From Octopus sinensis (taxonomy: Eukaryota), in the NCBI RefSeq assembly GCF_006345805.1, contig NC_043015.1:36952001-37016000 (forward strand): a stretch of DNA of 64,000 nucleotides. Direction: 5' to 3'. A program made the translations under genes and the position numbers. The first letter of the stretch is position 1. Each line of letters starts with the position of its first letter. Positions 1-64,000 of this stretch are shown here, piece by piece. The notes beneath the pieces are model-generated. The model searched no databases and was not told where the DNA came from. It worked only from the letters and a program-made list of their open reading frames with translations.

Positions 1-2034
1 TATATATATATTATATATATATATATATTTATGTTCAGCTAACTTTCATTTTATCCAGATAGATGGAGTGACAAACATATGAATGCATGTATGTATTCCC
101 GTGTATTCACGCGCGGAAAACTTCTCCACAAACATATATATAAGTCTAAATGTACAAGTGCACGTATAAGTGCGAGTTTGTGTGCATGTATGAATAGATG
201 GACGTATAGATGTGTGTGTGTGTTTATGTGGGAATGTATGCACTGTAAATAGATTTGTGTGGACGCGCATATGTACCTCTGTGCATGTATGTATATATAT
301 ATATATGTATGTATGTGTGTGTGGAGATATGCGCTGCAAATAAATTTTTGGAACTTACATCACTCTGTCCTGTTCTCAATTCACGTTATTGCGCATGCGC
401 TGTATAACCTGAAAGAAAGCGGATATCAAAGCTTATATGTCTACATAACAATAATAGTAATGATGAGCTTAACAACAGCAACAAGAACAGCATAACACAA
501 TAGTAATAATATAAGTAGAAACCCACATACGTGTGTGTGTGTGTGTGTGCGTGGTGGGTGGGGTTATATTGATTTTCACAGAAGCATTAGTAAATTCTTC
601 AGAGATCTTTAAGCAATCTACTGCAGGTTCTGCAATAAATTGTAAGACATTTATTCCGGCATCAACAGTAAAAACATTTTATGCGAAGCTATTTATTTAT
701 TGAAAATTAATCATAAACTATTTCAGAAAACTCACCATTCTAATCTCATAATCTCGTCTTTACTGTATACTAATCCTATGTTATGGTCTATTCTATTTAA
801 TCTGTAATGTTTCATTCTTAATAAAAAACCACTGATTTTATTTTTTCGGAAACGGTCGTTATAGAATTATAATTTCACCTCATTTATTGTTCCATTCTCT
901 TGTTCTGTTCTTTGAGAGAGACATCGATCCGAAAATCAGCAACTAAGCATTATTTTGTTTAATTCTCTCCCCTGTCAATTTGGTCTGCCGACTTTTGATA
1001 TTTTATTGTCTACGCGTCGACTGTTTCTTGTCGGGGGACCAATTTATTGCGGCCTGGTTAAGGCATCACGAATAACAAATGATTCGGAATAAACTATATA
1101 AAAATAATTTCGCTGTTATTATATAAACCACTAGTTTAATACTGTACTGACCATAGAGGAAAAGAAATGTGAAACTTTTATGTTGTCGTCACACTAGATG
1201 GAAATAGCTGCAATATCTCAAAACCATACTACATTCCAGCAATTACCACCACAGGGAATAAAAGATCACTCTAATCCTGTAAGGAAACATCAGGGGATCC
1301 CTGTAATCTGTCGAATATTTTCAAGTGTTGCAGTATCAAATGTAGTTATTCTGTTACCAATAATTTTTCTGTTACATAAATCTTTCAATTGAAATATTGA
1401 AAGCGAAGAAAGAAGTTTGTTTATATTTGATAAAATCAGAGTACTTTATTGAGTACAACATTGAAGTCTGCGGTATCTTTATCGTTCATCTTTTGTTGGT
1501 ATCGTCCAGAGATTGAGTCTATGCTGGGGCAGCGTTTTACAGGGTTTCTTTTCTGTACAGGTGTAGCGTGTTCGACGGAGCTACTCTTCATTCTGCATTC
1601 TGCTACAACATGATGGAAAATTAAAAACGTTGGGACAATTTTGAGATCAAATGGTGACTCTTCTCTAAATTCAGACCCTATACCAATGGATCTAAAACAT
1701 GCTCAATGTGTTCAATTGAAGAACCGCATCGATTAAGACACCGAAACGTTTTGGTCATCTCGGCCCTGGTCGGACTGTCCAATGTTGAGTTAGATGCGTA
1801 AAACTTTGAATTCACTCTCAACACTAATCTTGTTGATGAATAATTATTTTGTACTCTACAAAACGCATTGTCTAATTCCTCAGAAAAAGAGCAATATATA
1901 TATACACACACGCATACATATATATACATGCGTATATGTATATGTATATACATACATATATATATATATATGTGTGTGAGTGTGTGTGTATGTTGTGTGT
2001 GTGATGTGTGAGTGTATGTGTGGTGTTTTGTATG

Positions 2035-2081
<47 letters not shown>

Positions 2082-2084
2082 CAT

Positions 2085-2295
2085 TATTGGTGAATTGAAG
2101 AAATGGAGCTGAACGCAGATTGAACAGAAATCGTTTTATTTCATTCTACACGTTTTCGAAAGGCACAAATTACCAAAATCCGATTGAATAATGGGACCAT
2201 ATTGTGTCTTTCTCTCAGGAAGAAAAAGGAAATCCGTTGGAAAAACAAAAACAGAACAGAGGCGGAGCAAAAACAAATCGAACTGTGCTCCTAAA
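2085..2295 (-). mobile_element. PLE pseudo-LTR fragment with decayed hammerhead (family B, 2141-2223)
   Basis: Minus strand reads TCTTC CTGA-GA GAAAGACACAA...TTGTGCCTTTC GAAAA CGTG TA GAATGA: 11-bp stem II, with a 1-nt deletion in CUGANGA and an extra A after GAAA. A partial related copy lies at 51719-51791. Confidence 0.55.
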
Positions 2296-2351
2296 TTATA
2301 TATATATTATATAGATATATATATATATATATATATCTATAGATATATATA

Positions 2352-2812
2352 ATATGGCGTGTACTGGTACACCGGCGATATAATTAATTTTATTGTATCG
2401 CATTTATCTTTGTTTACATATTCTCTCGATAAATTTCTGACCGTTAGACGATATACCACAATCCCCTATTTGTCGGGTTTGTTCTGAGTCTGCGCAATGT
2501 TTTGAATAGTTTAGAAAGAGCATTTCGATAGACGCACATGGGTCTATTGATATGGTCTTCCCATCATTAACAGGAATCTTACTGAAGAGCCAGCCTGAGT
2601 AAATAAATACTATTTTTATTACTGAATTTGGCGAAACTGCAGTATAAGAAAAGTTAAGTTTGTAAAAGTTTTTAATTTCATCTCACTAAATTTATCCAGC
2701 TATTGTGTATCTAGTGCACTCTTCGCCTTGAATGTAATGATATAGTATAATATATGGCGTGTACTGGTACACCGGCGATTATAATTATTTTATGTATGCA
2801 TTTATCTTTGTT

Positions 2813-2814
<2 letters not shown>
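2352..2814 (+). mobile_element. Retrozyme-like / non-autonomous PLE-derived element: 400-bp unit plus ~63-bp terminal direct repeat, central HHR
   Basis: ATATGGCGTGTACTGGTACACCGGCGAT...CATTTATCTTTGTTTA occurs at 2352-2416 and 2752-2814 (period 400). Both flanks are (TA)n, no ORF, HHR at 2577-2649. Confidence 0.7.
2577..2649 (+). ncRNA. Type I hammerhead ribozyme (family A), canonical core
   Basis: TCTTA(2577-81) CTGAAGA(2582-88) GCCA(2589-92)...TGGC(2629-32) GAAA(2633-36) CTGCAG(2637-42, palindrome) TA(2643-44) TAAGA(2645-49). Stem I 5 bp, stem II 4 bp plus a long inner hairpin, all core nucleotides present; predicted cleavage after GUA at 2644. Confidence 0.85.
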
Positions 2815-2878
<64 letters not shown>

Positions 2879-3457
2879 GTAATATACAAATAACTATGTG
2901 TGTGTGTGTATGCATGTATATCACATTTATCTTCAGCTGTGTTGCTTCGTTTCCAAGTGCGAGTTGATTAATACCTCCGATTGATTTCGCCAGCCGGAAA
3001 CAGCGCAGCTCTTTGCTATTACGTCTTTCGGCAATTACTTGGGCTACGACATATCGTATTTCTCTCCTCTTATACGTATTTCTGGCAATTTATCTCACTG
3101 AGATCTTATTCAGATTCTATTAATTGCGTTAGATGCGGAAACGTACTGTCTCGTTGACTGACATCTGGGTGTATGTACAAGCACAAACAGATATATAGGT
3201 TTTAGGTATACACGGACACACACACACACACACACATACGTAGATACATAGGAACACATTAACCACTACCATACATAAATTTATAACACATATATATTAT
3301 ATATATGTATATATATTATATATATATATAATATATATATATATGTATATGTATATAAAGTTATCCCAAACAAAAACCACAAAAAACAAAAAAAACACAA
3401 CCCGCGAGGACGTGGAACAAATAAAGTATTATGGACGCTCAGGAAAGAAGGGAAGAA

Positions 3458-3498
<41 letters not shown>

Positions 3499-3499
3499 C

Positions 3500-3530
<31 letters not shown>

Positions 3531-4024
3531 CATACTCATATATATACCTATACCTGTATATATATATACATACATACACACGCACATATATATACAATAT
3601 TATTGAAAAAGTGCAAATGAAAGAATATGATACCATATACACATGCACACATACACTCATATATGTATTTCTAGGATTATACATACGTTTATATCTATGA
3701 GTATTATATATGTCACATTTAATAAATCCATATGGTTATACGATATCTCTATAAATCTCCAATGGCGTAGACCGTTTGTATTTAACTCTATGGAATATTA
3801 GCTATACTTCATTATGTTGCCAATTAGTCTTCGAAATAATAAAACCTTTTCTGTTTATAGAAGCCTTGCCTCACACTGAGGAGGCTATCATAGGCAGGAT
3901 GATAACATCACCGAAAACTGATCCATGCAACGGTCTACGTCAAAGAAGAAACTGGAGAAGTAACATTACTCTCAGTAAAGCAAAATTATTCGAATAAATG
4001 CGATAATCTTTTCTATAAGAGAAA

Positions 4025-4222
4025 CAAGGCTTGAAATTTCTGTTCCGTGGGAGGGGCCGATTCCAGTTTATAGTCTCTGGTCCTCAAACAGTACTCATTT
4101 TATCGATTCCAATACAATGGAATGCGTAGCCAACCTCGGTGATATTTGGACTCAAAACGTAAAAAGGGGCAAAGATGTGGCTATAAATTTTGCCAGGAGT
4201 GCTAACGTTTCTTTTAGCTCAC
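4025..4222 (-). mobile_element. Degenerate tRNA-derived SINE
   Basis: Reverse complement resembles the copies at 32130-32262 and 49290-49710 (ACGTTxTGAGTxCAAAT...CCGAGGT...GATAAAAT.AGTAC). Confidence 0.55.
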
Positions 4223-5915
4223 CGACTTGATAATTAATAACAAAGCTTTAGCATAACGATAGCTCCCGACAGGTGTGCCATCATACAGCTGTACAACAGC
4301 ATTAGAACATTTTACATTTTATGTCTAGCAATATAAGTGTCTTGACTCCCTTAGTCACATTTAGTGGTAATTATATTTTTCCGTTATGTTAACACATTGC
4401 GCATGGATGTTTATATTTATTTTGTGTGTGTGTGCGCATGTGTATTTGTGTATTTTTCTGTAGTCTTAAGGAATATTTCATATTTCTATAATTCTATATC
4501 TTACTCTCCCTTTATTTGTAAAAAAAGAAATCACATATTAAGTTGCCTTGTTTTGTTACATTTAAAGCACGGACGAGGAGCCATTTTAACCGATTAAATG
4601 CGAAAACAATCTATCAAATTTCCTTCTTTCGTTACTTTACGGGTATAGAAATATTTACCACACAACTGTTCCATAGAGGTCGTGGCAGTATGCAGCAGAA
4701 ACCTCAACAAATAAATAAAAGTGAATATTACATTTAGGTTTTGTGTGTGAATGCATGTGTGTGTGTTTTATTTCTAACTTGGCTTTTTGTCCCCCTCCAG
4801 AAAGACATCCCTGGCCTCTTACAAGACACATACAACCTCGTATTATGTTTTAGGCGGTTTGTTCTAACTACTGTCATTCTTTTCTTATTCTTTCATTAAA
4901 AGACATAATTTCATCATTCTAATCCATTCAATAGAGTTTCGAATATATATAAATGTAATTTATTACTGGGAAATCCAGAATATTGATGAAAAATATTTTA
5001 TTGGTTTATCATTTAATTCATCTTGAAATTCTAATCGAACGCATTTATAATATTCATCCAGACATTTAATTTAATATAAAGTTCATTTCATTGATTCTTA
5101 AGTATTTCCAAGTTTGTTCTTATTTCTAATTCACTTATCTTTGTTTACCCACGTAATAATATTAATGTGTATATGCTAGTGGTTTAGTTCCTGTTCAGAT
5201 TGATCATCGTACATAATTCGCTATCAATTCACCGACTGAATCCGAGCATTGTCCATAAAAAGTTATCAAGTTGTTTATCATATTCGGCATGAAACCCGGG
5301 GTTATTCATAAATTCATACTCGGAGGATAGTAGTGTAACATCCACACTGTTCTTATCTATTGTAATTTAACAAGTTAATTAAAGATACCAGCTGCAGGCA
5401 ATATTTTTCTTCAAATATTGCTATTCTGATAAGGATTGGCATCATATTTCACTTCATCTTGTTTTTCTTTATCTGTACAACTGTTTTCCATTAACTATGA
5501 CAGAGTCGATGTCCTTTCACATTATGGATGTTGAATTAGATAGAAGACGCTTGTTATTTTTTTATATATGAATAAACAATAGACAAGAGAGACTGCATAA
5601 TATATTTAGTTGAGACACAATATCACGAACTACACAAAACATATTTCCCTCATTTAAAACATAGCTGGTCATTAGCGGTGTATCATAATTAATCTCTTGT
5701 GCTGTCTGATTGCTTCTTCGTGGTAAACTATCAACTTTCTCCATAAATCGGAGAGCAGACATATCAGCATGGATAAGACGGTTGCACTAAGATCAGAAGG
5801 TTCTAGGGAAACATCACTTTTGCAAGTCCTCTGCAGTCAGCATTAGTTGACTAATAACTTGTCCTGAAAGGCAATTGATGCAGGGAAACTGCATATATAT
5901 ATATATATATATATA

Positions 5916-6600
5916 CAGGGTGCGGTGTATAACTGTTGTCTAAATTACGCAAAAATGAAAATAGCACAAACATCTCATTTTCACAGATATATTTACTAAA
6001 TTTACGTAAAAATATCTTGAAAGACTATATGAGACAATTTATTCAATAATATTGCCATTGGCTTCAGCCACGACCTCAAGACAACATCGGAATCTCCTAC
6101 AGCTCTTTTGGGCAGTGTCCTTGTTTAACTTGGTGAATGCAGCCATAATCCTTGGCTCCAGTTCATCTTTTATATTTTGTTGGTCTCTCGCATCATAACC
6201 AAGGGGTTTGCAGTGTGGAAAGTTATGTGGCCAGATATTAGGGGTAATGTGGTGGCAGAAGTTGTCTGACTGAGAACCCAGTCATGGTCTGATAACCATG
6301 GCTGAGTTCTCCTGCTTGTGCTTTGGTACTGTTGCTAGAAATAGGGTTTTCCAGCAGCCACCCTCTTCACGTAACGCAGTACTACCTCGTCCAGGCGCTT
6401 GATGTGGGCCTCCGTGTTGATACAGTAACCGTGTGGGAAGATGAATAGAGGCATCACTCCAAACAACACCATGATGTTGACTGGATGTTTGATTTTTATC
6501 ACTCTCGTTACGCTATCCTCAGACTGACATCCAAATACTCAGCAATGTTCTTATTGGAGCTTCCGGCGCGTATGCTAAGCAGCACAAAATGTCGTTTCCA
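5916..6600 (-). mobile_element. Tc1/mariner (maT/DD37D-like) transposase 3' remnant with TIR
   Basis: Minus-strand translation with frameshifts gives KIKHPVNIMV..VMPLFIFPHG..NTEAHIKRLDEVV..RVAAG..HITPNIWP..ANGNIIE* (stop at 6039-41). TA-CAGGGTGCGG terminus at 5916. Confidence 0.8.
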
Positions 6601-6689
6601 AATAATATATATATATATATATATAGGATATTCGAGGTAATGGTATCTTCCTGTTTTTGATTTGACGTTACAAATACATTCATAAATTT

Positions 6690-7050
6690 TAAGTCACTTA
6701 AAAAAAACTCTCGATCCAATAATACTGTTTACAAACTCTTTGATTGGAATGACCAATTTTAAATACTATTGGAACGTACTCACAATGTACAGGAATCTAT
6801 ATATATATATATATATATATATATCATTCAGCCTAAATAATAGATTCAATATCCCTGCATATCTCACGTCTATTTTCATTCCACCACTTGATTCTCTATT
6901 TCATATCTTATCTAGAATAACTATTGCTTAACCATTTTCTCACAGCGTCTCTGATGAAGCGATATATAAAATATCTCGGAAACAGCTGTAAGACCTATTT
7001 ATAAATGTTCTGAAATCTTTCACACCCTTGGATTTTTATCTCATTCTGTT
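6690..7050 (+). mobile_element. Penelope-like element 3' end (GIY-YIG C-terminus remnant plus pLTR)
   Basis: Frameshifted KLFDWND..., ..SLNNRFNIPAYL resembles the PLE endonuclease C-terminus (FDW..IL...R..E...N). It is followed directly by an HHR at 6947-6994. Confidence 0.55.
6947..6994 (+). ncRNA. Type I hammerhead ribozyme (family C)
   Basis: GTCT CTGATGA A GCGATAT-ATAAA-ATATCTC G GAAA CAGCTG TA AGAC. Stem I GTCT/AGAC, stem II 6 of 8 positions paired, palindromic CAGCTG; cleavage predicted after 6990. Confidence 0.75.
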
Positions 7051-7053
7051 AAT

Positions 7054-7119
<66 letters not shown>

Positions 7120-7944
7120 GTGTGTGTGTGTGTGTGTATGTGTGTGTTACCCACAATGTATTCTTGCATATATTTTGCATTTCTGTTCATTTTGGTGTCA
7201 TTGATACTAATTCAAATATCCGCTATTTCATCGTATACAAACAAGACCCCATTATTGATCCTATCTGAATATTTCAGATATTCATTGTATCTCACTGAAA
7301 GGAATATTTAGACGTAGGCGAGAGAGCCGGGTAGTAATATTTTTAAAGATTTACTTTCGTTGCATTGGAATTGTTGAGTATTTCGCAGCGCATCAGGCGA
7401 TTATTCTTCACCACATGTGTTTTCTTTTAACATGAAGAACTCATAAGAATTTCATGTTTTCAGTCAAATGCATATTTTCAAACCAAATCAAGTAAAGTGC
7501 GTATTCTTAATGGAGTTTGGACAAGTTGTTAAATAAATAAATACATTCATTACATCATATAACAATAAGTTATATATATTCCGGTAACCAATACACCGGA
7601 GTAATTTAAGTTATGACTTTTAGTAGATGTAAATATCTCAATGCACAGCACGATCGAAATGTCTGCAAGAATTCGTCAATTTCGATTTTTTGTTCAAAAT
7701 TGAAAGCAAAATTCATTATGATCGATGTAAATCTTTGACAACAATGTAACCTTCTAGTTTTTGTTTATAAATCTATCAATCACTTCTCGGTGCCATCTCT
7801 ACAACATTTTGGTTAAGAATAAATTTAATTAGATTGTGACATGACGCGACAAAACTCTAATAAGCAGAAGAGTGGGCGATATTCAACTGCAAAATAAGAA
7901 TTCGTGAAATTTAATTATTTGTAATAATAATACGTTCTGTTAGA

Positions 7945-8090
7945 GGCAAAAAAAGCCTGGAAATTTTGCGGGGGGAGAATAGTCAATTAGCTCAGACCCA
8001 GTAACTCACTGGTGACTATTTTATCGACCCCGAAAGGATTTAATGCAAAGTCAACCTCGGTGGAATTTCAAATCAGAACGTAAAGACGGA
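7945..8090 (-). mobile_element. tRNA-derived SINE fragment
   Basis: Reverse complement gives TACGTTCTGATTTGAAATTCCACCGAGGTTGACTTTGCAT..CCTTTCGGGGTCGATAAAATAGTCACCAGT, the same family as 32130 and 49560. Confidence 0.75.
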
Positions 8091-8327
8091 TGAAACACTG
8101 TTAAGTATTCCTGAATGATACTGATTCTGTCTGCAGACCGCCTTATTTCAGCTAATGGTAATAATAATTTAGGTACAACGCGAGCTCTTTTAGAGGAAGG
8201 CGAATACTCGATTACAACAAAACTGGTATTTGATTGGTACTTTATTTTAGCAAACCCGCATGGAAAAAGGTAAATTGACATCGGCGATATTTGAATTGAG
8301 ACGAGAGACAGACAAAATGCCTGGGAT

Positions 8328-8427
8328 NNNNNNNNNNNNNNNNNNNNNNNNNNNNNNNNNNNNNNNNNNNNNNNNNNNNNNNNNNNNNNNNNNNNNNNNN
8401 NNNNNNNNNNNNNNNNNNNNNNNNNNN
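8328..8427. other. Assembly gap (100 N)
   Basis: Run of N. Confidence 1.
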
Positions 8428-8778
8428 CCATATATATGTGTGTGTGTGTGTGAAAACAGAGACAAACAGACACATAGGCAAAATGATATTTTTAGATGTC
8501 TATATTGTATTGAGTTCGACGGTGCTAATGGACATCTAACACATGGCCAAATACACAGATTTCGAGAAAACGTGTTCTAATGAACGTGTACTTTAAGAAG
8601 GCAATAAATAAATACTCGACGTCTCTCGATATTGTGGATTCTTGCAATCATCTGATATCAATCTCAATCTCTGACTCTCCGGATCCCTCCTACGTTCTAT
8701 TTTCTTTTCATATCGATGAGTAGATATAGATGCACACATACGCACGCACACACACACACATACAAACACACATACACG

Positions 8779-8813
<35 letters not shown>

Positions 8814-9329
8814 GCACATAATTATATGTATGTATAACTAAATATCTATACATAAAATGGTAATACATCCATGCAAACATGTATACATGCATACATATAT
8901 ACATGTATATGCATACATATATGTACTATCAATAAGTAGTACAAACGTACATATATATACATATATGTGTGTGTGTGTGGTGTGTGTGTGTGTGTTTGTG
9001 TGTATTTATATATACATGTATGTATGTGTGTGGTGGGGTGTATACAAAATATTGATCATTTGAAGTTTAAATCCAGATGGCGACAAAAATAAACGGGGAA
9101 ATTATGTATTTTGTCTGAAGATAAAAGTCTAATCCTAAAAAGAAACAAAGAAATAAAAAAAAAAAAAAACACAAATAGCTCTATGATCTGTTAAATACGT
9201 GTCTATGCATTTATTGCATATTCCATGATGGAAGTTGATGCCAAAGTCTTATGATGCTGTCTTTTTTTTTTCAGGAGGCATTACAGTTTGGGAATTTTAG
9301 AAGCATATTCTTGCATCATAGCGGAAACA

Positions 9330-9720
9330 TCAGCATATGCATGTATGTTCGTGTGTGCGTGTGTGTTTGTGTGACGGGGAGTGTGCGCGCATGTGTGTGT
9401 AAGAAAGAGTGAATGTGTGTGTGTGTGTGTTTGGGAGTGTGTGCGTATGTGTGTGTGTATGTGTGTGTAAGAAAGAGTGAATGTATGTGTGTGTTTGGGA
9501 GTGTGTGTGTGAGAGAAAGTGTTATATGTGTGTGTGTAAGGGTGAGTGTGCGTGTATGTGTGTGTGTCTGACGGTGAGTGTGTGTGAGAAAGAGTGAATA
9601 TGCTTGTGCGTGTGAGAGTGAGTGTGTGTGTATATGTGTCAGAAAGAGAGAATATGTGGGTGTGTGTGACGGTGAGTGTGTGTGCATGTGTGTATGAAAA
9701 AGAGTGAATATGTGTGTGCG
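9330..9720. repeat. GT-rich degenerate minisatellite
   Basis: Recurrent GTGTGTAAGAAAGAGTGAAT..GTGTGTTTGGGAGTGTG motifs embedded in (GT)n. Confidence 0.8.
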
Positions 9721-9866
9721 TGTATTGTGCTTTTTGAATTTTCCCGCAGTGTAATGTTTGTGTCTCTTAATTATCAATGTACGATTGCGAGGCGAAGAGA
9801 TCGGGTATGTATAGCTATTTATGTTTGGAAATAAACAAACACATCTTTCATTTGTGGTGTGTATAT

Positions 9867-9903
<37 letters not shown>

Positions 9904-10005
9904 TGTATGTATGTATATACATATACTACACGTCATATGCATATAGACGCATATAAGTTATATATGTACATCTATATTACATATATCATATATGTATATA
10001 TATAT

Positions 10006-10042
<37 letters not shown>

Positions 10043-10257
10043 GTATACAGAGAGAGATTTATAAACATCAAATATTTATCTTTCACAGTTAAATTATGTT
10101 ATTGTGTACCAACACTCAGCACTTATGTACAAGTGCATAAATATACCGCGGATATAGTGTGGTCTAGGCGTACATAAATACAAAGTTATATGTGTATGTG
10201 TGTTTTTTATGTGTGTGTGAGTATGCGTGCGTGTGTGTATGTATCTATATGTATGTA

Positions 10258-10291
<34 letters not shown>

Positions 10292-10379
10292 TATATGCAT
10301 GTATTTATATATAAATAATATATTGTTCATATGTAGAGATGTTATATATATATATAATATATATATAATATATATACTA

Positions 10380-10496
10380 GATAGATAGATAAATAAATAG
10401 ATAGATATAGATAGATATAGTAGATAGACAGATAGATAGATGATAGACAGATAGAGTGAATAGATAGATAGAATAGATAGATAGATATAGATATCT

Positions 10497-10565
<69 letters not shown>
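10380..10565. repeat. (TAGA)n microsatellite
   Basis: Direct reading. Similar arrays at about 24190-24235, 24500-24550, 35865-35940 and 58465-58720. Confidence 0.95.
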
Positions 10566-10566
<1 letters not shown>

Positions 10567-10611
10567 TAACTATGTATGCGTACATGTGTATGTATGTAAA
10601 ATTATTCATAG

Positions 10612-10698
10612 GGAGAGATGGCATGAGAGAGAATATGGGAGGCAAAACGAAGCTGAAAGATGAAGAGATGCGAATACGGAGAGACCAGGCGCTGGAAA
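10612..10698 (+). CDS. Possible isolated 87-nt coding exon (RDGMRENMGGKTKLKDEEMRIRRDQALE), gene unknown
   Basis: CATAG|GG acceptor, AAA|GTTAG donor, length divisible by 3, only one open frame, purine-rich unique sequence. Product not recognised. Confidence 0.25.
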
Positions 10699-11152
10699 GT
10701 TAGCTACACGTATCAATATGTTTATTTTGCCATAAATTTATAATACCCTGATAAAGTTTGCAGCATCTACATCGTTAATATATATAAGTAAAATTTCGAC
10801 TCCACAAGAGAGTTGCAGATTTCAGAATTTCAAAGGCTTGTCAAAGTTTATGTGTGAAAACGTGTGTACACACATGGATTTATTTGCGTCTGTATATATA
10901 CACACACATACATAGACGCAATCATAAATTCATACATAAATACACATATGATATGTATAAATTTGTGCACGCGTCCGTGTGTGTGAGTGTATATGTATTT
11001 GTAAGTTCTATAGATGCAAATAGATCGTCCCATAAATTCTCAGATATTTTTCTCTCGTTTGTTACGAATGTTATCCTTTCTAAGGAAGTAATATTGATAT
11101 TTGCGATCTTACACACACACACACACACACCACACATACACCTACATCTATC

Positions 11153-11185
<33 letters not shown>

Positions 11186-12062
11186 TATATATATATTATA
11201 ATATATATACATATAGATACACACATATATGCATATATTATAATACACATATATACATATAGATATACACTTATATACATATATATATGAATTATATATA
11301 TACATATATATATTGTATATATATAGGTATATATATATGTATGTATATATACATATATATATATATATGTATGTATCTATCTTATATCTATCTATCCTCC
11401 TCTCTCTCTCTCTCTCTCTATTATTATATATATATATAATATATATATATATCTATATAATATATATATATATATATACTTACACACACACAAATACATA
11501 CGGATATATATGTATGTGAATCGGCGCGCTTTGTGCATCATACCTACCGCCGTGCCTTAATTATATCTTCGCTCCCTGGCATATCTCTTGTTTGTTTATT
11601 TCGTGTCTTTGCTGCCATTTTTTGGGCTGATATCTTTAAGAGCTGAGAGAAAAATTATCGTTTGATGCAACCATGTTTGAGCAATAATCACAGCTTCATT
11701 TTGATGTTTGCTCTCGGAACGCTTGATTCTTGAATATTTAAATAGATGCGCAGAAACAAACACGAGAAAACACACGTAAAGACATTTGCATACACCTGCA
11801 TTCACACATACACCACACACACACACATACTTATAGAAAGAGAAAAAGAGACAAAGAGAGAGACTCATGTACACGGGTATACACTCATAATTGTAAGCTG
11901 TATACATACAGGAACGTATACTTGTAGGCATACACGCATTCATACATACATACGCTCGCACGTAAACCACCATACCACATATAAACCCACGCACACACCC
12001 ATATTTGTGTTTGATCGACGACCGATCCTCACAAACATCCCCACCCAAACATTAATTACCAG

Positions 12063-12289
12063 ATTTTCAAGAATCGACCGTTTTGGTTTTGCTTACTTGT
12101 TCTTCGTATGAATGGGAAAAGAAGATAAAAGCATGCCATCACCTCGGTTGGTTTCATAGCCATCCAGTTTTCGAGTTCGATACTTCTAAGTTCGGTAAAA
12201 TATCATCTCAACGTAGATTCCGAGTTTCCTTTCTGATTTGGCTCCACCTGTGTTTCATGAGCCTCTTGCTCTCAGGAATCTCATTGTAA
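12063..12289 (+). pseudogene. MPN/JAMM-motif-like coding fragment (LGWFHSHPVFEFDTSKFG)
   Basis: GW[YF]HSHP plus Ser at the JAMM position. The catalytic Asp position is Gly (GGT, one transition from GAT). Possible TACCAG acceptor at 12062. Confidence 0.35.
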
Positions 12290-12329
12290 TAGATCGGGGA
12301 TATATATATATGTAGGTATATATGATATG

Positions 12330-12374
<45 letters not shown>

Positions 12375-12376
<2 letters not shown>

Positions 12377-12625
12377 TGGTGTAGCCTAGTGGTTAGGGTG
12401 TAGCACTCACAGTCGCTAGAACATGGGTTCGATTTCCGGACCAGGTGATGTGTTGTGTTCTTCAACAAAAAAATTCATTTCACATCTCTTAGCTGTAAAT
12501 GGTTCACCCTGTGACAGAATAGTCCTCAGATCTCAATGAAAGTTGGCTTGCTCACCTAACCAGCGGGGTGATGTCATTCGCAAATTAAAACAATGCGAGG
12601 CGCACTGTGACCAACGATATATAAC
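12375..12625 (+). mobile_element. tRNA-derived SINE
   Basis: A-box-like GTAGCCTAGTGG, B-box GGTTCGATTTCC, and a body shared with the 51895-52190 copy. Confidence 0.7.
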
Positions 12626-12904
12626 AACATGCCATAATCTGGTATATGCCGTAATCAATCAGACAGATCGTTCTTGTGAACAAAAGAAACGACTGTATGT
12701 TTACACCACCACTGAGAGATTGCAGTCAAATATTTACTCTAATTTCTCATTACTGTCTAAGGAGCCAGATGGGCCAGGAATGTAATCATAGAGAAAGCGT
12801 AGGGATGGTCAACCGAAACGCCTATGCGCAACTATTTACCTAGTTAACAGTCCCATGCAGATGTGTAAGTGGAACATACATATTGTCTCATATGTACAAG
12901 CATA

Positions 12905-13275
12905 GTGGAGGCGAAATGGCCCAATGGTTAAGGCAGCGGGCTCGTGACCGCTGGATCGTGGTTTCGATTCCCCGACCGCGTTTTGTGAGTGTTTATTGAG
13001 CGAAAACACCAAACGCTCCACGATCTCCGGCAGTGGCAGGTGGCGAACCCTGTACTCTTTCACCACAACTTTCTCTCACGCTTTCTTCCTGTTACTCTTG
13101 CACCTGTATTTCAAGGGGCCAGCCTTGTCAGACTATGTGTCACGCTGAATCCCTCCGTGGACTACGTTAAAGGTACACGTGTCTGTGGAATACTCAGTCA
13201 CTTGCACGTTAATTTCACTAGCAGGCTCTTCCGTTTACCGGATCAAGTGAAACCTTCATCTTTGTAATCGACGCA
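12905..13275 (+). mobile_element. tRNA-derived SINE, near full length
   Basis: GTGGAGGCGAAATGGCCCAATGG (A box), GGTTTCGATTCCCC (B box). Head shared with 52010-52190; 3' tail shared with 30500-30815 and 40665-40940. Confidence 0.85.
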
Positions 13276-13400
13276 GTGCCACGATACATTCATACATCGC
13301 AACGATTCAGTCATTATAACACTAGAAATACGGATTGGAATTTTGTGTGTGTGCGTGTGCACGTTCGTAAATGTGTGTGTGAGTGTGTGCCTTTGTTTGC

Positions 13401-13449
<49 letters not shown>

Positions 13450-13499
13450 ATTTATAATATATATATATAATATACGTTTACACATTTACACATTTGTTT

Positions 13500-13912
13500 G
13501 TTTCAGGTATTTGACTGCGGTCATGCTGGAGTACCGACTTTAGTAGAAGAAATCGACCCCAGAACTTATTCTTTGTAAGCTTAGTACTTATACTATCAGC
13601 TCTTTTGCCGAACCGCTAGGTTACGGGGGACGTAAACAACCAACGTGGGTTCTCAAGCGATGGTGGGGTGAAAACACAGACACACAAACATATGCATGTA
13701 CATATATATATTATATATAATATATATATATATCTATATATATATATATATGACAGGCTTCTTTCAGTTTCCGTCTACCATATTCACTCACAGGCTTCGG
13801 TCGACCTGTGGCTATAGCAGAAGACATTTGTCCAAGGAGCCACGCAGTAGGACTAAACCCGAAACCATGTGGTTGATAAGAAAAGCTATTTACCATACAG
13901 CCACTCCGGCAC
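13500..13912 (-). mobile_element. tRNA-derived SINE with internal (TA)/(CA) microsatellite
   Basis: Head GGAGTGGCTGTATGGTAAATAGCT...GACGGAAACTGAAAGAAGCC, then a microsatellite, then tail ...CCAGCATGACCGCAGTCAAAT. Other copies at 26642-26800, 33040-33432, 36660-37028, 44115-44280 and 48470-48720. Confidence 0.85.
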
Positions 13913-14370
13913 CAATATATGTACGTAAATATATATAGACAATACTAGGTAGGTAAGATAGGCAAGTAGATAGATAGATCGTTACATACATACATACTTG
14001 CATACATACATTATATGAATTGTCAGGAATATCTTCAGAAACACATACAATGCTGCACACGATTCGCTCGCTATAGAACCAATGCCATTCTGTAGTTCTT
14101 TAGTTCTTAACAATGTTTTAGAAGAATAACTTTGTTTCTTAGTTGAACAAATTCTGAATCCCACGAGGTTCTTTCAGTTCTTTGAGTCGTTTGAGGTCTA
14201 TTCCAGGAATATTTCTAAACTAGTTAATCGCTCTCTGTCTGTGTTTGCTTGCTTGTATCAGATTCTTTGAAGTCTTCTTGGTATAATTATTTCTTTAACT
14301 CCGAAGTTTCTAGCTCAGAGTTTCTTTGAATTATAAGATACAAGCAAAAAAAAAAACGTTCATATTTTTA

Positions 14371-14448
<78 letters not shown>

Positions 14449-14639
14449 CATTATTATTATTATCATCATCATCATTTTCTGTTTCTTTATTATGTATTCA
14501 TGGATTTTTCCCGACCCATTCTAACGATCAATGCGACAATGTATATTTTATATAATGGAATCGTGATATAAATTTTGTCAATAATTGACTTTGTCGACGT
14601 AAGTCAGATCCATCAAAGGGATGAATAAATCGTTGTTAT

Positions 14640-14900
14640 CACACGGTAACACTATAAGCTGTGTACACCATACTATCTGCAAAGAACCCGTATGTTATTG
14701 AAAACAAGTATGCGATAATGTCTTCGTGATTTCCATTTGCTTGAAGTTTGGAAATGTACTCTGCTATGATAAAAATATTAGTCAACCAATTATAAAAATG
14801 TGATGGCCACTGCGCAGCAGAATATTTGCGTCTGTATTTCATCGAAATGACTCTTGTAATATCTGTTTTCTCCTCTTGGTGCCACTGAAATACACTCACA
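14640..14900 (-). mobile_element. Possible highly decayed LINE reverse transcriptase fragment
   Basis: ..FYNWLTNIF..; ..DII....YGFFADSMVY.. loosely matches 'NWLxNFL' and 'FADD'. Confidence 0.25.
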
Positions 14901-15768
14901 ATGGTAAATATTTGCAAATATATTATCCTCCTTTATTATTTTCTTACATACTGTAGTGTCTTCTCTTACCATGTCTCTCTCGTCCTCATTTGACCTTCAG
15001 ATCATTATGGCAATTCTGGCTGCGTTATTCCATTGTGGTCCAGACATGCACTTCTCACATGTTTACTATTTCGGCGAATAAGAAATATTATTTTCTCCGC
15101 AGAAACGGACAAGTCTTTTCTTTGTTAACGATGCGTTTTCGCAAAAACTTTACTGTGAATGTAAGTCTATCATATGAAACTATATGTATGTATGTATATG
15201 TATATATGTATATATACATACATACATACATACATGCATACATACATACATATATACATACATATATATACACACACAAATACATTAATGAGGGAGAAGA
15301 ATAAGGGCTTGAACATGGTACTCTGTATTTCATAGTACAGGATATCTCACTGTTGCAGCGATCCCGTGAGGAACCTCATAAAGGTAGCATGCATAGGCAA
15401 CCGCATCCCCTGACAAAGGAGCGGTAAATACGTTATGCTAAATTATATCCGACTTCAAAATCCGAAGAAAGACACGCGAATGGGAAACGGTGGGAGTTTA
15501 ATGAAATTAAGGACGAGAACCGAAACCAGGAAAGCATATTGCCGCACTCTGAGCGCATCCAGTCATAAACATATACATACATACATGTGTGTGTTCGTGT
15601 GTGTGTGTATGTGTATTTGTAAGGACGTATATATGTGCGAATATGTGTGTGACTTTGTCTGTCCGTGTGTGTGCATGTATGTGTATCTGCATGTGTGAGC
15701 ATGTATGTGTGTCTGTGTGTGTTTTGTGTGTTGTGTGTGTGTGTGTGTTGTGTGTGTGTGTGTTTTGT

Positions 15769-15808
<40 letters not shown>

Positions 15809-16244
15809 AACGCATTCAGTCAGGACGGATAACTACATATTAAATTCTTTGGAAATCAATTTACTTCTTTTCATCTTGTATTTATATTATTTTTTTTTTG
15901 TCAAACCTGCTCCGACGTTTTTATACAAATATTTCAATATCATAATACTTAGTACACATGTCACTCAGGATTTACGTGACATGATAAAGTTCACAGAACA
16001 TTTAGTCTCCTACACAATATCAGAAAAAAGAGAAAACCAGATTCTCTCAATCAACAAGTTTATGACGCCTGCAGATGAAATGTTGTATATAAATGCAATA
16101 ACTCCGACTCGTCATACTGTGAATGCATAATGTACGGCATTATGTCTCTCTGTCTCTTTCTTTCTTTCCCTCTATCTCTCTATCTACCTATCACTCTATC
16201 TCTCTATCTACCTATCACCCTATCTAGCTGTCTGCATATATCAT

Positions 16245-16335
<91 letters not shown>

Positions 16336-16544
16336 GTAAAAAGAGTCAAGGGAGAAATGCTGAAATAATTTTATGAAAAAACAAACATTTCATTACCGGT
16401 TTCAGTCATTGAGACTTTTTAAAAAGTAAGTATGGGAAGCAATTAAATTTTCGAAAAATTAGAAAAAAAGGTTTTTAAAAGAATGTTTACATAGTAAACA
16501 AGAAAGACAGAGACAGTTATAAACAAGGAAAGGGCCCCTTGTAT

Positions 16545-16665
16545 TTGAATACTACCAAGATAAACAACGCATGACCTTGCAGGTGGGGCCCAATTAGAAT
16601 GTCCTTCAAGTCGAGTAGTACATCCTGCCCAGAAGGTCCATTGGGTTGTTTAAGGATGTTGAAGG
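16545..16665 (+). mobile_element. Fragment of the SINE-like element at 41941-42547
   Basis: AAGATAAACAACGCATGACCTTGCAGGTGGGGCCCAATTAGAAT is the reverse complement of about 42360-42400. Confidence 0.8.
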
Positions 16666-17019
16666 TAGATAGGTAGGTAGATATATGGATAGATAGATAT
16701 ATAGGCAGGTAGAAAGATAGACAGATAGATATACTTGCATATGTATACATAGAGACATATAGTTGTACGTGTATATTTTTCTTCCTTATATAGCTTTAAG
16801 GGCGACCGATCTATCTTCATTTCTCAATTAAGGACATATACCGTCATTTAGCAGTGAATTATGGGAAGCAACATTAGTATTGAACAAGATACACACACAG
16901 TCATACGCGCATTTTCTTTTCAAAGAACATACTGAGAGAGAACGTGCTGATATATCAATATATATGCATTGCAATTCGTATGGACGGAATAGGCTAGCAT
17001 GGAATATCTAAAGATGTTT

Positions 17020-17666
17020 CCTAACTCATGATAACTGCTGTGTTCATCACTTTATGCCAGAGATAAAATGGCAGTCCATATAGTGAAAAAACACACTCAA
17101 CTTTCTTCATAGAAGGCTAAGTTCGTTTCATCTCCAGGGAAAGTTTTGGCCTCAGATTAATTATTTTTATGCAAATAGCATTGAGCATAGTGAGTCTCTC
17201 CAAAGGGGACACACGATCAATGGAGAATACTATACCAACTTGCTGATACAATTATTGAAAGCTATGAAGAACAACCGCCCAGGAAATCTGATTAATGGAG
17301 ACTTGATTCATCAGGCCAATATTCCAGCACTCAGGACATTGGTTTTAATGGATAGTGTGCGTCGATATGAACTGGTGGATTTCTCCCCATATTCGCCTGA
17401 TTCGGTTCCGTCTATCATTTGTTCCCCAAGACGAAAAATCATTTGACTGGGAACCAATATCGAAATAATGATGACGACACGTCTGCAGTTGATGAGTGTT
17501 TCCAACAACAGGAGGAAAACTTCTTCAACAATTGAGTCCAGGGACTGCAACACCGATGGAAGAATTTTGTGGGGCGCAAAGAGAACTATGTTGGAAAATA
17601 AACCTCATTTGGTCACATTCCATTGGAGTATCTTGGTCAGCCCATAAACTTTTAAACTAACCTTCA
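17020..17666 (+). mobile_element. mariner transposase 3' remnant with right TIR
   Basis: VHHFMPE, GHTINGEYYTNLL, PYSPDSVPS (YSPDLAP motif). TIR CAGCCCATAAACTTTTAAACTAACCTTC at 17638-17666. Confidence 0.85.
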
Positions 17667-18124
17667 GAGTTTCTATCAATCTGTCAGTCTCAATGTGAAA
17701 ATCCTTCAAAACATTATACTTCTCACATACTTGCACTATACTAGCTTCATGTTCATACCAATTCTTAGCATTGACAAATCATGGCTTTCTGCATAATTCT
17801 CAGTAGATTATTCTCACCGTTTGTCTTGTCTTAGTCTCCTTCTGTGGCATCATACTACATTCACTAACGCAAATGGTTAACGCGACTAGCAAATTCTTTC
17901 TCACTCTACAGTTTTCTTTCAGCCACCACAACCATATCTCACTATGAGATCTTCCATGCATGACCTTCTCTCTCCCACTCTCTCTTTCTCTCTCTCTCTC
18001 TCACACACACTGTCTGTATCTGTATATATATATATATTCATATGTATGTGTGTGCATGTGTGTATGTATGTGTACGTATATAAATATAAATATATATATA
18101 TAGAAACATAAATATAAATATAAT

Positions 18125-18170
<46 letters not shown>

Positions 18171-19326
18171 TATATATACATGTGCCTATTTATCTATCTA
18201 TCTATCTTTCGCTCTCTCTCTCTCTCTCTCTCTTACTACACACATACACATATATATATACACACACACATGTGTGTATATATTCAAAGAAAATGCTTCA
18301 GGTAAAATACGAATTGCAATACGGCAGCACATAATTCTAGATATGAAATGTCAAAAGAGCATCGTGGAAAAAGAAAAAACAAAGTAGAAAAACAAAAACA
18401 AAACACACATAAAATGGCTCAATATTATCATAAATGAAAAGCAATAAATAAAACAATGCCTATTATCTCCTTTGAAAATAATAGACAATTAAATTCTTTA
18501 ATATATAACATTAAATATACGATCTCTGATCTCAGAATAATAAACGATGAGGGTAGAGTCTCTTCCTGTTCCTTACACTCATTTTTGTCATTGTAGCTTT
18601 GTCGTTAGAAAATTACTTTGCGTATATTTGGATATACATTCACACACTCAGACAAACACACACGCAAACACACACGTATACACACAAACACACACAAAAT
18701 ACACCCAGGCGCATATATATATATACATACGTTTGTCCTTGAACGATTTATCAATTTCGTAACTCTTTAAATCCCCATTAATTCTGATTTGTCATATGAA
18801 GTCGATAAATTGGTGGTTAGCATTCCTCAAGTGGTTTTACTAAGATATTTTCTATGAAAATACAAACACAAACACACACGTATATGAGCGCATGCGCACA
18901 CACACATACATATATATGACGCACACGCATATAATATATATATATATTATATATAATATATAATCTATATAATATATATATATATATACTGCCATATATA
19001 TATACATGTACATATAATATATATATAAATAATATATATATATATATTATATATATTATATACATATATATATACATACTTATGTATATGTATATAAATA
19101 TATATATATGCATATATAATATATATATAATATATGTATATATATATATATACGTTTATGTACATTTCCCTGATTACATAGGCACGTGACCACGATCGTG
19201 TATGCATGCATGTGTGTGGGTGTATTTGTGTATTTATGTATATGAACAAGGGTAAATATATACATACATATAAAGGTATACATATAAACATATACAGATG
19301 CATATACAAGCACACACATGCAGATG

Positions 19327-19366
<40 letters not shown>

Positions 19367-19423
19367 TATCTATTTATGTGTAGCTATATACATGTATATA
19401 CATATTATATATATAATATATAG

Positions 19424-19462
<39 letters not shown>

Positions 19463-19739
19463 TACTAGATTTCTCGCAGCAGCAGTTTGGCTTTTATTAA
19501 TATTTCATAGGCAAAGAAGAAAATGTTTGTAATTAGAGAAGTTTAACATCAAAGCGGTCATTATGTGTTTATTGTATGATTATTTCTTGGAATCAATGGC
19601 AACGCTATTGTTTTTCAATATGTAACGATACACCTCATTAATTACTGGACCTTTGATGTCTTTTAATATTTCACTTAATATTATCACATTTCATGGCAGC
19701 CCGAATAATACATTGTGTGACGAAGCCTTCACATCCACC

Positions 19740-19814
19740 AGCATCATCACCCTTATTAGTATTAACTTTATTTTTAGTGTTATTATTATCATTAATATTA
19801 ATATTGTTGTTGTT

Positions 19815-19845
<31 letters not shown>

Positions 19846-20265
19846 TTATTATTAATATTATTGTTGTTGTTATTATTATTATTATTATCATTGTTATTGG
19901 TGTTATTATTAATATTATTGTTGTTGTTATTATTATTATTATTGTTATTATTATTTTTATAATTATCATTATTGTCATCAACATCATTATCATTACCATC
20001 GTCATTCTTATTATAATTATAATTAATACAGTTATTATTGTTGTTCTTGCTGATTTGCTGATGTTTATTTTTATTATCGTCATCATCACTATTAGCAATA
20101 TTCTCTTCTTCCTCCTTCTCATCGTCATCATCCGTAGTACATCTAGTAGTAATAATATCAGTATTAGCAGCAGCAGTAGTAGTGGTACTAGTATTAGTGT
20201 TATGATGATGATTAGTATTATTATTATCATTCTCATCTTCATCATCCCTATTATTATTACTGTTA

Positions 20266-20317
<52 letters not shown>

Positions 20318-20860
20318 ATTTCATTATTATTATTATTATTATTTTTAATTTCATTATTATTATTATTATTATTTTATTCTTATTATTATTATTATTATTA
20401 TATTATTATTATTATTATATTATGATTATTATTAGTATTATTAATTTCATTATTTTATTATTAATTTTTTTTATTTTATTGTCATTATATTATTATTATT
20501 ATTAATTTTATATTATTATTATTATGTTTATTATTATTATTAATTTTTTTTATTATTGTTATTATAGGTGGTTTCGCTGATGCTGTTATTCCTGCCGTGG
20601 CAGCTACTATCGATATTTTAGAACTGCTGATGATGAAGATGACGATGATAATGATGATGACGATGACGATAACGATGACAATGATGATGACAACGGCAGC
20701 AAGCATTTTTTGTCCCTATTACAATAAATACAAAAAAGATGTTCATAATCTTGTTTTCGGTTTCTTATTTCTGTTAAGGGACCTATTATTATTATCATTA
20801 TTATTATCATTATTATCATTATTATTATTATTATTATTACTATTATTTTTATTATTATTA

Positions 20861-20896
<36 letters not shown>

Positions 20897-20905
20897 TTTA
20901 TTATG

Positions 20906-20944
<39 letters not shown>

Positions 20945-21259
20945 TTTATTATTTTTATTATAATTATTATGATTATTAATATTATTATTATTTTTTCATT
21001 ATTATATTATTATTATTATTATTTTTATTATTATTATTATGATTATTATTATTATTATTTTCCCCATCAGCATTATTACTATCATTATCATGTCATTATT
21101 GTCATTAACTCCATCACCGTCACTTTCGTTATTATTCGTCGTATTACTATTTACATTTTTATTTTCGCAACTATAATATAATAACGTAATGTTTTACTTT
21201 TATTAATATTGCCATCATTATTATTATAGCCGTTACTGTTTTCATTGAAGCTGTTATTA

Positions 21260-21312
<53 letters not shown>

Positions 21313-21350
21313 GATACTGTTGTTGTTGTTGTTGTTCGTATTGTTTTTGT
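19740..21350. repeat. Long compound (ATT/GTT/ATC/GAT)n trinucleotide array
   Basis: Direct reading; it explains the poly-I/L/M/Y ORFs. Confidence 0.95.
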
Positions 21351-21754
21351 TATTGGTATGAGTTGTGTTACTTTGCCGTTTGGTGTCGTTGCTGTTGTTG
21401 ATGTGGTTCCATATTTTATTTTCTTTCTCGGTTTATTCGGTTATGTTTCAAAGATCAGAGAGATACGGTAGCGAAGAATATGTAATTGAGAACTAACGTC
21501 GTAAGAATTAATATTTCTATGGATCTGAGAATTAATTCTAAGTGGTTCACAGGATAATGGTGAAGATGATGATGATGACTCTGATGATGAGGATGACGGC
21601 GACGCCGTGGCGCACAGTGACTGGCTCCTTGAATGGCATAATGTTAATGATAATGCAATAAATGCCAAACGAGTACTGGGTTGGATGCAAGCGACCAGCA
21701 CCTTCCACTAAGATTTCAGACTTTGTGCCTATAGTAAAATTCCCCTCAATACAT

Positions 21755-21908
21755 AGCTATGATGCTCCCCCACTACTTCTGCCCATGATCAGAGATGCAC
21801 ATATCATCAGCCACTAAGGGACATGGTCAACTGGTTAAGGCCAAACAAATAACAAGCAAATCTGTGGTATTGAGCAGAATATTTGCTGTAGACCATCTTT
21901 TATACCAA
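21755..21908 (+). mobile_element. 3' fragment of the SINE-like element at 41941-42547
   Basis: GATGCTCCCCCACTACTTCTG...GAGCAGAATATTTGCTGTAGACCATCTTTTATACCAAA is the reverse complement of 42080-42230. Confidence 0.85.
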
Positions 21909-22482
21909 ATATTTATTATTTTTATTTTATTGTCGTTACACAGCTTCCTATTCTCTGTCTCTTGGTCGCACTAAATCATAAAATCCCACAGGATCTTAGC
22001 ATTATCATTTTCGATGATGACTTCTGGTTTGTGGTCCTACCAATTTTTTGCTCTGTCAAGATCATAATTCTCGCAAAGTGTCCTTGCTATATTGTCGTGG
22101 CGTCTCTTATATTCTTTCTGGGCTGGTGTCGTACGTTGACTGGTAATATGCCGTACGGTTTCACTGTTTCGTCTACAAATTCTGCACTTATCACTTTTTG
22201 ATGAGTTGTCTATTCTGTATTTTATGTAAATGCTTCTTACATGATTATGACGATTATAATCATGATGATCATGATGATAAAGATTTTGATGATGATGACG
22301 ACGATGATGATGATTATGGTGATTATGACGACGACGACGACGATGATGACGATGATGATGATGATAATGATCTTATTGCGCATGTTGTTGCTCGTTTCAA
22401 CAGTGAAAACAACCATTACGACCGCGAGTTGTGTTTAAGCTGAGCGCAATTAAAATGACATTTACGATGGTGAAGTGTGACT

Positions 22483-23412
22483 TAGGATGGTGGCTGAAAA
22501 GTCCATAGATTGACTGTGAAGAGATAACGCTACAGCTGTGAAATTTTGCATACATTAATTACAAGCCGTCTTATTAACAACTGTGTTGTTCCTTTCCAGA
22601 TAAATTGACATTTGACAGGTCAAAGAAGACTTCAAATGTATCGTGGTTTTATCAAGTACCTTCAAAAGTAGGGTTTAGCCTCTAACTTTATTCAAGCTGA
22701 CATGTGCCATCTTTATTAACTGTGCAAACGAGAACAACTAATTTGAAGAGGGCAAGAGACGGTCTTGAAAATGTCCAAATGTCTGGACAGCCTGCAGCTT
22801 CCAACACCGAAAACAACCATTTATCGTGTTCAACAGATGTTGATGTATTACAGACGATTGGCTATAAACCAAAATGTCGAAGTTGTGAGTATGTCCTCTG
22901 AGATACTTGAGGAAATTCTGCGCAAGGAACTTGGCATAGCGATGCTATCTATTTTGGTCTTTTAACTCCTCGTCAAAAGTGCACCGGCCGTTCACATCAT
23001 GGCGAAATCTGATATTGCTTCATGCAGATTCTGCTGGTTTCCCTGAAAGTTTCCTCAACCAGTATGAATGTTAGGTTCATCTTACGGAAACGTCTTGCTT
23101 CATAAGGACAATGCTCCAGCAGAGAACTACTCGCTTCCAATAACTGCACTGTGAGATTGTAGTTTTGAACTGATTTGGCCTCATCTGAAATTCGTCTGTT
23201 CTCCCCAAAATATAGTATTGCTTGGCTGGTAAAGAGCATGGCAGTGATGATGACGTCATATCTGCCATTGGTATGTTTTTTTCACAACAAGAGGAAAACG
23301 TGTTAACCAATGTGTTTTAATCACTCCAACGCTGATGGAAAAAGGGTCACATATTGTCCACATTTCATGAGTGTTTCAAGGAAAAACTGGGGCCTTTTCA
23401 GCCAAATTTCAT
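22483..23412 (+). mobile_element. Internally deleted mariner element with both TIRs
   Basis: Left TIR GGTGGCTGAAAAGTCCATAG, right TIR GGCCTTTTCAGCCAAAT. Decayed transposase with an HTH-like 5' part and a 3' end similar to 17440-17600. Confidence 0.75.
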
Positions 23413-23592
23413 TTTACAGCAAACCAAAAGAAAATGACATTTATTAGATTGAGCAATAATTGTCTTCCTGTTTATTACAGTCTTTGTGCGCCTTCGTCTA
23501 CGTATTCGAATGTGTGTGTGTGTGTTCGAATGTGTGTGTTTATGTATGTATACATATAGATAGATAGTAAAAATAATTATAATCACCATCAC

Positions 23593-23693
<101 letters not shown>

Positions 23694-24191
23694 GTAGCAT
23701 CATCAATAGCATAATCAACACGATCATCGTCATGGACTGGCATTTTATATTCGAAATTCGTACATTTTAGTTGTAGTTACTTCAATCAATTGGTTTTTGT
23801 TGACAATGATGATGAAGAGGAGGAGGAGGTTGACGGTGATGATACCTGTGAGTGTTACAAGTCCTACAACCCCGGTGTTACATCATACCGTTGGAATGTG
23901 TAACACCGTGCTTTTCTCCCTTTTAAGTTTTTTTTCTGTCTTTTCTACTCTGTAGAAGTTTGCTCTCTTAATATATTGAATATCCATTTATATTCATACT
24001 TCAATATTCCTCGTATGAATGTTTTCGGTCCTTGCTTTTCGTTATTTACTTGTACATGTGTAAATATATAGTTTGTACATCAAACCCAAGCAGTTTTATT
24101 TGCTTATTTTCATAATTATCTCATTTTGTATATGGGTATTTATACACACATTCATGTATAAATAAATATGTGTGTACAGATATATGTATAC

Positions 24192-24236
<45 letters not shown>

Positions 24237-24501
24237 GGTCTTTTCCGTAGGCTTTTCTTTCCACGGGTAAACCTCACCTGTCCTCCCCTTTACACTTCAT
24301 ATTGACATTTCTGTGATAACGATCCCTATGATCAATTTTTTTTTTCCTCTCCCCTTTTTTAACCCCCCTTTTTTTTGTCCTCTTTCTCTCCTTTTACGAT
24401 CCCTTTTGATCGAAACTCCCCCTTCCTTTTTTTTTTTAAACCCTCAAAAGAAAAGCTCTACCTTGTAATTTGTGTGCAGCCCTGGGTGGCTAATAGAAAC
24501 A

Positions 24502-24554
<53 letters not shown>

Positions 24555-24613
24555 CTCTCTCTCTCTCTCAACTCTCTCTCTCTCTCTCTTGTATATAATA
24601 TATATATATATAT

Positions 24614-24652
<39 letters not shown>

Positions 24653-24699
24653 CATATACGTTTATCATTATCAATTTGTTTTGCAAGATTCATGTGTAA

Positions 24700-25200
24700 A
24701 ATCCCGTGTTGAAACAAATGCTAGTAGCCACACCACTTTCTCATTGGCCTAATCTTTTCTTCGCTCGATGTTGACTGGTCGAAGGAGTGGCTTGTTTCCT
24801 GCAGCTCTGCCATAGTAACCAAGTTAGTGGAGATAACTGACAGATGTCCTAGGACAGACATCAACTTGTTCTGTAATGTCAGATGTCTTGCAACGAAGAT
24901 TACTGTCCACACCTCTCTTAACAAAGAGAAGGGTCCTGTTAGAGGGCCCTGGTCAACCTGGACAAAATGATGTGGACTCTTTGGTCTCCCCGGTGAATTG
25001 CACAATTTCTCTATTTACCGTAGGTTTTCAGTGATTTTACGCTATGTCCACCTTCAGAATGACCCTCAATAAGGCATCTTTCAAATTCAGTTCCATGGCT
25101 TCTTTTCTATGTGGTCTGATATAATAGTCTCATATAGAACCCGGAACATTAAAATGTCAATAAGAAATATAGACACTTTCAAGTTAAAATGAAAATAAAG
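24700..25200 (-). mobile_element. Tc1/mariner transposase 5' (HTH) remnant
   Basis: MELNLKDALLRVILK... and ..SPGRPKS.. on the minus strand; frameshifted. Confidence 0.45.
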
Positions 25201-25510
25201 CAAAGTTTTATTGTGTATCTATTTAACTCTGTCATGACTATATAATAAAATGTTTATATATATATATATATATATATATGTGGGTGTGTGTGTGTGTGTG
25301 TATGTATGTAATTTGAGAAAAACCACTATTAAACAATTCAATAAAGAAAGATATTATTCACACCATATAGAAAACATAATATAAAAAAAACTATTTTAAA
25401 AATCAATAAAGTACAATAAATAGTAAATAGTAGTAAATATTGTTGAAATTTGATTTAAAATTGTTAATTTAATTTTTCCCAGTAAGTTGAGGAATTAATT
25501 TTCCTACTAT

Positions 25511-25546
<36 letters not shown>

Positions 25547-26582
25547 TATATATATTATTATATATATACTTGTGTATGTATACTTACACATAGATAGATA
25601 GATATATATTTTTGCATATATGTATGTATATATATACATATACAAATATGCTCACATATATAAACATACATACATACACACACAATACCACTGTACACAG
25701 GACACTACTAGTTATGAGTTTTGTTCTCAGAATGACCAGTTAGGCGCACTCAAAGACCAACCACCTACTTGAATCTAAATAATGAAGGGAGACAAAGAAA
25801 ACACAGGAAGAATTCACCAAAGACAAAGTTCAGACAAATTTCACACAAGAAGCTGTTATTGCGACAAAAAGGAAAAACTGAAAATTCCCGATGAACACTT
25901 TCATGTTACATTAATTTCGTTTTTCAGAGAATTGGCAATCCCTGTTAAAATTCTTTCATGATCAAACAGACCTTAAAAATCTAGTTTTTTCTCAGGGTTT
26001 TCTGAAACAATTCATTGTTTCTTTCCCCAAAGGAATCTTTTTCTTACGAATCATTGCTTTATCTCAGTTTTGGCTCCTGGGGTTCGTTTGTTTCTGCACA
26101 TCTACATTCAACTAAAATAAAATAAATAAATAACAGTAAATAAATAAAATTTTATAAAAGAAAAAAAAAGAGAAGTAAAAGAAAGCGTTTTTCCCAAACA
26201 GTTTCCCATTGACATAAATAACATCCTGTTGATTCATCATGTGACAACGAGTGTTTCTTTGTTGTTGTATTCATGCTATAAATAGTAACACAATTACTAT
26301 TACAACACTGCAAATTAATTTTACGTAAGGAAATGACGTATTAGACATTAAAATATTCCCGTGGCTAAGCGAATAATACCAAACCTCATGATGGTCACGG
26401 TCGAAATAACTGCGATCCTATGTATGTTCAGGTCAAAACTGGTGAAAAACCGAATCAGAAATAAGATTCACATTACATTTCTGAATAGGCAAGCATCAAT
26501 TAATTTAGTTTCTACGGAAATCCTGTGACTAAAAAGACATGTAAGAGGAGAAGATAGGATGAATGCAATACAAAATTATATA

Positions 26583-26629
<47 letters not shown>

Positions 26630-26641
26630 ATGTATATATTT

Positions 26642-26800
26642 AGGTGCAGGATGGCTGTGTGGTAAGTAGCTTGCTTACCAACCACATGGCTCCGGGTTCA
26701 GTCCCACTGCCTTGGGCAAGTGTCTTCTACTATAGCCTCGGTCCGACCAAAGTCTTGTGAGGAGATTTGGGAGAGACGGAAACTGAAAGAAGCCCGTCGT
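26642..26800 (+). mobile_element. tRNA-derived SINE head
   Basis: GGTGCAGGATGGCTGTGTGGTAAGTAGCTTGCT...GGGTTCAGTCCC...GAAAGAAGCCCGTCGTATATA. Confidence 0.85.
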
Positions 26801-26809
26801 ATATATATA

Positions 26810-26849
<40 letters not shown>

Positions 26850-27046
26850 TATATAATATGGAAAGAGGAGGTGCTGAGTGGGGACATTAGGTCCCTTGTT
26901 CGAGATATAAAAACATAGATGTGCGTCGGTAGCCACCTGGAAAAGATGTTTTCATCGGATAAAAAAAAAGGCAGTAACCTTGTCCTAATCAGGACTACCA
27001 CTTTACGTTGGCAAATAGATTTTACTGTCTCTCCCTCTCTCTCTAT

Positions 27047-27079
<33 letters not shown>

Positions 27080-27202
27080 ATTTCAGTAAAACAATTAAGA
27101 TTCAAGTGAGTTCCAATGAATTCACATGAATGTGGTACCTAACTTAGATGCACCAGAAATCTTTATGGTATTAACCATAAAATAAAGTGGGGTGATTATA
27201 AA

Positions 27203-27671
27203 CAAGAAAAAAGCAACAAGAATGGATTAGTTGTTCAGTACAATTGTTTCATACGAAAAACATATTTATTAAAAGCTGCAAATATTGCAGCAAATACAAG
27301 TGTCCCATATTCATCAGCCAAAACACATATGAGTTTTCCAAACATCCTAGGGGTTGAGGCTACACTCATGAAGTATCGACAAGAGTTCTATGAAAAGCAA
27401 AGTTAGATTGTAAGCAGACTTAAAATGTTTTCTAATGATGCACAGTTTTATATAAGGTTTTTAAAAAAGATCGTTAGCTTCACAGGAAAGGTAAATCCAT
27501 CCATAATAATGCAGGTGTAATTTCCCCAGGATGTTTTGAAAACTCATATGTGTTTTGGCTGATGAATACGGAAACTTGTATTTACTGCAATATTTGCAGT
27601 TTTTAATAAATCTGTTCTTCGTATGAAACAATTGTACTGAACAACTAATCCATTCTTGTTGCTTTTTTTCT

Positions 27672-27673
<2 letters not shown>
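27203..27673. mobile_element. MITE/foldback element with ~150-bp terminal inverted repeats
   Basis: 27203-27353 is the reverse complement of 27524-27673 (about 90% identity by eye), with a ~170-bp spacer. TA on the right flank. Confidence 0.85.
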
Positions 27674-27729
<56 letters not shown>

Positions 27730-27913
27730 ATATATATAAATATAAATATATACACACACACATTCCCTTCCTTGTCTCTGATTTCTGCAGTTCTTGCTTT
27801 CTATCTGCCCCCAATCTTTTTACTTTACTCTGCTTCCATCTCTACCTCTGTCTTTTATTATGATTATTATTATTATATATGTATGTATTATATATATACT
27901 ATATAATATATAA

Positions 27914-27974
<61 letters not shown>

Positions 27975-28148
27975 ATATATGTTATATATATATATATGTA
28001 TATATATATGTATGTATATGTGTATGTATATATATGTATATACATATGCATATATATGTATGTTATATATATGTATATACATATGCATAGATATGTATGT
28101 ATATATGCATATATATATGTACATATATATGTGCATATATATATATGC

Positions 28149-28195
<47 letters not shown>

Positions 28196-30499
28196 TAATA
28201 TAACCAAAAAGGAAGAATTACAAATGTCACTAAATGTGACTAGGGTGTTAGGAGACACATACATTGCTGTATATAAGAGTTAAACCGATCCAATGCTGTA
28301 GTTAAGGCGCAGGAATGAAAACCTAAATTAACACGGACCATAAGTATCCGTAAATATATAAGTAAGTGATAGAGGTGTTATGTTTGGTGAAAATCTCTGA
28401 AGGCGGCGCCCAGTTCACCCGCTGTCCATTGACTGAGATAAAAGAATACTGCTTTGGAATTTATTGTTTTATCGTACCTGAGTCGCCTCTAAACACTACT
28501 CAATTATATAACTCCGCTCAAAATGGAAAGAACACCAAAAACTGACAGAGCCCCAGCTCCCTAAAATGATATAAAACGTATCCATACTTCCGCACCACTT
28601 TCAGGTCTAGGTTGTTAAAATTCATAAGCCATATGCGATTATAATATTACAATACGCAAAATATTTTCAAAACTTTATATAAAATTCTCAATATTAATAT
28701 ATAAAAATATAATAGGAGTTTTTAGACATCGAAAGATTTTATGGGCCCTTGCCCCTGAGTAAAATGGGAATTCAATTGGCTGCACAGGTATAAAATGTTT
28801 GAGCACCTTTTATTCAGACAATAGTTTGTGCGAACATAATAATTTGTATATCTCTATGTGTGTATATGGTATTATATTTCCGTATATGTGTTTGTACGCG
28901 TGTTCATATCTCTATTATGACTGAGAGTGTCTCTGTCTATATGTTGGGGTAGACCAAGAACGAGGTGGTTGAATAGTACCCATGGTTTCAATCTGTCACG
29001 CTTGAAGATGTTTGCTTCTGATAAGGCGCTGTAGAAGAAATACTTGACATCACTTGCCGCTGGATTATTCGAAGAACAGAAGACAGGCATTTGATCTCGA
29101 CCGCAATTTACTGGTTAATTTCCAATCTTAATTTTATATTAATTACAAACGGTTACTTTCTATTTGCTTTAGATATTACATGCAATTCACACACTTTTAT
29201 CTTTAATAGTGCTCTACGCCTTCTTTCATTCTGTGATAATCTGCCATTTTCTTTCATTAAAGTGCGATAATTCGGAAAGCTTACAAGAACTAGTTTCTCA
29301 ATGTAAAGCTAACAGATACTTGATGTAGAGCAGCGAACACAAAGTTAAACAGAATCCAGCAATCATTAAATGCACAAGCGTAGAGTAAAATCTCGTTTTC
29401 GATTTCGTTTACGTTAAATAATTTACACATTTTGTGAAACGATTAAATAATAAGTGAAGCAACGAAATCCAAATAATTTCGATTGGAGAACAGGAAAAAA
29501 TATATCGAATCAAATGCATTATATATCGACTCAGCTGCACGGAACATTTCACTGTGTACACAAAAGAGAAAAAAAAACTATACATTGAGACTAATGCCAC
29601 TTTTTAGTATATCCTATATTTATTTTCAATGGTTTCTAACTGAAACATCCATTGAAATAAATAGAAAAATGTTACAGTGAACAATATCAGAATAAATAAT
29701 GGAAGAAATAAGAGGGAAACGAAAATAGCGTTTATAAAATATTAATTCTGGAAATAGATGTGCAAAAGAATCGTATTTCAATAGAATTAATGAAAAAAAT
29801 ATTTCGTGTGTATGAGAGCGAAAGAAAGAGAGAGAAATATAGAGAGTATATCGAGGATGATCATGACGAAGAAAATGTTACAGTAATATGTTTTAGTCAA
29901 AAGAAAATCGGTTCTCCTGTCTTCGAGTGTTTTTATGGCTCTCTCTCTCTCTCTTCTCTCTCTCCCCTCTCTCACATCTCTCTCACCCTTCTCCCCCTTT
30001 ATATCTCCCCCTCTCTCATTCTCTTTGTCATTGAAGGTGAAGTGTAGTTTAGTTTTCACTACCTGCTCAGACGAATGAAGCAGGCTAAAGGGCGAAACAC
30101 GTGTGACTCTGAGTTAAATTCTTGCTGACGGTACAAAAGGGTTTCCAGCACTGTAAAGCATTTGGAAAAGCTTGCAAAACATCTGAGTAGCTCTTCTAGT
30201 TTCTGCGTTGGGAAAAACATCTCCAATGGTTCTATTATGACTTCGACACCTGACGCGTGGCACATCGTGCACTTGTTCAGACAACGTCTATTTGGTGGAG
30301 AGAGTGAGCTAAGGTGAGGCACGAAAACTTGATCACTAAAAAACAAACCATTTGTACAGGTCGTTCGGCCAAAGCTAAGTGCTCATACGTCGCCCATAAT
30401 ATACATACACACACACATACATGCATGCATGTATGCATACATATATTCATATATACATACGCACACGCGCGTGTGTGTGTTTGTGTATGTGTGTGTTTG

Positions 30500-30815
30500 A
30501 AAGCGTGTAGCTTAGTATATCTAGGTCATGATCTTAATGTCGTGAGTTCAATTCCCGGTGACGCGTTGAGTCCCTGAGCAAGACATTTCGTTTTACCTTG
30601 TCGCAGTCGACTCTGCTGGCAAAAATGAGCAATACCTATAATTCTCAAGGGCAAACCTGGTCCCATTCTGTTCCACGCTAAATCTCCCAGAGAACAGCGT
30701 TAAGAGTACATGTGTTTGTGGAATGCTCAACCACGTGCATGTTAATTTCATGTGCAGGCTGTTCCGTTGATCGGATCAAGTGGAGCACTTCTTGTCGTAA
30801 CCGACGGACTGCCAT
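30500..30815 (+). mobile_element. tRNA-derived SINE
   Basis: B-box GAGTTCAATTCCC; tail ...GTTAATTTCATGTGCAGGCTGTTCCGTTGATCGGATC...GTCGTAACCGACGG. Confidence 0.75.
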
Positions 30816-31930
30816 TTTTGTGTCTGTGTGCGTGTGTGTGTGTGTCTGTCTGTCTGTCTTCCTGTGTCTGTGGGTATACATGCAATTAGGGCTGTATTAC
30901 AAGTAAAATAGATATGTATATAGCATAACAAATGTATATACACAGATAGTACCTATTCTTCCTGACATACTATCTGTTACGGATTGCTGTACGCAAACCA
31001 AAATGAACGTCGGGGAGGGACGAAAAATCACCCCAGGTATTTTGCTATTCAGGTGCATCATTAAAAACGTGAAGCTTATCTCCGCACAAGAATTCGTCAC
31101 TTTCTAGGTAGGAAACAGAATAAATCAGTGAATGGTTGAATGAATAACCACCAAGTTGAATACAAAAAGCCTTTCTAAACAAAATTCAGGCAATATCAAA
31201 TTGGAATTGCTGTTCATTGGAAACTTGAGAGAGACGGGGTGAAAAGTGAGAATGATGTTTATGTTCTGATTCCTGCGCTGGTGATGACAATACATTATCT
31301 GAAACCATAGATGTTTGTTATCTATAATCTTTGACTTGCTTCAGTCATTAGAGTGCGACCAAGCTGGAGCACCACCATAAATAGTGTTTTATCGAAAGAA
31401 TCGACCGTAGAACTTTTGTTTTTCTTTCACTCTGATGCATTTTCTAATGTCTATTTTACCGAATCGGACGGGAACACGCGAACGCTAGCTATCAAGCAGT
31501 GGTCGGAGACAAATACAGGCACAAGGACACACACACACACATGCATGCACAAACATGCATACACGCACATACATACACATGCAACACATGAAAATACACG
31601 CACATATATACATATATGCACAGACTTGAAAGCACACCCAGACACACACACATGCACAAACATACACACACACACATATATACATATATATACACACACA
31701 GAGGACTTACTTGTTTCAGTTTTTCTCTACCGAATAATAAATAAGGGCAAAAAGAAAAAAAGCAATTCTTCTCCAATATGCTGGAAATTAGAGGCTAAAT
31801 CGTCTAACCACATAAAATATATTCACTTGTATTATTACACCAGGTGCCGAAACAAGGAAAGAAAGCTAACCGAAATTCATAGAAATATAGATGCCCATGA
31901 ATCGGTTTGCCCTTATTTGATAATTGTATG

Positions 31931-31963
<33 letters not shown>

Positions 31964-31971
31964 TATATATA

Positions 31972-32019
<48 letters not shown>

Positions 32020-32129
32020 TCCTGATCGTCGAGTTTGATCAGTCAATGATTATTGGAGATCATGTTACACGTTGTAACCACTGACAGATGTGTCTAATAC
32101 CTTTGTTGCTCTGACGAAAAGCGAAACTT

Positions 32130-32262
32130 TTCCCCTCACGACCCCGAAAGGATGAAAGGCAAAGTCGACCTCGGCGGAATTTGAACTCAGAACGTAGCGG
32201 CAGGCGAAATACCGCTAAGCATTTCGCCCGGCGTGCTACCGTGTCTGCCAGCTCGCCGCCTT
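32130..32262 (-). mobile_element. tRNA-derived SINE head (young copy)
   Basis: Reverse complement gives GGCGGCGAGCTGGCAGACACGGTAGCACGCCGGGCGAAATGCTTAGCGG...GAGTTCAAATTCCGCCGAGGTCGACTTTGCC. Confidence 0.9.
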
Positions 32263-32683
32263 AGCCAAACATTAAAATCAATGTATCGTATATACACATG
32301 AAAGAGTGATGTACAGAGACCAGCAAATACTCTCTATTTTATATCACTTTTGATTGTGGACCTACGTCGACAAAGATAACACATTTTGTTTGATCTTTTG
32401 GTTGTCTTTTTCTGTTTACATCTTTTAGTTTCACCCATTTCACTCTCTCTCTCTTATCTACCTCTCTCTCTCTCCCTTCCTCCTACCGCCTTATTCTCTC
32501 ACTTAGTCTTCATCTTTGCTTCATCGGCCGCTGGTATTTGCGATTGTATAATAACCCTGTCTCTGTATTTCATGCCCAAAATAATTCAGACAAAACTAAA
32601 AGGAACTCACAGGGGCACATACGGACGGACGGATACACACACACACAGTCGCACGCACGCACACACACACAAGCATCCCAACT

Positions 32684-32723
<40 letters not shown>

Positions 32724-33039
32724 CACACATATATGTGTGCAAGTATGTGTGTGTGTGTGTGTGTGTATTCGAGTTATATTTGATTTATATTCTCATAATT
32801 AGTAATAATTCATGCTAAAGCGTGAATTGTATAGTGGCGGACATCTTATTTCCGTCCATTTAAATATCGAACAAACTGTATATCACACGCCGGTTATTAT
32901 AATTCTTTGATCGTGTATTATCCGCTTTGTGTCATCTATACAAGCTGTGGACAGACTCGCTGCTTACCATCTTCCTCTACCAACATCTTTTCGCGTGGCA
33001 CTTTTACAGTGCATTCTTTTTTTCTTTTACTTTTCTCAG

Positions 33040-33240
33040 GAATCTGACTGCGGCCACGCTGGAGCACCGCCTTCAATCGAACTAATTCACCTCAGAACTT
33101 ATTCTTTGTAAGCCTAGTACTTATTCTATTGGTCTTTTCGCCGAACCGCTATGGTACGGGAACGTAAACACACCAACATCATCCGTCAAGCGATGGTGGG
33201 GGTACAAAGACACACAAACATATACATACGCACACACACA

Positions 33241-33273
<33 letters not shown>

Positions 33274-33432
33274 TGATATATGTTTCTGTCTACCGAATCC
33301 ACGAATCCACTCACAACGCTTCGGTCGGCCCGAGGCTTTAGTAGAAGACATTTGCCCAAGCTGCCATGCAGTTGGACTTAAACCGGAAGCATGTGCTTGG
33401 GATCCAAGCTTCTTACCACACAGCGACGCCTG
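33040..33432 (-). mobile_element. tRNA-derived SINE with internal (CA)n
   Basis: Same head-microsatellite-tail layout as 13500-13912. Confidence 0.85.
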
Positions 33433-33575
33433 TATGTTTGCATGTTCTCTTTCTATTTTGAATTTAGAGTAATTTTGACCTGCAAACTACATGAGAGCAA
33501 GGTTGTGAAAGAAAGTATCATGTTTTGAACTTCATTCTTTCAATCTTAAGAAAGTCTTAAGATTTTAAGAAAGTC

Positions 33576-33895
33576 TTAAGATGTAATTTTATAGTCCCAA
33601 ATAGTGTAATAATTTATACCATATGAATTAAGAACTGCATCTTCTCCCCAAATCTCAATTTTTGCCATACATAGCTCCAAAAGGGTTGGCACGTACCCTG
33701 TTGTTCCAATGATAATAGATGCGAAGCTAAAGAGTACCATGAGTACTGGATTGGCAAACTCCTTATGAAATGTCCATAGATGTTCGCTTACTCTGCTTTC
33801 TCTGTTTGATATTTGTACCTTGTAACCAAGTTCGTGGCAATTGATTTCCACAACATATCTTTAATTTCTCGTCCCACTCAAAGATATTTGGCCGG

Positions 33896-33900
<5 letters not shown>
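33576..33900 (-). mobile_element. Restriction-like endonuclease (REL) tail of an early-branching non-LTR retrotransposon, decayed
   Basis: RPNIFEWDEKLKIC.VEINC (PD..D/E motif) and ..FSFASIIIGTTGYVPTLLEL (cf. PIVIGALG motif). Confidence 0.55.
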
Positions 33901-33932
<32 letters not shown>

Positions 33933-34228
33933 TTGTATACTATCAATCTAACGTTAACGTGACAGTAGGGGGTTACACCACCGCTGTTTAGCCCTAGGAA
34001 GCATCGACGCCTCCTGATGGCTTTGACACATCTTTCCTGTGTCCTTATATACATTTACGAAGGGGAGACAAACACCCCCAGCAGCCAGGCCTGCATCTGG
34101 AGACACGCATGTTTCAGGATCATCGGTCTAGAGTAGCAGACGCCCGCCAGCTGTTGATATCTATCCCGATTCGCAAATGTATATATCTTATTTCAGTGAA
34201 GTTTATTCACTGATTACCAAAATCAGAA

Positions 34229-34275
<47 letters not shown>

Positions 34276-35239
34276 GGTATTTTAACGTAATTTTGTGGTC
34301 TTCAAATTTGGAAAAAAGGTTTTGTAAGGGATTATGATACTATCCATGTATAAGGAACTCCCATATTTTTTTAACCTAAATTTTCTTAAAAACCTGTTCC
34401 GTGTTTATTTATGTAAGTACGTATCGTATATATATTGCAGTTCAATGTAACTACATACACGTTGGTGTTTTTTCTCCTTTCTTTAAACTTTCCCCTTTTC
34501 CTTTTTCTTTTCCGACGAAGAGCCATGCAGGAAACGAAAACTCTCAGATCCTACCGAGTGTTAAACTAGTACATTCCATATGTATATATGTATATATGTA
34601 TATATGAATATATATATATATATATATATATCGAAATCCTGGGAGTACAGTATTGTATATTTGAAACAATGAATAGAAATTACTTTTCTGAGAATATTTA
34701 CATATCAATAATTTACAAACATCTACTTAATATGCAAAAATTATCAGAAAACCTATTTCTACTCATTTTTGCAAATGTCCGCGAGTATGTGTGTGGAGGG
34801 TTATGTATTATATATCTTTGTATACATACCAATATATATATATATATATAATATATATATAATATATATATACGTATTAATATAATATGCAGAAATCACT
34901 CGCCTCCGAATCCCTCGGATGCGTGGTCAATCGAATTAGTTCGAATATAACATTCATTCCGTTAAAAATGATTGTGTTACGAATTGTCACGTGGTTCAAT
35001 TTGCAGCAACCGAATCCTATATTCCGATTTCTGATGCTAATATAGGTTGTGTAGATGGACTCCATGTCTCACATTCCTCGTCATCCATTGCCTTTGTTTC
35101 TAACCCCAACAAAAATAACAACAACAACACTATAATAATCAATGAAATACGCAGATATTCAAGGAATGTAATTACACTAAAATCCAAAGCTGATTCTTCG
35201 CGTTTTAAACCTTACATGAATAATCATTTACAGCTTACA

Positions 35240-35296
<57 letters not shown>

Positions 35297-35480
35297 TAAA
35301 CTGCTGATCAGAAACAATGATCTTTACATAAACATGCACAACGCACACACAAAAATGGAAATGCATACATTTAATTATACATGCTTATGTGTGCATTTCT
35401 CCCTCCCTCCTTCTTTCTCTATTTTCTGTTCCTCTTAATTATATTCATATATATATATATACATATATATATATACATAC

Positions 35481-35523
<43 letters not shown>

Positions 35524-35606
35524 AGCACGCACACATGCACATATATTTTATATATACACACACACAAAGGTGTACATATATGTATATATATATATATGTA
35601 TATATG

Positions 35607-35637
<31 letters not shown>

Positions 35638-35678
35638 ATATCTATTATATATGATATATATATTTGCATATTATATAT

Positions 35679-35721
<43 letters not shown>

Positions 35722-35867
35722 AATATATGTACAAACATATGCGCGTAGGTTTAATTGTCAGTGAAAAATCCTGGATTAGGGAACAATGGGGAATTACGTG
35801 CAGAAAGTATAAATTAAAAGATTAGAGATAGGCAGTCACACAGACAGACTGGCGGACAGATAGATAT

Positions 35868-35938
<71 letters not shown>

Positions 35939-36480
35939 TGGACGGAGTGGCAGAGAGATAGAGAGAGAGAGTGAGAGAGAGACAGAAAGAAAGGGAGAAG
36001 AGAAGAAAGAAAGGGAGAAGAGAAGAAAGAAAGAGAAAGAGAGCGTGAGAGAAACCGAATTGTAATCTTCATAGGAAGATCCTCGTCACAGAGTGTAAAC
36101 TAATACGATGATAATACGATGTTAGCAGATGAATCGAAAGCTTTTCAAAATCTATGTTCGGTATTATATTACAATATCAAATCTATGTTCGGTATAATAT
36201 TACAAGAATACCTGTTATTTGACCTACTATATAATTGCAATTGTTTGAGAAGCACAAAAGAAGATATTTCGCGTAATCATAGAGGTTGAAACAGTTCGCT
36301 TCTTTGTTGGAATTTGTTAAGATAATTAGCAATGTCGCAGGGTTAGCAGGAATGTAGTTTAAAAGTTCAGAGATTGATTTTCGCATTCGTGGCAAAGAAT
36401 ACGAAATAATTTCCATATGAAATCCACCATTTTTTCTACTATACAAGCTCCATCGCCATATTTCCATTAAAACTGTTTGC

Positions 36481-36531
<51 letters not shown>

Positions 36532-36659
36532 TTTGTCTTTCTTTTTTCTTTTCATTTATATTTCGTAATATCTGTTTCGTTATAAGTACATGGAGATACT
36601 TATATATACGCTTGTTCATAATTTTATAGTTAGGCATATACAAACATAGACCTACTGAG

Positions 36660-37028
36660 ATTGGTATAGCTGCATGGGTAAAAAAAAGTCGCTTTGCAGC
36701 CACGCGGTTTCGGGTTCAGGCCTTGAACAAGTGTCTTCATCTATAGACCTGTGTCTACCATGGCCTTGTGAAGAAAATTGGCGAAAGAAACTGTTGGGAA
36801 GACTGTTGAATATGTGCCCGTTTGTTTCTTTCTCTGTGTTTTTCTCACTCCCTCTCACTGATTGGTAACTAGTGCTGGTTTGTTTAGTGTTTACACTAGC
36901 GGTTCGGCAAACGCTAACTGATAAACTACCAAAATTTAAAAAAGGGTAAAGTAATGAGGAAGATTTGATCGACTTAGATTTTCCGAGGCGGTGTTACAGC
37001 ATGGCCGCTGAAACAAGTATAAGATAAA
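36660..37028 (+). mobile_element. tRNA-derived SINE, diverged full length
   Basis: Head GGGTTCAGG..., tail TAGCGGTTCGGCAAA...GGCGGTGTTACAGCATGGCCGCTGAAACAAGTA. Confidence 0.7.
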
Positions 37029-38032
37029 CATGTAGACAATGAAAGACATAAACACACACACACACATCGGCACTTAGAGTAAGCACATTCGACATTAAAC
37101 TGCGGCGAGCAAACCGGGCAAAATGTTACGTGGCTTTTCCCTCGTCTTTACTTCCCGAGTTCGAATTTCGCCGAAGAATAAGTACCGGTTAAAAGAAGTA
37201 ACCGTTATGCACAAATAAGCACCAGTTGTGCACTGTGGGCAACGTAATCCACTTATCCCTGATCTTGAAATTGCTGGCGTTGTGCCAAAATTTGAAATAG
37301 AGTTCTCGGGAATAATTTAAGTTGATAACAATGGAACTACTTTTACTGAGAGAGATAATGATAATTATTTAACTATACAGGTATCAGTTTTTCACCAGAC
37401 GAAGAGAACAGAATACGGAAGCCTAGAGTCAAACAGAAACCTGGATCATCAATGTATGAATAAGGGGATGTTCAAGGAATACAGGAACAAGGGGAAACGT
37501 ACCATTCGAGACATAGCGTACGACTCATTGCTTGGTCGACGTAATCTTGCCCAAGCATGCTCAATGTCTCTGTAGAAGACTGCCAAGCTTAACACAAACG
37601 TGTCTCTTTCTTCCAACTTCTGTTCATGACAAAATCGCAGACTACAGCATACATGTGTTCACAAAATATCTAATTTCACAACTACACAAGTAAACACAGC
37701 GATGTCATTCGGCGCACCAACCAATGAATACCTGTGCCAGCTCTCAAAGTACACTCAACCGTGTGCTGCCATCTATTGGTGCTCTACAGACCTAGTCTAG
37801 GAATGTTTCATACCACTTCGATATATATATACCATATATATATATATATATAATATATGATATATATGTATATATATATATAGTAAAAGACTAATCAATT
37901 TATATATATATATATCTGAATGTGAATATGTACAAAGTATATGGTGTATATGCTTGTATGCATAGAACTATATGTCTGTATCTACTATCGGCATCTGTCC
38001 ACTTCTCTTGTATTCACTCTATCTCCATATAC

Positions 38033-38083
<51 letters not shown>

Positions 38084-38110
38084 CATGAGTGTGTGTGTGT
38101 GTGTGTGTTG

Positions 38111-38141
<31 letters not shown>

Positions 38142-38623
38142 TGTCGTGTGTGTGTGTGTGTGTGTGTATGTGGGGTGGGTGTGTGTATGTGTGTGTTACA
38201 TCGCTCTGCGGCTGCTAAATCAACCTTGCCTACGATAAAGAATGTCACGTTGGAACAGAAGAATTAAGAGAAAAAAATGATAATTGCCGGGGACACTTTT
38301 AGCATTCTCCCCATTTTTAGCCCCGAAAGTAGAATTGCTTCAGCCAGCTTCCTTGTTATATACACTCTTTTGTCATGATATCCAACAAAAATAAAAGGTG
38401 AAAATAAAACAAACAAAAAAAACAAAGAAAAAGTGACAAAGAGAGGAAAATATATGAGTCTTTATTATCGATCATCTTTGCGGTAAAATCACTGACGCGA
38501 TCGGAAAATGTTTAGCCATGTCTGAAGCAAGAAACAAAACGAAACATAACGTTAAACAATATCCAGGCAGACGTATACATACAGAGGCGCGCGGGCACAC
38601 GGACACGGATACATACGCATACA

Positions 38624-38655
<32 letters not shown>

Positions 38656-38765
38656 GATACACACAAATATTATACTGGAACCACTTTATATATTATATTT
38701 ACCAATGAAAATGAGAAGGAGCCAAACCAACAAAAATAACGAAATCAATAATAATGATGATGATC

Positions 38766-38797
<32 letters not shown>

Positions 38798-38931
38798 TAA
38801 TAATAATAATAATGATAATAATAACAACAACAACAACACAAATGATGGTGATAATAACAATACTAATAAAGACAACAAGAGCAAAATAAAAATCATATGA
38901 ATGATGATGGTGATAATCATAACAATAAGAC

Positions 38932-38987
<56 letters not shown>

Positions 38988-39594
38988 TTATGGATGATGA
39001 TGATGATGATGATATAACAATAATTATATATAACAATACTATAGAAGAAAATAGAGAAGACGTATATTTCACATCATAGATTAGCATCCATTCAGGCAAT
39101 CTGCTTAAATTTTATTTATTATCCGAAGGCTATTAATATATCTGATCCTGTAGCTTTATTAATATAAAAGTTTCAGCGAAGGTATTGTCAAACAAGAAAG
39201 GAAATAAAAGCGAGCGAAATTCATATAATTTTATACATAGCCTGCTAAACCAGATAAGTAAGGATGGAAACAATGCGACTTTGATTTTCCTACACTTCAC
39301 ATTAACAATGATTTATGAAGAATATATAATTTTATCGGCCTCGTATTAGCCGCAGGCGCGTAAATGATCCATCAAATTCACGGCTGGCAAGTGAAAAAGA
39401 CCCTTAATAAACAATGTATATTGTATTAATTTGTCTTCTAAACTTCAATGTTCTATAATTATATAAACAAGGATGTGTGCATATGTGTGCGTTCTATGTA
39501 AGTGCTTGTGTCTGATATAAAAATCTATCGATGAATATATATATATACCTCTTGTATGTATGTGTATATCAGTACTTATACATATATATATATG

Positions 39595-39662
<68 letters not shown>

Positions 39663-39744
39663 GTGTGTGTGTAATATGATGCATGTGCATATACACACAT
39701 ACACACACACCACACATATATATACATACATTTTAGAGCGAAAA

Positions 39745-40560
39745 TATGATGTATCTTAATATGTATTTCTTACGGAAGTCTGCTTGCGCTCTCGGTCGTT
39801 GGTCGTCAGGGAGTTTTGATAATCTAGTGTCTCTAACCTTTGTAAACAGCATGTAGAGGTGAGACAAGAGACATATCGTGTGTTAATTTTTTTAACCTTC
39901 TTTTTCACTCTTCTTATGAAGCAGGATCGTATTTGACCCTTTCCACAGTGAAGGTATTTTACACTCCTGCGGATAGCAATTAAAACAGAACTAGTATTTT
40001 CCACAGACCTTCACCTCCGAATATTAACACCTCTATTGGGATGCCATCTTTCCCAGGGATTCTCTGTTTTCTAAGTTTGAGGGCATTTTCAGTTTCACTA
40101 ATCAGAATTAGAGGCATTTCTTCCAGCATGTACAGAGGCGTGGGATCGAGTTTCATTGATGGCTTAAAAAGGTTGGTGTGGGTCTTGCGTACACTCCCCA
40201 TCTCTCCTTTGTCAACATGAGACCATACTTGTTCTTAAGCGCCGTACCTCTGACTTATAGAGTATCAGCCCAGCCATCCATCTTATTAAACTATCCGTTT
40301 CTTCTACAGCCTGTAATTCCCGAACATATGCTTTCTATGTACATCACTTTTGGTGATGAAGGAAAAGGCCTTCAATAGCGTCGAGATGGACACATTGATT
40401 GAATTTCTGTAAATTCCAGGAGTCAAAACGCCATACATCAAACTGCTCAGAGATACGAACTCTGGATGCAAAATAGATATATATTTGCTATCACCGACGG
40501 TAAATTTCCTGAGTGAGGTGTCAAGCAAGGACATACCATCTCTAAGCTCTTTACCGCATC
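39745..40560 (-). mobile_element. RTE-clade LINE ORF remnant (linker plus RT N-terminus)
   Basis: ETENALK...PGKDGIPIEVLIFGGEGL; KGQI...; NTRYVSCL...; ERKQTSVRNTY (cf. KAPGxDGI, NYRPIxLL, EQAGFRKNY). Multiple stops and frameshifts. Confidence 0.8.
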
Positions 40561-40664
40561 TCTATTAATGGTAATGAAGGATAGACGGAGCTGGCAGCGA
40601 TAGCAATAATGGCGAGTAACTAGTTCACCTTCGCTTCATAGATTATATATATATATATATATAC

Positions 40665-40940
40665 ATGGTACTCCGTCGGTTACGACGATGTGTGTTTCAG
40701 CGGAACAGCTTGCTCTTGAAATTAACGTGCAAGTGGCTGAGCACTCAACAGACACGTGTACCCTCACCGTAGTTATCAGGGAGATTTAGCGTGACACAGA
40801 GTCTGACAAGGCTGGTCCTTCGAAATACAAGTGCTACACATTTTTGCCACCTGAGTGGACTGGAGCAACGTGAAAAAAGTGCCCTATTCTATGACACAAC
40901 GCGTCGTCGGGAACTGAACTCACCACCTGACGATCGTGAG
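40665..40940 (-). mobile_element. tRNA-derived SINE
   Basis: Reverse-complement B-box GAGTTCAGTTCCC; tail matches 30500-30815 and 13110-13275. Confidence 0.8.
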
Positions 40941-41659
40941 CCAAGCGGTGTTTCCTATGATTTTGCTTTTGTTTTCGTTTCTCGTTGTGTCCACATTTTT
41001 TGATGTCCTGTACCCATATGTGGATTTACATATACATATATATGTAGGTATGTACAGATATGTATGTATATATGCCATATTTATATATTATACTTATGCA
41101 CATTCTTTTTCAAGTAAGTTTTATCTTAATAATTACGATGCGCACTTCTATCTCTTCTCTGTCTATCTATCTCCCTCCCTTGTTCTTCTTCCTTTCTGTT
41201 TCTCTCTCCCACCCTTTCCGTATTCTTCTCCTCTCCCCTTCACCGATCCCTCTCTTTCACTCTCTCAATCTTGCTCCTTGACTCTCTCGTCGCTGACACG
41301 TGACAAAAGGCGATCTAATTTATTTCTTCCACTTCCTTCGTACAGACAAGACGAGTTTTTACCTGTCAATTCTCATAGCTCATTTTTCTAGCGTTCGTAG
41401 TTTTTCACATCGTTTTGGCTTAAGAGTTCTCACCGTTTGTTTTTTACTGTCTTGTTCTCAATGCCCGGTTTTTGTTACCTCTTTCACCCTCCTTCTGCGG
41501 GAAGGACTGTTTCAACGAAGTTGCGTGTTGTCCTTACCTTCCAAACGCGGAGTAGATGAAACAGAGGCAACTTAAGAAGGGAATGTTCTTTATGTTGTAT
41601 GTCTCGGTTATCTGTTTGTTTTATTCGTTGTTCCATAAAAAGTTCGTTTTCTATGTTGC

Positions 41660-41852
41660 CAACCCAAGAAAGGACTGACAAATATATGTATAACATACAG
41701 AAAATTGCACTACTAGGCACTGCACACATCCTACTTAAAACGCTTTCAATACAATAACTATAAGAGCACCAGAAAAGACCACAGCACATGCCGAAGGCAC
41801 ACAGAGCTGCACTTGGTAGCGAAGTGAGAGCACGTGATAAAAATAAGAGTAT

Positions 41853-41854
<2 letters not shown>
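41660..41854 (+). mobile_element. 5'-truncated 3' end of R4/Dong-like retrotransposon, followed by (TAA)n
   Basis: YNIQKIALLGTAHILLKTLSIQ* plus a 3' UTR homologous to 43080-43247. Confidence 0.85.
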
Positions 41855-41940
<86 letters not shown>

Positions 41941-41944
<4 letters not shown>

Positions 41945-42100
41945 GATGGGCTACAGCAAAAAAAGATGGGCTACAGCAAAAAAAGATGGGCTACAGCTAA
42001 AAAAGATGGGCTACAGCTAAAAAAGATGGGCTACAGCAAAAAAAGATGGGCTACAGCTAAAAAAGATGGGCTACAGCTAAAAAAGATGGGCTACAGCAAA
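41941..42100. repeat. 8 x 20-bp tandem AAAAGATGGGCTACAGC(A/T)AA
   Basis: Units start at 41941, 41961 ... 42081. It is the expanded 3' tail of the adjacent minus-strand element. Confidence 0.95.
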
Positions 42101-42547
42101 TATTCTGCTCAATACCACAGATTTGCTTGTCAGTTGTTTGACCTTAACCAGTTGAGCATGTCCCTTAGTGGCTGACGATATGTGCATCTCTGATCACGAG
42201 CAGAAGTAGTGGGGGAGCATCATAGCCATGTGTTGCGAGGGATTCTTTGGGGTTTGAATAGTTCACCTCTGGAAACATGGGTGGTTCTTTCAACATCCTT
42301 AAACAACCCTTATTCAGGGACCGTTTGAGCGGGATCAGCTACTCAACCTGAAGAAAATTCTAACTGGGCCCCACCTGCAAGGTCATGTGCTGTTTATCTT
42401 GATATGAGATCACCATGTCGCGCACATATGGTTGTGATGCATGTGCCTGGTGTACCTTTATCAGACGGGTAGCCATGATGGGTATATTGGGCTTCGTATA
42501 TTTTACCCCAGTGTCACTTTCATGGCATGAACTGCTCTCTCACTCAA
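41941..42547 (-). mobile_element. Non-coding SINE-like element inserted in (TAA)n
   Basis: Three copies or fragments in the window (also 16545 and 21755). Flanked by (TAA)n on both sides; no ORF of note. Confidence 0.75.
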
Positions 42548-42573
42548 TGATAATAATAATGATAATGATGATG

Positions 42574-42608
<35 letters not shown>

Positions 42609-42624
42609 AATAATAATAACATTG

Positions 42625-42680
<56 letters not shown>

Positions 42681-42786
42681 TAATAATAATAATACTAATA
42701 ATAATAATATAATAATAATATATAATAATAATAATAATAATAATTATGAATAATGATAATAATAATAATACTGATAATAATAATAA

Positions 42787-42826
<40 letters not shown>

Positions 42827-42840
42827 TAATAATAATAATA

Positions 42841-43247
42841 TATAGTTGTCAGAGATCATGAAGAAAAAAATGCTTTCTAATTGATGTATCAATACCGGCA
42901 GATGACAACGTGTCTCTAAAAGAAATGGAGAAACTCTCAAAATACAAAGACCTGGAAATAGAGGTAACCAGAATGTGGAATCTAAAAACAGAAACAATCC
43001 CTATCATAGTAAGTACATTAAGCATGATAAAAAAATATTCAGACAAATACATAACAAAAACACCAGGACTTACAAACACATATAACATACAGAAAATTGC
43101 ACTACTAGGCACTGCACACATCCTACGCAGAACACTTTCCATACAATGACCATCAGAGCATCACAACAAATCACAGCACATACCCAAGGCACACAGAGCT
43201 GCGCTCGGTAGTGAAGTGAAAGCACGCTATAAAAATAAAACTACTGA
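42841..43247 (+). mobile_element. R4/Dong-like non-LTR retrotransposon 3' end (REL endonuclease), inserted in (TAA)n
   Basis: IVVRDHEEK.CFLIDVSIPADDNVSLKEMEKLSKYKDLEIEVTRMWNLKTETIPIIVSTLSMIKK...IQKIALLGTAHILRRTLSIQ* (ORF 42910-43149). (TAA)n on both sides, matching the known Dong target. Confidence 0.9.
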
Positions 43248-44062
43248 ATAATAATAATAATAATACATATATAAATACATAAAGCATCACAGTTTAGTGA
43301 CTGATAAATCGTGTAAATCAATATTTATTTTATAACCATGCCTATACATGTTCGAACGGACGTATTTCTAGTATATCAACTTACTATTTATTTATGCTGC
43401 TTTTCATATATTTATGAGGACTCAAAGAAAATATATTTAAATTATCTGTAACGATAATATATGACATTTCCTCTCCTTCATTTATTGTTATTGACATAGG
43501 GATTATTCAAAGTAACCCACAAATAATGCTCCTTATTTATCTCGTTTATTGAAGGGAGAATTCCTTAAATTAAAATTAAAAAAAAAAAGATGGATCTGGA
43601 TGATATTATTTCTTAGATAAAGAGATCATAAACTACAAATAAAAACATATCTAAATTTTAGAAATTCCTTTAGAAGTAACGGAATTAGAGTGTTGTAATA
43701 TTTATACAATCCCTAAAGTACACAATATTAAAATTTTCAACTTGGTTTGTATCACATTTGATACATATCTTTACGATTATTCAAAAATATATAATTATAT
43801 ATAATAATTTTTGTAATCTACTTATTGATATTCACATAAACGTTATTCCCAGAATAAATACCTAATTACCTAGTTTATCAGAGGAAAAATATAAATTTGT
43901 AAGTCTATATATTTATTAATAAAGCATATATATATATATATATATACATTTATATGATACATGAGAGCGAGATAGATAGATACATACATACGTACCTACA
44001 TAGGTAGATAGATATATTTATAAATAAATACATAAATACACATACATGTGTGTGTGTATGTG

Positions 44063-44116
<54 letters not shown>

Positions 44117-44277
44117 CTTTTACCTGCTTCAGGTTTTAGATTGTAGTTATAGTGGGGTTTCGCCTTGAATTTTTAGACGAATGAAGCGACGAATGAAGAA
44201 CCATGGTAGTTATACCATCGTTCATTTTCGCCGAACCGCTAAGGCTATATTGATGTAAACACACTCTCACCGGTTCT

Positions 44278-44308
<31 letters not shown>

Positions 44309-44349
44309 TCTTTTATAGGTTTCAGCCTATGGAAATTACCTAGACAAAA

Positions 44350-44760
44350 GAAATTGCTTACAGAATTTTTAGTTTCACTGAAGTCAGTGAAGAAAAGGTT
44401 GTTTAAACAGACAACAGTAATGGAGATGTCTTATTTTTTCACCATCTGATTTCTTATTTTCCAGATGGCCGGTCAATTGACTGTTCAGGAGTGAGCTAAG
44501 ATAGCAACACGATGCGAAGTTCAGAATTCCATTGTTTTGGTTCACAGATGGTGGCGTGTATTGAAAGGTAAGCATTGCAACACTACGTCCAGAGACAATA
44601 AAAAGTTGTCATTTAAAGCTGATGACAATGGGCTCTATGAAAGATGCAAGAAGTGGCCATCCAGCCACATCCCGATCAGCAGAGAACGTGGTAACAGTGC
44701 GGGAAAGGTTTATTCGCAGCCCAGAAAAATCAACAAGTCAAGAGCTCGAGAAAGTGGACA
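44350..44760 (+). mobile_element. Tc1/mariner transposase N-terminal HTH remnant
   Basis: MAGQLTVQE*AKIATRCEVQNSIVLVHRWW...GSMKDARSGHPATSRSAENVVTVRERFIRSPEKST (ATG at 44465). Confidence 0.7.
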
Positions 44761-45578
44761 TATATATATGTATATATGTATATATAAGACGGGCTCCTTT
44801 CAGTTTCCGTCTACTGGATTCAACCACAAAGGTTTGGCCTCTGAAAGGATCTGTGACATCGACCCACATCCATGTAGTTAGTAATCAAGCTTATCCCTGC
44901 ATGGCCATGCCTAGGAATAATATGTTATGGAGAATCTAGGAATGAAGTCCAGTGCCTTCTACATCCGTTTTATATGCATATTGTTTGAGATCCTATGTCT
45001 CGGGAAGCATTAAACATTTCATCAGTTGTAATGAGGGATGCTTCGGGCATCCAGTCATCTGCACTCCAACAATGTGTCGTCTTTGGAAATCAGAGACACG
45101 ACACGGATTTTAACTTATTCAAATACAAGTATGCGTAATACCGAAATCAAATACGTGAGCGCCATGCTCCGAATGCATAAGCTATGAACGGAGCACTTAC
45201 TATATGCAGAGTGGAACAATTCTGAGTTTGTCATATTGCCATTAATAGGAAGAAACATAGTCAGGATAGTCAGATATGAGTGATGTTTCCTTTATTATGT
45301 CAAACCCTGTATCTATCAATCTATCTACCAAACTGATATATCTATCTATCTACTTGTCTACCTTTCTGTCTCACTTTCTGTCTGTTTGTCTTTTTGTCTC
45401 TGTTTCTGTCTGTCTTTCTATCTATCTGTGTGTGTGTACACACACACACGCACACACACACACACACACAGATATTAATGTATGTAACTGTATGTATATT
45501 CTTGTATATAAATATAGATAAACATTTATTATATGTATGTATATAATATATATGTGTGGTGTATATATATATACAATG

Positions 45579-45629
<51 letters not shown>

Positions 45630-46241
45630 ATATACATGTATATATATACATATATGTAGTGTGTGTGTGTATCCGTCTTCGCACGCGTGTCTGTGGTCCG
45701 TGTAAGCACCATATCGTACAGTGCAATACTCATAAAATATTTTATGCTCTCTAGTGACAAGTATTTCTGAGAATAATGGCCATATTCCTATACTAAATTA
45801 TTCTCCATCAGAGTTATTTTTCCTTTTTTTTTTCTCAGACTTATGGTAACACAAATAACCTGAAATGGATTTTGGTTCCAAATGCTACAATTTCATATTT
45901 GAGTGGTCAATAAAGCATCAGCGAAATCGATTATTAATCGAGTTTCACTTCAGTCGTAAGTGGCATCGCCCAACCATTTGCGGCCATGTTGCAATAAACT
46001 GCTTCCATCTCTGCATGTACACATATACATCAATCTACATGTTTGCATATATACATACACATAAATATAGGTAACACATGTATATGTACGTATGTATGTA
46101 AATAAAATTATGTATATATATAACTATTATCTACACACACATATATACACATATATATACACACCACATATATACACATATTTATATACATTATTAACAT
46201 ATATATACATACATATATATATCCCATATCTATATATATAT

Positions 46242-46288
<47 letters not shown>

Positions 46289-46294
46289 TATACA

Positions 46295-46337
<43 letters not shown>

Positions 46338-47768
46338 TATATAAATATATATATATATTTATATGTATATAAGTATATATGTGTGTGGGCGTTTATAAAC
46401 TCACACACACACACAGATATTCATATATAACTATATATATTATATATACATATAAGTATGTATGCATGTATGTATATATGTTGGGGATGTTACAGTAATA
46501 GAATCAGCAGAGAAGAGCTTAGACAAACTTGCTCTATACATAATTATGTTGAACTAAGCACCCGAAGTCATTTGATGCGTACCTAATTACTCAGTTCTCT
46601 ATAGATTTTTTTATGGTACAGAATAGAGTGAGAATGTAACATTTTCACGTGTCTGTCAATACTGGCTGTGAGACAACAGAGTTTGTGCGCTTTACTCCAC
46701 CAAGTGGCTTCATACGAACTATTACCAAAATGTCGTCTGTTGTAAAGTAGATATATGAGAGAAGTAAATATATAAGTGGTAAACCAATCCATCGCCCGAT
46801 TTGATACAGGATTGCGGCCTTGGACACATCCTACTTCGTTAACTTCCGGCTAATATCGGAACCTCCTTAAATGTCCAGCACACTGTCTGCATTGTAGCTA
46901 TAGCTCGCCATACGCCATGCTTCAGACTATCGATGGTCATGGAAATCTATGTCAAATTCTGAAGATTGATTTTGGTTTGCTTTGGAAAATACACAACAAT
47001 TGTTTTGCTTATCTTCTGTTTCGTACAGTTGTTTTCTTCCTTCTGCTACTCTGCTGCTCTTTCAAGTTTTCTCTTATTTCACAGATTCATTTTAACCTTT
47101 ATGCAGGAGGAATGATTCAAGTTACATTAGAGTGTATCAATATATCTTACGCCTGTGTGAAACGTATATAGAATGCCAGCTGTCTTCTGAGTCCTGTAGG
47201 CCTTATCTGAAGAACTATCTCCTTGGACCAATAACTGGGTCTCTTGCCTGGTAATATCAAACCGTAACAAAGTGCATTCTATAAGGGATACTTAACAACA
47301 AAAACAACCGGGTTCATCTTAATGGTTTTCCCTGAAGAAGGGGTTAAATATATACGTCACTATGGTGTATATCTAACTGAACAAACGTATCAAAGATAGT
47401 CCTGGACTTTGCGATCGCTGTCTTTCCTCATGCACGAAATGTATGACACGAAAAATTCATTTTAGTCATGACAAAACAAATAAATGTTTTTGTTTTACCT
47501 ATATATATATGTATATTTTTTTACCTATACCGTGTTCCTATTCCACACGCTCTATTTAGTTTTCCAATCAAATCCCTAAAAAACAGTCAACTAAAACCCC
47601 TTACATCTCTATGAATGCCAATAAATGAGAATTTTCCTTCGTTCTTATTTCTTCTGAGTAAAGAGAATTTCAGAAGAAGAATTTCCAAAACTGGCGTAAG
47701 TATCCAGCTGTTAATAGCCCTTTACAAGTTGCTTGCAATTGTAAGCGTCTAACTTTACAAGTTGCTTA

Positions 47769-47854
47769 CAATTGTAAGCGTCTAAGAACCATGAAGAGAA
47801 TCAGGTTCTCATAAGAACCTGATTCTCTTCATGGTTCTTAGACGCTTACAATTG
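47769..47854. repeat. Perfect 41-bp inverted repeat with 4-nt loop
   Basis: 47769-47809 is the exact reverse complement of 47814-47854; loop CATA. Preceded by a 33-bp tandem duplication (47720-52 / 47753-85). Confidence 0.95.
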
Positions 47855-48469
47855 ATCCAATGAATTTCCATGTATTCATCAACGAATACGCTGCAATCCT
47901 TGGCCAACAGACGTGGTTTCCTCACACCCTCTCTCTTCTGCTAATCTACAATGTCCAAGAATTCACAGAACTTGCGTGTTTCGTTAAACCTCTAAGCATT
48001 TCCTTTCCCCCATCACGTGTCCCATGACGTATCTGCCACACCAAAATCACAACTTTATCTCCTGTGTGTTAACCCGTAAATATTCCAGAAATATATAATC
48101 TACATTGACCCCATTACACAAAAAAAATTAAATAAGATATCAACAACCAAGGTTATTATGAATATACACTTTTGCTAGCCTCGTGTTATTTGTATTTGAG
48201 CTGATTACCAGCTATCTCATGGACTCGATCTCTCTTTCTTTCTTCCTGTTTGGCTTATTGTACCAATGTGTACACGCACAGGGAAACATACATAAACGCA
48301 TATATATGTGGGTTTTGTGTACTTGTGTCCGTGTATCTGTGTGTGTGTGTGTGAGAAAGAGAGAGAGAGAGAGACAGACAGACAGAGTTTCCGTGTATGT
48401 GTGTGTGTTTATAAACGCACGGCATACCTTGAACTTATTCCATCGATATTCTTTGACGATCTGCCAAGT

Positions 48470-48720
48470 TAGAGGTAAACAAAGGCAATAACACCGGTTG
48501 TTAAGCGCTGGTGGTGGACAAGCGCAGACACAAAGACACACACACATAGAAATGTATACACACATTCTCATATGTGCACGATAGGTTTCTTCAAGTTTAC
48601 GTCTAACAAATCCACACACAAGGCCTTGGTCGGCCCGAGATTATAGTAGAAGACGTTTGCGGAAAGTGCTGCGCAGTGGAACTGAACCCAGAACCATGTG
48701 GTTGGGAATCAGGCCTGCGA
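48470..48720 (-). mobile_element. tRNA-derived SINE (13500 family)
   Basis: Reverse-complement head CCAACCACATGGTTCTGGGTTCAGTTCCACTGCGCAGCAC...GGGCCGACCAAGGCCTTGTG. Confidence 0.8.
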
Positions 48721-48749
48721 CTATATGTATATATATATGTATATATATT

Positions 48750-48820
<71 letters not shown>

Positions 48821-49289
48821 CATATATACATAGATAGAGAATATACAGAGAGAGAGAGAGAGAGAAGAAAGTAAGAGTCCGAGAGAGATATTTCCGTATC
48901 AACATCAGTGCGTGTGTGTGTGGTGTGTGTTTGTGTGTGCGGGGGTGTGTGTATGTATCTTACATCAGGAAGCAAATGATTGTCAGAGAAGTCTGGCTGT
49001 GATTTTAGTATTTAGTAAAAGATATTCGCCATCATCCTGTTTATCAATAAGCAACAAACTGCATCCCGTTTATTTGTTTCCAATACAGAATAGTCTCTTA
49101 TGTGCGTAGAATCGCCTCTCCTCAAACGTTCATTATTAAATAAAACACACATTTAGTTCCATCGAACCTGTAAGGAATATAGAACATATATTGAAGCAAA
49201 TTATAAGAAGAAAGGTTTTTTATTTATTTATTAGACTAAATGGTTTGTGGGAATTCGATTAGAATTTCTGCTTATGGTTATATGTATGC

Positions 49290-49710
49290 CGAAAGGCGGA
49301 GAGTATGCAGACTCCTTAGCCTGTCGGACGAAATGCGTAGCAGCATTTCGTCCGCAATTACGTTCGCCTTCCAAATCGGCTGAGGTCGATTTTGCTTTTC
49401 ACTCGATAGGTTAAGCAGGAGCTACGCATTGAGGACAATATGATCAACTGGTACCCTCCCTACGCTCCACTGAAATTTCACGCTTTGTTGTCAATAGTAG
49501 AAAGGTAGAGAGCTGACAAAACCGTTAACACGTAAACAGGCTAGCAGCATTTATTTCATAATTACGTTCTGAGTTCAAATTCCACCGAGGTCGACTTTGC
49601 CTTTCATTCTTTCGGGTTCGATAAAATAAGTACCAGTTGAGTACTGGGGTCAATGTAATCGACCTTCTCCCTCTCCCAAATGTCAGGCCTTGCTCATATA
49701 GTAGAAAGAA
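49290..49710 (+). mobile_element. tRNA-derived SINE copies (32130 family)
   Basis: CGGACGAAATGCGTAGCAGCATTTCGTCC; TACGTTCTGAGTTCAAATTCCACCGAGGTCGACTTTGCC. Confidence 0.8.
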
Positions 49711-50720
49711 TGACTTCAGGTTCAATAAAAATACCATTTAAAAACTTGTATCGATTTAATAGCCTAACCTTTAATATTCTTGGCTTCCTGTCAAGATCAG
49801 AAATTATCACAGCTATTCGTTTTGGTGTCGTTGATTACTCAAAGTCTTAGGTCATCCAAAAATATGCCTTGTACTTGTTTTTATGTTCAAGGTTCAAAAC
49901 CACCTATTATCAATTTCGGCGTTCATAATTTCGCCTTCATTAAAACCATATGTAGGTGTACATGTAATTGATTTGTCACCCGCCCCCTCAAAATTAGTGA
50001 ACTTTACCTTAATTTGTGACAAAAAAATCAATAACTAATCATATAAACACACTTATTAATAAATACTTAAAACTTTAGATATTTGGACAAAATACCAAAA
50101 AATAATTTCCCCGAGATTTTACGCTCTTGGATCAAATCCCAAAGGCACTAACATTGCTTTTCTCCCATTCCGATCCGAAAAATAAAGAACCAATCAATTT
50201 CGGATTGGGATCGTAGACCAATCCATGCACTCACTGCTGGCCTTGTGGCTTATATTGAAAACAAAATTATATAATTTACTGACGTGTGGTGGGTTTCCAG
50301 ATCAGATACAGCTTCGGGAAAACACAATAGTGTGTTTTCTGGTTCCCTACATACTGAGTTCAAATTCTGGTAAGGTCAACTTTGCACAGTCGTTTGCATA
50401 ATGAACCAACCACGTACATGTTCGATCATATCATTAAAATAAACTAAGAATTATCAGACTGGAGCATTTTTAAAGCATTTCTGAAGACGAATAAGCGTGT
50501 GAGTGTCACAACACAGGAACCTTACACTAAATGTACAGATAATCTGACAGGTTTCGAAACAGTTTCCTTTTGATGTAGTTCAGACATATAAGACCTTGTT
50601 AAGCTAAGCCATATGCGTGAGAGAGCTGAGCGATTAAGTGATTTGCTTCGAAAACTTACGGCCACATGACATCGTGTTTGCGAAGGGAACTTTGAAATGA
50701 CTCACCCCAAAATTCAGCCT

Positions 50721-50780
<60 letters not shown>

Positions 50781-50786
50781 ATATTA

Positions 50787-50829
<43 letters not shown>

Positions 50830-51438
50830 GAGTGTATGGGGTGTGGGGGTGCATACGCATATGTGTGTGCGTATGTGCGTTTTTTGTGCCTATGTGTATG
50901 TTTATATATATTGTGTAAGATATAAATTAGAGGTAATGAAACCATCTAAGGGATAGATGTATCCTTAGGCACTCCTGGTGTATTATCTCAGTATGTTTGG
51001 TCCTTGTTATAAGGTATACGGTAGTAGGTGATTTAAAAGGTAAAACCGTGGTTGAATACATAGAGAGACGATAAGAAATGGAGCAAATATAACAGTTACA
51101 AGTGGATCATTAGTGTTTTAATGTCATTTAATAACGTCATCGCTATTAAATGATTTTGAAAATTTAATGATCTGCTTCTGTTATTATTGCTCCGAATATA
51201 TGTACATTTTTTTACATATTCCCTAAATTATACAATTATTTTCGTAAACTAAGGTTTCATCGATTATATTTTCAACTATATTCATATCTATACATTGCTT
51301 TGAAAATAATTAACAAATATTTAAAGACTCATTATTTCTGTTAAACATCTGTTCTACTTCTTTCTACAACAAAGTCATAAGCAAAATTTAGGCGAAAAAT
51401 CAGTAGAATATATCTATGTATCTACCTATATAATATAT

Positions 51439-51474
<36 letters not shown>

Positions 51475-51894
51475 ATATATAATATACATAGATAAATAGT
51501 TAGATATGTATCTGTGTATGTATATATATATATATATCTATATATATATATATTATTAATATTATATGAAATAGAAAGATGAATAATCTTGTTGCAGATT
51601 AATCAAAAGTTTAACCGATACCTTGGTAGCAAAAATCACAGCAGAAGACAGCACGGTTGGAGGTACAACCATATGGTGTTGCAGCCGTGCGTTGGTGCGG
51701 ATAATTGAATTTTAATATTTTTAGTGAATTGAAGAAATGGAGTTGAACGAAGATTGAACAGAAATCGTTTTATTTCTTCAATTCACTAAAATATATATAT
51801 TTATATATATATTTATATGTACGTATATATATATACATATATATTTATATATATATGTATATATATATATATATGTATGTATATATGTATACAT

Positions 51895-52190
51895 ATCACG
51901 TGATCACGTGACCGACCAGTCCATCAGATGCAGTTACACATCGCTGGTCACAATACGTTTGAATGACGCCACCACGCAGGCCAAGCGAGCAGGCCAACAG
52001 AAGAAAGAGTGAGAGAAAGTTGTGGCGAAAGAGTACGGCAGGTTTCGCCACCCCCTGCCGGAACGTCGTGAAACTTTTAGGTGTTTTCGCTCAATAAACA
52101 CTCACAACGCCCGGTCTGGGAATCGAAACCGAGATCCTACGATCGCGAGTCCGCTGCCCTAACCACTGGGTCATTGCGCCTCCACATGTA
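51895..52190 (-). mobile_element. tRNA-derived SINE
   Basis: Reverse complement gives GTGGAGGCGCAATGACCCAGTGGTTAGGGCAGCGG...GGTTTCGATTCCCAG; head shared with 12905. Confidence 0.85.
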
Positions 52191-52535
52191 TATATATATA
52201 TGTATATATATATATACGTGTGTGTGTGTATGTATATATGTGTGTATGTATGTTTATGTGTATGCATAAGTGTATGCATGTATGTAGCTGCATTTCTATG
52301 AGTGTGGTGGGGACTTGTTGTGCAGCAATTCCCATTAGTATCAATAATTAATAGTGTTTCCAAGAAATGATGTTGTTAATAATTCTCATCAAAGACTGAA
52401 ACATCTTATTGCCGGGAGGCTGCTAGATTCCTCAATGTATATAGAGATATCTTCAAGTTGGAAACCTATTATGATAACAAAAACTTATTTATGCATAATG
52501 AATATTTACATATTTCGTTTAGACATTTCTTTGAT

Positions 52536-52572
<37 letters not shown>

Positions 52573-52666
52573 TACACACATGCGTATCTCTTTCTTCTCT
52601 CTCGCATCTATCTCTCCTCTCACACTCTCTCTTTACACGAACACAAACACATTATATATATGTATG

Positions 52667-52719
<53 letters not shown>

Positions 52720-53014
52720 GCGTACACACACATAAACGTGTTTGTTTAAATTGGCATTTTACCGTAGGGCCCCTCTGTACTTCATGTGAAACTACATTTA
52801 TGTTCTGTAATATTGTTGATGTTGTTGTATAAGTACTCATGATAACCAATAATTATATGAGACGAAGTCATACAACCTTTAAAAAAACAATTCAAAAACT
52901 GATTATAAAATTAAACATAATTATAATGGAAACAATACTTATTGGTTTACCGTTGTTACTTCTCTCTCATTTTCTGTTGCTTCCCATATGTATATATATG
53001 TATATATATATATA

Positions 53015-53109
<95 letters not shown>

Positions 53110-53207
53110 GTATATATATAATAAATATTACATTATATAAAAGGGCTTAGTAAAAATAATACTTTGCCACATACTGAACTCATTTCCCAATCCGAATCAA
53201 GGAGTTC

Positions 53208-53259
53208 TGAGCTGACGAAAGAAATGTCGATTTGACTAATCTAGAAACGTACGTTCTCA
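53208..53259 (+). ncRNA. Type I hammerhead ribozyme (family D, copy 1)
   Basis: TGAG CTGACGA A AGAAATGTC-GATTT-GACTAATCT A GAAA CGTACG TT CTCA. Stem I TGAG/CTCA, perfect palindrome ACGTACGT; cleavage predicted after GUU at 53255. Confidence 0.75.
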
Positions 53260-53777
53260 AATAACCTTTGCACTTGTGAGTTTTTTAATGTTTTTACCCC
53301 CATACTTTCGTGAGTTGGTTTGAGCAAACACTATCTGAGAGAGATTTTCTTTAAGTATTAGAAATAGCTAAAAAAAAAAAAAAATTTTTTTAGCTGCTAT
53401 TTCTAATGAGTTCAGTATGTGGCAAAGTAATTTATTTTACTAAGCCCTTTTATATAATGTAATATTTTGAATTCGCCTTAAATGGTCCCTTTACATACTG
53501 AATACTTGGTGAAATTGATTAATAATTAATTAATTTTACCCTCAATTGTTGAAATTATAATTCATTTCTCTCTGTTTAATGCTTCGGTTTTTCACCGATA
53601 AAACATAGTGTGTTTTCAATTTTAACCCACGCTGGTGGAAGGGGGAGAGCAGAAATTCTTCGCTTGCATATTTTGAATTTGGTAACACTGATAGTTCGAG
53701 CGGATGTCCAGTGGTGATAGGAAGCCAAAAGGGTATGCTCCCACTTTCAGTGTTCCCAAATCCGAATCAAGGAGTTC

Positions 53778-53829
53778 TGAGCTGACGAAAGAAATGTCGA
53801 TTTGACTAATCTAGAAACGTACGTTCTCA
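53778..53829 (+). ncRNA. Type I hammerhead ribozyme (family D, copy 2)
   Basis: Identical to 53208-53259, 570 nt downstream; cleavage predicted after 53825. Confidence 0.75.
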
Positions 53830-54124
53830 AATAACCTTTGCACTTGTGAGTTTTTTAATGTTTTTACCCCCATACTTTCGTGAGTTGGTTTGAGCAAACA
53901 CTATCTGAGAGAGATTTTCTTAAGTATTAGAAATAGTTAAAAAAAAAAAAAAAAAAATTTTTTTAGCTGCTATTTCTAATGAGTTCAGTATGTGGCAAAA
54001 GTAATTTATTTTACTAAGCCCTTTTATATAATGTAATATTTGAATTCGCCTTAAATGGTCCCTTACATACTGAATACTTGGTGAAATTGATTAATAATTA
54101 ATTAATTTACCCTCAATTGTTGAA

Positions 54125-54156
<32 letters not shown>

Positions 54157-54159
54157 CAC

Positions 54160-54217
<58 letters not shown>

Positions 54218-54395
54218 ATATAAATTATATATATATGTATATATATATATGATATTATACACATATATATATATTATATATATATATCTATATACATATA
54301 TATATATGTGTATGTGTATATATATATATATATACACATAAATATATACATATATATATATATACATATATATATATGTTTATATATTATATATG

Positions 54396-54439
<44 letters not shown>

Positions 54440-54478
54440 CAAATTATCTAAATTGACCTATGTAGTCTCCACCACACA

Positions 54479-54865
54479 AAATACATCATCCTCCAAAACA
54501 TACCCCTGCTCATGAAAGACCTGCGAAAGGAAAGGTCAGTAGAAACACAGGATTATCAAATGAAAACACAATCGTAATCGCTAAAAAAGTTACTCACCAG
54601 CGCCAAATTACCCACCAAAATCACAACCCCACTAGTCAAAAAGTGCAACCGCTTTAACTGCAGAACTTGAATCTTCCTATTAGAGGGCTCAGCATAAACA
54701 TTTAGGGAAGGTCAATGTTTTACCATAAAGAATCACTTCACCTGTGCTTCGAAAAACTTTATCTATGTTCTCAAATGTGGAGGGTGTAGTGGAGATTACG
54801 CAGGTAAAACTAGGTTAACCTTGAGGGACAGACTAACGGTGCACAGGCAACAAATCCGATACCCC
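54479..54865 (+). pseudogene. Penelope-like element GIY-YIG endonuclease remnant (3 in-frame stops)
   Basis: SLKKLLTSAKLP...VKKCNRFNCRT*...[46 protein letters not shown]: Cys-rich linker plus IY..C..C...Y.G.T...L..R...H. Confidence 0.9.
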
Positions 54866-55026
54866 TACTCATGCATGTATGCATATATATGTAGTATATA
54901 TGTAAATGCGTATACATACATACATGCGTATATATATGTATATATAATATATGCATATATATATATATGTGTGTGTATATATATACATGTATACATATAT
55001 ATATTAAATATGTGTGAATATATATG

Positions 55027-55067
<41 letters not shown>

Positions 55068-55098
55068 TACTTTATTTGTAAGCAGCAGAAAATCAACA

Positions 55099-55144
55099 AA
55101 ATCTGTTACTCTGAGTTTCTCGTTGCCGTTCATCAGACAGTTTT
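55099..55144 (-). ncRNA. Type I hammerhead ribozyme (family E, inverted copy)
   Basis: Reverse complement gives AAAACTGT CTGATGA A CG-GCAA-CG A GAAA CTCAGAG TA ACAGATTT. Confidence 0.75.
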
Positions 55145-55711
55145 TGTATGTATACTGGCCTCTATAGATGCCAATAACATCGCTACAAGTTTCCCCCCCC
55201 ACCCCTCTTTCGTTCCTTTTTCTCTCTTTCCCTTTCTTTCGTTCCCCCTCCTCGCTCAGTATATGAGAATTGCTACATAGATGAATTTAGCTTGCGTGCG
55301 AGACGGTTTGCGTGAATATATGTACACATGCTTTTATGTGTATAATTTAGATTCATATTCATACGTCTGTATATGTATGTATGGCGTTTACGCGCATCCT
55401 TTTGTGTATGTTGATATATATATGTGGATTTTAATATAAATATGTATTGCAGTATTTATAACAGGTTTAATTTCTATGCATTAATTTGTACTGTCTTCAT
55501 TAACGGCAATAGGTTTTTTTTCCTCGGATTTATAATTTTTATAATTTTTATAAGTTTTTTATATATATATACATAATTTTTGACCTTTTTGTTTATCGCT
55601 CGAAGATTGACCGTTTTTTCTAAAGGGCCAATCAAACAAGTCCAGTTCTTTTTAAAGGTGTAGCGTTTGTAAGAGTATAGATTGAATTAATATATATGTT
55701 CCATTCTAGCA

Positions 55712-55757
55712 AAAACTGTCTGATGAACGGCAACGAGAAACTCAGAGTAACAGATTT
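55712..55757 (+). ncRNA. Type I hammerhead ribozyme (family E)
   Basis: AAAACTGT CTGATGA A CG-GCAA-CG A GAAA CTCAGAG TA ACAGATTT. Stem I 7 of 8 bp, GNRA-capped 2-bp stem II, near-palindromic ACTCAGAGT; cleavage predicted after 55749. Confidence 0.75.
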
Positions 55758-55858
55758 GTTGAATTTTCTGCTGCTTAAAATAAAGCATATATTACTTACC
55801 ACTGGTATTTGAGTACTCTTTTTCCACCTTGTTTCACATTTATGTGTGTTACTCCGGT

Positions 55859-55925
<67 letters not shown>

Positions 55926-55937
55926 GCATAAATATAA

Positions 55938-55981
<44 letters not shown>

Positions 55982-56055
55982 CATGCATACTACATAGACA
56001 TGCAGGCGCATATGTGTGTGCCTATATGGACATACGTGTGTCTGTTCTTTGGGAT

Positions 56056-56109
<54 letters not shown>

Positions 56110-56715
56110 TGAGTGATCGATAGAGAGACGTCACACACACATATGTCTGTATATATTTTTGGTTAAGTTTCTCTCATTCCGTAGTTACATCATGTCTATA
56201 CAAATAACACGATTTCCGTTAGATTAGTGAAATCGACAGCAGGTGTTTCTTGGCAAAGTTGAATGAAGTAAGCGCTAGTGAGAAAATGGCGGAGCGTTTA
56301 TCGAATAAATATTTCCAATGCATATTAGTGGCATAGAGGGATAGCTTATGATTTTAATGAAATTAAGTTTGTTTTCATTGGTCTCTCAGACCGGTCTTTC
56401 ATAACGCTAATAATCTGTACTACTGCCAATTTATCTGTTTGTTTGATTAATGGGAACGTGTGCGGGAAATTTAATGTATGATGGACGCACAAAGAGCAGC
56501 GAAGTTTGTCGATGAATTACAAAGAAAATGAAGCGGAGAATAAAATGGTGAAAAGTTTCTACACCAAAACTGGATAAATACAAGCAGTATCTTTGCGGCT
56601 GTAGAGAATGAAAAATGTGAATTATCTCATAAGAAGTGGGTGCATGAAAGTATGTATATATGAATTTATAATTACATACCTACGTACATGGATATATATA
56701 ATATATATATATATA

Positions 56716-56754
<39 letters not shown>

Positions 56755-57072
56755 GTGTGTGTGTGTGTATGTGTGCGCGTATGAATAAACATATACCTAA
56801 ATACATACTTAAATATAAATAGCAACCGGCTAAGGGATATGATATCCGTATTTACTATCGGTATCAGTTTCCTCTGCTATCCCTGGGCATGGATATACAG
56901 GTGCACTATGCTCGTAGGGGACAGGTAATAACACAATAAGCAAAAGTTTATCGAGAATCAAATTTAAATAATCAAAAATTGGAGAAAACTTTTAATCAAC
57001 AAACAAACAAATAGAACCACACCTGTAGATTAATTTTTAATACAAAACATTACATTATATTTCTGTGGCATA

Positions 57073-57193
57073 GCAATTCTTACGACCGTTTCCGCTTCCA
57101 ATGCCAGTCGGTGCCTATGAAGGAAATACGAAACTAATATTCGTCCTTTTCGTAGGATACACGATCTAGTACTTGAAGCTTCATCAGAGTGCA
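57073..57193 (-). ncRNA. Type I hammerhead ribozyme (family F) with long stem II
   Basis: Reverse complement gives TGCACT CTGATGA A GCTTC...(~75-nt nested hairpin)...GAAGC G GAAA CGGTCG TA AGAATTGC. Stem I is imperfect (CT/AG plus GCA/TGC). Confidence 0.65.
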
Positions 57194-57479
57194 ATACAAA
57201 TGCGTAAAATATAATGAACACAGGGAAGAGGGAATATAAAAGAACATGGCCTCGAGAAGAAGTCAAGAGCCTCAATATACTAGAATATTAGAATCATAGC
57301 AAATTCCAGCATAGAGCTTCAAAGTCGATAGGCAAAAGAATGCACACACAAACTGATATATATATATAGTATATATATATATATTATATAGATATAATAT
57401 ATATATAATATAATTATATATATATATACATATATATACGTACCTACACACATACATGTATAGAGCTCAGGTAACAACT

Positions 57480-58200
57480 GCGTCTGATGACGTCATATAG
57501 CAGGTGTATACATTAAAATAAGTTTGTCACACCTCTTAAATCTCCGACTTGAATTGCAACTTCATCAGGAAGTTGTGTGGTAGTCACTTTATAATGAATG
57601 GCTACAAGTGTTTGAACATTGAGCGTGGACATGTACGCTGGGAAAGAAGTAGGTAATTAACAGGGGAACAACAGGTATCGTTTTAAATTATGGAATTTAC
57701 AGTAGTGTTGTGAGAATGGAAGAGAGTGCGCCATAGAAATAAGGGAGTAACATATTTGGCGATATAGATACTCATAAGGTGCATTTTTCAGTGTACAAAG
57801 ATAAGCTTCCTATTTATTAGCGGATTATTATTCAGAGTGAGAAAAAATGAGGTAGGCTTTAATAGTGGATCAACCAGATAAAGCTATACAACTTTAGCTT
57901 AACATCCGATTCCGTACAGATTTCTGCCCTCTGTCTTTTAAAACCATATTCGGCACCCATAAGGATGCCAGCCTTCCTTTTGGCATGCTCAGTGTAGGTG
58001 ACGGTATGACGGATGCTATTCTGCTAAGGAACTGCCTCGATGTTTTTCATCTCTGAACATGGAAGAGTCCGCTAATATATGGAAAGCTTACCTTCGTCCA
58101 CTGAGAAATGCACCATATACCCCTTATGCGCATCTACTTTGGAAAAAGCTGCAAAGAACTACCTGCACACCTTCGTAATCCCTTATTTCTACGACACAGT
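57480..58200 (-). mobile_element. Highly decayed PLE 3' region (GIY-YIG-like traces, then a CTGATGA motif at 57562-68)
   Basis: Frameshifted GVYG.., R.EKHR.., ..INRKLIFVH.. on the minus strand; weak. Confidence 0.3.
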
Positions 58201-58525
58201 TATATTCCATTCTAACAACACTGTTGTAACAGCGCTTCAGATATTTTGACAGTGAAGCGTTAGGCTAGTAGATAACTTGATATCAATTAATGAAGGACGA
58301 TGGAACTAGGGTCACGAATTCATCCTCTTTAGCGTACAACTGTTAGCTAATTAAGTTGGTTACATGAATCATGTTACCCTGTCATATGTATGCATGCATG
58401 TATATATATATGTATATATATACGTATCCATCCATCTCCCACACAGACACGCACATATAACAGAGAGAAATAGATAGATAGATAGATAGATATATAGATA
58501 GATAAATAGATAGATAGAAAGATAG

Positions 58526-58584
<59 letters not shown>

Positions 58585-58601
58585 GATAGAGAGATAGATA
58601 A

Positions 58602-58672
<71 letters not shown>

Positions 58673-59083
58673 GAGAGAGAGAGAGAGATATAGATATATA
58701 TATATATAGATAGATAGATCCAATAGAGGAAGAATCAACAAAATGTACTGCATTAAGTGACAGATAAATATCAATTTAATACAAAACCGAAACAGCTATA
58801 AACTGTTTCGTACGTTTGTGGTACTTTAAGTAGGCATATTATAAAAAAACCTCCAAGCAATCATTTATACTGCATTAACAGAGCCTTGGAGATACAAGGA
58901 GTAGTATATAAACATGCCTACTTAAAGTATCGTAAAACCATGAAACCATTTGTAACTCATTTTTTTCCATAATATATATATACATATTTAATATTAAATA
59001 AGGGTAGAAGTTGATATTAATCAATTAAAACCAGTGGCCTCGCATATTTAAAAAAATCCGAAAATAAACAATTTTTTTACATA

Positions 59084-59307
59084 CAAAATTTAGAGGACTG
59101 AACACGAAAAAATGGACGTCAAAATCGCCATTTTCCACGAAGAATGTGTTCTCAAGAAAAAATTCAGCAAAAAACCAAAGTGTAAAAATAAGACAAATGA
59201 AAATATACGAAATAAAAGAAACGATTTTTATGGAAAATGGCGATTTTGACGTCTATATCTAGCATATAGGCTGTTCATTTTTTTAGTGGTAAGTCCTCTC
59301 AATTTTG
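59084..59307. mobile_element. 224-bp MITE with TA target duplication
   Basis: TA|CAAAATTTAGAGGACT ... AGTCCTCTCAATTTTG|TA (15 of 16 match), plus an internal perfect 23-bp inverted repeat at 59115-37 / 59231-53. Confidence 0.85.
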
Positions 59308-60679
59308 TATATATATATATATATTTATGTATTTATTTATTTATAAAGGTGCTGCTCTAGCATGACCGCAATCAAATGTCTGAAACAAGTAAAAGGATAA
59401 AAGAACATGTATTTTGCAGAATTGGGAGGCATCTTCCGTCAGCCATTATCATCACGCTTCGTACTCTCTTAGTTCTTCAAATGCGTTTTCATTTCGATGT
59501 CAAGTAACTGAGGTGACAAAATTGTGTTGATGTAGTCTACAGAGATGAAAACTTGTCTCTAATTTAACCATTTGTTTTCCAAGCAATTTTCCATTTCTAT
59601 GCTTTTACTTTGCAGGATATTCGAACTGGCTAACATTTATTTCACATTTTCACGAGATTTATCTTCTAATTGGTATGAGAGACAGTCCAAATAAAAAATC
59701 TTTATTTCATATACAAGAAGCTACAATATTTTTATATATTTACTATGCACAGCCATCGTCTGACATAGTTTCCAAGATACCACATATTGAATATGTATGT
59801 TCGTATATATATATACATATATATACATATACATATATACATACACACACACACGCACACACACACATACATATATATATAATATATATATGTATGTATA
59901 TATATTTATGTATGTATGTATACGTGGAGAGAGAGGGAGAGAGAAAGAGATATATTAATATATAAATACATATATATGGAGGTATATCTATGTCTGTGTG
60001 TATGGATATCTATATATGTGTACCTATGTGAACATGTGTGTGTGTTTGTTTGTGAGTGTGTGTGTGTATGTACATTCGTATGTGTGTTTTTAGAGAGGTG
60101 TATACATGTATGAGCCTCCGTGTATGTGTCTAAATAAAGAGGAGACAGATGCGTACAGAGAAATATAAATGTAATATTTCTAACGAAGGCAGGTGTATGT
60201 TTGGGTGTGTGTGCATGTAGGTGTGAATGTGTGTGCGAGAGATCGTGTGTGCGAGCTTATCTATTTGTACATTAACCCATATATTGAAATATGAAAAGTG
60301 GTGGAACGGTCTGGAAAGAGAGAATAGGGGAATCAGTCAGGGAATTAATAAAAAGGGAAAATTATCGAAAGATGAAAGACAAGAAGAAAAAAAAAAAACA
60401 GAAAGAGAGAGAGAGAGACAGAGAATTAAGAATAACGAAAACATGAGAAAATAACGAAAAAAAAATACTAAATATTTTTACAATATTAATTCGATTCACA
60501 TTCTGTTTCTAACATCGTCTGCCATTCTTCAAATATTCATATAAACGGGCTGAAGTGCCTTCTTTTTATTCTTGTATTGTTTATGTTTCAAATAATTCTT
60601 AAGTTCCTCAGGAGAGATCGTTATATCGTGACTATTATTATAGACTTTTGTCGCATTTCCATCATCAGTATGTTCGTTA

Positions 60680-60880
<201 letters not shown>

Positions 60881-61398
60881 GTTTTTATTTTTGCGTGTAC
60901 TTCTTTTTGAAATATTCCCCTTCTTTCTGTCCATTACTCTTACAATTCTTATTGTAATCTGCTTAAATATATTTAGTCCTTTGTTATGTTTCCTCGTGTA
61001 TATTCTTCATTCCCTTGTTGATAACATGTTTATTATTCCTTCTATTCCCATTGAATTAAGGAGGAGTTTATCTTTTTCTTGAAGCTTTCATATTCTATTT
61101 CTTTATTAATTCTTAAATTTAATTTTTATATTTTCCTTTGCAGCTGCCATTGTTATTGTTAATATTACAATTCGTTTTGCTGTTTATTCTTTATTCCTGA
61201 TGTTGTACTTCCTCTGATTTCGGTCATTTTCTTATTTTTATTATTCTTCCTAATATGGTTAACATTCTCGTTTCTGTTGACCTCGTCGTTTTTGTGTTTT
61301 TCTTCTTTTTGGTATTGGTGTTTAACTCCAGGTCAGCTTAGATGAAATAAAACTATAATTCGAAGATATTCAAATACGACCCATATATATATATATAG

Positions 61399-61531
<133 letters not shown>

Positions 61532-61539
61532 GTATTTCC

Positions 61540-61760
61540 AGACTCCTGATATCTGGTACCATTCATAAATTGAGTTCTCCATCCGGTTGCTATTTCTGCA
61601 AACGTATGTAGAAGCGCTGCCACTACCTTCTGAAAGTAAGAAGCTGCTTTGGTTGTTGATTTTGTTCTGATTGTTGCTGTCTCTATCAGTTCTAATGCCC
61701 TCTTCGAGTCTCGTGAATTGTTCGTTCGAAATGCGAGGAATTTATTTTGTAATTCAAAAG
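61540..61760 (-). mobile_element. Possible RTE LINE linker remnant
   Basis: Open frame SFELQNKFLAFR...(cf. F.LEL.NRF..L); weak. Confidence 0.25.
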
Positions 61761-62407
61761 AATATTCAGAAGATTTTATTTGAAAGCAAAACCGTGACCT
61801 CCCATTACAAAATGGACTTGTTTTGACGTTTGGTATATTGAATGACTATCAACATAGGAGAAATTGATGAAATCGCACAAACAAATATATCTTGCACCGT
61901 CTGTATTTATAATTATTCGGCCGACAATTTTCTCGTGAAAATAACCTATACATAGTTAAGTATTCTGTAGTTTCATGTGCATTTAACATTATCCTCAAAC
62001 CGAACATGATTGTCTCGCTTGGTCCTTAGAATTGCAGTTACAATACCGCATATGGGCTTCCACAGTTTCCTCTCACCTAATTCGATTCGTCATAAAGCAA
62101 TGATCGACAGATGCTGTAGAAAAGAAAACATAGGATAACAGAAGACACCACACACTCGAATCGAATTTGGGACCTGATAATTGCATATCGGAATATTTAA
62201 TTCCACCGCCCTCTCTAGACTGAACAGAAGTCTCGAAAACAAAATGCACCAAGCAAACTTATCATAACACAGAGATAATGCAATAATAAGAGAAGAAACA
62301 CTAATTAATATAATTATGGTAATTAACTGTTCTGGAGCACATGGTACACGAAAATATACTGAATATATATGTATGTGTGTGTGTGTGTTGTGTTGTATTT
62401 CTGTGCT

Positions 62408-62438
<31 letters not shown>

Positions 62439-64000
62439 TCTGTGGTTACAGTAATCGAACACCTGTTCCTACAATTATCATTGCAACGTCTAGAAATAGC
62501 AGTCAAATATCACTTATATCACAATCCGCAAGATTTGCATAGAAGGTTCCGATATGTCTGCTCCACTGGGCTCTGAGTAATTAAAACTGTTGCTACAAAG
62601 GTATGTAATAATCCGAGGTAACAGGAGTTCATCGGCACACCGCAGTTCTGATACAGTATATTCATGATCAACGACATTCCATCGATGACAGTCATGTTTT
62701 ATCAAAATCCACATTGTCTATATAAATGTTTGCAAAAGTTGTTTATAACTTCATGCTATATCATAGTTTTCCTTGCTATAGTTCTTCGGTGATTGAACAG
62801 AGTTTATAACTGAAGACGTTCCTTCCGTGACAACACAGTATGCTTATGTTTGTTATAGTCATGTATACTTTTTATTAATTTGGATTAAAGTTTCAAGCTA
62901 TGAGGCTGTTCTACTGCTTTGATGACCGAGCAGTTTATATAATCAACGACATTCCTTCCGTGCCAAACCTGTAAGTTCATGCTTATATTTACATATTCAT
63001 TAGTACATTTTTCAAAGTGTACTTCTCATTTTAAGTCAGCAGTGTGTAAATTCCAAGATGTAAACAACTGTTATTTCTAAGCTACACTTTGACAACATTG
63101 AAAACATGGCTCTCGACTTTATTTGCTTTTTTACAGTCGCTCGATCTGCAGGTAATAGCAGTCAAACACCCATACAATAAATAATAGACGAAACATTATC
63201 AAAACAAACGCAATTATCGACAATCTGGCAATAATTCTCTCACCATATGACGCCAGCAGGAAATACTAAATTTCGTTTAGTGATATATTGGATAATAACA
63301 GTTTGAGGAATCGAAAAGCTGGAATTACACCAAGATCTACCTTTCACAGCACTACCGTTGAATATGTGCCAATGAGAGAGCGTCTAGAGAAGGCGCAGTC
63401 TGTTAGGAATAACAAACTTATTGGACTTAAATCATGTACTTTTCTCTTTGAAAATAATGGACATATGGGATGCTTCTCTAGATACAAAAGGTATAAGTAC
63501 ATTGTTTAGGGGCAACGGCGACCAAATATAAGCTTTGTGTGGGATTCCTGAAGGCTTGACATTCTGTGTCTTTGAGCAAGGCACTTCGCTTTACGTTGAT
63601 CCAATGTACCCCGCCGTTGCATCTTGTTGCATCCTGCTGTTGCATCCGGACGAATGATGTTGCATCTTGCTTCTCCTCACATAGGTTGTTACTTTCTGCC
63701 CGAGCTCTGAAGGTCCGTCAGCGTGTCTACGCCAGATAGCAATTCCACCGGCAGTTAAAGCATTTTGTGAAAGTATAGTACACATTAGCAAGCAATCCAA
63801 ATTATAGGTTTGCTTAAAGAGCATCGACCGTGTACACTGACATATCTGTCGGCAATAGATTAACTGAAATATAAACAAAACTGAGGAGTTTATCAACCGG
63901 CGAAATGTTGGTGGTTTGCATTAGCAAATAAATTATTAACATAGTTGCATAGTCGTAGGTATATGAAGGGGAAATTTATTGAATGAAACAGTTGAAATAT

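What the first reader, a model, noticed from the sequence alone, without database searches (positions are those of the whole stretch)
53124..54126. Double-hammerhead 570-nt tandem: candidate cephalopod non-LTR retrozyme able to release a unit-length (circularisable) RNA
Seen: two identical type I HHR motifs exactly 570 nt apart (53208-59 and 53778-829) inside ~370-bp near-identical direct repeats, no ORF, inserted in (TA)n. Known: non-LTR retrozymes, i.e. HHR-bearing tandem repeats yielding small circRNAs and thought to use PLE machinery, are reported in some metazoans (axolotl, coral, mussel; de la Pena lab, recalled from memory). I do not recall an octopus example. Inference: read-through transcription would self-cleave after 53255 and 53825, giving a 570-nt monomer (53256-53825), longer than the typical 150-400-nt units. 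Two cis copies with an ACGUACGU palindromic stem III suit dimeric cleavage. Near-identity suggests recent activity.
Basis: partly seen in the sequence, partly recalled or inferred. Interest (0 to 1): 0.92.

Follow-up and report, generated by a model that had tools for sequence, protein, structure and literature searches.

The report
Hammerhead-bearing Penelope-type mini retroelement, partial tandem
This is a small non-coding mobile element carrying two copies of a minimal hammerhead ribozyme motif, of the kind already known from Penelope-like retroelements and animal "retrozymes"; it is a real and tidy example, but an ordinary one.

Summary
Two identical 52-nt type I hammerhead (HHR) motifs lie exactly 570 nt apart (cleavage sites after 53255 and 53825). 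They sit inside direct repeats of 372 and 374 bp that differ by one substitution and seven homopolymer-length indels. There is no coding capacity, and (TA)n lies on both sides.

The locus is not a tandem array. It is a 1.65-unit partial tandem with a 62-nt inverted fragment at its upstream end and an 85-nt "tail" at the other end, inserted in (TA)n. That is the published insertion signature of Penelope-like elements (PLEs).

The HHR is the minimal PLE-type variant: helix I of 4 bp, an extra A after A9, a long helix II and a palindromic ACGUACGU helix III. Rfam hammerhead models do not detect it. Four other unrelated small elements in the same 64 kb carry the same kind of HHR and also abut (TA)n: 9 motifs are seen against 0.1–0.3 expected by chance.

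Release of a 570-nt RNA is structurally plausible but unproven, and PLE-type HHRs cleave poorly in vitro. A 570-nt unit is within the published range (51–972 bp), and hammerheads are already annotated in a cephalopod genome. The taxon could not be verified. Verdict: new member of a known kind, modest interest.

The parts
52970..53122 (.). Left flank: (TA)n-rich microsatellite, the presumed insertion target
   Evidence: Sequence. The element's left end lies 4 nt from a (TA)>=5 run.
53123..53184 (-). Inverted 62-nt fragment, the reverse complement of unit segment 53405-53467 / 53978-54041. Read as an inverted, 5'-truncated copy at the upstream end of the insertion.
   Evidence: blastn 94-95% identity; sequences compared. 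It shows about 3 differences in 62 nt, so it is more diverged than the direct repeats are from each other.
53184..53555 (+). Direct repeat copy 1 (372 nt), pseudo-LTR-like
53208..53259 (+). Minimal type I hammerhead, copy 1. Helix I is 53208-11:53256-59. The core CUGACGA is 53212-18, followed by an extra A at 53219. Helix II spans 53220-42 (AGA:UCU, a 3x3 loop, GUC:GAC, loop GAUUU), with A53243 unpaired. GAAA is 53244-47. The palindrome ACGUACGU is 53247-54, U17 is 53255, and the predicted cleavage is after 53255.
   Evidence: Read directly from the sequence; descriptor hit. Rfam is negative.
53357..53407 (+). Internal hairpin ATTAGAAATAGCT-A15-T7-AGCTGCTATTTCTAAT. It recurs in copy 2 with A19.
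   Evidence: it is paired in the MFE fold.
53556..53752 (+). Single-copy part of the 570-nt unit. It includes a hairpin at 53672-53766 that reaches into the start of repeat copy 2.
   Evidence: (the hairpin was picked up as a chance miRNA-like fold).
53753..54126 (+). Direct repeat copy 2 (374 nt)
53778..53829 (+). Minimal type I hammerhead, copy 2, identical to copy 1. Predicted cleavage is after 53825.
53256..53825 (+). Predicted 570-nt unit RNA between the two cleavage sites. Its ends are held together by an 11-bp interrupted helix I (53256-68 : 53769-81).
   Evidence: MFE -152.9 kcal/mol, z = -5.9 against 100 shuffles; pair table and circular fold of -149.0 kcal/mol.
54042..54126 (+). 85-nt 'tail': sequence lying beyond the point (54041) where the inverted copy's homology ends. 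It equals the first 85 nt of the next unit (53468-53555).
   Evidence: Compare the PLE 'tail' described in PMC8557442 and PMC11167929.
54127..54440 (.). Right flank: (TA)n-rich microsatellite
   Evidence: distance 0 to a (TA)>=5 run.

Best explanation
The locus is a single, young insertion of a small non-coding retroelement that depends on a Penelope-like element (PLE) for its movement. In current usage that makes it a retrozyme-like, non-autonomous PLE derivative.

**Inferred mechanism**
1. An RNA of this family, either a multimer or a circle, was copied by a PLE reverse transcriptase/GIY-YIG endonuclease at a nicked (TA)n microsatellite.
2. Reverse transcription started internally at AU-rich sites and ran for more than one unit. 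This gave the 1.65-unit partial tandem with pseudo-LTRs of about 373 bp.
3. Priming from the second nicked strand, or a template switch, gave the 62-nt inverted fragment at the upstream end.

Each pseudo-LTR carries a minimal type I hammerhead. If the locus is transcribed through both copies, the two can pair through the ACGUACGU palindrome into a double hammerhead and cut after 53255 and 53825. That would free a 570-nt RNA whose ends are held together by helix I, so a tRNA ligase of the RtcB type could circularise it.

**Shown here:** the sequence architecture, the complete HHR core, foldability, and recurrence of the same HHR type and (TA)n targeting in other elements of the window.

**Inferred only:** transcription, cleavage, circularisation, and mobilisation by a PLE.
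For: **Hammerhead motif**
- The core and type I topology are complete, read directly from the sequence.
- HHR motifs are enriched: 8 descriptor hits against 0.12 expected, and 5 against 0.28 with a second descriptor.
- Five independent, sequence-unrelated elements in the window share the class: A 2342-2819, B 6826-7054, F 27080-27668, C 55068-55860, and this one. In each, the HHR lies 30-300 nt from the element's 3' end. Each has a short helix I and a self-complementary helix III (a perfect 8-nt palindrome except in C), and four of the five cores are followed by an A after A9.

**Insertion architecture**
- All 10 outer ends lie within 8 nt of a (TA)>=5 run. Only 10% of random positions lie within 12 nt of one.
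- Element A is also a partial tandem, a 397-nt unit plus 81 nt of its own start.
- Elements C and F have inverted HHR-bearing arms with an extra tail at one end.
- These features match published PLE descriptions: partial tandems forming pLTRs, an inverted 5'-truncated copy upstream, a tail at one end, and microsatellite/(TA)n targets (PMC8557442).
- They also match min-HHRs in pLTRs, and dual HHRs 100-700 bp apart on opposite strands (PMC4209133).
- A purified PLE protein nicks and extends both strands and initiates internally (PMC11167929).
- Retrozymes have been derived phylogenetically from PLE pLTRs (bioRxiv 10.64898/2026.07.22.740005).

**Non-coding, and folds well**
- No coding capacity.
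- The monomer fold has z = -5.9.
- Helix I appears spontaneously in the MFE and extends to 11 bp. Forcing the double-hammerhead fold on the 651-nt two-HHR transcript costs only +0.8 kcal/mol.
Against: - No second copy of this family could be found, either in the window or in any reachable collection. Mobility and family-level conservation or covariation of this particular HHR are therefore untested.
- No PLE ORF (RT or GIY-YIG) was found in the window, and none could be linked to the element.
- Rfam hammerhead models do not score the motif at E<=10. They also miss the cleaner motifs of elements A and F, so this negative result is weak.
- The G10.1-C11.1 pair, reported as highly conserved even in PLE min-HHRs (PMC4209133), is replaced here by an A.A mismatch followed by A-U.
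- The tail is 85 nt here, against 30-40 nt in described PLEs.
- The inverted fragment is more diverged (about 5%) than the direct repeats (0.3% substitutions). It may therefore stem from a separate template or an older event.
- PLE-type HHRs cleave poorly in vitro. For the anole PLE, no reads ended at the HHR site (PMC4209133, PMC11167929).
Confidence: 0.72

Rival explanations
1. The element is the same (a PLE-type non-autonomous insertion), but the hammerhead is catalytically inert or nearly so at this locus. Under this reading the double HHR is only a by-product of partial-tandem insertion, and no unit-length or circular RNA is made. Any role of the motif would be something other than self-cleavage, for example recognition by the PLE protein.
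For: - The closing pair of helix II is an A.A mismatch instead of G10.1-C11.1, and the cleavage triplet is GUU rather than GUC or GUA.
- There is no Rfam score.
- Min-HHRs show low in vitro activity (PMC4209133).
- HHR cleavage was not needed for PLE insertion in vitro, and no RNA-seq reads ended at the cut site (PMC11167929).
- Naiad PLEs proliferate without HHRs (PMC8557442).
Against: - The full core is intact in both copies, and in 7 further motifs of unrelated elements in the window. That argues for selection on the motif.
- The double-hammerhead fold is energetically accessible.
- Dimeric constructs of comparable HHRs do cleave (PMC4209133, PMC7229834).
Confidence: 0.4
2. The element is a foldback/MITE-type DNA transposon that targets TA dinucleotides (Tc1/mariner-dependent). 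Under this reading the hammerhead-like motif is fortuitous.
For: - There is a 62-nt inverted repeat, 53123-53184 against 53405-53467.
- The flanks are TA-rich.
- A mariner transposase fragment lies elsewhere in the window, at 17087-17443.
Against: - The right-hand arm of the inverted repeat is internal, not terminal. About 660 nt of element sequence lie beyond it.
- The second repeat copy has no left arm.
- HHR motifs are enriched roughly 20-60-fold over chance and occur in four other (TA)n-embedded elements.
- Partial tandems are not a MITE feature.
Confidence: 0.05
3. The 570-bp duplication is an assembly or sequencing artefact, or a local replication-slippage duplication. Under this reading the real locus has one repeat and one HHR.
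For: - The copies differ almost only by homopolymer lengths, which is the typical long-read error profile.
- The window is a scaffold with a 100-N gap at 8328-8427.
- The locus lies in a highly repetitive (TA)n tract.
Against: - One true substitution distinguishes the copies.
- Element A shows the same partial-tandem pattern independently.
- Partial tandems are the rule for PLE-type insertions (PMC8557442, PMC11167929).
Confidence: 0.08

Closest known systems
Minimal hammerhead ribozymes in the pseudo-LTRs of Penelope-like elements (Cervera & de la Pena 2014, PMC4209133; PLE architecture in Craig et al. 2021, PMC8557442)
   Same: - Type I topology with helix I of 4-5 bp.
- An extra nucleotide after A9, and a long helix II.
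- A palindromic helix III that implies dimeric action.
- The HHR lies in each of two direct flanking repeats, near the 3' end.
- Partial-tandem insertion with an inverted truncated copy upstream and a tail at one end.
- Microsatellite/(TA)n target.
   Different: - No RT/GIY-YIG ORF lies between the repeats, only 197 nt.
- The G10.1-C11.1 pair is replaced by A.A plus A-U.
- The tail is 85 nt rather than 30-40 nt.
- Relatedness to any actual PLE pLTR could not be tested.
Metazoan non-LTR retrozymes (Cervera & de la Pena 2020, PMC7229834; Li, Clavereau & Pollet 2026, bioRxiv 10.64898/2026.07.22.740005)
   Same: - A non-coding, AT-rich repeat with a type I HHR in each unit.
- Two HHRs in cis delimit a unit-length RNA.
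- The unit is strongly self-paired.
- PLEs are the proposed helpers.
- The unit length is within the published 51-972 bp range.
   Different: - Retrozymes with demonstrated circRNAs carry canonical type I HHRs with loop 1-loop 2 contacts and occur as arrays, from dimers up to hundreds of units.
- This locus has only 1.65 units and a minimal PLE-type HHR.
- Expression and circles are not shown.
Schistosoma Sm-alpha and newt satellite 2 hammerhead repeats (named from the reviewer's own knowledge, and as cited in PMC4209133 and PMC7229834)
   Same: - Short non-coding, SINE- or satellite-like repeats carrying a type I HHR.
- A weak, palindromic helix III that favours double-hammerhead cleavage of multimeric transcripts.
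   Different: - Those are high-copy families with canonical helix I and II sizes that Rfam Hammerhead_1 detects.
- This motif is not detected by Rfam, and its copy number is unknown.

Membership tests
Hammerhead ribozyme, type I | Conserved core C3-U4-G5-A6-N7-G8-A9, G12-A13-A14, A15.1-U16.1, and H17 not G | tested here: met
   CUGACGA at 53212-18, GAAA at 53244-47, U53254 and U53255. The second copy is identical at +570.
Hammerhead ribozyme, type I | Three helices around the core, with helix I open (type I order) | tested here: met
   - Helix I is UGAG:CUCA, extendable to 11 bp.
- Helix II is AGA:UCU plus GUC:GAC.
- Helix III is A-CG/UA/CG-U, a palindrome.
Hammerhead ribozyme, type I | G10.1-C11.1 closing pair of helix II | tested here: not met
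   A53219 and A53243 face each other, and the first Watson-Crick pair is A53220-U53242. Element C shows the same A.A arrangement, and element B shows A.G or two unpaired 5' nucleotides.
Hammerhead ribozyme, type I | Match to curated covariance models (Rfam Hammerhead_1, HH9, HH10 and others) | tested here: not met
   There is no hit at gathering score or at E<=10 on 53000-54200. The models also miss the HHRs of elements F and A, so the test is insensitive to this class.
Hammerhead ribozyme, type I | Core conservation and helix covariation among homologous copies | not testable with these tools
   No homologous copy could be reached. Only non-homologous elements in the window keep the same helices with different sequences.
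Hammerhead ribozyme, type I | Site-specific self-cleavage | not testable with these tools
   This needs an in vitro transcription assay.
PLE-type minimal HHR (Cervera & de la Pena 2014) | Short helix I (4-5 bp), unpaired nucleotide between A9 and 10.1, enlarged helix II, and palindromic 15.2-16.2/loop 3 | tested here: met
   The motif has a 4-bp helix I, an extra A at 53219, a 25-nt helix II and the ACGUACGU palindrome. The criteria are taken from PMC4209133.
Penelope-like element (autonomous) | Single ORF with RT and GIY-YIG endonuclease | tested here: not met
   The longest stop-free frame is 74 codons. There is no significant Pfam hit and no protein homologue.
Penelope-like element insertion architecture (applies equally to non-autonomous derivatives) | Partial tandem forming pseudo-LTRs, inverted 5'-truncated copy at the upstream end, tail at one end, and microsatellite target | tested here: met
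   - 1.65 units with repeats of 372 and 374 bp.
- An inverted 62-nt fragment at 53123-53184.
- An 85-nt tail at 54042-54126.
- (TA)n at both ends.
- The tail is longer than the published 30-40 bp.
Penelope-like element derivative | Sequence relatedness of the unit to the pLTR of an autonomous PLE in the same genome | not testable with these tools
   No eukaryotic genome or repeat library is reachable, and no PLE remnant was identified in the window.
Metazoan non-LTR retrozyme | Tandem repeat units each carrying a type I HHR (dimer or longer), non-coding, low GC | tested here: met
   There are two HHRs 570 nt apart in 1.65 units, no ORF, and GC of 32-34%. It qualifies only as a minimal 'dimer'.
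Metazoan non-LTR retrozyme | Canonical type I HHR with helix I/II sizes and loop 1-loop 2 tertiary contacts (criterion used in PMC7229834) | tested here: inconclusive
   The helix sizes are of the minimal, PLE-like type. A C bulge and an internal loop in helix I face an internal loop in helix II, but no conserved contact nucleotides can be recognised from one sequence.
Metazoan non-LTR retrozyme | Expression as unit-length linear and circular RNA | not testable with these tools
   No transcriptome data are reachable.

The most novel reading that the evidence does not exclude
This may be an active, lineage-specific family of (TA)n-targeting hammerhead mini-retroelements. On this reading its members occur at very high density in this genome: 9 HHR motifs at 5 loci in 64 kb, roughly one per 7 kb if the window is representative. 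They would use a non-canonical purine-purine closure of helix II, and this locus would produce a 570-nt circular RNA through double-hammerhead cleavage.
Probability: 0.15. Interest if true: 0.55.

Novelty: new member of a known kind. Interest (0 to 1): 0.3.

Why it matters
If confirmed, this would be a clean cephalopod-type example linking three features in one 1-kb locus:
- minimal hammerheads;
- PLE-style insertion scars (partial tandem, inverted fragment, tail);
- microsatellite targeting.

Such a locus is convenient for testing whether PLE-type HHRs really process transcripts into unit-length or circular RNAs. The wider point is the density of such elements in the window. It hints that they may be a substantial, probably under-annotated repeat class in this genome, since Rfam models miss them. 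It also hints that (TA)n tracts act as traps for them. None of this changes current concepts; it extends a known class to another host.

Tried and rejected
**Searches that returned nothing useful**
- Rfam at gathering score on the whole window gave no hammerhead.
- Rfam at E<=10 gave no hammerhead on the locus or on elements F and A.
- The whole-window E-value scan was swamped by microsatellite-driven miRNA false positives. Only its 150 best rows are listed, so it could not be checked for hammerhead hits.
- Exact-product look-ups of two element ORFs found nothing on record.
- A 596-aa concatenation of all stop-free frames of the element, searched against the 5.8-billion-protein database in the hope of catching ORFs called on other copies, gave no hits.
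- DNA pattern scans of the metagenome and viral contig collections gave no hits.
- An attempt to identify the organism from a mariner transposase fragment found no candidates.
- Tandem Repeats Finder reported nothing, because the 570-nt period exceeds its 500-nt limit.
- ARAGORN found no tRNA, so there is no sign of a tRNA-derived SINE.

**Readings considered and rejected**
- A MITE/foldback reading was rejected because the right inverted-repeat arm is internal.
- RNAcofold of isolated HHR segments was uninformative, because it simply predicts fully swapped duplexes.

Full report
**1. What is in the sequence**

The region 53123-54126 is a 1-kb island of complex sequence inside a long (TA)n-rich microsatellite tract. 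It contains two direct repeats, 53184-53555 and 53753-54126. In a pairwise alignment they differ by one substitution and seven homopolymer-length indels.

Each repeat carries the same 52-nt motif, at 53208-53259 and 53778-53829, exactly 570 nt apart: UGAG / CUGACGA / A-AGA-AAU-GUC-GAUUU-GAC-UAA-UCU-A / GAAA / CGUACG / U / U | CUCA. This is a complete hammerhead core (C3-A9, G12-A14, A15.1-U16.1, H17 = U) in type I order.

There is no coding capacity. The longest stop-free frame is 74 codons, with no significant Pfam hit. A 596-aa concatenation of all frames has no homologue.

**2.

- 53123-53184 is the reverse complement of 53405-53467 and 53978-54041, at 94-95% identity.
- The repeat is a partial tandem of 1.65 units, not an array. 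Tandem Repeats Finder is silent only because its period limit is 500.
- The unit contains a hairpin, ATTAGAAATAGCT-A15-T7-AGCTGCTATTTCTAAT, at 53357-53407.
- The inverted fragment's homology stops at a point corresponding to 54041, whereas the direct copy runs 85 nt further, to 54126.

The layout is therefore: (TA)n, then an inverted 62-nt fragment, then 1.65 direct units (pseudo-LTR, 197 nt, pseudo-LTR) including an 85-nt tail, then (TA)n.

**3. Is the hammerhead more than chance?**

Rfam says nothing. There is no hammerhead at gathering score or at E<=10 on the locus.

I wrote a descriptor requiring the core, helix I of at least 4 bp and a self-complementary helix III, with helix II unconstrained. 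It gives 0.12 hits per Markov-shuffled window and 8 hits in the real one. A second descriptor, with a strict palindrome and helix II up to 60 nt, gives 5 hits against 0.28 expected and adds another locus.

Besides the two copies here, the convincing hits are:

| Element | HHR position(s) |
|---|---|
| A | 2577-2649 (+) |
| B | 6947-6994 (+) |
| F | 27322-27234 (-) and 27554-27641 (+) |
| C | 55140-55103 (-) and 55716-55753 (+) |

A further hit at 32111-32172 is weak and probably chance.

These elements share no sequence with each other or with the locus. All keep a 4-5-bp helix I and a helix II hairpin. All have a self-complementary helix III: ACUGCAGU, ACAGCUGU, ACAAUUGU and ACGUACGU, plus the near-palindrome ACUCAGAGU in C. 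Four of the five have an A after A9.

Rfam also misses the cleaner HHRs of F and A at E<=10. The Rfam negative therefore reflects model insensitivity to this class rather than absence of a hammerhead. One defining feature is not met here: the G10.1-C11.1 pair. A53219 and A53243 face each other, and the same A.A is seen in element C.

**4. What the element is**

All five elements are non-coding and sit in (TA)n. All 10 outer ends lie within 8 nt of a (TA)>=5 run, against 10% of random positions within 12 nt.

- Element A is also a partial tandem: a 397-nt unit plus 81 nt of its own start, at 90% identity.
- Elements C and F consist of two inverted HHR-bearing arms with their 3' ends pointing outward. 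One end is extended by about 70-120 nt.

The literature on Penelope-like elements describes these same features:

- Partial tandems forming pseudo-LTRs, an inverted 5'-truncated copy next to the upstream pLTR, an extension ('tail') at one end, and an insertion bias for microsatellites including (TA)n (PMC8557442).
- Minimal HHRs in both flanking repeats, and dual HHRs 100-700 bp apart on opposite strands (PMC4209133).
- A purified PLE protein that nicks and extends both DNA strands and starts reverse transcription internally, which explains the tail (PMC11167929).

A 2026 preprint derives animal non-LTR retrozymes phylogenetically from PLE pLTRs (10.64898/2026.07.22.740005).

The best reading is therefore a young insertion of a non-autonomous, PLE-dependent, HHR-bearing retroelement. 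The double hammerhead follows from the more-than-unit-length copying that this insertion mode produces.

**5. Could it release a unit-length RNA?**

Structurally, yes.

- The 570-nt monomer folds at -152.9 kcal/mol against -117.7 +/- 6 for shuffles, z = -5.9.
- In that unconstrained fold, the 5' end (53256-68) pairs with 53769-81. This is helix I of the hammerhead, extended to 11 bp with a C bulge and a small internal loop, so the two ends are juxtaposed.
- On a 651-nt transcript spanning both HHRs, enforcing the nested double-hammerhead fold costs only +0.8 kcal/mol relative to the MFE. That fold comprises the 8-bp intermolecular-type helix III 53247-54:53817-24, both helices I and both helices II.

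Against activity:

- The A.A closure of helix II and the GUU triplet.
- The low in vitro activity of PLE-type min-HHRs (PMC4209133).
- The lack of cleavage-site reads for the anole PLE (PMC11167929).

I put the chance that this locus yields a 570-nt circular RNA in vivo at roughly 0.3.

**6. Comparison with what is known, and novelty**

[quoted passage not shown] This motif belongs to the latter group.
- The 570-nt unit is not exceptional. Published consensus lengths span 51-972 bp, with a mean of 650 bp in ray-finned fishes (10.64898/2026.07.22.740005).
- Retrozymes and PLE HHRs are already described in molluscs (the mussel, PMC7229834).
- 235 Hammerhead_1 loci are annotated in the giant squid genome (PMC6962438).
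- Penelope elements are among the abundant, partly octopus-expanded repeats of coleoids (PMC8967140).

I found no paper describing this particular kind of element in an octopus. I also could not verify that the window is cephalopod at all. The finding is a new member of a known kind.

**7. Limits**

- No other copy of this family was reachable: none in the window, none in the metagenome or viral contig collections, and none through protein-word tricks.
- Copy number, family-level covariation and the identity of the helper PLE therefore remain open.
- An assembly artefact cannot be excluded, because the copies differ mostly at homopolymers and the window contains an N gap at 8328-8427. The independent partial tandem in element A argues against it.

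Noticed in passing
window 2342-2819: Element A is a non-coding 397-nt unit followed by an 81-nt repeat of its own start (90% identity), with (TA)n on both sides. It carries one minimal type I hammerhead at 2577-2649 with a canonical G10.1-C11.1 pair, a 45-nt helix II and the palindrome ACUGCAGU. The predicted cut is after 2644.
   Followed up: partly
window 6826-7054: Element B is a 229-nt non-coding insert between two (TA)n runs. It carries one minimal hammerhead at 6947-6994 with the palindrome ACAGCUGU. It is probably a 5'-truncated copy of another family.
   Followed up: partly
window 27080-27668: Element F has two inverted arms of about 157 nt (27197-27352 and 27524-27679, 93% identity). 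Each carries a minimal hammerhead (27322-27234 on the minus strand, 27554-27641 on the plus strand, palindrome ACAAUUGU). About 120 nt of extra sequence lie at the left end, and (TA)n lies at both outer ends. The two arms differ in helix II by a C-G to U.G change that keeps the pair.
   Followed up: partly
window 55068-55860: Element C lies only about 940 bp downstream of the finding, in the same (TA)n tract. It has two inverted arms of about 80 nt with identical minimal hammerheads (55140-55103 minus, 55716-55753 plus). Helix II is A.A + CG + a GCAA loop. The right arm has a tail of about 70 nt.
   Followed up: partly
whole window: Minimal hammerheads are very dense: 9 convincing motifs at 5 loci in 64 kb. 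Rfam detects none of the four loci rescanned at E<=10. If the window is typical, this repeat class would be very large and under-annotated in the source genome. (TA)n runs are also extremely frequent: 196 runs of (TA)>=5.
   Followed up: partly
window 32111-32172: A weak hammerhead-like descriptor hit (CUGACGA ... GAAA ...) with a poor helix III, partly overlapping an interspersed repeat shared with 8025-8109. It is probably chance.
   Followed up: no
window 17087-17443 (+): A fragment of a mariner-type transposase (Pfam PF01359 Transposase_1, E = 2.7e-5). It has no intact ORF, and no homologue was retrievable from the protein database.
   Followed up: partly
window 47769-47854: An 86-nt near-perfect palindrome, 97.7% self-complementary. 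It could form a long hairpin. Its nature is unknown.
   Followed up: no
window 13503-13907, 26619-26855, 33036-33430, 48570-48803: Copies of an interspersed repeat family at 73-80% identity, on both strands. They are possibly SINE-like but were not characterised. ARAGORN finds no tRNA-like sequence in the window.
   Followed up: no
window 8328-8427: A run of 100 N, which is a scaffold gap. The window therefore comes from a scaffolded assembly.
   Followed up: no
window 53123-53184 against 53405-53467: The inverted fragment of the finding is about 5% diverged from the unit, whereas the two direct repeats differ by 0.3% in substitutions. It may have been copied from a different template molecule, or it may be the remnant of an earlier insertion at the same (TA)n site.
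   Followed up: partly
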